Source of the DNA: Octopus sinensis
Lineage: Eukaryota
Assembly (NCBI RefSeq): GCF_006345805.1
Contig: NC_042999.1
Span: forward strand, 58,094,001 to 58,158,000
DNA length: 64,000 nt
Reading direction: 5' to 3'
The position numbers and the translations under genes are program-made. The notes under the pieces were generated by a model. The model did not search any database. It saw nothing but the letters and a program-made list of their open reading frames with translations, and was not told the DNA's origin. Below are positions 1 to 64,000 of this stretch, piece by piece (within the stretch, counting starts at the first letter, position 1; each line of letters begins with the position of its first letter).

Positions 1-212
1 CCAAGTAGCTTCCGTCATCTAGCTGTAATGCACTCATGCAGTTTCCCTTGGCCAGCTTTTCTCCTGGTTTCATCATTTGTGCTGTGGTCATGCACGGTGC
101 TCTTCAACATATTTCTAAGGTGCAAGCAATGAAAAACATTCACCATATTGCAAATCCTGTCTAGTCACCTCCATGCTTCACTTGTATACAATATTGTAAG
201 AATGAAACTCAT
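1..212 (-). mobile_element. Decayed RTE-type LINE fragment (post-RT C-terminal region)
   Basis: Minus translation FILTILYTSEAWR*...NVFHCLHLRNML...HDHSTNDETRRKAG...AR*RKLLG resembles the RTE 'LLYxSETW...W.D..TN.EV' region; contains stops. Confidence 0.7.
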
Positions 213-330
213 CTAGAATAAAACTAGTGGTTCAATGAAGATAGTTATTTATAGGAAAACCTAGAGACAGACAATAAAAAAGAACAAAAGCAACATTAAT
301 ATAATCATGATGCAAACAAATTATAACTTA

Positions 331-693
331 CTAGCACTATGACCCGGCAACACAGAGTCATAGTGCTAGTGCATGCATATACAGCTGCGTGCGTGCGCAC
401 ATACATGCGAGTACTGTCCAAATCTCCGACTAATCACATACAGCTAGCTGGCATTCAATTGGTGTATCAAGTTTCGGGCATTTTGATTGCGTTTTGGATA
501 GAAAATTCACAAAAAAAGTCACTTCTATTGATTTTTTAATGGGTTTGCGGGGTGACTGGGGAAATGTAAAGATGTGCACGACCACCCTTGGACAGTTTTG
601 AATGACCATAGAAAGTGCGAGCCCTCTAACTGAAAAATTGTGGATTTGTATAAAGGACACACACATAGACATTTTGCCGTTTATATATAGAGA
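331..693 (-). mobile_element. Non-autonomous Helitron
   Basis: Minus strand begins TCTCTATATATAAACGGC and ends with a GC-rich subterminal segment then CTAG, inserted between A and T; ends are shared with 31627-32422. Confidence 0.75.
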
Positions 694-707
694 TGAACAA
701 AACAAAC

Positions 708-855
708 CTTTGTTGGATCTAATAATACACCGTCAGGGGCTTCTTTAGTTTTGATGAGATTATAAATACTTAGGCAACTTTCTATAACTTCAGCTTCATT
801 TGTTTTGGGGCTTGCTATTTTTCCACAATGAGTTGTAGAACCTTTTAACTTATTG
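708..855 (-). CDS. Host gene coding exon (4th reconstructed); product unidentified
   Basis: Strong polypyrimidine acceptor (...ctcactttttcag|C) and donor AAG|gtttgt; 148 nt, phase 2 to 0, open frame NKLKGSTTHCGKIASPKTNEAEVIESCLSIYNLIKTKEAPDGVLLDPTK. Confidence 0.85.
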
Positions 856-1031
856 CTGAAAAAGTGAGAAAAAAATAAAAACCAAAAAAGAACATTTCAT
901 TTAGAACAAATCAAATTTAAATTATTCTACCAGATAATGAAATTTTTATTTAACAGAGGTAGGAGGTCAGCCATACTTTGAATGAAATAACTGCTCATGT
1001 ATTTTAATTTTGAAAGGAATTAACATAATTA

Positions 1032-1260
1032 CTGTATTTCCCAGTATACAAGTCAACATAAAATACAATGTTAACATGCAATGTAAACGTTCAAATACTG
1101 CATCGTCTTTCCACATTCCTGCTGCTTTTCACATGGAAATTTTGGTTCTGCCATCTTAGTGTATAAGTCAACCTACCAAATTATGGCTATAAATACCAAC
1201 CTGATGATAAATTTACTGTATTTGGCTTTAAATACCAGCTTAATTTACTGGAAAATACTG
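1032..1260. mobile_element. Tc2/pogo-like MITE remnant
   Basis: TA|CTGTATTTCCCAGT ... ACTGGAAAATACTG|TA imperfect terminal inverted repeats; similar element at 21724-21919. Confidence 0.55.
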
Positions 1261-2223
1261 TAAATCTATTATTAAGCTGGTATTTGAACTATAACTTAAC
1301 AAAAGGTTCTTAGATTAAATTATACTAGTTCCAAGTTACTGAATCATGGCCGTACTGAGATACCATGTTTAAGGGTTTTTGTCTTGGAAGGAACAAATTG
1401 ACCTGGGTATATAAAGGGATGTAGTAAAATACCACAAGGTATTTTTGCTCAATGCTCAACTAATTCTGCCACTTTCATACACACAGACACACACACACAT
1501 GAGATTTATTACTTGTTTCCCCATGTTTGCAGCAGCTGGACAGCTCTTCTCCAGCACAGCATCTCACCACTTATTTACCCCCACTGACATCAGCCTTCAT
1601 CATTTCTTTTCCTGTCTTCCTCTTCCCAACTGGGTTATTGCACAGTTTTCACTTCTCAAATTTCAGCCATAAGACCTACATAATCTCTGATTTGGTGCAG
1701 TACGACTGAATCCGGTAAGACATATTACAAAACAAATTTTGTAACTGATGATGATGGTTACGCCTGTATCCACATACAAGTAAAACATGAGTTTTTTTTT
1801 TTACCATGTTTTAAAAAATACTTTGTCTGGTGTGTATGATGTGTGTATATGTACATGTGAATGTGTGAGGTCAAAAATAGATTTTAGAAATCTACCCAAA
1901 ATCAGTTGATATATAAGATTATTATCATAATATCAGAAGATGGGGCTCTGGTTGAAACCAGTAAAAGAACAAAAGAATGAAAATATAAACAAAGAATCCA
2001 AATGACAATAATGTTTAGTTTCAGATCAGTCCTAATAGAGTAGACTTATGATGAAAGGCATTCCAGCTATGACCACACTGCCTTGCTTTCAGGCATGGTG
2101 TATTTAGAATTACATTAACCAATGTGTCTTCCTTTTCTTAAGATAGTACGTTATATTTGAGAGAGGTTTGGCTGCTATTAACTCACATATGTATATAATT
2201 TGACTGATGTTTCATTTACTTAC

Positions 2224-2272
2224 CACGGATAATATTCCACTTGAAATTTCCCATCTTTATTTATTATTTGAG
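2224..2272 (-). CDS. Host gene coding exon (3rd reconstructed)
   Basis: Acceptor ttttttttattccag|CT and donor TG|gtaagt; 49 nt, phase 1 to 2, (A)QIINKDGKFQVEYYP(C); joins in frame to 22001-22057 and 708-855. Confidence 0.85.
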
Positions 2273-3567
2273 CTGGAATAAAAAAATATACTAAATGTTG
2301 ATTTATGAGTATAATACATAATAGTAATATGTTATATTGACATAAATCTTTTGTAATTGTAAAGGAGGGGGGGTCTAGTTGATTGGTAGTAATTTTAATG
2401 AGGAAAAAGAGATAAAAGGCAATCTTGTTGCTAAGTACTAGGTCAGTCCACTTATCACAAGCATTTCAGCAGCAGCGGGTTGGTGGAACGTTTAGGATAT
2501 TGGACTAAGTACCTTGCAGTATTTATTCTGATTCTTTACATTATGAGTTCAAATCCTACCAAGGCCAAATCTCCTGTTCATCCTTCTGGAATTGATAAAA
2601 TAATGTACCAATCAAGCACTGATGGTGATTTAATACCTACCAATCTGTGCCCAAATGCAACGGGCTCCCATGATATACTAGAGCCCAAATTCCTGCCCGT
2701 CTGTGGTATTTTGGCAAGAGGTGAAGCAATACACTGACTGAAGTGCATTCTTGTTTATTTCTCTGTAACAGTAACCCCAACCTCACACACATCCCGTGCA
2801 GAGCCTATTATTCATTCTCTCTCTCTAAAAGGGGACCTCCCCCATCAAAAGGGATTGTGCAAAATACAAAAAATTCTTCATTTGAAATATTGGGGTTTGA
2901 TTTGAGTGAAATTTGGCTGCCATTTCTAGCATGTTAAACAACTATGTAGATGCTCCCTCACTAAACCTGATTCAGCTGTATGGCATTTAATCTTGTAAAC
3001 TAACATATCTGCCACACTGTGTTAATGACTCATAAACAAGCAACCAGACTACACATTTGGTGGTGGGAGGAGGGGAGTAAGTGTAGCTGATTTAATGAAA
3101 GTCAATCAATAATATGTACTTATTTATTTTAGTTAACCTTAATCTTTATCAAGCAAAACTGGTTAAATAGAAACTGTGCCAGAGGAACAGTTCCTGTTAT
3201 TGGGTGGTAGACTTAATTTGTTGATCCTTGAGTGCCTTTAGCAAAATCCACTTTGTTACAAAGACATGAACCAGGTCTGTGGTCTGAGAATAATTCCTTT
3301 CCTTTCTTCAACAAATCTTGATAAAGGACATGGATGCTACTCTTTTCACTCTACGCTATTAAAAGGAGAAAGAAAGAAAGAAGAAGAAAGTGGAATGCAA
3401 GGCAATGTTGATCTTGTTGTTGTTGTTCAGTCACAGGTCACATCTTTGTCGCCAAACAAACAACTCAAAGGTATTTGAACCAAGGTTCTTCTGCAGTTTT
3501 AGACCATTTTTAGGATTGCATTATTTAACGTGTGCTTCTCTTTTAAAGAAGGAAGAATATGATTTAA

Positions 3568-3788
3568 TCCTTTCATTACCAACCTGGCTGAAACCGGCTC
3601 TGGTTCTGAGTACAAATGTCTTGTCTTCATAAGTTTTGAAATAAAATCTTCCACCAAACCTTTGTCACAATTCATGTTCCTAACACCAGCTTAATGATAA
3701 CCAAGTTATTTTACTAAATTCTTTGTTTTAGTTAAAATTAATTGAAAGAAACACAGAGCATCTCAAAATAGATACAGTAACAAAAGGG
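3568..3788. mobile_element. piggyBac-type MITE
   Basis: TTAA|TCCTTTCATTAC ... GTAACAAAAGGG|TTAA: TTAA target duplication with (C)CCTTT termini. Confidence 0.75.
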
Positions 3789-4203
3789 TTAAGGGACATT
3801 TGGTTGCTATTTCCAGCAAGTTGAGTACTACCAAAAATGCTCTTTCACCAGCAGGAGCTGAACACAAACGGTAGCTCACAAGCCATTTAGTCTAGTATGT
3901 TTCCACCATTCAACTATCTTGCATAATAAGGATTTCTGACATTCCCACAAGACTGTATATTTAGGGAGCAGTGTAGTTGATTATTTTGTCCCTAGTATTT
4001 AACTGGTACTTGTTTTATTAACCCTAAATGGCTTCAAAGCAAAAATAGTCTCAGAATGTGCAAGTGTGTAATTAAATATTGTAATCCATCCAGCCCAACT
4101 CTATCATTATTGTCATCTACCTACCTCAATAATCATGATACTAATAATTCATAAAGATTGATGTAATTCTTCATGAAGGTAAAATAAACAAGAGCAGCAC
4201 AAT

Positions 4204-5335
4204 CATCATCATCATCATCATCATCATTTAGCGTCCGTTTTCCATGCTAGCATGGGTTGGACGGTTCTACTGGGGTCTGTGAAGCCAGAAGGCTTCATCA
4301 GGCCCAGTCAAATCTGGCAGTGTTTCTACGGCTGGATGCCCTTCCTAACGCCAACCACTCCGTGAGTGTAGTGGGTGCTTTTTACGTGCCACCCGCACTG
4401 GTGCCAGACAGAGCTGGCAAACGGCCACGAACGGATGGTGCTTTTTATGTGCCACCGGCACGAGGGCCAGGCGAGGCTGGCAACGGACACGAAACGGGGC
4501 GGTGCTGGCAACGGTCGCGAAACGGAAAGTTCTCTTACATGCCACCGGCACTGGTAACACATCTGCAATTTCCATTGATCGATTTCGATTCTGATCCTCA
4601 CTTGCCTCAATGGGTCTTCACAAGCAGAGTTTCGACATGCCACCGGCACTGGTAGCACATCCGCAATTTCCATTGATCGATTTCGATTCTGATCCTCACT
4701 TGCCTCAACACGTCTTCACAAGTAGAGTTTTGTGTCCCAAGAAGGGAAGGTATGCATACGTGGCTGGCTCCATCCCATGTAGAAGGCCACGGGTTGTGGA
4801 CTCACTTGTCCTGCCGGGTCTTCTCGCGCACAGCACACTTCCAGAGGACTCGGTCTCTAGTCATTTCCTCAGTGAGACCTAAAGTTCGAAGGTCGTGCTT
4901 CACCACCTCGTCCCAGGTTTTCCTGGGTCTGCCTCTTCCACAGGTTCCCTCAACCGCTAGGGTGTGGCACTTTTTCACACAACTATCTTCATCCATTCTC
5001 GCCACATGACCATACCAGCGCAAACGTCTCTCTTGCACACCACAACTGATGCTTCTTAGGTCCAGCTTTTCTCTCAAGGTACTTACACTCTGCCGAGTGT
5101 GAGTACCGGCATTACACATCCATCGGAGCATACTGGCTTCATTTCTAGCGAGCTTACGCATATCCTCAGCAGTCACGGCCCATGTTTCACTGCCATGTAG
5201 CATGGCTGTTCATACACACGCATCATACAGTCTGCCTTTCACTCTGTGCGAGAGGCCTTTTGTCACCAGCAGAGGTAAGAGCTCTCTGAACTTTGCCCAA
5301 GCTATTCTTACTCTAGCAGTTACACTTTCAGCACA
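4204..5335 (-). mobile_element. 5'-truncated RTE LINE: ORF2 C-terminus, ~600-bp 3' UTR with internal tandem repeats, (ATG)n tail
   Basis: ORF 4802-5203 MLHGSETW...RRLRWYGHVARM...GRGRPRKTW is the typical RTE C-terminus; the UTR repeats GTGCTTTTTACGTGCCACCGGCAC and ends in (ATG)n. Confidence 0.9.
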
Positions 5336-5414
5336 ATGTAATTTGTAATAGAGACTGACTGTTTTTTGAACAATATTTCAACAGATTGTCTCTCTTGGGT
5401 TCAAAATGGATATA

Positions 5415-5597
5415 CTAGAAACACAGGAATTCAAAATATGAACGAGGAAATTCTGTGTTCCTTAGATAAAATGACTTCCTTAGTTTTTTTATTTTTATCA
5501 GGTTACCAGTTATGTAAAAGTGAAAATGAATGATGTTTTATCAAAAAAACAGGAACACAGGATTTTCTCATTCATATTTTGAATTCCTGTGTTACTG
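5415..5597. mobile_element. MITE with ~45-bp terminal inverted repeats
   Basis: AACACAGGAATTCAAAATATGAA...TGTGTTCCT (5419-5462) is inverted at 5551-5593. Confidence 0.65.
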
Positions 5598-5760
5598 TGT
5601 TTTTTTTTATTTCATTTTACATTTTGAACCTAAAGAAGACTGGCAATCTGCTGAAATATTGTTCAATTCTTTCAATAGACAAAGTCAATCTTTATGACAA
5701 ATTGCATTGCACTCTTCTTATTGTTACCCTGAGCTTGCAGGCCTTGTGCCAAAATTTGAA

Positions 5761-6170
5761 ATCATCATCATTGTTTAACATCCGTTTTCCATGCTAGCAT
5801 GGGTTGGACGGTTCGACTGGGGTCTAGGAAGCCAGGAGGCTGCACCAGGCTCCAATCTGATCTGGCAGTGTTTCTACAGCTGGATGCCCTTCCTAATGCC
5901 AACCACTCCATGAGTGTAGTGGATGCTTTTTATGTGCCACCGGCACAGGTGCCAGGGGAGGCTGGCAACAGCCACGATTGGTTGGTGCTTTTTACGTGCC
6001 ACCGGCATGGGGCCAGTCGAGGCAGCGCTGGCAACGGCCACGTTCAGATGGTTCTTTTACGTGCCACCGGCACTGGTATCACAACTACAATTTCCATTGA
6101 TTTTTGATCGATTTTGATTTCACTTGCCTCAACAGGTCTCCGCAGGCAGTAGGTCTTCGCGCTGCCTGCA
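5761..6170 (-). mobile_element. RTE 3'-UTR-type repeat (truncated LINE tail or RTE-tailed SINE); further copies near 10575-10803, 23480-23700, 24480-24797, 57420-57957, 63530-63838
   Basis: Same CTGGATGCCCTTCCTAAYGCCAACCACTCC and CCATGCTAGCATGG blocks as the 3' UTR at 4204-4800. Confidence 0.85.
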
Positions 6171-6189
6171 AAAATCAATCACAATAATA

Positions 6190-6447
6190 ATAATCCTTTC
6201 TACTAAAGGCACAATGACTGAAATTTTGGGGGAGGGACAAGTCGATTACATTGATCTTAGTGCTTGACTGGTACTTAATCTATCAACCCCGAAAGGATAA
6301 ATGGCAAAGTTGACCTTGGCGAAATTTGAACTCAGAATGTAAAGAGCTAGAAGAAATGCTGCTCAATATTTTCTTCAAAGCCCTAACAATTTTCCCAGAT
6401 TGCTGCTGCCTTCGTTTTTTTTCTTCTTAATAATAATAATAATAATG

Positions 6448-6498
<51 letters not shown>

Positions 6499-7925
6499 TC
6501 TTCAAATTTCGGCACAAGGCCAGCAATTTTGGTGGGAGGGAGTAAGTCGATTGCATTGACCCCAGCACTCAACTGGTACATATTTTATCGACCCCGAAAG
6601 GATGAAAGGCAAAGTTGACCATGGCAGAATTTGAATTCAGAATGTAAAGATGGACGAAGTGCCACTAAGCATTTTGTCTGGCATGCTAATGATTTTTAAT
6701 AATAATAATAATTATAATAAACCTTTCTTCTAAGGGCACAAGGCCTGAAATTTGGTGGGAGGATACTAGTTGATTACAATGACACCAGTGTTTCACTGGT
6801 ACTTAATTTATCAACCCTGAAAGGATGAAAGGCTAAGTCAACCTCACTGGAATTTGAACTCGGAACATAGCGGTAGACAAAATACCACAAAGCATCTCAC
6901 TTGGCATGCCAACGATTCTGCCAGCTCGCCACCTTAATAATAATAATAACAATAATCATGAACTTAATAAACTTTACTGTTCAAACTGACAGAAAGATAG
7001 ATGTAAATAGGCCAGACACTATAATGAAGGATTTCAGACAAAAATTGTGCCTCCTCATTAATATGACTGTCCCAATTGACATAAATGTATCTGTCAAGAC
7101 CTACCAAAAACTGAGCAAGTATAAAGATCTTGAAATAGAAATTGGTAAAATGTGGAACCTGAAGACCAGAACACAACCAGTTGACATAAGCATCCTAACG
7201 ATGATAGCAAAATGGGCTGATTGTTCCCTATCTCAGATATAAAGAAATCAAAAAGTGGAAGAAGTTTAAAAAATAGTGCTCATGGGAACTGCTCATACCC
7301 TAAGAAAAATATTGTCTATGTAATTCCAAAAACATTTTAATCTGTGAATATTACCAAAAGTACTTTTAAATGTACATAATAGCAAATACCTTTTACTGTC
7401 ATCTTAAGATCACACTATCATCTTCTAATTGAATTACTTTTAAAACAAACTTCCAATTTTCTTATGTCTTGACAGACATTCTCTAGAATAATACTCTGTG
7501 CAAAACCAAAAATATGGTACTTTAGTCATAATACTAACTTGGACTTCTAATTTGTTGTCTCTTGAGGTTTCTGGGTGAGACTTGGAGTCAACTTGTACAA
7601 TTACAAATCAAAAGTTAAATATAAATAATAATAATGATGATAATGGTTTCAAATTTTGGCACAGGGTTAGCAGTTTTTGAAGTGAGGGAGATAGTCAATT
7701 ACATTGACCCCAGTACTTGACTGGTACTCATTTGATTGACCCCGAAAGGATGAAAGGCAAAGTGAACCTCAGCAAGATTTGAACTCAGAACATAAAGCCA
7801 GAAGAAATGCTATGAAGCATTTTGTCCAGTGTGCTAATGATTCTACCAGCTTGCCATCTTAATAACAACAACAACAATAATAAAAATAATAAAAATAAAT
7901 AAAAATAAAATAATAATAAAAATAA

Positions 7926-7968
<43 letters not shown>

Positions 7969-8110
7969 TGATAAATAATAATAAAGGCTTCAAATTTTGG
8001 CACAAGGCCAGTAACTTTGGGGGAGGGAGTAAGTTGATTACAGTGATCCTAGTGTTCAGTTGGTACTTATTTTATTGACCCCTAAAGGATGAAAGGCAAA
8101 GTTGACTTCA
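6190..8110 (-). mobile_element. Cluster of ~5 co-oriented tRNA-derived SINE copies separated by (TAA)n; same family at 11157-11297, 17898-18115, 19758-20172, 32795-32990, 45984-46190, 59055-59265, 60003-60400
   Basis: tRNA-like head GGCGAGCTGGCAGA...GAGTTCAAATTCCGCC and conserved GACTTTGCCTTTCATCCTTTCGGGGTCGATAAATTAAGTACCAG core. Confidence 0.9.
6963..7632 (+). mobile_element. R4/Dong-clade non-LTR retrotransposon 3' fragment (restriction-like endonuclease and 3' UTR)
   Basis: TDRKIDVNRPD...LLINMTVP...KLSKYKDLEIEIGKMWNLK is the RLE motif; flanked on both sides by (TAA)n, the known Dong target. Confidence 0.85.
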
Positions 8111-8759
8111 ATGATGATGATGACGATAACAACAACATTGATGATGATTTATTCATAATATGGTCAATAAAATAAATATCAGTCAAGTACTGACACCCAT
8201 ATGATCAACTAAATCCCATCCAGAATAAAGTAATAAGAATACATACAGTATGAAAATGAAATACAATAAAATGAGAAGTAAAAAAACACAGTTATAAACA
8301 TTTGAATAATTTGAATTTTTAAAAAATTCACTTTAAATAATAGATTTTTAAAAAATTAGTTGTCTTAAGACAAAAGTTTTGAAAGCAATTGGCAAAAGTT
8401 ATACAAGACAACATGCAATAATTTTGTGGGTATCTTAGCTACAAAAATAGATAAGATACAAAAGAAAAATTACAAACATTTTGGAAACTCATTTTTCAAT
8501 ACAAAACTAAATATAACAAAATTAGTTGATTAAAAGAACATATAGCAACAATAAAAATTGAAAAAAACATTTCCCCCAAAGTATTAAAAGTATCTCATTT
8601 GAGACTTGTTTTAAACAGCTTTGGAAAAAGGAACATTCCTGGCATGAAAGCATTAATAATTTTTGGTTCTTTTCATTTACATACTGCACTGTCAAGCAAA
8701 ATCCATTTTCAATCCTCTCCAAAACAGCCTGAACTAAGTATCTAGATGGCACCTAAATG

Positions 8760-10090
8760 GTAGGATATCAATAATACCAAACAAATGACCAACAGATGAC
8801 TCACCAAACTGTTGCCTACTCATTAGTCTGTCACTAATCTATAAATTGCTGTCCAAAATACTATCTGGTAGTCTTTTGTTAATGATATGAATGTATGTAA
8901 AAAGAAACCAGTCATGTATCTGGATCAATTCAAAGAAATTCTTTAATCTAGTTCCCCATGACTGGTTTACCAAAATACTGTAAGCAAATGATACTATGTT
9001 GAGCTTCATTAAAACTACAATGAAAAAGTGCCATAAAGTTCTTGGAGTTGTTAACAACACTATGACTGTAAGTGCCAACATCATAGGAATATCTGTTTTA
9101 AAAGAACAGTACATTTGAGTTTCATTTCATTATTTGCTTGTTCTCTTTTTGTTTGCTAATAAAACACCAATTTGTAGCATTATACAGGGAGAGGAAGTGA
9201 GGCCCATTCACCATTTCTTCTTCAATTGTACGCTACGATGGTCTCTATTTTAAGGATTATCACGTTATTGTCAAACTGTTTAGCAAGAACTTTAAATATC
9301 CTTTGGACTGGAGAAATGAAAGATGGATGGTGATAGTACAACTCAGTAGACTGCCAAGCAAATGGTTTGGAAATCTAGGTAAGGGAAATAATACAGAAGC
9401 TGGAACAATTCCACATTTTACAAATACTTCAACAGTAAAAGTGAATGAACATTTTGACAGAAGTGGATTTAAAAAAAAAAATTCAAAATAGCAAGAATAC
9501 AATCCATACCATTAATGCATTTGTAGTGCTAACCATAACATAGCTCAGTCGTCCTAGACTAGGATATGACAGACCTAGACTCCAAAGATAACTAGGAAAC
9601 AATAAATCTACAAGAAAAATACCTTATGCTACACAATAAGTCTGATACACAGCAACTGTATACCCCAAGATGAGAAGGCAGAAGGGGATCATTGAACATC
9701 AGGGAGCAATAATGTTGAGAGCTATTTTTGTGATTTACAGATGGCCTATGATGTGCCCTCATTGACCATGATCATAAAAAAAGATAGTAAACTGATTACA
9801 TCCACAGCAACATTTTCATAGAGAATTGGATTTGACTTGAAACAGCTAATGTTTAAACCTAAAGTAGTGGCAAAATCAAATACAGGTACACTAAGGTGAA
9901 CAACCATAAACTTCTTTCCAAAATAAGATTATTTAATGTAATTCTTGATGAGCAAAAGGAATGTATTCTCAAGACGGTAGTGGATGATGTTGAAATACAT
10001 AAAATGAAATTTATTCCAGGATTAATGACAAGAAATACTTTGATTTGGTCCCACATGACATAGGTTCATCAAAATACTGCAGGCACACCA
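8760..10090 (+). pseudogene. Highly decayed R4/Dong RT and post-RT region
   Basis: Remnant motifs LIYKLLSKIL, WINSKKFFNLVPHDW (cf. WIDYKKAFDSVPH.W) and LHNKSDTQQLYTPR*EGRRG (cf. HPKSDV.RLYLPR.EGGRG); many stops and frameshifts. Confidence 0.7.
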
Positions 10091-11309
10091 TTAACACAAT
10101 AATGAAGAAATGTCAAATAGTTCTTTTAGTTGCTAATAATACCCTGACTGTTAAGCTCTAATCTCACAGGAATATCTTTTCCAAGGGATCACTACATCTG
10201 GACTTCATTTCCTTCTCGGCTTGTTCCCTTTAATTTGGTTTATAAAACATTACAATAGTTTCTAGCATATGAGTCAACTGTGGCAAACAATCACACAGGC
10301 AGTATTTATCTAGCCCACATTCCATGAACATAATGTCACATTAAACACTCCTCCCTCACCAAAAAGACAAACAAAACTATATCTGATCAGGATGTATAAA
10401 CTTGACTTGAATAATATTCATGAAATAGAGGCAGGCCATCACCACTAGATATACTGAAAGGAATAGTCACAACTTCTACAATATATATGACAAACACCAC
10501 CTATATCAAGTATTTTATTAAACAAAATACTCTAACCTTCTTCCTATATCATAAAATTGAACTCTGCCTCCCTTGGGACTTGTAGTCTTGTAAGCTGCAT
10601 GGTGGCCTCACTAGTGCTGATGGCATGAAAAAAGCACCCAGTCCATGCTGTAAAGTGGTTGGTATTAGGAAGGGTGTCCAACTGTATAAACCATGTCAAA
10701 GCAGACATTGGAGCATGATGCAGTCCTTGGGCCCACCAGATCCTGTCAAACCATCCAACACATACCAGCATGGAACATGGATATTAAATGATGATGATGA
10801 TGAATATACCACACTGTGCCAAGATATTCTAGACAAGATGATAATATCATCTGTATGGTGTATTTTATCAAACAATATACTACACTACCAGGATGGTCAC
10901 TTGTATAGTGTATTTTATTAAACAATATACTACCCTGTACCAGGATGTTGTAAACTAATTCCAAGAAAACATACATAGAGACATTACAACAAAAAGTTGC
11001 TAGCTACCTAATTTTAACTGTTTCAAGGAAAATCACTGTGGTACTCACATGAAGCTCTGCCTCTTTTAGAAATGACGTAAATATACTATGAAATTTTAGC
11101 ATAGAGACAGACCACCAGAAAAGCATAATAAGCCAGATATAATTTTCCATGACATAAGGTGGCAAGCTGGCAGAATCGTTAGCATGCTAGGTGAAATGCT
11201 TTGCGGTATTTTGTCTCTTAACGTTCAGAGTTCAAATTCGACTGAGGTCAACTTTGCCTTTCATCCTTTCAGGGTTAAAAAATTAAGTACTAGTTGCATA
11301 CTTTTTTCT

Positions 11310-12200
11310 TATCTTGAGACAGCATTCACCCGGGGTGGGTTGAGCTGGCTTCATTCATCCTCAATGCTACATCTCTCACAAACGCTGACCAGGCCTGGCA
11401 ATTTGAGGCTAATGACCGCGTGATCTCCAACCACTCCCTAGTCCAGCAGCGAACGCGGTAGACATGGGGACCTAGGTTGGGTTCCAGATCAGCCTTGACT
11501 GTCATCAGCCAGGTTTTTCGTTGTCCACCACATCGCTTTCACCAACCCTGAAGGGGAGCTGGGGCAATTGCATCGTAGATGAATTCTCCTGGTTGACGAC
11601 GGAGGGCATGACCGAGCCAACACAGACATCTCGTTAGGATGACTTGTCAGAGGGAGGTGATTTTGCACTGGTGTTGCACTGAATAGTTGGAGACAAAGTG
11701 ATGCCATCGGACACAAAGGATGCGGCATAGACAGAGGTGATTGAAGGATACTAGTCACTTAATATCTTCCACCCTCATCAGCCATGACTCGCTGCCATAA
11801 AGGAGAATCATTTGCACTAGTGCTTGGTAGATCTGTACTTTGGTGGTGTGTCGGATCTCAGATCTTGACCAGAGTCATGCATTGAGTCGGTTGAAGGCTT
11901 GGTGGGCGAGGGCGATTTGTGTTTTAATGTCAGCCTCACCTTGACCTGTGGCTGTAATGATGGCACCAAGGTATTTGAAACTCTCAACCTCTTCAAGAAT
12001 ATCACCACTGAGGACAATGGGTGTTTTTTCTGGTGGGGCGAAGCCGGCTGTGAGGATTTTGGTCTTCGAGGCATTGACTTTCATACCAATCTGCGATGCA
12101 ACACGCTGGAGCTCATTGATAGCAAACTGGACGTCAGCAAATGTTTCGCCAAGTATCGCAATGTCATCTGCGTAGTCTAGATCCTTGACAGAAAAGTTGT
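11310..12200 (-). mobile_element. Decayed RTE LINE 3' part
   Basis: DLDYADDIAIL and MKVNASKTKIL...LEEVESFKYLGAII...AFNRL on the minus strand. Confidence 0.8.
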
Positions 12201-12615
12201 GAAGATTATTTTCAATGACAAAAGCAAACTAATTATTGACAGAACACCAGAGAGCGCATACTAGGCCAGATATAATTTTCCATGACAAAAGTTCACTAAT
12301 TATTGATCTAGTAAGCATGGTTCTATACAAGGCAGTCTTAATAGCATTATAGGCCCTTGGGAAAATCAATGTACTGGGTCTAGTAGTATTTAGCTATTGA
12401 TAGATAGCCATAGTATACACAAAGTAGAATTGAACCCCTAGACCTGTGAGGCCCTGGGGTAAATGCTTTGTGAGTTCATGCTTTAGGATGGCACTTGGTT
12501 GTGTGGTTAAGAAGTTCACTTTGCAACCACATGACTGAGCTTAATCCCACTAAGTGGCATTATGAGCAAATGACTAGAGTTGACCAACAGCTGTGTGTGA
12601 AATTTGTTGAGAGAA

Positions 12616-12662
<47 letters not shown>

Positions 12663-12665
<3 letters not shown>

Positions 12666-12951
12666 CCTTCTCGAGCCAACCCTGGCTCATAAGGGCCGGT
12701 TTCTGGTTTCCTTGGCATAAAGGTTCCCCACCTGGATGGGACGCCAGTCCGTCACAGGTGAGCTGCAAGATGCAGGAGGAAAGAATGAGAGAAAGTTGTG
12801 ACGAAAGAGTCAGCAGAAGTTTGCCATTACCTTCTGCCAGAGACATGTGGAGCTTAGGTGTTTCGCTCATAAATACACACATCACCCGGTCTGAGATTCA
12901 AACCCGCGATCCCTCGACTGCTGCTCTAACCACTAGGCCATGTGCCTCCAC
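12663..12951 (-). mobile_element. tRNA-derived SINE with V-domain-like core, inserted in the (GT)n of an older SINE; copies at 26021-26313 and 47341-47628
   Basis: Head GTGGAGGCACATGGCCTAGTGGTTAGAGC...GGTTTGAATCTC and core CTGTGACGGACTGGCGTCCCATCCAGG; three copies in the window. Confidence 0.8.
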
Positions 12952-13015
12952 TGTGTGTGTGTGTCCATGTCTTTGTTTACACTTCACATTGATCAAAAGA
13001 CCAGTGTTGTTTATA

Positions 13016-14296
13016 TTGGGTCATCCCATAAATAATGCAGTTTTTTCACTTGCATGAACTAAAAATTGGAGGGGGAAGGGATAAACTACCTGTATCAACT
13101 TGCTATAAAAGCAGGTAGTAATTTTACCTTGTACTTATTCTTAGCGCAAGTTTTGAAGAGTGCAGTTCGATTTTAACAGTTATCTTTTTCAAAGCTATAA
13201 TGGAAGTGACAAAGGAGCATATTTGGCATATTTTGTTTCATGAGTTCAATAAAGGCAACAATGCAATGGAAAGTGTGAGGAATATTAATGAAGTATATGG
13301 GGATTGGACAATAAACGTAAGCCAGTGTTAATGGTGGTTCCAGAAATTCTGAGCTGGAAACTACAGCCTAGAAGATGAGCCTCATCCTGGAAGATCTGTA
13401 GAACTTGACGAGGATGTCCTGAAAACCCTGATGGAACAAAATCTCATTGCAACTGTTGAAGAACTAGCAGAGAAGCTTGGATTTGGTCATTCAACCATTC
13501 ATTGATACCTGTGTGCCACCAGAAAAGTCAGCAAATTGGGTCAATGGGTTCCTCACAAACTTTCCAAGTCTTATTGCACGGAGAGAGTGAATGTATTTTC
13601 TTCTTTGCTGCCACATCTCATGAATGAACCATTTTTGGACCAAATAGTGACTGGTGATGAAGAATGGGTTCTCTATAAAAATGTGAAGTGCCAAAGACAG
13701 TGGGTAGGGAAAGGAGAAACACTGGCATCCCAGGCTAAAGAAGGTTTTCACCCATATAAAGTGTTGTTATCTATTTGGAGGGATATGAAAGGTTTAGTCC
13801 ACTTTGAACTTTTAAACCCAAACCAAATGATAACAAAGGAGATCTAATGTGAGTAGCTTAAGTCAGCACTAGAAGAAAAACGACCATCTTTGGTTTCAAG
13901 ACAAAAGGTGCTCTTCCATCAGGATAATGTTCAGCCACACACAGCAAGGATGACATTCCAAAGGCTGGAGCAGTTTGAAAGAGAAACTATACCCCACCCA
14001 CCGTATTCACTGGACATTGCCCCATCTGATTATCATTATTTCCGCAGTCATGAAAATCATTTGGACAGAAAAAATATGAATTCTGTAGATAAGGTCAGAA
14101 CAATACTGGAGGAGTATTTTTCATCACAGACAAGTGAATTTTGGAAGAGGGGCTTTGCAAGTCTACCAGACAGCGGGAAGAGCATTGTAGAAAATGAAGG
14201 AGACTATATTTTAGGTTAAAAAAGAACTTTGTTTATCTTAATTTTGAAAAATAAAGGACATATAAAAAAACCCACATTATTTATGGGATGGCCCAA
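13016..14296 (+). mobile_element. Full-length, inactivated mariner (DD34D) transposon
   Basis: TA|TTGGGTCATCCCATAAATAATG ... CATTATTTATGGGATGGCCCAA|TA; transposase from ATG 13200 with WVPHKL, TGDEEW, HQDNVQPH, YSLDIAPSDY; in-frame stops. Confidence 0.95.
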
Positions 14297-16539
14297 TATT
14301 TTGTAGTTTTCATGTCCTGTAACTTAAGTTCAATATAATAAGCACCAGACAGGAAATAAAAATTAGTGTTCACATGCTCAATTAAACCACTGATGGTGGT
14401 GTGACGGCATGGCTACAGTTTCAATGGTAGAAACTAAAACAAGAATATAGAAAAAGCAACACTGAATGATCAAATATATTGTTGTGCAGAAGCTCGATGA
14501 AAAGCTAAGAAATTACACCAACTTGGCTGTTGAATTAAAAACATTATGTCAGATCATATTTATTGGATACAGTGGTTATATAGGTAGACTATGTTCAGAA
14601 AAAAAATTACAGGATGGTTAAGGTTGGACAGCCTTTAATCTTTGGTGTACTCAATCAGGACTGACCTGGAGCTAAACAACATGTAAATGTATAATTTCTT
14701 AGAAAACAATACAATTTTGGGTAATGTGGTTTTTATTTAATTTTATTTATTGTTGTTGCTCTTTAGCTTCAGGTCTACGTATGATAAAAGGTATCCCAGC
14801 CATGATCATCCAGTCTTTTTAGAAGTATGAGCAATTACATTTTCTAATATGTCTTGTGGACATGTCAGATGGTAGGGTATATTTTGAGGTTGATTTTACT
14901 GCTATCTCTAGCATGAGGAACAAATTCGGTAAGTATTCTCCCATAGCTGTTGAGTAGAATGGAATTATCACAAGAATTAACCCAGCGCTCCATATTTCTA
15001 GCTCAAGTTCCCAGAGTCAGTTGATTTTCTAAAAGTGAGAAGCTAAGTTTTATGGCCTGAACAAACAGACCTATTTTTAAAAGCATTCAAATTATGACCA
15101 TCCCATATTTTTGTATATCTAGGCCCACATAGTCCTATATATCCTTCATATGCAACAGAACATGTGATTTATTTGAAGGAAATTTGTTCCTGGTCGGTTG
15201 GTGGTTCTCAACCTGTTTGATTTTGCAGTGCACAAGATATCATTAAAATGAAAAAACGACTAGTGCACTTCACATGGAAAACTTGAAAAATAGAAACTGT
15301 TGTAAATTTAAAACTTTAGGAGAAAAAAGGAAAAATTTTGCTTACCTTTATTTTTGTAATAATACTTGCATATATTAAAAAAAAAAAATGAATTGTAAGA
15401 TGAAGCATTAGTATGGATTTTCTAAAGCTGTAAATCTTATTAAAAAATCTATGGTGCATCAACAAAGGCCCTTGAGGTGCACTGAGGACTACAAGTATAG
15501 AGACACCTTCTACAATACTGTATGGTAGTGAGAAAGGTTAGAGAGAAATGATTTGCATATGGAAGACATTGACATGCATGAAAGTTAAAGTACTGAAGTA
15601 CAAGCGAGCTGAAAGAGTGGCTGGGCATTAGAGGCATTGGCCGATACATGCACGAGAGACAGTTGCCTTGGTATAGACATGCAAAGAACTAGAATATAAG
15701 TGCTAACAATCGAAGGTACCCCTTATCAGAAGAAGCCTTAGGAAGAGATGAAGAGGTCAGAACTTATGCCAGCATAGAAAAAATAGATGCTAAAACAATG
15801 ATAATGGTGGTGGTGATGATGACAGCGATAAAGATGGACTATACTATGGTCAACAGGCTTTATATCAATTTAGCTTAGTCAAGAAAGGAAAGACAATACC
15901 CATGGCACTTTCCAGGATTTCTGTAACTGGTGGGAAAAAGGGAAGAAGACAGGAAAGTATCAAACCTCAGACAGGAGCCCTAATTTGATTGCAGACAGAG
16001 CAGACTATACTAAAGTACTCAAGGACCAGGTGGTGATGTTAAAACAGTTGATTAAGTTAACCTGATAAGAAAGAACAAGAATGGTCCCGCTGACAACATC
16101 CAAACATATACCAAATTTCACTCATAAGGTACTGGTCGACTCAAGGCTAACATAGAAAACATTTACCTAAGGTGTAAGGTGCCATACAGTGGGACTGAAC
16201 TAGAAACTTCCTAGTTGTGAAGCAAACTTCCTTAACCACACAACTATACCTGTACCCACTTAGCAGACAACTACAATATCAGATCTGTGTTTAGTGAACT
16301 GATCTCTATGAATATCAAACATCCCATAATACTTTGGTATGTTCTATGTAAATTTGTCAGTTGTTGCTGATATATCTGTTGTCAACTCGCAGTTTAGTTT
16401 CCACTGAAAAAATATGACATTGCAGTATATCTACATCTTTAACATTGCTGTTTCTTAAGTTCATCAGTGACATTAATAAAATAATAGTAATGATAACACT
16501 ATCATCATCATCACTATTATTAACATTGCTACCATCCTT

Positions 16540-16932
16540 TCCCCAATTTACAGCACCATCAAATAAATTGTAACACTCACACTTTATAGCCTCGATTTCT
16601 AAGTTTGTCAACCAATGTCCTCTCTTACCGAGTGTGTTGGTATTATTCGCATGGCAGAATATTTGTTTTTTCTGATCAGCTATTCTTTGTTCGGTGAAGG
16701 TTGTATCAGGGTATAGTTGTTTCCAGTATCGATGCATTGATTGCCTGTATGATGTGGAAGAATTTATAATGGCCTTGAAGTAGCAGTGGACAATCTCTAA
16801 ATTCATTTCCTTTGTCCACCGCATTCTTTGTCTTGTCTCTGCGTAATTTTTTCGATGTTTTCTCTTTTGTATCGGCATATCTTGAGCAGACAAAAGGCTA
16901 TCCTTTACAGCATGCATTGTTGATGAATACAA
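16540..16932 (-). mobile_element. R4/Dong N-terminal (Myb-like) coding fragment, open frame
   Basis: RMRWTKEMNLEIVHCYF...YRQSMHRYWKQLYP...TEQRIADQKKQI...LTNLEIEAI resembles the R4/Dong N-terminus. Confidence 0.7.
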
Positions 16933-17763
16933 GTCCTAGTAAAGAAACTGTCTAATAAAATATATAAAATATTTTGAGAGAACCTTTTATAACTTCAAGT
17001 CAGAGTGATGTTAAATGCATCCAACTGTTATGAAAGAATTATTGAATTATTATTGAAGGCATACAGCCTTGTGGTTAGGAATTGGGTTCACAGTCATAAG
17101 ACTGTGGGTTCAATTCTTTTATTATTTTATTATTATTATTATGGTTGAAGCTGTTATTATTGTTTATCAAATTTTAAACAGTTTTATGAGAGTTTTTACC
17201 ACCAGGTGTAATTTAGTGTTTCTAACGTGTGTAGGAGGGGGGGCTCTGAAAGGGGTCTCAGGAAGTAGCATCCCTGCCTTCCTGAGCTAATTTTCCACCA
17301 CATTTCTTAAAAATCGTGGTAGAGGCCTTGGTCTCAGGATTGCTAATGTCTAGAAAGTGAGGTTTGGAGTAAGCAAATGCATGCTCAATGTAGAAAATCC
17401 AGCTCCAAAAAAAGCCTCATGATAGCAAAGGAGAATGGACACCAGCCAGCCCAAAGGTTGGGGTGGGCTGCACCTGCCTACCTCAGTTGCTATGGCATTG
17501 AGGAAGATCTGGCCACCGCTGTTAATGGGCACAAAACCCAGGTTTAAAACAATAAATGATGATGATGATGAATGTGCGGGCAGAATATAGAATTTAGTTT
17601 GACTTCGAAATCAGTTTTGTTGCTTCAGTATTATTTTAGCTTTCCATATGTTGTGTAGAGCATGGACAATGTGAACTGTGTTATTTTGTTAGATAGGGTT
17701 CATATTTTATACATCCTATGAGATCGGTGTTGTGTTTTGGTATTGGCCAGTGATTGTGTAGAG

Positions 17764-18248
17764 CAGCAGTTCCCAACTTTTTGGCACCACAGACTGGTAT
17801 CATCAAGACAATTTTTCATGGACCAGGGGATCATGTGCATAAAACACAAAATGCATAATATATCATTTAGTTACAGCATATACAAGACACTCATATAAGG
17901 CACTGAGTTGGCAGAAACGTTAGCACGCCAGGCGAAATGCTTAGTGGTATTTTGTCTGCTGTTACGTTCTGAGTTCAAATTCTGCCAAGGTTGACTTTGC
18001 CTTTCATCCTTTCAGGGATCGATAAATTAAGTACCAGTTACGCACTGGGGTTGATGCAATTGACTTAATCCGTTTGTCCCCTCTATGTTTAGCCCCTTAT
18101 GGGCAATAAAGAAACATATATAATGCCCTTCAGACTGTGATAGTCAATAAAGTAGAAATAAAATTAAAAAATTTATTCTTTCTTTGTAACCCTGTTTCAA
18201 ATGATCCATGATCTGGCTGGTTTGCAGCCCAATGGTTAGGGGCCCATG
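17764..18248. mobile_element. hAT (Charlie-like) MITE carrying a SINE insertion
   Basis: Starts CAGCAGTTCCCAAC; 8-bp flanks GTGTAGAG / GTGTGGAG. Confidence 0.65.
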
Positions 18249-18573
18249 GTGTGGAGTATGTGCTGTGTGGGTTGGATTATATTGATGGGTAATAAATGTG
18301 AATTGTTGGTGCCTTAGTGCTGGGTATCATTTATACAAGCGCATATGTTGTACTATTTTATTGGGTATTGGTGGTGTAGAATTTGTGTTGTGTTATATTA
18401 TTTGGTAGTGATCCTGCTAAGTTTGTATTATTTTATAAAGTAGCAATTATACAGAGTTATTATTTTTACTCTAACTTCTGAGCTCAAATCTCACCAAGAA
18501 TCTGTGACCTAATATTATTTAAAATTCTATCGAAGTCAACTTTGTCTTTCATCTTTCTGGAATCAATAAAATA

Positions 18574-18911
18574 AGGAAGCGCTACAAAGACTGCCTCAAG
18601 AGGTCTCTAACAGCATATCATATTAACTACCAATGCTGGTCAGACCTGGCTGCAGACCGTGATGTCTGGTGCCACACAATCTTCAACGCAGTCAGCAAGT
18701 TTGAGGAACAAAGAAGAGACGCACTTAAAGACAAGAGACGCAGGAGGAAGGTGCGAGCCACTTCTGACACCACACCGGATGTTACCTTTGTCTGTGGGCA
18801 CTGCTCACGGACCTGCCTTTCCTATATCAGACTTGTCAGTCATGAGCATGGATGCATGCAATATGGACAGCCTTCCTGATCTTCATTCGCGAAGCCGAGC
18901 CATGATGATGA
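18574..18911 (+). mobile_element. RTE (BovB-like) LINE 3' end
   Basis: RKRYKDCLK...W.TLAADRDVW...FVCGHCSRTCLSYIRLVSHEHGC followed by an (ATG)n tail. Confidence 0.8.
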
Positions 18912-21900
18912 TATACTGCGGTTACAAAATAAAGTATATATCAAGTACTGGAGTTTATTAAATTAGCAACACCCCCACCCAAATTTGAGACCTTGTGGTT
19001 ATGAAAGAAATCATCATCATTATTACTACTACTATTTCTTCTATTAATTATTATGCAGTCATTTGGGAGAAAGCGTGGAAGGAAGCATTGGGTTGGCAGA
19101 ATGGGTAAAGTACTTATCCTTGCATCACTGATATTATCCCAGCCAAATATGGATTTTACCCAAGGTGGGGTAATTAATCTGAGTTTGGAAACCACTGCTA
19201 TAAGACATCTTAAATGTGAATGGAATTAATAATAGAACATAACACAAGTTAGTTCAAAAAGTGTTAAGAATGAAAATATATTAGAAAAACTTTAAACATT
19301 TTTAAATGTTAAAAGAAATCCATGTTAATCATTTTTCCTCTTTTTTTTTTCTTATCAAAAGACAAAGAAAAGAAAGGGAAAGATAAACTGAAATTTACTA
19401 TTTTAGGAGATTAATGAAATACAATGCTAAAAATAGTGAGATAGAAAAATAACAAAATAAATCAAAATATTAGTCGTTTTGAATATTATCGTCAAACAAC
19501 CAGTATTTCTACCTAATTCCTTTTCTATGAAATTGAAATGAACACAAGCAACAGTAAAATGCAAGTGTTCAATAGCTAAATTGGGTCAGCCAACAAATAC
19601 TTGCCCAAAGTTATACTTCTTACAGTGAAAATTGCTGAGTGGGAGACTATGGTCTCTTCAGGTATTACCATCATCATCATCATCAACAGGTCAACAAAAG
19701 AACCTCTTCATGGTAGCTCAACTACATAGGTAATCTGGATGCTAGAAATAACAACTAAGGTGACGAACTGGCAGAAACGTTAGCACACTGGGCAAAATGC
19801 TTAGCAGTATTTTGTCTGCCTTTACGTTCTGAGTTCAAATTCCGCTGAGGTCGACTTTGCCTTTCATCCTTTCGGGGTCAATTAAATAAGTACCAGTTGT
19901 GCACTGGGGTCGATATAATCGACTTAATCCCTTTGTCTGTCCTTATTTGTCCTGTCTGTGTTTAGCCCCTTGTGGGTAGTAAAGAATGGGTATTTCGTTT
20001 ACCGTTACGTCCTGAGTTCAAATTCTGCCGAGATCAACTTTGCCTTTCATTCTTTCAGGGTTGATTAAATAAGTACCTGTTACACACTGGGGTCAATATA
20101 ATCGACTTAATCCGTTTGTCTGTCCTTGTTTGTCCCCTCTATGTTTAGCCCCTTGTGGGCAATAAAGAAATAAGAAATAACAACTAAATTTCCTAAAATA
20201 ACACACTACCATCTTTAAAAAGAATACATACATTTGATAATATAGGTGAGGTTACTTTTTTGTTGAAAAACTACTACACCTCATCTTAGCCAAACAACTT
20301 ATTTCATGAAAATTAGGCAGGATGATTATAGCTTGAATGATTTTTGATACTAGGTTTGTCATCAAAGTTGATTCGAAGGCTTAGCACTAACAACAATAAT
20401 GAGAAACATCATCAAGTTTTAATGATTAATGTTTAATTATTCACACTGGGATTAGCTCAGTGGATCTGCAACGCTGTAAATTATATCACTCTTTTCAGTT
20501 CTCTGTGACCTTGTCTGAAAAGCATACTATGTGACATAAACACATAAAAATAACACTTTTTTTAATTAATTATATGCACTGATCAGACATATTAAGTGAA
20601 ATGGCAACAACTGGAGACTGAAACTGCCATAGATTTGTAGGGTAGACATAACAAAAAAAAAAAGAAAAAACAAATTCTGTATTTTTAAATATATTATACA
20701 GCTTGAGGAAAATATATTAAAATATATTATTATATACAGCTTAATGAAAATGGACCATGATCATATCTTTCGCTCCTTTGCACGGGTTATTATTGTTTAA
20801 ACTATGGTTCAACTCTCAGCAAGTATACATATGATAAAAAGTGTTCCAGCTGTGACCAGCTTGTCTTTCTGTATATCATGGACTACATTTTCCAATGAAT
20901 CATTAACTATTTAAGATGGTGCAGTGTGATTTAGCATAGATTAAGTGGTTATTTTTCACCAGTTGAGTCAGTGTGAAGGTGAACTCTCACTGGCGTGTCT
21001 GAATATTGCATCTTACGCAGACAAGTGGTGGCTTATGGAATTAAAGATTCAATATGAACTTCTGTTGTTTCATGGTTGTAGGGAAGATGTGGGCAGGGAG
21101 CATGTTTCAGAAGGTTATCGTTCTTGGATGAGATGATCAGGTGAGTGTTTAGCACACAGTCTGGAAAATGAGGTACAGTAGGAAAGGACAGGTACATTAT
21201 TTAATAATAACGTACCAGTTGTATAAATTCAGAGCAATAGAAAGAATTGTAGTAGCATTAGAAAAGGTACAAGGTAGTAAAAGAAAGAGTAGTAGTAGCA
21301 GTAGGAAAGAGTGTAGCAGGAATATTAAGAGAGCAACAGCAAGCCTATTTAAAATTTACACCTCTTCCGTATTGACAAAGAGTTATCTGTAATATTTGTC
21401 ATATACAGATCTTGTGGGCAGACCTTATTTTCTATTGTTCATTTTAAAATACTTGATGTTTCTATTTAATCTACTTCTTTATTTTGGGATAGCAGTAAAT
21501 TATTAGAGTAATTCTTTTGTTACAACTTAGATAAGGAAGTAGAGTACATATGACCCATTTGAACGTCTTCCACAACAGGTGAAATCATTACAATTTAATG
21601 TTCAGTTTGAAAATTTATCATCATTAGCTCATTAATAAAGAATTTACCTTTTTAGAAACACAAGATCATTTTTAAACAGGAAAGGGCATAAGGAATTATC
21701 TTAATTCAAGAATATTATTAGTACTGTATATGCCAGTGTATAAGATGTCCTTTTTTTTTTTTTTAATTTTTAAATGGATCAAAAAATTGCCACATGTTTA
21801 ATGCAACTGTATTAGAGATGTGATGCTGAGTGGAAGATGAAACATTAAATTTGTTTTTTCCACAAAAGAGTAGGGGTTTGTCTCATGTGAGAGTGCCTCT

Positions 21901-22000
21901 TATACATGGGAAAATACAGTACTTATTTTCTCAACTCCACCAAAATGTAAGGTAAACTAATCAAAAATAATAATATATATACTCAACAAAACATACGAAC

Positions 22001-22057
22001 CTGTACCAGAATCTAAATCTACTTCAAGATCTTCCAAAAACTTCTTTTTTTTTTCAA
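22001..22057 (-). CDS. Host gene coding exon (2nd reconstructed)
   Basis: Acceptor tttttgtttattcatatag|TT and donor CAG|gttcgt; 57 nt, phase 1 to 1, EKKKKFLEDLEVDLDSGT. Confidence 0.75.
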
Positions 22058-22449
22058 CTATATGAATAAACAAAAACAGATTTAAATGAACCAATTAATA
22101 AAAAACAAACAAACAAAAAAACACATTAACAATTCTGATTACAGAACAAGGAATCACACACAATTAAGATAAACAAGAGCTTGCATAAGCTAACTGCATT
22201 GAAAGGATATATATATATATATAATTAATTAGAAAGATTAATCTTGTATATGATAAAATGCAATGTGTTCTGTTGGTCATACTGGGAAAGGGGAAACTAA
22301 AACAAATGGAGTAGGAGTGAGTGACGGTCAGAGATGCTAAATGTAAGCAAATTGCTGGTATTTTAATAAAAATTTATATCAAATTATATTTCTTATATCA
22401 ATTTCCCATACACACACAAATATATATATACTCTTTTTTTTTTTTTAAT

Positions 22450-22654
22450 CTTTTACTTGTTTCAGTCATTTGACTGTGGCCATGCTGGAGCACTGCCTTT
22501 AGTCGAGCAAATCGACCCTAGGACTTATTCTTTGTAAGCCTAGTACTTATTCTATCGGTCTCTTTTACCGAAACGCTAAGTTACAGCGACGTAAACACAC
22601 CAGCATCGGTTGTCAAGCGATGTTGTGGGGACAAACACAGACACACAAACATAT

Positions 22655-22715
<61 letters not shown>

Positions 22716-22873
22716 TACGACAGGCTTCTTTCAGTTTCCGTCTACCAAATCCACTTACAAGGCTTTGGTCGACCCGAGGCTATAATAGAAGAGACTTGGC
22801 CAAGGTGCCACTCAGTGGGACTGAACCAGGAACCATGTGGTTGGTAAACAAGCTACTTACCACACAGCCACTC
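22450..22873 (-). mobile_element. CORE-like tRNA-derived SINE with internal (TA)n; copies at 23968-24350 (+) and 30890-31327 (+)
   Basis: Head GGCTGTGTGGTAAG...GGTTCAGTCCC, CORE-like GGCACCTTGGGCAAGTG, tail CAGTCAAATGACTGAAACAAGTAAAAGA. Confidence 0.85.
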
Positions 22874-22884
22874 ATATATATGAA

Positions 22885-23268
22885 ATTAGATATTAAACAC
22901 CTTGTTTGTCCTTAACACATGTTGGCTGATATACCCTCCAGCCTTCATCAGGCGTCTTGCGGAAATTTCAAACATGGGTTCTCATTCCTAAGGTATTTTT
23001 TAGATGTTATTATTATTATTATTATTCAGGTCACTGCCTGGAATCAGACTCAGAATCTTGGGGTTAGTAGCCCGCGCTCTTAACCACTACGCCATATGCC
23101 TGTGGGTTCCAAATTCAGACCTACAGCATGATACATGGGCACATGGCATAGTGGTAAAGAGCGCAGGCAACTAATTCCAAGATTCCGAGTTCGATTCTAG
23201 GCAGTGACCTGAATAATAATAATAACATCTAAAAATACTTTAGGAATGAGAACCCAGGTTTGAAATTT
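22885..23268. mobile_element. Inverted pair of tRNA-headed elements with a degenerate hammerhead (Penelope-like arrangement)
   Basis: Arms ~22963-23100 and 23138-23268 are reverse complements; A/B-box-like tRNA head; CTGATGA-AGGCTG..CAGCC at 22924-22951 (-). Confidence 0.6.
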
Positions 23269-24899
23269 ACAACCCTGTAACTTACTGATATACCAAGAGA
23301 CTGATAGAATAAGTACTAGGGTTAAAAAATAAATACTGGGGTTGATTTGTTTAACTAAAACCCTTCAAGGCAGTGCCTCAGAATGGCTGCAGTCTAATGA
23401 TTGAAACAAGAAAAAGATAAAAGGTAATATATATATATGCACACACACACACACACACACACGCACTTGTACATGACATGTGTTGGATGGTTTGACTGAA
23501 AACTGGTAAGCCAGGGAGCTGCACCAGGTTCTGATCTGATTTGGCAAGATTTCTATGGCTGGATGCCCTTCCTAATGCCAACCACTCCAAGAGTGTAGTG
23601 GGTGCTTTTTACATGACACTGGCATGGGTGCTATTGACCTGACACCGGCTTCAGTCACGACTATGGTCTCACTTGGCTTAACAGGTCTACACAAGCATGG
23701 TATATCACCAAAGGTCTTGGTCACTTGTCACTACATCCATGATATTTTGTGAAATAAAATAATTACATAGTCATCCGGTTTCATTTGTGCTAATCATATA
23801 TATATAAACGTTACAATTCTGTAAATGATTAACATCCTTCTTCCTACTAACATGGAATGAAAACTTATGACAGCCTGAAATTGTAATATTATCTCTAAAT
23901 TTATAGTTACGATTAGCAAACATGAAACTGGATGACTATGTAAATATCTTATTTCATGAAAATATATAGGCATGGCTGTGTGGTAAGAAGCTTCCGGGTT
24001 CAGTCCCACTGCATGGCACCTTGGGCAAGTGTCTTCTGTTATAGCCTCAGGCTTGCCAAAGCCTTGTAAGTGGATTTGGTAGAAGGAAACTGAAAGAAGC
24101 CTGTTATATATATATGTATGTATGTTTGTATGTATATATTTATGTGTCTGTGTTTGTCCTCCACCCCCGCTATTGCTTGACAATCGATGCTGGTATTTAT
24201 GTCCCTGTTACTTAGCAGTTCAGCAAAAGAGATTGATAGAATAAATACCAGGCTTACAAAGAATAAGTCCTGGAGTCGATTTCTTTGACTAAAAACCCTT
24301 TAAGGTGGTGCTCCAGCATGGTCACAGTCAAATGACTGAAACAAGTAAAAAAATGAAAAAGTATATATATATTTTGTTCAGCATAAAATTTCTGCGTGTT
24401 TTCCTTTTTATATTTTTCACTATTATTCACCAAATGGAGTAAAAGGCACCCAGCACACTTTGTAAAGTGGTGATCGTTACCGCGCCGCCTTACTAGCACT
24501 TGTGCTGGTGGCATGTGAAATATTCGAACGAGGTCGTCGCCAGTGCCGCTGGACTGGCTCCTGTGCAGGTGGCACGTAAAAAGCACCATTTGGGCGTGGT
24601 CGTTGCCAGTACCACCAAACTGGCCCTCATGCTGGTGGCACGTAAAAGCACCCACTACACTCTCGGAGTGATTGGCGTTAGGAAGGGCATCAAGCTGTAG
24701 AAACTCTGCCAGATCAGATTGGAGTCTGGTTCGCCAAACCTCAGTCAAATCGTCCAACCCATGCTAGCATGGAAAGCGGACGTTAAATGATGATGATGTT
24801 GGCGTTAGGAAGGGCATCCAACCACACAAACCAAGCCAAATTAAACTGGAACCTGGTGCAACTCTCCTGCTTGTCAGCTCTGGTCAAACTGTCCAACCC

Positions 24900-25120
24900 A
24901 TTTACTATGTTACGCCAGACTTCACGGTCCATCATAGCATTACGGAGGTCCTGTTGCTGGATGCCTGTATCCCAGGAGATTACATCAGGGTAGGAGAGTG
25001 TGCACCCTCTGGTATCGCGAGCAGATGGCTTCCAGAGGAGAAGAGTAGAAATTACCTCGTTTTCAGCTCTACAACAATGTCCAGCAAACTTGATTCTTCT
25101 ACCTTTCACAAGAGATGATA
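24900..25120 (-). mobile_element. RTE LINE C-terminal fragment
   Basis: RRIKFAGHCCRA...LLLWKP...MMDREVWR. Confidence 0.75.
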
Positions 25121-26514
25121 CAAGGTCTTAGTCTGAAAACAAATTCCTTTCTTCCTTCTAGCCAGTCTCAATAGTCATGAAAAGGTCATACTCAGCCTTC
25201 TAAACTTTGTTTCTAATCTTTGGCCTGTTCCTATATTTCTACTCTCAACCAATATATTCTTTTTCTCTTATGCAGTGGTAGAATTGGTCAAGTGCTGGAC
25301 AAAATGCCCTGTAGTATATAGTAATACTTTTTTATATTCTGAGTTCATATCACACGGTGGTTGACTTTGTCATTAATCTTTTAGTGATCAATTAAATGAA
25401 TACTAGCACCAGGATTAATTTAAGCTACAGTTCCCTCTTCCATAATGTATTAACGTGTGTTTATGTTAGAAATCCTAACTTGTCTCTACTAATCCTTAAT
25501 GATATACTACTTTTCACTTCAACTTTCTAAGACTAACTTTTTTTTAGAGTTACATCTTTTTAAAGTTACCTCATTCACTTGTACCAGTACTACGTACAAT
25601 GCATTCATGTCAATGTCACATAAATACGCCCAGGCCAGTGAGATGTAAAAAGTACCCACCACAGTCTATGAAGTGGTTGCATTAGGAAGGCCATTGAGCC
25701 GTAGTAACCATGCCAAAACAGACATCAGTGCCTGAACAGTTTGCTAGCTTCAGTCAAACCGTCCAACCCATGCCAACATGGAAAATGAACAGTGCAATAC
25801 TTCGTAATCTTGATGTTCGTTTTAGAGATGTTACTACAACTTTTAGCAAGTAGTAATAATATACAAGAGTGATGATATACAGAAACTATTGTTGTTTAAC
25901 TTTGGATAAGCCCTTATTGAGTAGCCCTACGATCAGAAGCGTTCCAACCATTACTACTCATAATAGTGAGTTATTCAGTATTATCAATAACACTCAAATT
26001 AAATAACCTACCATTGTTTGTTCCTTCTCGAGCCATGCCTGGCTCATAAGGACCGGTTTCCTTGGCATATCGGTTCCCCACCTGGATGGGACGCCGGTAC
26101 GTCACAGGTGAGCTGCAAGATGCAGGAAGAAAGAGTGAGAGGAAACTGTGGCGAAAGAGTCAGCATATGTTCGCCATTATCTTTTGCCGGAGCCGCGTGC
26201 AGCTTAGGTGTTTCGCTCATAAACACACACACATCGCTCGGTCTGAGATTCGAACCCGCGATCCCTCGACCACGAGTCAGCTGCTCTAACAAATAACAAA
26301 TTTGTGCCTCCACAAATAACCTACCATAGATGTAACCCTAATCACAATTTGATATTAATGTTTGGTGACACACATAGTTACACCAAAACGCCTACTACTC
26401 TTTTCCCTTCTTTTTCCTTATCATAAGAATTTTAAACACAAGAATGTGTTGATGAGATTGTAAATTGATGGAGATTTAACTGCTATTTCTAACAGTTCAA
26501 ACGATCATATAGAG

Positions 26515-26711
26515 CAAGGGTTCTCAATTATTCTTTATCTATGGACCCCTTCGATTCCTATTTTACTAGGGTGGCCCTTCATAGCCATTCAATGTTTAAA
26601 AAATCCTAATATACTTTTAGAATTAAATATTATTAGGAACTGTATAAAAAATTGTGAAAATATCTTGTGCTTTGATCATAAATTTTAACAAAATCTCATC
26701 GAGAACCACTG
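26515..26711. mobile_element. hAT MITE
   Basis: CAAGGGTTCTCAA ... TCGAGAACCACTG termini; 8-bp flanks ATATAGAG / ATGTAGAG. Confidence 0.75.
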
Positions 26712-27844
26712 ATGTAGAGAAGCCCTTAATGCGTTGGGCTTACAGAGGTCCATGTTACTGGTACCAGCATCTCATTTTTCCATATGAAGTACTTATAATT
26801 TCACAGTTGATACCTACCCACATTGGTAAAGAGAGGCGGTGTGTTTTAGATTTCATAACAATGATAGGAACAATTTCTACAGAAATTTCTGAGTGAAAAA
26901 CCCATATTAATCCTACCATGTCCCAGTGTAGACATTTTATACTTCGACAAAACACTTCAACCTATCTAAAATTTCAATTCAATTGAAGACGTTAATATTC
27001 ACTATTTTGGACTATAAAGATTACTTATCGTTAGAATCTATCCCCAGTTTCTTACTGCTCTCGATCCAAAGGATATGAATGGTAAAGATAAACCGGGTAC
27101 GGAAGAACTAAAGAAAAATACTGTTTCATATTTTGTCCGTTGTTGTAGCTGCTTTCACTTAGTAATCGCAAAGAAAGTGCTTTATCAACAATTCGCTCTG
27201 TCAACCAGTGCAAAATACTTCTGGTAAGGCCATTTCAGAAAATAGTTTAATAAAACGTGTTATTATAGTTAAATAAATAAAAATATATATATAGGTTGTG
27301 TAACATTCTATAGACTTTAATATCAAATTACGTTTTGTTTTTTAATTATATATAATTAAGAATGTTATCAGTTGAACTAACTTCGAATTTCTTACGGGGA
27401 ACTTTTGGGTCTAGTCGTAAATTACGTTCAATATCTTAACTATTGACATTTGTCTACGTTTCTCTTTCAAGATGTTGTCCGCAGACATTATTTAAGGAAA
27501 TAGTTCAGTCTTTTACAGTTATTTTAATTTTATAACTCCAGTTGTTTGTTTAGCCCCAGGTTAGCTTTGGTTAGGCAGGCCTTATGATTCAAAGTATTCC
27601 AGTGGTGACAATACCGTTTTTCCTTTCTCAGACAGTGTATAAACAATACAGGCGATCGCCTGAACTTCTATTGTTTACAGTTTTACAAAATTAAATTAGA
27701 AAATTGGACAAAACAGAGAACACAATTGAAAAAGAAAATTGCAAACAGTTAGCAAATATATGAAATTATATTTCAATCCAAGACTAAAATTAGTAAATTG
27801 AAAAATATCAGGATAAGAAAGAAAGAAAAATTGTTTACACTTAC

Positions 27845-27851
27845 ATTCCAT
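27845..27851 (-). CDS. Probable first coding bases (ATG GAA T) of the host gene, at the end of a 5' exon extending to about 28200
   Basis: Perfect donor AAT|gtaagt; in-frame TAA just upstream of the ATG; phase 1 fits exon 22001-22057 and gives MEFEKKKKFLED... Confidence 0.6.
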
Positions 27852-28039
27852 ATCAAAGCTGATTGTTTAGAAGTTTGATGCTTATAAGCCCAAATAGAGT
27901 AAGGGACAAATTTGATGTTTATGACACGGATATATATCGACAATCTGTGCACAAAGACTATATATATATATTTATATGAGTGTGTGTAAAAGGAATAGAA
28001 GGTACAAAATAACCGACCAACCAACGTAAGGAAATAATT

Positions 28040-28500
28040 TATATTATAAGGAGCGCCTCTCCCGAACTGCACGCGAAACAAAACTGAAAGTGATTATATA
28101 AAGAAGTTGGGCGAAATTAATTTCATCATCAGCATCATGACATCACTGTTCCTTCACCTTCCTCCTCCTTATGCTGCTGCTCGCAAGAAGGCGTAGAGCG
28201 AGATTTAAAAAAACAAAATAAACACTTTATAAGTGACGGGAAATAAAAAAAAAGTAGATTACAATCGGAAATCGAAAGCTAGGTTGATACTTTGATTGGT
28301 TCAGAATTGTTATTTGTGTAATAAAGATCGAAGTAGAAAGTCTGTATGCCGGTATCTATTACTTAAGACGAACCAACCAGAGAGCGTCTATATCAGGTAT
28401 GGACAGCCTTTTTCCCCGAAAGACGGGCCGCGCTACTAATATAATTTTCGTTGTGTGCCTTTCATGAAATTCCGCGAACCATGTTGCCCGTGACTATTCT
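28040..28500 (-). promoter_or_regulatory. Putative promoter and 5' UTR of the minus-strand gene
   Basis: Repeat-free and locally CpG-enriched; CCAAT box (TGATTGG at ~28293) upstream of the 27845 donor. Confidence 0.5.
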
Positions 28501-29167
28501 GTATGATATTCAATCAGCTAGAAATAGCAGGCAAATTTCCTTCAAATCATACCTTACAGTCTTTGGAAGAATGACACATTAGATAAGGAGGTAATGTAGT
28601 TCACCATACTCCTACAGAGATACAATGGTCACGGTTGAAATACTTTTAATGACAGGACTTTCCAATGGGGGTTGCCCTGTTTTTAAACAACGAACACACG
28701 AGCGAGTCAATGTAGTCGCACAAGCTGCCAAAAATAGCAGTCAAATCTAAGGTCACAACAGCCTTAAGAGAATGATATTACATTATTAATTTTTAATATT
28801 ATCTTAGTTTAATAGAAACATTCAAACGTGCTCGCACACGATCAAGGAAGCTCATGTTAAATATTTTTTCGTCCTTTCAAATATAACAGAAAAAAATAAT
28901 AATATACAAGGAGAAATCCCAATAAGGTTCGATTGGGATTACATCCAAGGTCGATTGGTTCAATCTGTGTCATAAACAATGGCAAATAAATGGAATCCTG
29001 TATATACTGCGAACAAAGGTGTGACGGTTGCCACTGGAATATGAATCAAAAGGCTCGGGCTAAACGGCATCACCAGCGATTAGCCACGGAAGCTTCTGCG
29101 TCGTTTGTTCGAACTGCAAGAAGTATTAAAAGAAAAAAAAAAGAGAAAACACACTGAACCACGTTCT

Positions 29168-29204
<37 letters not shown>

Positions 29205-29207
<3 letters not shown>

Positions 29208-29339
29208 GGAAGCTTTATGAAAATAGACAAAAGACGAAGGCAGGTGGAAAACAAACAAACAATTGTATTAGTATGGCGCTCAGGAAATAGAAATAAAACA
29301 AGTCTTTAACGTTTCGAGCCTACGCTCTTCAACAGAAAG

Positions 29340-29340
<1 letters not shown>
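29205..29340 (-). mobile_element. Penelope-like terminal fragment in (TA)n with a degenerate minimal hammerhead; shorter copy at 35500-35565
   Basis: Shared GGGAAGCTTTATGAAAATA.ACAAAAGACGAAGGCAGGTGGAA block; minus strand reads CTGTTGA-A-GAGC-GTAG-GCTC-GAAAC. Confidence 0.5.
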
Positions 29341-29381
<41 letters not shown>

Positions 29382-29440
29382 GTGTGTGTGTGTATGTGTA
29401 TATATATATGTATGTATATATATACATATGTATATATATA

Positions 29441-29499
<59 letters not shown>

Positions 29500-30376
29500 A
29501 CTGACCAGGCTATCAGATGTTGCTACACATCGCTGGTCACAGTGCGCTAAGCATTGTTTTAGCCTTCAAATGATGCCATCCCGCTGGCTAAGCGAGCAGG
29601 CCAATAGAAAGAAAGAGTGATATATATGTATGTATATATATGTATGCACATATATATATGTATGCATATATATATGTATGCATATATATATATATATGCA
29701 TATATATATATATATATGCATATAGGCCATAAATTATATTTCTTTTTATCATTGTGAGAGAGTGTGTGTTTAATGGTCAAATGTTTTTGGGGGTTTAAGA
29801 ATTCTTTTTACTTTTTATGATGTTTTGTGGTGGTGTGTGTGTGTGTGTCACAATGATAAAAAGAAATATAATTTATGGCCTACCTCCCCGCCACCACACA
29901 CTCAGTGACACTGTGAAATGGTCAAAACTGAAATTCTCTCTTTTTTTTTTTCCCCAAGACCTTAAAACCCCACTTGGAGTCAATATTCTGTCCAGCAGAC
30001 CAAAAAATTCTTTTCTTCTTCTTCCCTCTCCCTTCCCCTCTTTTTCTTTAGCACTCATCCCAGATACAAAAACACACACAGACACATGTTCTCTCTCTCA
30101 CTTTCTCCTCATCCATCACCCTCTTGTACTGTCTTATATTCCTCCCCACCACTACAAACTCAGTACCACTATAAAATAGTCAAAACTCCTCACACAGGAA
30201 CTTAGTTTGATTTGAAAACCCCACTAGAATGGGAGAAAGCGCTAATGATCTAAGTTATATGATATATATAAAAATGTAATATACAAATAAATATCTGTAA
30301 ATATAAACCATCTGATTTTCTGAGTACCTCATTTCTTTTAATATATAATACCTGTACATCATCTCCAAACCTTCCA

Positions 30377-30409
<33 letters not shown>

Positions 30410-30414
30410 TATAT

Positions 30415-30472
<58 letters not shown>

Positions 30473-30792
30473 CTATATATATATATATGTTTATATATAT
30501 ACATATATACACATGTATCTATAGATATGTATAATGTATATGCTGAGTTTTTCTTGAGAACACATTCTTCATGGAAAATGGCGATTTGATGTCTATATCT
30601 ACCATATAGGCTGTTCACTTTTAGTGGTCAGTCCTCTAAATTTTGTATGCAAAAAAATTTTTAATCTTCAGATTTTTAAAAAATATGCTAGGCCACTGGT
30701 TTTAATGGATTAATATCAATTTCTACCCTTATTTAATTCTATATATATACACACACATATATAGACACATACATATATACACACATATATAC

Positions 30793-30836
<44 letters not shown>

Positions 30837-31054
30837 ACACATGTATATATATATATATATATATACACATGTATATATATATATATATAGGCACAGGAGT
30901 GGCTGTGTGGTAAGTAGCTTGCCTACCAACCACATGGTTCCGGGTTCAGTCCCACTGCGTGGCATCTTGGGCAAGTGTCTTCTTCTATAGCCTCGGGCCG
31001 ACCAATGCCTTGTGAGTGGATTTGGTAGACGGAAACTGAAAGAAGCCCGTCGTA

Positions 31055-31107
<53 letters not shown>

Positions 31108-31359
31108 ATATGTTTGTGTGTCTGTGTTTGTCCCTCTAGCATTGCTTGACAACCTATGCTGGTGTGTTTATGTCCCCGTCACTTAGCGGTTCGGCAAAAA
31201 AGACCGATAGAATAAGTACTGGGCTTACAAAGAATAAGTCTCGGGGTCGATTTGCTCGACTAAAGGCGGTACTCCAGCATGGCCGCAGTCAAATGACTGA
31301 AACAAGTAAAAGACTAAAGACTAAAGACATATATATATATATATATTTATACATATACA

Positions 31360-31553
31360 AAAACCATTAGATTCACTTCAACATTTAAATGTAATTTGCC
31401 AAAATATTTTTGTTGCTTTGAGACCACGACCTCTTCACTGACAAAATTCCGTGCTGCACAGAATTTGTCAGTGAAGTGAACAGGTTGCGGTCTCAAAGCG
31501 ATGAAAATATTCTGACAAATTAAATTGAAATGTTGAAATGAATCTAATGGTTT
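31360..31553. repeat. Imperfect palindrome (~90-bp arms), probably an inverted Penelope-like terminus
   Basis: AAACCATTAGATTCACTTCAACATTT...TTCACTGACAAA is inverted as TTTGTCAGTGAA...AAATGTTGAAATGAATCTAATGGTTT. Confidence 0.65.
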
Positions 31554-31626
31554 TTCATGTTTCTTAAATGGCTTATAAACACCTTCCATGCTGCAATTGA
31601 ATAATATATCCATTCTGTATTTAATA

Positions 31627-32422
31627 CTAGCAGCATAGCCCAGCGTTGCCCGGGTATATAAGAGTCCCTAGTAGGCAATGACTAATCCTAATCTAGTCCT
31701 TTCCCTCTAGGGAACGAAGGCGCATGTGTAGGTTGCAATGTCTTCTCTTCACTCGAATACTTCTGTGTATACGATGTTCCTAGCTGTCCCTTTGGGCGAT
31801 AAATAGGTCGAGTTGCATCCCCTAGACAGTCTGTGGTTTGTGTTTAATACACAAATCGGTTTGCTATGTGTGCCACATATGATTTAATTAACCGATTTCT
31901 TCCAGTAATAAAGTATCCTATTGGAATAAAAAGGGCCATATAGCTCCTTGGAGCAGACATGATGCTCGCTGTGAATTAAAAAAAAAATTCCTGCCAATTT
32001 GTAAAAGATATTGTCGAAAATATGTCATCTTGAATTTGAACACGATTTCCCAAAATGACATGATTTTATCGAATTTTTCTGATGGTAAGGTATTGCATGG
32101 AAAACTAACGTTAGAATTAAGTTTCTTAGGGTAACATTAAGCTTCACCATGAGTTTGGTGAAAATCGATTGCAAGTTGCGAAAACTACAACAGAAAATGT
32201 GTTGCATGTAAAAAGCTTAGATTCTCGACCCCATGTCGAATTTATCGATTTTTTTCAGAACTGGGGGAACTTTTCAAAATTTTCACTGCGTTAGTTTTGA
32301 ATTCTGACATTAGGCTATGTGTGTATCAAGTTTCATCAGAATCGGTTGAAAGCTGTGGTCAGGGTGAGGGTACAACCTGACAGACACACAGACAGACAAA
32401 CTGCCGTTTATATAGAGAGAGA
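31627..32422 (-). mobile_element. Non-autonomous Helitron
   Basis: 5' TC(TC)nTATATAAACGGCAG; 3' hairpin CCCGGGCAACGCTGGG followed by CTAG|T. Confidence 0.8.
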
Positions 32423-33673
32423 TATAAGAACCTGCTTTTATTCTGACTCATGAACTATATATTGTGTATGCTAGTGTGTGTGACATACACTGTCAAAGCT
32501 TGGCCTCCTTGACAAGCTCTCATTCCTCTAACATACCTATCACCTGCCCATCTTATCTCTCACTTGTCTATCAACCATGCCACTCCACTTTATCACTGAT
32601 GCCCTTGTTCATCTCTCAGTCACTCTCCTCTTCCCACTCTCAATGTACCATGTTGTATATTGCTTCCAGTGTAACTAGGGATACCACAGGACCCACCTGT
32701 CCCTTTCTCCCTCTATCTTCATCACCTTAGCACCTTCAGCATCATGAGGTATATATATGACACTTCATCAGATCTACAAAAATATATATATATTTCTTTA
32801 CTACCCACAAGGGGCTAAACACAGAGAAGACAAACAAGGACAGACAAAGGGATTAAGTCGATTACATCGACTCCAATGCGTAACTGGTACTTTATTTATC
32901 GACCCCGAAAGGATGAAAGACAAAGTCAATCTCGGCGGAATTTGAACTCAGAACGTAGCGACAGACAAAATACTGCTAAGCATTTCGCGTGGCTGTGTGG
33001 TAAGAAGCTTACTTCTTAACCACATGGTTCTGGGTTCAGTCCCACAGAGTGGTACCTTAAGAAAAAGAAAAGAAAGATGCATCCTGCACACTCTATAAAG
33101 TGGTTGGTGTTAGGAAGGACATCTAGCAAGAGAAACCAAGTCAAAAATTATGAGCGAGATGTGGTACCCATATGCTTCTAGGATAGCAATGAGCAACAAC
33201 TCATCCATTCATACCAGCATATACATATAAATATACATACATGCATATATATACATACACATATATATATATATATATACATAAATACGATCCTGGTCCT
33301 ACACTGAAGCAGCCATCGAACCTGAAGCCAAATTCTTGGAATAACTTTATAAGGAAGTTTATCGAGAACTCGTGTGCAAATGTTTATTAAAATACATTTA
33401 GCTTTTGCTAGATTAAAGTTGTTTAATTAGATTATCAAATATGTCCTCAAATACCTCTCACCCTGTGTATGGATTTGGTGACACAAACATCTGTTGGCAT
33501 TTTTTCGTTGAAGATTGTGTTCTCATGTATGTATTTTTTTGCATGTATGTCTAAGTGTCACTCACTCACTCTCACACACACACACAATCTCTCTTTCACA
33601 TACGCACACATACAAATAAGATGTATTCATATATATTTATGTATATACGTGTATATGAAAGATAATGGGTGTA

Positions 33674-33710
<37 letters not shown>

Positions 33711-33894
33711 GTTCATTTCATATATACGTACATACATCTTTCACTTTCCTCTCTCACTTCGAAGCAAAGGTCGAATGTCATACACCATGAAAACAAAGGT
33801 AAATAACTAGAAATGTTTTACGGAGGAAATAAACGAACAAAGCCAGCTGATCCAAATGACAGTTCTGTAAGTCAAAACGAAAAATAACCAAAAC

Positions 33895-33977
<83 letters not shown>

Positions 33978-34174
33978 AGTGTTAGGTGTGTTGTATTATA
34001 TATATATATATACATACATATATATAAAATAAATATAAGAGAGTGGTCACTATATGGCTCACTCTAGCACCAGTTAATCCAAAAGGTTTCAACCACGAAA
34101 TACATGTTTCCCATGAAAGTCAGTACGATTGTTAGCTCACACAGACAGGGCAAATAAAAAATAACAAAAATACA

Positions 34175-34267
34175 GATTATTTTGGGACAATTGTTTCGCT
34201 ATTAATGAATTAAATGTAATTTTACTTACAAAAAAAATCCATTTGTAGCTCGTCAGCCAAAACTATC
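34175..34267 (-). ncRNA. Type I hammerhead ribozyme with extended stem II
   Basis: TTTTGG-CTGACGA-GCTA...TAGC-GAAA-CAATTGTC^CCAAAA: all core nucleotides present, stem I TTTTGG/CCAAAA, palindromic stem III ACAATTGT, predicted cleavage between 34186 and 34185. Confidence 0.8.
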
Positions 34268-34393
34268 TGGATGAAATCCACTCAATCACACGCCAGATTT
34301 TACCATAACGATAAATACGCGTGTGGTTCAATTGATTACATCCGACGTTATAATTCAAATGCCCCAACTAACAGCGCGCCAAACTTTCACGGA

Positions 34394-34608
34394 AAACAAA
34401 TACAGCATTTAGAAATAAATGCAGCATAATTATAATTAATTAATAAGGGTGAGAGAATTAGATACTAATTTAATAGTATATCTATTCAACACCAAGTGGC
34501 CTAGTGCTCGTGTTGAATAGATATACTATTAAATTAGTATCTAATTCTCTCACCCTTATTAATTAATTATAATTATGCTGCATTTATTTCTAAATGCTGT
34601 ATTTGTTT
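34394..34608. repeat. Perfect inverted repeat, 99-bp arms and 17-nt loop
   Basis: 34394-34492 is the reverse complement of 34510-34608. Confidence 0.9.
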
Positions 34609-34998
34609 ACACATATATATATATATGCATATACATACATACATATATATGCATATACATACATACATATATATACATACACATATATATATATATGCAT
34701 ATACATACATACATATATATACATACACATATATATATATATATGCATATACATACATACATATATATACATACACATATATATATATACATATACATAC
34801 ATATATATATACATATACATACATACATATATATACATACACATATATATATATATACATATACATACATATATATACATACATACATATATATATATAT
34901 ACATATACATACATACATATACATACATACATATATATACATACACATATATATATATACATATACATACATACATATACATACATACATATATATAC

Positions 34999-35029
<31 letters not shown>

Positions 35030-35036
35030 CATATAC

Positions 35037-35091
<55 letters not shown>

Positions 35092-35177
35092 CATACATAC
35101 ATATATATATATACATATATATATATATACATATATATATATACATATATATATATATACATATATATATATACATA

Positions 35178-35249
<72 letters not shown>

Positions 35250-35289
35250 CATATACATACATACATACATATATATATATATACATACA

Positions 35290-35335
<46 letters not shown>

Positions 35336-35340
35336 CATAC

Positions 35341-35374
<34 letters not shown>

Positions 35375-35406
35375 ATACATACATACATATATACATACAT
35401 ACATAT

Positions 35407-35443
<37 letters not shown>

Positions 35444-35625
35444 CATACATACATATATACATACATACATACATATATACATACATACATATATATATAT
35501 AACGGGAAGCTTTATGAAAATAAACAAAAGACGAAGGCAGGTGGAAGACAACACACCTAACACTATATATATATATATATATATACATACATACATACAT
35601 ACATATATATACATACATACATACA

Positions 35626-35677
<52 letters not shown>

Positions 35678-35692
35678 CATACATATATATAT

Positions 35693-35725
<33 letters not shown>

Positions 35726-35726
35726 C

Positions 35727-35757
<31 letters not shown>

Positions 35758-35895
35758 CATACATACATACATATATATATATATACATACATACATATAT
35801 ATATATACATACATACATACATATATATATATACATACATACATACATATATATATATACATACATACATACATACATATATATATATACATACA

Positions 35896-35931
<36 letters not shown>

Positions 35932-35980
35932 CATACATACATACATACATATATGTATACATACATACATATATATATAC
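34609..35980. repeat. Compound (TA)n/(CATA)n microsatellite
   Basis: Direct inspection; interrupted at 35500-35565. Confidence 0.95.
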
Positions 35981-38900
35981 TCTTTTACTCTTTTACTTGT
36001 TTCAGCCATCCGGCTGAGGCCATGCTGGGGCACCGCCCTTGTTGCTACCCTCTCTAAGTCCAGTTTGCCGTGGCTGGCCACTGATCTAAGAGAGAGTTTG
36101 TAGCTGCTGCCCTTAGGTTACCTTCGTACCTTGCAGTGGGTTCATCTGGGATCCCGGAAAGCAACTTGTCTAGATGTTTTTTGAAAATGTCCACATCCGC
36201 ATCATGTAGATCTCTTAGTTTTCTTGGCAGTTTGTTGAACAGCTGAGGGCCCCTGAACCCCAGGCTATTACAGTATCTGCTCCTTACCCTGGATGTGGAA
36301 GACGGGACCTTTGGCACCACACAGTGACGTCCTGTACGGGGATTGGAACAGCTCTCAATTCCAAAATTTGGTGCTAGTCCCTCCAGGATTTTCCATATGT
36401 ATATCACTGCATATCTCTCTCGTCTTCGTTCCAAGGAGTACAAATTGAGTTCCCTAAGCCTCTCCCAATAGTTCTTTTCTTTCATGGTGGAAATCCTCTT
36501 GGTGAAATGTCTTTGGATTGTCTCAAGCTCTGTGGTTAGTTTGACACTATGTGGTGACCACAGTTGGGAGCAGTAGTCCAGGCGGCTTAGGACAAATGTC
36601 CTCCATAGTGTCAACATGGTCTCGCAGTCTCTTGTCCGGAATGTCCTCAGGATCCAGCCAGTGAGTCGTCTGCACATTGTCGCCACCTTCGCGATGTGTG
36701 AAGAAAAAGATGCATCGTCACTCATGTCTATCCCCAGGTCCCGTATTGATTTCGATACTGGGATTTCGATCCCTCCTGGACCAGTATAGTTGTGTTGTAA
36801 TGTATATGTGTTTACAGCTTGATATTGTAAGGCTTGAAATTTACCAGCATTAAATTGCATGTTGTTGTCTTCAGCCCATTTGTATATGGCATCCAGATCT
36901 TGTTGTAAAAGGTCAGCATCAGCTGGGTTTTTGATTGCCTGTGCTACCTTTGTGTCATCAGCATAGCTAGTGAGGGATGTTGTTTGTGCTACCAAGGGCA
37001 TGTCAGAGAGCGCCACCAAAAACAGCAAGGGTCCCAAGACTGTGCCCTGTGGCACCCCGCTTGCTATTGGTGTCTTTCCCGAGAGGGCTCCATTGGCTGC
37101 AACCATCTGGCTTCTGTCCTTCAGGAAGTCATGTATCCACTCACCTACTTTTCCTGTTATGCCGAGTCTGAGTAATTTGTGACATATCACTCCGTGGTCG
37201 ACTTTGTCAAAGGCCTTCGCAAAGTCGAGATATACCACATCCACCTGTGAGCGATCCAGTAGTTGTTTCAGTACCCAGTCGTAGTGTTGTAACAGCTGCG
37301 TAAGGCAGCTTCTTCCTGGGCGAAAGCCATGCTGTGTGTCAGTGAGACGGTTAGTTTCTTCGAGGAATGTGATCAGTTTTTTTCTGATGATTCGTTCCAT
37401 GACCTTACTTATGTGTGACGTCAGGGAGACTGGCCTGTAGTTTTTGGCCTCTGCTCTACTCCCTCCTTTGTGGATAGGGCATATGGTGCCTTCTTTTAGC
37501 GCCCTGGGCAGTTTACCGTTAGCCAAGGAACCACTGAAGAGCTTCTTCAGTGGTCCCGCTAGGGCATGCCTGCATGTTTTTAGGAGGACTGCTGGGAATC
37601 CATCTGGTCCAGCAGCTGAGTTTATTCTCATTTCTTCTATGGCAGATATTACATCCCTCTCTGTTATGTCTATGTGGTCGATGGTTGTTGTTTGGTTTTG
37701 GAGTGTTGTGGCATCAAAGAAAACTTCTGGGTTTGTGATTTGCATGTGCCCCAGAGGGGATGTGAACACACTTTTATACTGTTCCTTTAGTATTTCACTT
37801 ATCCCTTGGGGGTCCTCAGTTAGAGAGCCCTTTTTATCAAAGAGTGGGCCAATCTTGCAGTGTACCGAGGTGGTTTCTTTCGCAAATTTAAAGAAGGCTT
37901 TAGGGTTTGTTTTAATATTCTCTATGGTCCTGGCTTCACTCTCTGCCCTCTCCTTCTCATAGGAAAGTTTGAGTGCAGTTTCCGTTTCAAAAAGTTTCAG
38001 GTGGAGTCCCTCATTGTTTCTCTGCCGTGCATTCAGTTGCTTCGAGAGCTTAGCTCTTCGCCTCATAAGTATTTTCCTGTCTCTGGGAATAACGTTCCTA
38101 TGCCCGCTGGCTTTTTTCTCCAGGACAAACTTATGGCATATGTTCTGTCATGAAATGTTGGAAATGTGTGTTGGTGTCTTGTGTGGTGATGAAGTCACTC
38201 CAGTCATGTTTTCGGATCTCTTCGTTGATCTTCTTCCAGTTTGCCTTATGGAAGTTTAGACTGGATAGGCCTGTGGTATTTTCTAATGGCTGCGTCTCAA
38301 CTAACTCTCTCATACCATATATCATTACCTCTACTAAGTTGTGATCTGAGAGAATTGTTGGTGTTACCATTATGTTGTGGATGAGCATCGGGTTGCTTGT
38401 GAAACAGAGGTCCAAGACATTCTCACCTCTTGTTGGCCAAAGCACTGCTTGCTCCATGAAAAACTTGCGTGTGAGAGCCAACAAGGACTCTGTCTGTCTC
38501 TGTTCAAGTGATGTCATTCCAGGGAGGAGATGGCCATCTGGCCATTTGACTTTCGGAAGGTTAAAATCTCCCAGCAGTAGAATGGTGTTACCCTGGTCCA
38601 GTTTGTCCAGGACTTCTTCCATTCTTCTGAGGCTATCTTCAAACACTCCTTCATGACTAGGGGTGTCTGGTGGCCGATATGTGACACATATTACTATTTT
38701 CGGTTGTTTCATGTGTACTATCAGTGTGTCACAGACTGAGTTTGAGTGTGTCAACAGTACTATGGGTGTGACATCTTCACGGACGTACAGGGCAACCCCA
38801 CCATGAGTTCTTTCCTTCCTGTCCGACCGAAAAACAGTATACTTCGGTATGTGTATTTCTGCATCTGCTATACTGCTTGACAGGTGCGTTTCAGTCAGCG

Positions 38901-39045
38901 CTATGCATATTGCATGGTTGCTTGTGCTCAAGTCCCTAAGGTAAGGAATTTTACCCATATTAGTGGGTTTCACCAGACCTCTGACATTCAGCAGAAGCAC
39001 TGGTGAGACACCCGGGGTGTCAATAAAGGCTGACATACATAAAGG
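35981..39045 (-). mobile_element. CR1/L2-group LINE: near-complete ORF2 (APE endonuclease and RT), one frameshift near 38140, no ORF1
   Basis: APE motifs LLNVRGL, LTETHL, YRPP, GDFNLP, LDLCF, SDH; RT motifs YRPVSLTS, QHGFR, YLDFAKAFDKV, SGVPQGTVLGP, YADD; stop at 36054, short 3' tail with (GTAAAAGA) repeats. Confidence 0.95.
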
Positions 39046-41103
<2,058 letters not shown>

Positions 41104-41945
41104 CTAGCAGAATTGCCCGGCGTTGCTAGGGGCTGAATTGCTTGAAAGTACTGTTAATGATTGCACTGAATTATGATGATTATTCAGGCAAATATTGATA
41201 TAAGTTTACGGTGGGAGATAAGGACTTAACGATCAAATGTGTGCCATTGCATTGTTTTGGGGGAACCAAATTTCTGATGAGCATTATAGGGGCACCAACT
41301 TTAAGTTTGAGAAAGTGTGGTGGTAGTCCGGGGTGCTCAAAGGAATTGAGTACCTCTATTGGATAGTTGATGACGTCCTCTGGGTCAGGAGTTGTATCGA
41401 TAGACTGATATACATAGACTTCCCCAGGAATGAGTTTTAGCATTTCATCATAATATGGTGAACAGTTTTATTCCTCGGGGCCAGTATAGCCTTTTTGCCA
41501 ATCCAATCCATATTCTGATAATTAGCTTGTAGATCTGGGAACACTGCATCTCTGAGATCAGAAGGCGTCTTAACAATGGTACAAATGGAATCGATGGCAA
41601 TATTACCATTTTCATCCCCTGGTATTTTGCCTTTGCCAAGTGCAAGGAGGGTGTGAGGAAATGCTGCTGATGTGATATTACGTCGCATATGAGCACGCAT
41701 ATTGGTGTGAAGTTTGAGAGTTACATCCCTTTATTAAAAAAATATGCATTAAAATGGAAAAAATGATGGTAAATTATTTGTAAAATCATAGACTCATCGT
41801 AGACGCGCGCTAATACCCAGAAGGGCTCGATATGAATCACGACTATAAGATACCCGGTTTTGGTTAAACTGCATCGCAAAATGTGGGAGTAGTTAGGAAT
41901 CTAAATCGGAGTAGACAGACACACAACCTTTCTTTTATATATAAA
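41104..41945 (-). mobile_element. Internally deleted Helitron carrying a PIF1-like helicase fragment (frameshifted copy)
   Basis: AILAPRN, GLPPHFLKLKVGAPIMLIRNL...CNGT helicase motifs; 3' hairpin and CTAG at 41104. Confidence 0.9.
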
Positions 41946-42836
41946 CTAGCAGTATCGCCCGGCGTTGCTCGGGTTTGTAAGGGAAATAACTATATAAGCA
42001 TTTTTAGAGAGTTATAGCCAAGAAATAGCAAAAAATGCATTAAAAATGGAAAAAAAATTATGGTAAATTTTTTTTTAAATCGTTGACTCATCGTAGACAT
42101 TTTTAGAGAGTTACTTCCCTTATATAATAGCGAAAAAATGCATTAAAATGGAAAAAATAATGGTAAATTTTTTTTTAAATCGTAGACGCGCGCTAATACC
42201 CAGAAGGGCTCGATATGAATCACGACTATAAGATACCCGGTTTTGGTTAAACTGCACCGCAAAATGTGGGAGTAGTTAGGAATCTAAATCGTAGGAGACA
42301 GACACACAACTTCACTTTTATATATAAAGACTAGCAGTATCGCCCGGCGTTGCTCGGGTTTGTAAGGGAAATAACTATATAAGCATTTTTAGAGAGTTAC
42401 TTCCCTTATAAATTCGGGCTTTCTTAGCCATTTTTGTTTTGGTGTCTTCAAGCCATGAAGTCGTTGTTCTAAAAGAACGCTGGTTTCCTTCACAATGCAT
42501 TACGACGTTGATTTCTTTACACTCCCTTCCCACAGCTTCACGAGGGAGGGAAGGGGGAGAAGCAAACAGGTGCAGCTGTGAGCGTGGACACCAACTCCGC
42601 CGCCATCGACATACGATGCATTTTATGCATTAAAATGGAATAAAAAAATGATGTTAAATTATTTTTAAAATCGTAGACTCATCGTTGACGCGCGCTAATA
42701 GTCAGACGGGCTCGATATGAATCACGACTATAAGATACCCGAATTTGGTTAAACTGCACCGCAAAATGTGGGAGGAGTTAGGAATCTAAATCGAAGGGGA
42801 CAGACACTCACACAACTAGAGTTTTATATATATAGA
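41946..42836 (-). mobile_element. Two further non-autonomous Helitrons in tandem (41946-42330 and 42331-42836)
   Basis: Each runs TC...TATATATAAAA to CCCGAGCAACGCCGGG...CTAG; they abut exactly head to tail. Confidence 0.85.
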
Positions 42837-43506
42837 TATTTTCGTCCTAAAAAACTTTGTATGGATTGAATGGTTACCTCTATGGAAATATATACACGCA
42901 CATTATACATACATGTGTGTATAGATGAATATATAAATACATTTAAATATCTATATACACTTTTGGGCGATCTTTCTGTTTCTTAGAGATAACTTTAGAT
43001 CTTATTTTCGTCCTAAAAACTTTGTATGGAGTGAATGGTTACCTCTATGGAAATATATACACACACGTTATACATATTATGTACAGATGTATGTATAATG
43101 TGTGTGTATATATTTCCATAGACGTAACCATTCACTCCACACAAAGTTTTTTAGGACGAAAATAAGATCTAAAGTTATCTCTAAGTAGCACAAAGATCGC
43201 CCAAAAGTGTATATAGATATATAAATGTATTTATATATTCATCTATGCACACATGTATGTATAACGTGTGTGTATATATTTCCATAGAGGTAACCATTCA
43301 CTCCATACAAAGTTTTTTAGGACGAAAATAAGATCTAAAGTTATCTCTAAGAAACAGAAAGATCGCCCAAAAGTGTATATAGATATTTATATGTATTTAT
43401 ATGTATTTATATATTCATCTATACACACATGTATGTATAATGTGCGTGTATATATTTCCATAGAGGTAACCATTCAATCCATACAAAGTTTTTTAGGACG
43501 AAAATA
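42837..43506. repeat. Fold-back array of ~166-bp units (about 1.5 units forward and 2.5 inverted)
   Basis: TATTTTCGTCC at 42837 and 43003; GGACGAAAATA near 43154, 43320 and 43496; symmetry axis near 43080. Confidence 0.9.
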
Positions 43507-44454
<948 letters not shown>

Positions 44455-44634
44455 CATTAAAAAAAAGAATGAAATTTTTGTGTATAGTGCTCAGGTGCAC
44501 TACAGCTTATCAACGGTGCATGTATAGTACATATGTACAAATGTCAGGAAGTGAACAGTCTGTCATAATATACATGTGTGCATGCGTATAACGGGGTGGG
44601 GGATATCAGGTGTAGTGTTGGCGAATTCAGGAAG

Positions 44635-44670
<36 letters not shown>

Positions 44671-45137
44671 CTTATTGAATTTACAGAGTCTCGGGGATTC
44701 TGTAAAAAATAAATAAATAAATAAAATAAACTGCGTCTAAATTAAGATCACTAATTATACAGAAGGAATTATTATATTGTCCTTCCGTCATCCAGTTGTA
44801 TCACAAATTTTTCGAATATCTATTGCAGCTGTCTCGCCAAGTAAACAAATATTATTATCAACTGGGAATATTTACTACACACAAATATCGTGAATGCTGC
44901 GAAAAACATGCTACGGAGTAGGCGACGCTGAATATCACAAAATATTGACTTATGTTTTTGGTTCGAGAAACTTTGGATATTTCAGTTATGATCTTGACAT
45001 TAGTGCACTCTTAAAAACAAATAATAGCTTAAATATAATTTGGGGGACAGAAATCAGTCGGCGTAATGTTTCTAGCGATTGCAGGATGTTTTAGAAATCG
45101 ACAATAATGAAAAATAAAAGCATGCGTAAATACTAAC

Positions 45138-45150
45138 CGTTGTTTTCCAT
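45138..45150 (-). CDS. Candidate alternative first coding exon (MENN-) of the minus-strand gene
   Basis: GAAATGG start context, donor ACG|gttagt, phase 1 (compatible with 22001-22057), in a repeat-free CpG-enriched patch. Confidence 0.35.
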
Positions 45151-45554
45151 TTCTATTTTCTTTTGTATTTCGTTTCGTTACTAACAGTTCGTGATTTCAC
45201 AATTTGCAGAAACGTGTTTTCGCCGATACAGAAAGTAATGTCCGTGGTTTCTGTTTCTAAGAAGCTAACGAAATGAAACCACCTGGTCCAAGATTATGTT
45301 TGGTGTCTTTGTGTATAGTAACAGATATTTGAGTACTCCACGCATGTACCTTGTTTAATTTCTCTCAACCATTTGAAGCTATTGCTAATTTCTGAAGATT
45401 AAAACAAAAACGAAATTTTTGTTATCAGCATGAAAAACTACATCTCAACAAGATAAAAATATATTCATATCTCGTGAAAAATTGATATATTTCAAATTGT
45501 TGGAAGAAATTTATCAAGATCCTAGAGTTTAGTAACTTATTCAAGGTTGAAATA

Positions 45555-45818
45555 GGTACATTTTGGTTTTCCCACCCTCATTCAAAAATTGGGTTATCTC
45601 CCCTCTAAAATGTTGAGTTTCTGTGGCTTCAATAAGATTTTTCAGTTTTGTATCATTTGTTATAAAAATATTATCAGATTCAATAAGATGTTTAATCTTT
45701 TCGATTTTCATGTCTATTAATTTTTCTTTTTTTTTTTCTTTTTTTTAGGGTTAAACAATTTTTTTAGTTGGGGGAGGTAACCCCATTTTTAATGGGGATG
45801 AGATAACCAAATTGTACC
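45555..45818. mobile_element. Old MITE with GGTAC termini (Merlin-like)
   Basis: GGTACATTTTGGTT ... AACCAAATTGTACC imperfect ~60-bp inverted arms; flanks TTGAAATA / CTGAAATG. Confidence 0.55.
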
Positions 45819-46214
45819 CTGAAATGTTATAAACCTACAGTAGAAAGCCTAACTTTAGGATGCATTTTTAACTGTCGTATATGAAAGTGGTCACCAGAAA
45901 CTGTTAGGTCAAAAATGTGCGGTGTGCCTATTTAAATTGTGAGTTATTTTAAAGAAGTATGTTCTCTTGATACTTATGGGAAAGGCGGCGAGCTGGCAGA
46001 ACCGTTAGCACGCCGGGCGAAATGCGTGGCCGTATTTCGTCGACGAGGTCGACTTTGCCTTTCATCCTTTCGGGGTCGATAAATTAAGTACCAGTTACGC
46101 ATTGGAGTCGATGTAATCGACTTGATCCGTTTTTCTGTCCTTGTTTGTCATCATGTCCTATGTTTAGCCCCTTGTGGTTAATAAAGAAACAGATACTTAT
46201 GGGAATATATATAA

Positions 46215-46490
46215 ATAATGAAATTATTGTACACAGTGCTCAGGTGCACCACAACTTGTCAGAAAGTGCATATAAAGTACATGCAGTAATGTAAAAATGT
46301 CTGGAAAGCGAACAATGTATGAGTCAGATACATGCCTGTGTGTGTATGGAGGGGAGAAAATCAGGTGTAGTGTTGGCGAATCTCAGAAAGCATGGAAGTT
46401 TTGAAGGATGCAGTGCTCCGACAACTAACAACTGATGCCGGCAGTTTGTTCCATGCTTCAGCAACTCTCAGCGTGAAAAAATGTTTCCTG
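46215..46490 (-). mobile_element. CR1-type LINE 3' end; second copy at ~44475-44636
   Basis: RKHFFTLRVAEAWNKLPASVV...SFK is the typical CR1 C-terminus. Confidence 0.8.
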
Positions 46491-49400
46491 AAGACAATAT
46501 AAAAAGAAATCAGAAAACAATAACAAACACGCATATTATTGATTTCCTTTTTCAAACAAACAATAATGTTTCAAATATGCATTTTTAATCAGCAATTTTG
46601 AACTTTGTAAAATATATAGTTATGTCCCTTACATTTAATTTTTTTTTTTTTTTTGCGGTAGTGTACCAGTTGGCTGGACAATGCATAGGCATTAAATTAA
46701 ACGAAAAAGTCTCTATGTAGTCACTCGACGTACTAGAATAACAACAAAATCGCTTTCCAATCATACCCGATTGTCTTTACTGTAAATAAAATAACAGACG
46801 GTCTGCGTCCCCAGTTTGAGAAACACTGCACTTGAGTAATTTGAGATTTAAATAAAGAAAGCTGTATATTACTCAGAACGTATGAAACAAGGGCTAATTT
46901 AGTTTGAATTAAAAAAAAAATGGTATGAACGTTATGGACAAATTTATGAAAATGCTTTGAATAGGCAAATGGTTAATTTCGATTCACAGATTAAATAAAA
47001 AGTTAAATATATATATCAAATAAGATCTTTCAATGAAAGAAATTATACAAGTATGTTAAGCTTCATGCATCAGTATTGTTAACCGAATTTAAAACTTCAG
47101 AACATAGAGATAAGAGTTATGTCCCTTGCAGCAGACGCACTTTAAATATTACAACTCTCAAAATGAGAAATATTGTTTATTTACTAGCCCCTCCTCTTTT
47201 AAGGATCACTCTGTGAAGAAAGAGCAGGGCCTCCCAGATTGTATTAACGTTAGATTACTGTTGTGCTAATATCATAAAATAACTTGAGGGAAAATTAAAA
47301 AATGGTGTAGTTATGGCTGGAATATGTTAATTTTGTCAGCTTCCTTCTCGAGCCACGCCTGACTCATAAGGGCCGGTTTCCTTGGTGTATAGGTTCCCCA
47401 CCTGGACGGGACGCCGGTCCGTCACAGGTGAGCTGCAAGATACAGGGGGAAAGAGTGAGAGAAAGTTGTGGCGAAAGAGTCAGCAGAAGTTCGCCATTAC
47501 CTTCTGCCAGAGCCGCGTGCAGCTTAGGTGTTTCGCTCATAAACATGCACATCGCCCGGTATGAGATTCGAACCAGCTATCCCTCGACCGCGAGTTCACT
47601 GCTCTAACCACTAAGCCATGTGCCTCCACTAATCTTGTCAGCTGGGTTGATTTAGAGGGCAACAGTAAGAGGGAGTATTCATATGACCCTATCACATTTT
47701 GATGCAAAAAACAAATTGACAAGCCAACATGGTAGTCTTTTAAGATAAAAGAAGGAATCCACTACATGGTTGCTTGGCCTGCAAGAAATACAAATCAAGT
47801 CTCCATTAGATCCTCTTAAAGAAGGAAGGATGCATTGGTTAAACCAGCCACAGAAATATTGTGTCTACAGTCATCACAACTTAGTGCTAAGCTAGTTAAT
47901 CTAAGTATTCTTGAATACATTTTAAATAAGCAACAGAATGCATTAACGGCATTCTAGTGCATGGCAGGGAAGTAATTTGTCAAGGATTAACTATTGTTTA
48001 GGATTGCACTATTTTCTGCATCTGGGGCTGGAATCCAATGCTTAAGGAGCATCATTGGAAATATAATGAAAAAAAAAAAAAAGAGAGGGCGAAAATGGAC
48101 ACCTACCCTACAATGTCATTCACTGAAATCTTCAGGCTACAAGATAATGCATGCTTAATTGAAAATACTGTGATTATATAAGCATTGCATTTGACAAAGA
48201 AATCTGAATGTTAAAGAGTTAAAGGAATTAAACAGAAGTCAGTTTAACAGCACATTGCTTACAGTTGATATGCAGGAAACTGTTGGATTTGTATTTCATA
48301 GCAAGTGTCATTGTACAGTTGACTATAGTATATAATTTCGTTTTGGGATTTGGTTTGCAAGATTCTTTATGAGTTCATGTGTTGAAGCATATGCTGTTGT
48401 GTCTGGAGAGTCATTTCAACGTAACACACTCACCAGTAATAGTCAAGACTATTGAATAGGTTGCAAGACGCAACGAAAAGTTTAGGAAAATAAAAATAAG
48501 AAATAAGTGGAAATTTTACTGGTGAGTGTGTTACATTATAAGGCACAAAAAGAAAATGACTCTCCCCAGACACAACAGAATATTGTATATAACATATTCT
48601 ATGTAATGAACATCAAAAATCTATTTTGAATTAGTTATACAGTAAGAGATAAATGATATTAACTTCATGATTATTTTTTAACCATTTGGGCAATTATTTA
48701 TTTTGGAGATAATGTTTTCATAATCTCACTCAAATAGTTAAAATATTAAAAGAAAAATAAATACTCACTCTTTTACTACAAGTTTTTTAACTGTTGCTGA
48801 AAAAATAATCTATAGCAATTTAGTTTTAGGTAGGCCATTGTTGTGAAAAAAAAAATACAGCAAACTGAAATAAATAAATAAAAGAAGGGATCTTTTCACT
48901 TTGACCGGTAGATTTTTAAAATAATTTCTATGTAACTAAAAAGTTTTAAACTTCGTATACTGGTAGAATGTGTTTATAAAACATCTTTTTCTTTTGGCTT
49001 TCTTGAGAAAATTCTGTAGTTTGTAACATGTTTGTTGTTTAATTTCTTGCATTTCGGCAATTTCAACCAATCAATGACGTCTATTGAGGTGAAAACAATT
49101 TCTCCGTAAACATTTTCTGGCGGCGTCATATGAAAATGTCCCTGTTTTTTATGAGAAAAAAGATACCCTGTGGCCATAAACTGAGGGGTCACTCGTAAAC
49201 AGAGCTGGATATCAAAACCGTTCCCTCTTTAGTGTCCACCCATAATTATGACCCTAGTATCGATCTACTGCATTTCAATCTGTTTTAGGGTTAGGGGTGG
49301 GGGGAAGGATATCTTTTTTTCTTCAGAAATGTAAATAAACCCAATCTGTTTCTTAAACGAATATATAATATGTAACAGGGACATTTTCATATGACGCCAC

Positions 49401-50311
49401 CAGAAAATGTATTTTGAGGAAAGAACCATGTCTTCAACATGTTTGGAGAAAAAACAACATCTGGGTTATATTATATAAATAATAAATGTATCAGTCTTTA
49501 TAATTTAAATTGGCACTTATTACTGCTACGAAATGAGTACAAATTATATTTTCAAATTCAAGTGGAGTGAGAGTTTGATTTTTTTAAAGGATTATTGTAT
49601 TTGCTCTTAAAATTTTTAAAGCTAATTCAAATTGTTATACTGCAGATAACCTCTTTAAAAATCATTAACCACAGAAATTAATTGAAAGTAATTATATCTT
49701 ATAAAAGTAAGAGATTAGATAATATTCCTTACATAAACAATAACAGAAACACTGAGGGCAGATAGAAGAAACCGCTAACAATGGAAGTCTCTATCAGACA
49801 TAGTAGAGTCAGTGATAACATACTTATTGTGATTAACTGAAAAATTTTAATTAATTAAAGTTGCACCTGTAGTAAGAGGGGGAAAAAATCATTAAGCTTA
49901 ATGATCAATGTCAGGAAAAGCAAGGTTAGGTAAGTTCAAAATTTAAATTGAAAAAAATTAACTAAACTTTGAATGGGGGTCTAAAGTGGGTGACAACTCC
50001 AAACATGTTTTCGTCTCATCAGACCTCCTCAGCTAAACATAATCTTACCAACATTGCTAAACCTGAAGTGACTGAGAGATAATTATAGTGTTTTAGTAAA
50101 TAAACATTGACTGGTGTGACAGAAAGAACCATATAGAGTCAAGTTGGTGTCAATATTGTTCACTGCATTGAATGTACCTAACTGTTGATTTTTTATGCAG
50201 ATGATGTTTCTGAGGAATTAACCTTAATGATTTGTTCCACATGCTAAATTATAAACATTAACATGTTACTATATCGTGTATTAGTAATACTTGCACGATT
50301 CTGAGGAAATA

Positions 50312-50877
50312 TTGGGTTGTCTGGAAAGTTCGTGCCGATTTTTAAAGGCAAGAAAAAGGTCAATAAATACTTGCCATTACATTTTTAATCAACCAAATAT
50401 GAACCATTTTGTTGCTCAATGCATCTTCATCTTTCCTTTAACTTGAAAATACCCTCTTCCCAGAATTGAGGTGGTTTCATGGCAAAGAATTCATCAAGGT
50501 ATCTTTTTACGTCATCCAAGGAATTGAAATTTTTACCATTAAGACTATTCTGCAGAGACCTGAATAAGTGGAAATCCGAAGGAGCAATATCTGGTGAATA
50601 TGGAGGGTGGGGTAACACATCCCAGCCAAGCTGCAGCAATTTTTGTCTGGTTCCCAAAGCATAAAGTGCCAAAAATGAACTTTCTTATCTTCCATTTTAA
50701 AGGGTTACAGAATTAACACAGGTTTTAGGAACATAAACCTCCTTCCACGAAAAGATAGCTTAAACTGTGCTCTAAATGGAAGTGTAGTCAAATCCTATTT
50801 TATGGACTCAACCATGTTCTAAAATAAGTTGAAAGGTAAGCAACTGTAAATCAGCACGAACTTTCCGGACAACCTAA
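50312..50877 (-). mobile_element. Internally deleted mariner
   Basis: TA|TTGGGTTGTCTGGAAAGTTCGTGC ... GCACGAACTTTCCGGACAACCTAA|TA; HPPYSPDIAPSDFHLF motif. Confidence 0.92.
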
Positions 50878-52589
50878 TAATATTGGTGGAGGAGAGGAGG
50901 AATCGAAATATTGGAGAAGTGTGCACAGATGGATGTAATTTACCTAACAAAATAGTCTCTATGTAGTCACTCGACCTACTAGAAATAACAACAAAATCAC
51001 TTTCCAGTCATACTTGAAGATCAGAGACTTGAAATGTTCTGGATTGCTAGACAGTATATCAGTGAGAATTGAGATCTTGTAGGAAAGAAGTGTGTGCAGA
51101 TGGATAACGGTATGCTTGCACCTATTGATGTGGACAAGAAAGAGGCATAGGAAAGTTACTATGTGAGATTATTGAATCTAGAGAATGAATGGAACAAAGA
51201 GAGTATCCCTCATGTGAACCCAAAGGGATATTTGTATCGTACAATCTTTCTATCACTCGAAGAGAGAAATCTTTCATAGTCAACAGTGGTAACAGCTCTT
51301 TGAATTTCCTCCATCCTACTCTTATTCAAATTATCATACTCTCTGTGCATCCTCTCCTACTAACAGAGCATTTCAGGTATGACTGGAAAGTGATTTTGTT
51401 GTTATTTCTAGTGGGTCGAGTGACTACATAGAGACTATATTGTTAGTTAAATTTTATCCATCAGTGCACACTTGTCCAAAATCTCGATTCTCACTGATAC
51501 ATTGTCTAGCAATCCAGAACATTTCAAATTTCTGATCTTCATGCAGTAGGACTTTGGCAAACCTCTTCTTTTTTGCTTCTACCCCAGCTAGATAAACTTG
51601 ATGTCTAACCTCCTTTTAGCTTTCTGATATGATTCTTTGCTACTCCTAGTGGACATCAGTATGGAAGATAAAGCAATAAAAACTATGAAAACTGGCTCAA
51701 AATATCTGGTAAGGTTGGATATGGGCTAGTCACCTGCATAGTTAATCAGGTCATTCAGGAAGGTGTAATATCCAAAGACAAGCATAGCAGCATTATTGTT
51801 AGTAGCTACAAGGGTAAGAGTAATGCTTTAGATAGATACAATTATAGAGGCATAAAACTCCTGGATCAGGTGATAAAAATTATGGAGAGAGATATTAATT
51901 AGGAACAGAATTAGGCTAGGCAAAATGCAGTATGGCTTCGTCCAGAGAAGAAGCACTATCGATGCTTTTTTCATAGTTAGGCAACTGCAAGAGAAGTACT
52001 TAGCTAAGAATAAAACATTATATTTGGCAGTCATTGATTTAGAGAAAGCCTTTGAGAAAGTACCCTGCTGTGTGATATGGTGAGCTCTGAGGAGGCTAAG
52101 GATAGACAAGTAGTTGGTGGAAGCTGTACAGGCCATGTACAAAGATGCTGTTAGTAAGGTGAGAGTTAACCACCAGTGATGAGTTTGGTGTACAGGTAGG
52201 GGTTCATCAAGGTTCACTCCTCAGTCCCCTCCTTTTCATCATTGTCCTTTAGGCCATAACAGAAGAATTCAAGACTAGCAGTCCATGGGAACTACCAAAT
52301 GTTGATGGTCTTGCCTTCAAAGCAGATTCCATATTGTGGTGTCGGTGGAGAGGACGACAGATAGGGGAGGGCGGAAGTAGGGCTTGCAGGGCGCATGCGC
52401 GGCAGGAAGCGGTGAGGGACGATGCACGTGTGGCATCAACGAAGCGGCAGTTGGAGCTGAGACGAGGAAGCGACGAGACGCATTGACTTTGTTGAGAGAG
52501 ATCTGATCTTCGCTGAGTTTGGTAGATTAATCTTCGCCGAGGTAAGACCTAATTATATTTCCTTTCTCCTTTTCATCATTCACACCACA

Positions 52590-52601
52590 AGCTATTTCGG
52601 C
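52590..52601 (+). promoter_or_regulatory. Putative non-canonical primer-binding site complementary to tRNA-Phe nt 1-12
   Basis: AGCTATTTCGGC is the reverse complement of GCCGAAATAGCT and starts immediately after the 5' LTR. Confidence 0.65.
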
Positions 52602-52642
52602 ATATAAACAAAAACAATTCTCACACGGTTTTATAAATAAAA

Positions 52643-53404
52643 ATGATGATGAGTGCCCGTATTTCGCACGAAATTATAAAACCATTTTGCAGTGACACGG
52701 ATGTAGTCGCTTGGCTGAAGAAAGTGAAGTTGGTGGCGAAGCTCCATGGTATAAGTGACCTGGCGAGCTTCATGCCGCTGTACTTGGATGGTCCAGTGTT
52801 GGCGTTGTATTTAGAGATGGAAGAGACAGACCAACTTAGCGCGGAGAAAGTGGAAGTCCTATTGATGGAGGCCTTTGCAGAGGGAATGTTCGAGGCATAC
52901 GCTCGCCTGGGTAGAACAAGATGGACTGGGCAACAAGTGGACGTGTTTGCCAATGAACTTAGGAGATTGGCTAAACTGGCGGGTTACGAGGGAGAGTCGC
53001 TGGACCGGACAGTTAGGTTGGCGTTCGTGACTGGCTTTCCCGACAACATGTCGGTCGAGCTACAGCAGCTTCCGAATGTGCATTCGATGCCGATGGTGGA
53101 CATCATATCTCGGGCACGCGTACTAGTTTCATGCAGCAGGATGACGTCGGTAGCAGCGACTGCAACATCGAAAAGTAGCCCAGCTAGGAGCAGCGGAGAG
53201 GGGCTAAAGAAAGAACATGTGCGACCGTTCAAAGGACAGTGTTTCCGGTGCCAAGGTTCACACATGGTGCGTGACTGTGTGTCACCCAAGCCTGAGGTGA
53301 TTTGCTACCAGTGTCGAGAGCCGGGGCATATAGCCAGTGAGTGTCTTCGGGGAAATGGACTGCGGGAGACTACTGCACCGGTAGTTGTCCCTTCGAATCA
53401 GTAG
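52643..53404 (+). CDS. gag: Gag of the LTR element
   Basis: 253-aa open frame with two CCHC knuckles (CFRCQGSHMVRDC, CYQCREPGHIASEC). Confidence 0.9.
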   Translation: MMMSARISHEIIKPFCSDTDVVAWLKKVKLVAKLHGISDLASFMPLYLDGPVLALYLEMEETDQLSAEKVEVLLMEAFAEGMFEAYARLGRTRWTGQQVDVFANELRRLAKLAGYEGESLDRTVRLAFVTGFPDNMSVELQQLPNVHSMPMVDIISRARVLVSCSRMTSVAATATSKSSPARSSGEGLKKEHVRPFKGQCFRCQGSHMVRDCVSPKPEVICYQCREPGHIASECLRGNGLRETTAPVVVPSNQ

Positions 53405-56245
53405 AGGTGCGCTTATCGTCACTACCTGTGGTCGACATTCTGGTGGAGGGGAAGATGTTGCGAGCCCTGTGGACACGGGCTGTACAACAACCCTGATGAC
53501 TACAGAAGTGGCAGAGACGTGGAGTGGAGGAAGCAGTGTTAGAGCTGTCGACGGAAGAGAAGTACACTGCGAAGGGGTTACAGATGCACGGATTGTGGTG
53601 CAGGGACTACAGCTGACGCTGCGAGCGATTGTGGTTGGTCACTTGGTGGATGAGTTCGACGTGGTGATGGGGATGGATGCAATCACCCACTTGGGAGGTG
53701 TCACCGTTAACGAGGCTGGTGTAACATTTGGTTGAGCGGGGAAACCGTGTAGGGCGAGACCATGCACCGGCGACAACTGTGAGGAAAAGCATGCTGCGCA
53801 CACCATTGAAGACCAGGATTTTCGGGCTGTCTTTGATGGCAAGAGGTGGACAGTGGAGTGGCACTGGAAGTAAGAGCCCCCGATGTTAAAGAATAAAGTG
53901 GGCTGCTATCAGCATACTCTAAAAGGAGATGCCAGAAGTGAGTTCGAGGGGGAGGTGGAGCGGTGGATTAAGGAGGCCATATTGATCCTTGGGAAAAAGA
54001 AGAGAGCGGAGTCCTGCCACAGATGGCGGTGATACAGCCCACAAAGCATAAGGTCAGGCCAGTGCTTGACTTCCGAGAGCTGAATGACCATGTATCGTGT
54101 CATACAGGCGGCGAGGCCACGGATGTCTGTGGAGACACCTTGCGAGAGTGGAGGCAGATGACAGGGGCCTCCACGATTGTTGATTTGAAGTTGGCATACC
54201 TACAGGTGCATGTGGCTGAGAAATTGTGGAAGTACCAGCTCGTCAGGTATAAGGGCTGGACGTACTGTCTGATCAGGTTGGGGTTCGGGCTGAATTCAGC
54301 GCCAAAGATTATGGCAACAATTCTCAAGGCCATCCTGGGAAAGGTGGACAGAGTAAAAAGGACCACCAATTTGTATATCGATGACATTCTGGTGGATGAA
54401 ACCGTAATACCAGCAATGGAGGTCATAGGCCACCTGAAGAGGTTTGGACTGATCGCCAAGCCACCAGAGGCAATGGAGGGAGGTGCTGCACTGGGCCTCA
54501 AGCTATGGAGAGACAAGGCCGGCGCATTGGTGTTCCGGCGAGGGAATGAGGTCCCTGAACTGGGCGCCAGCATGAGTAGACGGGAGCTGTTCTCTGTGTG
54601 TGGGAAGCTGGTGGGACACTACCCAATTGCAGGTTGGCTCCGGACAGCATGTAGCTTCATCAAGAGACGAGCCGAAGGAGTGAAGTGGAATGATAGAGTG
54701 GGGGAGAAGACGATCGACATGATGCAGGAAGTCTTGGTCAGTGTAGGAGCAGAGGACCCAGTGAGGGGCAGCTCGTATATTCCCAAATCAAAGAGCGGGA
54801 TTGTATGGTGTGACACCAGTAGCATCGCAACAGGGGTTGTCTTAGAAGTGGGAGGCGTCATGGTGGAAGATGCAGCCTGGCCCAGGAAGACGAATGACTG
54901 CAATCATATCAATGTGGCGGAGTTGGATGCCGTGTCGAAGGGGGTGAACCTCGCCTTGAAGTGGTGGTTGCACACCATAGAAATCAGGACTGATTTGGCC
55001 ACTGTACTTGGTTGGGTGACAGCAGTCATCACCAATGAGCGAAGGGTGCGGACCAAAGGGGCTGCAGAGATGCTGGTAAAGCGTCGATTGGGAATACTGA
55101 GTGAACTAACCACTGAGTTCAATCTGAAGCTGAACGTGATCTTTGTGCCTTCCAAGAAGAACAGGGCAGACGTCCTGACCAGAGTAAAGCGAGCCTGGTT
55201 GCAGGTGCCAGAGGATGCGAAGCAGGCTGTAGCTGCAGTATGCCGTCTGAGTGACTCGGAGTTGCGGAGACTGCATACCATGAATCACATGGGTGTGGAC
55301 AGGACATTGTTCCTAGCCAGAAAAGTTGACTCCGATGTAACAAGACAGCGTGCAGAGAGTGGTTAGCAGTTGTGACAGGTGCCAGTCCATCGACCCTGCT
55401 CCGGGCGTACATGAAGTGGGAAGTATTCCAGTGGACCATGACTGGAAACGACTGGCGGTGGACGTAACACACTACCGGCATGGGACATACCTCTCAATGG
55501 TTGACTGCGGACTGGGGTGGTTGGCCATATGGAGGGAGATGAAGACGGGGACCGCAGAAGAAATTGTGGAAGTGTTGAATGAGATATACCTGGAACGAGG
55601 CCCCGTGGATGAACTGCAGTGGATAATGGCACTGCATTTCGCTCGGATGTGCTGAAAGAAATGCTTGATGGGTGGAAGGTCAACCGCTCCTTCAGGGCGG
55701 CATACCGGCCAAGTGGAAATGGGGTGGTGGAAAGGCATCATCGTACCATCAAGGCCATGGCAGAGAGGGGTCACATTTCACCAATCGAGGCTGTATCTTG
55801 GTACAATATGCCACCCAGATCAGGACAGGCTGAGGAGTCGGTGTCACACAGGGCAATATTCAGGTACGAGTGGAGGCATCCGTGTACTGCATTAATGCGA
55901 CCTGGGGCAGAGGAAGAGCACGCCTTCGTGCAGGTCGGGGAAGAAGTTTGGGTAAAACCCCCAAATGCATGGTGTATATCACAATGGGGAAAGGGGACAA
56001 TAACCTCTGTAAATTCAAAGAATAACATCTCGGTCAATGGTATGCCACGCCACGTTTTGGATATACGGAGGATTGTCTATGCCTCAGAGGATGGGACCAG
56101 CAGCAGTGGGCAAGATGAAAACAACACCAGTAGACGGGATGAAGAGGCCAGCAGCAACATACCAGGAACCAGTCCTAGGTTCGCACTGCGACCACAGAGG
56201 GAACGGCACCCTCCTCCCTGGTTGGCTGATTATGAAACCAGTTAA
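53385..56245 (+). pseudogene. pol: Pol (protease, RT, RNase H, integrase), disrupted by stops and frameshifts
   Basis: VDTG protease; LDFRELN, GFGLNSAP, YIDD for RT; WCDTSS, HINVAEL, RTD for RNase H; HHCC plus VDVTH, MDNG, ERHHRT for integrase. Confidence 0.9.
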
Positions 56246-57957
56246 GGTGCGAGTTTGGGAGCGGGGAGCGAGTGAGAAAGCCGGTTCAGTGATCTGTAGA
56301 TCAGGGGGGGGGCGTGTGGTGTCAGTGGAGAGGACGACAGATAGGGGAGGGTGGAAGTAGGGCTTGCAGAGCGCATGTGCGGCAGGAAGCGGAAGCTGTG
56401 AGGGATGACGCTCATGTGGCATCAACGAAGCAGCAGTTGGAGCTGAGACAAGGAAGCGACGAGACGCATTGACTTTGTTGAGAGAGATCTGATCTTCACT
56501 GAGTTTGGTAGACTAATCTTCGCCGAGGTAAGACCTAATTATATTTCCTTTCTCCTTTTCTGTTGTCCTCTTCATCATTCACACCACACATATCAGAGCT
56601 AGAAGAGAAATTCCAGGTGCGGAAGCAAAACCTGGATTCTAAGGTTAACTCAGTAAAGACTAAGGTCCTAGTAAGCAAGAAAACAGATAGGACCCTACCT
56701 ACTTCAGGTAGGTGACCCTGTTTGATTTGCATGGTGTACCCAGTCTAAGCTATTGACACACAAGAGGTGCAATGGATTAATAGTGAGGTTATCAGAGAAG
56801 GTAGTGTTTGTATGTGGAAGATGTACAGGATCCATAAAAACTATTGAGACTCAGGAAATTGATTCTTTGAAATGCTCTGTTAGGAGGAGAGGATGCACAG
56901 AGAGTATGATAATTTGAATAAGAGTAGGATGGAGGAAATTCAGAGAGCTGTTACCACTGTTGACTATGAAAGGTTTCTCTCTCCAGGTGATAGAAAGATT
57001 GTATGATACAGGTACATGGATAGTAATTCTACATGGTAGTGAGACATGGGCCCTGAATGCAGAGGACATGTGATGGTTAGAGAGGAATTAGGCTAGTATG
57101 CTGTACTGGATGTATCATGTAAGCGTACATGTTCAGCAGAATGCTAGTGTATTGAGAGAGAAATTAAACATAAGAGGATTAGTCATGTGATGTGGAGGGA
57201 TGCTGACAGTTCTATAAAGAAGTGCTGATCTCTCAAAATGGGAGACCCCAGGAAGACATGGGACAAAGTACTGTAGAACGACCCCAGGACATTGAACCTT
57301 TCAGGCAATATGACAAAGGATCGAGATGCCTAGCACCTGGCTTCACTCAAGAAGGCCCATACTCTGCAGCAAAATTGTTAAGACCAGTCTCCCTAGTGGT
57401 GAAGATTGACCTGCAAGGGTCCTGAACTGGTGCCACGTAAAAAGCACTTGTAGTGGTGCCTTGTAAGATCGCCTGTGCAGGACCACATAAAAGTACCTGT
57501 GTGGTGCCATGTAAAAGCACCCAGCGCACTTTGTAAAGTGGTTGGCATTATGTAGGGCAGCTTGCTGTAGAAACCATCCCAGACAGGAGCCTGGTGCAGC
57601 TCTTCAATTTGGTAGCTTTGGTCGAACTGTCCATGGACGAATGTCAAATGAGGATGATGATGTACATCATCCTCATTTAACATGTACATCATCATCATCA
57701 TCATCGTTTAACGTCCGCTTTCCATGCTAGCATGGGTTGGATGATTTTGACTGAGCGCTGGCGAACCAGATGGTTGCACCAGGCTCCGATCTTGATTTGG
57801 CAGAGTTTCTACAGCTGGATGCCCTTCCTAACGCCAACCACTCCGAGAATGTAGTGGATGCTTTTTATGTGCAATCGGCACGGGGGCCACTCAGGCAGTA
57901 CTGGCAATGACCTCGCTCGAATCTTTTTACACATGCCACCAGCGCAGGTGCCAGTAA

Positions 57958-58123
57958 GATCTGAACATTGACAATCTATTTGAAATTAAGGACTATTGAT
58001 CTTGCAAGAAGTGCAAGTGGGATGATTTATTTATTGTGTCCAAGGATAATCTTAGAGGTGCTATGACTAATATGGCTGAGAATAACTACCTCAGTGGAGT
58101 GTTCTGTATATTCAATACATGTT
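57958..58123 (+). repeat. ~166-bp local direct duplication; partner at 59368-59545
   Basis: Identical by eye except for a 12-bp tandem duplication (TCTGTATATTCA) in the second copy. Confidence 0.9.
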
Positions 58124-60918
58124 GGTATGCAAAAATACAGCATTCAAGACTGACACCAATATGTAAAAACCAAATACCGAGAGAAAAAAAAGACGGTGAA
58201 AAAAAACAAAGAACTATCTGAGATAACTCATTGAGAAGATTGCAGATGTCTACTGAAAAGACCTTAACTAATTATTTAATAATGATCCTGAACAGGTGTC
58301 TGTCATTTTATTGGCTGCAAGTGTAAGGTGACAAAGTATAAAGATTAAAACATCTTAAAACAATATGCAATGTATTATAACAAATTTTAATGTCACAAAG
58401 GATAGAGGTCGCATAAATTCAGAAAGATAAGTCTTCCATCAAATCCTGCCTTGTACCCATTCATAACGTCTTGTAAGGCATGTTAAAGGGGAAAATATAA
58501 AAAGCGAAATTCGGTACATGGAAAGCGAAATCAGTATGTCAGCTGTTCGGAGTTAATCTTTACTAACGTTCATTAAATTCATTCAACTCAAAAAATAGAA
58601 TGGAATTAAATAAATAAATCGAATTGAACTAAAAACATTGAAATAAAGATGGTGTGAGCTAAGAGAGATTTGGTTGCTATTTCTTACAGATCTTATAACT
58701 ACGTAGATGCTCCAGTGGTAGGTCCATTCAAAACTACTTAGTTAACACCCCTTTAAGGAGCTTCTGCCTTGTGCTTTTGATTTGAAGAGTTTGCTGACAG
58801 TATAATTCTTAATTAGATTTAAAATATGTTGCGAAAAAAAATTGTTGAATTGAACTTATTTGTTTAGTAGACTGATCTGAAATCGTGTGTTCGGACATAA
58901 AAAATTGCATCACAAAAGCCTAAAAATACACACAAACACTTTATTCATTTCTGCTATTGAAAATTGGCAGTATATTTGCTGAATCATTAAACTTTCAGGG
59001 GGAAAAAAGGTAAACAAAGAAGTAAAAATTCTTTAACATTTCTTTCGACTAACGCGGCGAGCTGGCAAAAACGTTAGCACGCCTGGCGAAATGCCTAGTG
59101 ATATTTCGCCTGCCTTTACGTTCTGAGTTCAAATTCCGCCGAGGTCGACTTTGCCTTTCATCCTAGCGGGATCGATAAATTAAATACCAGTTGCGTACTG
59201 GAGTCGATCTAATCGACTGGCCCTCTCCACCCCAATTTTCGGGCCTTGTGTATAGAGTAGAAAAGAACATTTCTTCCGACTTCTTACGTTTTTGGGCCCA
59301 AATCCCGCTGCGGTCAGTTTTGCCATTCATACTTTTAGAGTAGAAAAATATAGTCAAGTACAGCTATGATCTGAACATTGACAATCTATTTGAAATTAAG
59401 GACTATTGATCTTGCAAGAAGTGCAAGTGGGATGATTTATTTATTGTGTCCAAGGATAATCTTAGAGGTGCTATGACTAATATGGCTGAGAATAACTACC
59501 TCAGTGGAGTGTTCTGTATATTCATCTGTATATTCAATACATGTTCGCTAGCGTCTCACATATGAAATATAATGAGCTGAAGAACGTTGATCAATTAAAA
59601 TTATCCGTGGAACTGATAGACAAGAAACTCCTTTGGATGTTTTAAAAAAATAGAAATCTAAGAACATCCAGCAAGATATATATCAATTGATTGAATTTTA
59701 TTTGAAAATGTAGAAACTGTAGCATATGACTTGGTTGGGTCTTTGAAGCTTGCTGGAGAAAGTAATAAACATGTTTCAGTTTCATTAAACCTTTTCAGCA
59801 AATGATATCAGTTGGTGAGGAATGACACGGCGTTGATTATGAATAACAGAAAAACCTGACTGAGTAATGTTCTGCATACTAAATACAAATACGTTTACAT
59901 ATGTATTGTAGAGTTCAAATCCACATCCATACTGAATCTTCAAACTCCTTTGCTCGGTGTTGTGGGTTTCAGATACTCTTAGAGGGAGGTTTTGTCAACT
60001 TATTCTTTTCTACTCTAGGCACAAGGCCCGAAATTTTGGGGGAGGGGGCCAGTCGATTAGATCGACCTCAGTACGCAACTGGTACTTAATTTATCGACCC
60101 CGAAAGGATGAAAGGCAAAATTGACCTCCACGGAATTTGAACTCAGAACGTAGCGGCAGACGAAATACCTATTTCTTTACTACCCACAAGGGGTTAAACA
60201 CAGAGGGGACAAATAAGGACAGACAAACGGATTAAGTCGATTAGATCAACTCCAGTGAGTAACTGGTACTTAATTTATCGACCCCGAAAGGATGAAAGGC
60301 AAAGTCGACCTCGGCGGAATTTGAACTCGGAACGTAACGGCAGACGAAATACTGCTAAGCATTTCGTCCGGCGTGCTAACGTTTCTGCCAGCTCGCTGCC
60401 TTGTTTTTGTCAACTTATCGGCATGAATGATTTCAGTTATTTATTCTTTTTACATAACAATTATATGGAGTCTCTGTCGTGTTATTAAAAATGTTGTTCA
60501 TATAATTTACCAGTTTTGCTTAAAATGTTTTAAAATGCTCAAAATGTTCCCTTTATAAATAATAATGGGAACCAGAAAATGTTTGAAATATATTTCTAAT
60601 TATTTATAACTTCAGCTTTTTAAGGTTAGAGAATAAATAGATTATATTTTTGTAATCTTTCTTTTATATTTAATCTACAGGTAAAAAGTACTTAGTAATT
60701 TCGCAAGCATTTGTTTCCAACGAAAATATCGTTTTGAGTCAGTTTACTTAAAAAGATAATATCTTTAACATAAGCAGGTATTACTAGTTTTGTTTCCTTA
60801 TTTCGAAGTTCATATTTGTAATATAAAATATCTCTCGAAAGCAATTTAACTTTCTATAAGTTACGGATTCCGCTCCTGTGTTACGTTTCGTGTTTTAGCA
60901 AAACCCTTTTTTCACATC

Positions 60919-60952
60919 ATGGCCGAGCAGTTAAATCTATCAAATTTCGAAG
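60919..60952 (+). CDS. Candidate first coding exon of a plus-strand gene (MAEQLNLSNFE-)
   Basis: ATCATGG start context, donor AAG|gtaaat, CpG-enriched unique flank; no downstream exon confirmed in the window. Confidence 0.45.
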
Positions 60953-61232
60953 GTAAATAATACTATTATACTGTTCATAGTTTTCATTTATTTTCCCTTT
61001 CAACTATGACGAATTATTTTTTTGAAATATTTGAATACAGACGTTCTAGTTTCTCTTCTCCAATAGGGGCAGATATACATAGAAGGCTGTTCCAGATGTA
61101 ACACCGGGATTATTAAACATTTCGCTTAAATCGTTTCTTTTTCTTCTGTTTATTCCTATCTTGTACCCAATCCATTCTATTGATAATTAATTACACGATA
61201 TATCTATTTTATCGCTTTTTATAATATCTGTC

Positions 61233-61455
61233 GGTACTACTTAAGAAGAGTGGTCCCGGTGCGCGCACTCGCTTATCCGCGCTAGCTTGTCATGACTAGT
61301 CGATCCTTTGTGTTTCTGTGTCCTATCTACTTTGTTTTAAAAAAATTATTTATTTTGTGTTTTCTTTACCTTGCTAGGTAGTCGTTGTAGGATCGATTAG
61401 TCACGACTAGCTAGCGCGTATGCGCGCACCGGGACCACTGTTCACTAGTAGTACC
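61233..61455. mobile_element. Merlin-like MITE
   Basis: GGTACTACT...AGTAGTACC with ~70-bp GC-rich imperfect inverted arms; flanking duplication TATCTGTC (ATATCTGTC / CTATCTGTC). Confidence 0.75.
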
Positions 61456-64000
61456 CTATCTGTCTTTATGTATGTGTCTTATACAGACCCACTCAATAAA
61501 TATAGATAGAGAAACACGTTTCTTGAAAATACCGTCCACCCTTTCATTCAAGTAATTTTCTTATGTTATAAAGCAATCGAAAAATCCCACTTTTTTTTTT
61601 TTACACTTTCAGTTGCTGATTAACTTTATATCACAACATTTAACACAACTGGGTTTATTTATGGTGTTGAAAACATTGGAAATAATTACACCCACTTTTT
61701 TAAAAAAATAGGTTTACACCCATTCTATATTTTAAAACTTGTATTGGTAAAATAAATGAAGAGAAAATAAAGTGCAAAATTAAAGAAATTCAAAGCTCAC
61801 TGTTATTTCTTAAGAGTTGGTCTTTCCAATATATAATATTCTTCTAAATCGGTATTCGAGCAGTTATAAATTTACTTCACTTAAATTTTCAACAAGATTG
61901 TAACTTACTTGATCAGGTTAGTAGATAAGTACATCATAAAGATATAAATGCTGTTTCTGTTTACTACTTTTACTGATTAAATGTTTACACACGCCCATAC
62001 ACTAAAATTTTATCTCTATCTGGTTAAGCAAAACGTTCTTCCAACCAAATCTATTATTTTTTCAGATAGTTATTTGCTAAGCATTTTCTCATCGTAGTTT
62101 CAACTATATTTCCCTCGTTCTTTTCTACAGGTTTATTTTATTCTATTACATTTCTGTGCAAACTATTTTATGTTTATATAAGTGTAATAGACATTTCTAT
62201 ATTTTGACCGCTAATTGCCTAGGTTTATTTATATTTTTAATTTTGTAATTTAATCAGCAAGTCAGTTAAATACCACCGGTTTTGAAATATGAACTCCTAG
62301 AGCCTTAACAGGAGCTTGCCATCAATATGATGTTCTAATGATTTGTGGCTTTGACTGAGATGTTTTCTTCTGTTGGGAACCACGTGAAAAACGATAATAC
62401 GTGCATCGTACTCTAGTTATCATCTACTAGGTTTACTGATTGATAGATTATTTACACTCTCCTACTAATGTCTTCATTACTTTCTATCACTACGGAATCA
62501 ATAAAGATAATATCATTAAAATAATCGTGTCAGTTCAGTTATCTGGGCTCTATGACTTTTAAACTGTTGGGGCCTTAAGCAGTTCGACCTATTACAAGCA
62601 TACAATACATATTAGTCTTCAGTTTAGTTATAAGTTCCATTCCCCCCACCCACCAGTTGCAGACCTTCTAAAAAAGGTCGTAGGTACTGACCTTTCTCCT
62701 CTGACAAGCCATTAAAAACCTAATACCTATCAACAATAAGATTAATATTTAACGATTGCAAAAGCCTTTCCTATTAAAGCCGTGCATTTTAATCCCTCAA
62801 ATTAGGAAGAAAAAAAATTATCTGCGTTCGAAGTTTGGTAAAATATTGAACTGTAATCATTTGTTTGTTGTCCAGGTTTTTATTTATTCATTGCTTAATG
62901 GTACAAATACAAATTTGTATAAAAAAAAAGTGAAGGTAATAGTTAAATTCAAAACATCATACCACAAATGAAATTTTGTTGTCTGTTGACATTGAAAATA
63001 GAGAATGGACTTTGCTGTCATTAATATCTAAACTTGTAAATCAACAGGACTGTTAACGCTTTATTTGAAATAAGATTAACTGCAGGTACTGTCAGCAAGC
63101 CACTACATTCAATTAATATGTTTAGCATGTAGATGGATTTCACTGGAAATGTAACAGATGCATGCATCTGGACACAAGGATGATTTCTGATTTTTCAGGT
63201 CTTGGAATAAGGGCAATTGGCTCACCTCCTTTTGTTCTAGAGATACATTCCATAATATATAGCACTTCCCAAGTTGCAATTGGGTGACAAAACTGTTATT
63301 AACTGGTGCAATTTGCATAGAGACGTTCCTTGGTGATTGGGTAAATAATTTCAATAGACTGATGGAGTTTATACTAATGGTATGGATACTATCGCTGAAC
63401 TTAAAAGTTTTATCCATTTTAAGTTGTAAACACCAGGTCAATATGGCAAGTCTGCTTTGGTAGGTATTAAGTTTGGGTGGGTAATAATATTCATATACAG
63501 TCCATCAAATTACTCTGATACTTGTGACGGTGGCACGTGAAAAAATATTTGAGTGAGGTCGTTGCCAGTGCTGCTGGACTGGCTCCTGTGCAGGTGGCAC
63601 GTAAAAACACACTATTTGAGCGTGGCCGTTGCCAGTATCGCCTGACTGGCCCTTGTGCCGGTGGCACGTAAAAGCACCCACTACACTCTCGGAGTGGTTG
63701 GCATTAGGAAGGGCATCCAGCTGTAGAATCTCTGCCAGATCAGATTGGAGTCTGGTGCAGCCATCTGGTTCACCAGTCCTCAGTCAAATCGTCCAAATCA
63801 TGCTAGCATGGAACGCGGACGTTAAACGATGATGATGAGGAATAAAAATAAATTGAGAAACTGAAGTGGAATAAATTATTTTCCCATCATATATGAGAGA
63901 ATTTGTATTGAGAAAATGAATGCAAAAGCAAACAAGTGTTCTCTGCATTCTGCAACATGGTTTTCTTTTATCATAAATGTTTTATCTTATCATAAGTTTA

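Follow-up and report, generated by a model that had tools for sequence, protein, structure and literature searches.

A conserved site complementary to the 5' end of tRNA-Phe adjoins the 5' LTR of an Octopus sinensis retrotransposon

Structure of the element and its match to tRNA-Phe

The window, a stretch of 64,000 nucleotides of Octopus sinensis DNA, contains an LTR retrotransposon at 52335-56588 (Table 1), which has the set of features that defines such elements, namely two TG..CA LTRs, a target duplication, gag, pol, and a polypurine tract (PPT). Both LTRs run from TGT to ACA, both end in ACCACA, and the two ungapped blocks in which they align, 170 and 78 nt long, show ~95% identity, while the 5-bp duplication CATAT is present on each side. 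The pol of the window copy is split into several reading-frame pieces, and the gag and pol ORFs overlap in other copies of the element. Young families, with LTR identities of 97–100% and long open pol frames, are represented by four loci (L066, L076, L077, and L080). Immediately 5' of the PPT lies a near-palindrome, GATC-N4-GATC (56291-56302), which is perfect in L077 and L080, is partly retained in several relatives, and is possibly a dimerisation or PPT signal. Read by eye, the flanking DNA at 51750-52329 and 56594-56700 appears to be the two parts of one decayed non-LTR reverse-transcriptase fragment, within which the element would lie.

Table 1. Features of the LTR retrotransposon in the window
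Feature	Position	Strand	Basis
Left target-site duplication CATAT	52330..52334	.	Sequence
5' LTR, TGT...ACA, 255 nt	52335..52589	+	LTR-LTR alignment
Predicted primer-binding site AGCTATTTCGGC	52590..52601	+	Exact complement of host tRNA-Phe(GAA) nt 1-12; abuts LTR; conserved
gag ORF, two zinc-knuckle-like motifs, one matching zf-CCHC	52643..53404	+	Pfam zf-CCHC, E=3.6e-5
GGGAAAT, predicted -1 frameshift heptamer near gag/pol overlap	53350..53356	+	Sequence; function inferred
pol: protease - RT - DUF7047 - RNase H - integrase	53385..56245	+	ORFs, Pfam; order via unbroken family member
Polypurine tract AGGGGGGGGGCG, G-rich, abutting 3' LTR	56303..56314	+	Similar tracts in other families
3' LTR, TGT...ACA, 274 nt	56315..56588	+	LTR-LTR alignment
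Right target-site duplication CATAT	56589..56593	.	Sequence

The 12-nt sequence AGCTATTTCGGC adjoins the terminal CA of the 5' LTR with zero spacer. A preliminary description had placed the LTR end at 52589 and had read the letters that follow as the complement of the start of tRNA-Phe instead of a TGG site. This placement is borne out by the alignment with the 3' LTR and by the CATAT duplication, and the exact pairing of the 12 nt with nt 1–12 of tRNA-Phe(GAA), proposed in that description, was found in the host itself: of the 524 genomic matches of AGCTATTTCGGC, the first 30 include two tRNA-Phe(GAA) genes (L009 and L024, called by ARAGORN), both of which start with its exact reverse complement. 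The limits of the pairing are G1 and U12, with tRNA nt 13–15 unpaired with the LTR end, and the energy of the site/tRNA duplex is -18.7 kcal/mol. In a host tRNA set of 37 distinct sequences, which comprises 12–13 isotypes only, the best perfect match of the site is 12 nt long, to nt 1–12 of tRNA-Phe, and the next best is 8 nt long. One tRNA copy that was called Ile(gat) shares the start of tRNA-Phe and is read as Phe-derived. In the duplex, the paired end at tRNA nt 12 faces the LTR, which is the direction required for minus-strand synthesis.

Genome-wide, AGCTATTTCGGC is not enriched, with 524 matches in 2.7 Gb versus 2247 for the backwards control. Because the control is commoner, the raw genomic count is not usable as evidence, and it is the conservation of the site, not the count of the 12-mer, that carries the evidence. 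A resemblance arising by chance, or a partner that is the 3' end of another small RNA, would suit a 12-mer that is common in a genome of this size and a motif that partly reflects features shared by many tRNAs. Nevertheless, this explanation is extremely unlikely, since three different sites, described below, match tRNAs of three isotypes exactly at 12/12 positions, all at nt 1–12, and Rfam gives no other match at the locus.

Conservation of the site within the genome

Two sets of loci, chosen without using the site, were compared, which overlap and both include the window copy. In the RT-anchored set, consisting of the best 30 of 150 listed loci, the site is exact in 25 and has one mismatch in 2, while the leader is absent in 3. 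In the gag-anchored set, consisting of 30 of 150 loci from each of two listings, the site is exact in 37/60, has one mismatch in 14 and two mismatches in 5, and is absent in 4; ACA directly precedes 53 of the 56 sites with up to two mismatches. CpG-type decay (C>T or G>A at CpG) accounts for 12 of the 24 site mismatches in the gag-anchored loci, and none of these 60 loci shows CA-TGG. The site is common to families that are 62–92% identical to the window copy in RT and have dissimilar LTRs, and where both LTRs of these other families align to their ends, the 5' LTR terminates exactly before the site. As a control, 10 conventional Gypsy elements of the same genome were inspected; TGG lies 0–2 nt after the LTR in 8 of them, and in the remaining 2 the LTR alignment stopped short. 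A normal TGG site or an unconserved sequence in other copies, either of which would have counted against the preliminary description, is thus not what the two anchored sets show: the other copies keep the site and have no TGG.

A role for the site in binding the tRNA for packaging, dimerisation, or regulation, with the true primer elsewhere, is unlikely. Such a role would be compatible with the sites described here, as priming at the site is predicted from sequence. However, the right end of the LTR needs a definer, and the site abuts that end without a spacer and in primer polarity, whereas no TGG site is found there in the 60 own-genome loci or in the 43 leaders of relatives described below. 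Inspection by eye did not consistently reveal a second site near the PPT that would pair with a tRNA.

Self-priming as in Tf1, whether through the 5' end of the element itself or through a splice junction within its LTR, is very unlikely. The LTR of the window copy has a 9-bp partial complement of the site (with G.U pairs) ~54 nt upstream, beside a splice-donor-like motif, which is in favor of such priming. However, the best duplex between the site and the upstream LTR beats dinucleotide shuffles (p<=0.05) in 2/48 elements, as chance predicts, and none of 47 elements has 11 consecutive pairs from the LTR edge, either contiguous or across the GT-AG splices tested, the best run being 10 and the usual run 4–6. 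Both tests used the LTR sequence in place of a mapped transcript start, and in neither was the LTR of the element, spliced or unspliced, a better partner for the site than the tRNA, an outcome that would have counted against the preliminary description. In addition, the site remains constant while the LTRs diverge.

At 52542-52591, the splice-donor-like GTAAGA is followed by a pyrimidine-rich tract and then by AG, with which the primer site begins and which is a possible acceptor; splicing of this putative intron would remove U5 and destroy the primer site. The donor-like motif occurs 38–83 nt upstream in 12/15 own-genome elements and is rare in the metagenome relatives. No LTR splice joint was listed in the contigs of four sequencing runs that cover most of a young copy, which is no evidence either way.

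Distant relatives and in-register switching of the tRNA isotype

Protein searches yielded 859 and 489 relatives among ~8000 scored candidates each, and the relatives named at the protein level are from Argonauta, Petrolisthes, Oratosquilla, Aplysia, Hydra, and Macrosteles; of the named pol sequences, that of Argonauta hians lies closest in the tree. DNA scans yielded 70 relative loci (68 metagenome and 2 genome contigs), of which 43 have a visible leader and 27 do not. In 37 of the 43 leaders, the 12-nt site is seen in the same register and layout shortly 5' of gag, while the other 6 (L166, L176, L193, L195, L204, and L208) are aberrant or decayed; TGG is present in none of the 43. The relatives with the site are ~34–54% identical in pol, and among them the LTR end is fixed by a second LTR only for L151 and L157.

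Removal of the near-duplicates L142, L165, and L203 from the 37 leaves 34 distinct sites, which were partly selected by motif search and hence are not an unbiased sample. In these 34 sites, positions 2–4 and 10–12 are invariant, positions 1 and 5 are each the same in 33/34, and the variation is concentrated in the part facing tRNA nt 4–7; in terms of the tRNA, the sides of nt 1–3 and 9–11 are invariant, and those of nt 8 and 12 are the same in 33/34. Conservation drops to <=50% directly after site position 12. All 34 sites require A at tRNA nt 9. A methylated G9 of a tRNA blocks pairing, and an A at this position would avoid it. L186 and L203, which have near-identical flanks, differ by A/G within the site, as fits a G.U wobble.

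Several side observations were made on these loci. L150 and L151 each have one in-frame stop in pol, similarly placed in the two, for which shared decay, readthrough, and another genetic code are candidate causes. L207 and L208 lie on short contigs of bacterial metagenome-assembled genomes and are probably eukaryotic contamination. In viral contigs, the site-pattern scan gave 58 loci, and the protein scan of the viral contig collection found no relative. The ESM Atlas gave unnamed clusters at 0.93–0.94, which serve as a lead only.

The sites of the relatives are not confined to tRNA-Phe. The site of L179 is the exact complement of nt 1–12 of host tRNA-Lys(CTT), and that of L184 is the exact complement of nt 1–12 of host tRNA-Met(CAT), the LTR end being inferred in both from CA, not from a second LTR. 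The L184 site differs from the Phe site at 5/12 positions, including the position at the LTR edge, and when the genome was searched with its complement, 13 of the 15 loci examined (of 36 matches) were tRNA-Met(CAT) genes that start with it. Host tRNA-Met(CAT) genes (L393–L406) have introns of ~15–22 nt after the anticodon, and some host tRNA-Lys(TTT) genes also appear to contain introns. L152 and L177 have sites that correspond to bases 1–12 of the human primer tRNA-Lys3 (PMC3832253); among the host loci examined, no tRNA-Lys(TTT) with this type of start was found, and the host Lys genes there match at 11/12 positions.

Of 16 site variants, 15 pair best, within the host tRNA set, with the 5' end of a tRNA. 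The two commonest variants, which account for 19/34 sites, match host tRNAs at only 10/12 positions; the sites of the metagenome relatives were compared with the tRNAs of this genome, which may differ from those of their own hosts. Some protist tRNA-Phe genes have starts that match these two variants, and the phage-contig tRNAs whose starts match them are tRNA-Thr in 21/27 and tRNA-Phe in 4/27 cases.

In a quick tree of 50 rows, which omits L186, L194, L195, and L204 for low coverage and for which a careful search is unfinished, L177, L179, and L176 group together (support 91), L184 lies beside a Phe-like element (98), and L152 lies elsewhere. These separate places indicate that the tRNA was switched more than once. 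As the switches to Lys and Met are in register, the rule followed by the site is 'tRNA nt 1–12', not 'tRNA-Phe', which reaches further than the preliminary description. This in-register isotype switching provides the strongest evidence for pairing with the tRNA 5' end, and the reading of the preliminary description, priming by the 5' end of tRNA-Phe, is supported to the extent that sequence comparison can support it.

Predicted priming and relation to known elements

With the position and polarity of the site, its exact 12-nt complementarity, its conservation, and the isotype switching established here, the primer is likely to be tRNA nt 1–12, cut between nt 12 and 13. In the putative pathway, the site, which abuts the terminal CA of the LTR and exactly complements these nucleotides, would receive the tRNA 5' strand after Gag zinc knuckles have opened the acceptor and D stems, leaving nt 13–76 as an unpaired flap. 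Cleavage at the edge of the duplex, possibly by the element's own RT/RNase H, would then provide the 3'-OH of nt 12, which, given the polarity, RT would extend directly into the LTR, so that the cDNA end would be the LTR end. Plus-strand copying would finally run off at G1, which would fix the length of the site at 12 nt. Nucleotides 1–12 are base-paired in the folded tRNA, so that access to them requires unfolding, which counts against this model.

The element's own RT/RNase H is slightly favored over a host nuclease for the cut, because three tRNAs share the edge at nt 12 and because the RNase H of Tf1 cuts Tf1 RNA between bases 11 and 12, giving an 11-bp primer duplex (PMC7175516). Alternatively, a host nuclease may produce a 5' tRNA fragment of 12 nt, or a longer one that is trimmed, which would be packaged ready-made; this possibility, which we hold only tentatively, involves the same primer and differs only in the cleavage step. 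Fragments from the 5' part of tRNAs form an established class (PMC7472051), and a free fragment would require no unfolding. However, Phe, Lys, and Met all have the edge at nt 12, within the D stem, consistent with the duplex determining the edge. In addition, the 5' tRNA fragments known to us exceed this length and extend as far as the D loop, which also counts against a host nuclease.

It is improbable that the tRNA remains whole and that the 2'-OH of its nt 12 primes DNA synthesis, in which case a branched RNA-DNA molecule would arise, as in retrons. This would also predict the edge at nt 12, with no cut required, and is indistinguishable in sequence from the cleavage of the tRNA. However, the base at nt 12 is variable, being U in Phe and Lys and G in Met, and to our knowledge no LTR element has been shown to prime from a 2'-OH.

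For the comparison with the Metaviridae (Ty3-Gypsy), the element shares with them the pol order PR-RT-RH-IN, the TG..CA LTRs, the 5-bp duplication, the PPT, and a related integrase. Profile scores against own-genome Gypsy elements reach 96 bits for the integrase and 40 bits for protease-RT, the similarity in RT being weak. Unlike Ty3-Gypsy, which is primed from the tRNA 3'-CCA end (PMC7879559), the element has no site complementary to a tRNA 3' end, whereas the Gypsy controls show TGG. DUF7047 and RVT_3 match 17/17 divergent pol proteins, while RT_RNaseH (Pfam) matches 0/17 at E<=0.01 and Peptidase_A17 matches 0/17. RT_RNaseH is diagnostic of the Gypsy-type RNase H, and a Peptidase_A17-type region is diagnostic of BEL-Pao, so that the feature of the Belpaoviridae is absent from these 17 proteins; in addition, neither of two own-genome BEL-type loci matched in the profile comparison at E<1e-3. 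A single-protein PDB search gave no useful match. Kinship to retroviruses was considered, as the best profile matches are retroviral integrases, and was rejected since the integrases of Gypsy elements reach equal or higher scores.

For Troyka, an LTR lineage of aquatic animals apart from Gypsy, the domain order and the short LTRs are the same as here, whereas its CG..CG ends and 3-bp duplications differ from TG..CA and 5 bp, its finger, CX2CX8-10HX4C, differs from the CX2CX3-4HX4C knuckles, and it has mostly one ORF, which is not so here; the available text of its description contains no discussion of the primer site (PMC12440569). Odin is described from sea anemones only, with primers unmentioned in the available text (PMC9040795). 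By eye, ~145 residues separate the YIDD motif from the start of RNase H, which is seemingly short for the Odin/lokiretrovirus tether. On these features, the clade is judged to be neither Troyka nor BEL.

In the half-tRNA priming of Ty1/copia elements (Hemivirus; Osser, Bryco, and Bianca), the tRNA is cut in the anticodon stem (PMC8515867, PMC6317226); a short tRNA segment as the primer is part of the hemivirus profile (PMC8515867), and among plant elements, half-tRNA priming is given for Ty1/copia only in the available text of the survey (PMC6317226). Like these lineages, the element would take its primer from a cut tRNA and not from the CCA end. In contrast to the Pseudoviridae and Hemivirus, in which the integrase precedes RT and the anticodon arm of a half tRNA is the partner of the site, the integrase is last in pol here, the site pairs with nt 1–12, and the predicted cut is in the D stem. 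As in Tf1/sushi, the 5'-terminal 11–12 nt of an RNA pair beside the LTR, with a cut at the duplex edge that is shown for Tf1 and predicted here (PMC7175516, PMC6317226). Unlike Tf1 of S. pombe, which uses the 5' end of its own mRNA, the element would use a host tRNA, and the tests of its LTR gave no self-complement. Priming here would therefore work like a hybrid of the Tf1 and half-tRNA modes while belonging to neither.

A 2019 survey lists three primer types, namely the complete tRNA, the half tRNA cut in the anticodon stem, and the self-primer (PMC6317226). Published primer-site searches, as far as their available text describes, test tRNA 3' ends only, for example the last 12 nt (PMC13524379), so that elements of the present type would score as having no primer site. 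The preliminary description knew of no account of this mode, and searches of the open literature likewise turned up none for primer sites that pair with tRNA nt 1–12, although the families may sit in Repbase, Dfam, or GyDB under Gypsy names; the available portions of PMC13524379, PMC7472051, PMC3587641, PMC8220671, and PMC6934838 hold no relevant description of such priming. The tRNA 5'-end site is, as far as the comparisons above reach, a real and conserved feature, and the predicted variant of tRNA-fragment priming was not found described.

LTR elements are defined in part by the way in which their reverse transcription starts, and a primer from the tRNA 5' end, if kept throughout a diverse clade, would add a fourth type. 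Very short 5' tRNA pieces would then gain a definite role, and RNA-RNA cleavage by a retroelement RNase H could be tested by simple biochemistry. An unrecognised LTR lineage of superfamily level, spanning molluscs, crustaceans, insects, and cnidarians and probably also non-animal eukaryotes, which throughout uses this fourth mode by capturing the 5' strand of a tRNA and cutting it after nt 12 with its own RNase H, is conceivable, and we put it forward with considerable reserve. If this is true, it would represent the chemistry of Tf1 in trans and would link tRNA priming with self-priming.

Elsewhere in the window, the regions 40000-41450 and 44004-44452 contain a long AT/AC microsatellite and a 449-nt inverted repeat that is 96% complementary.
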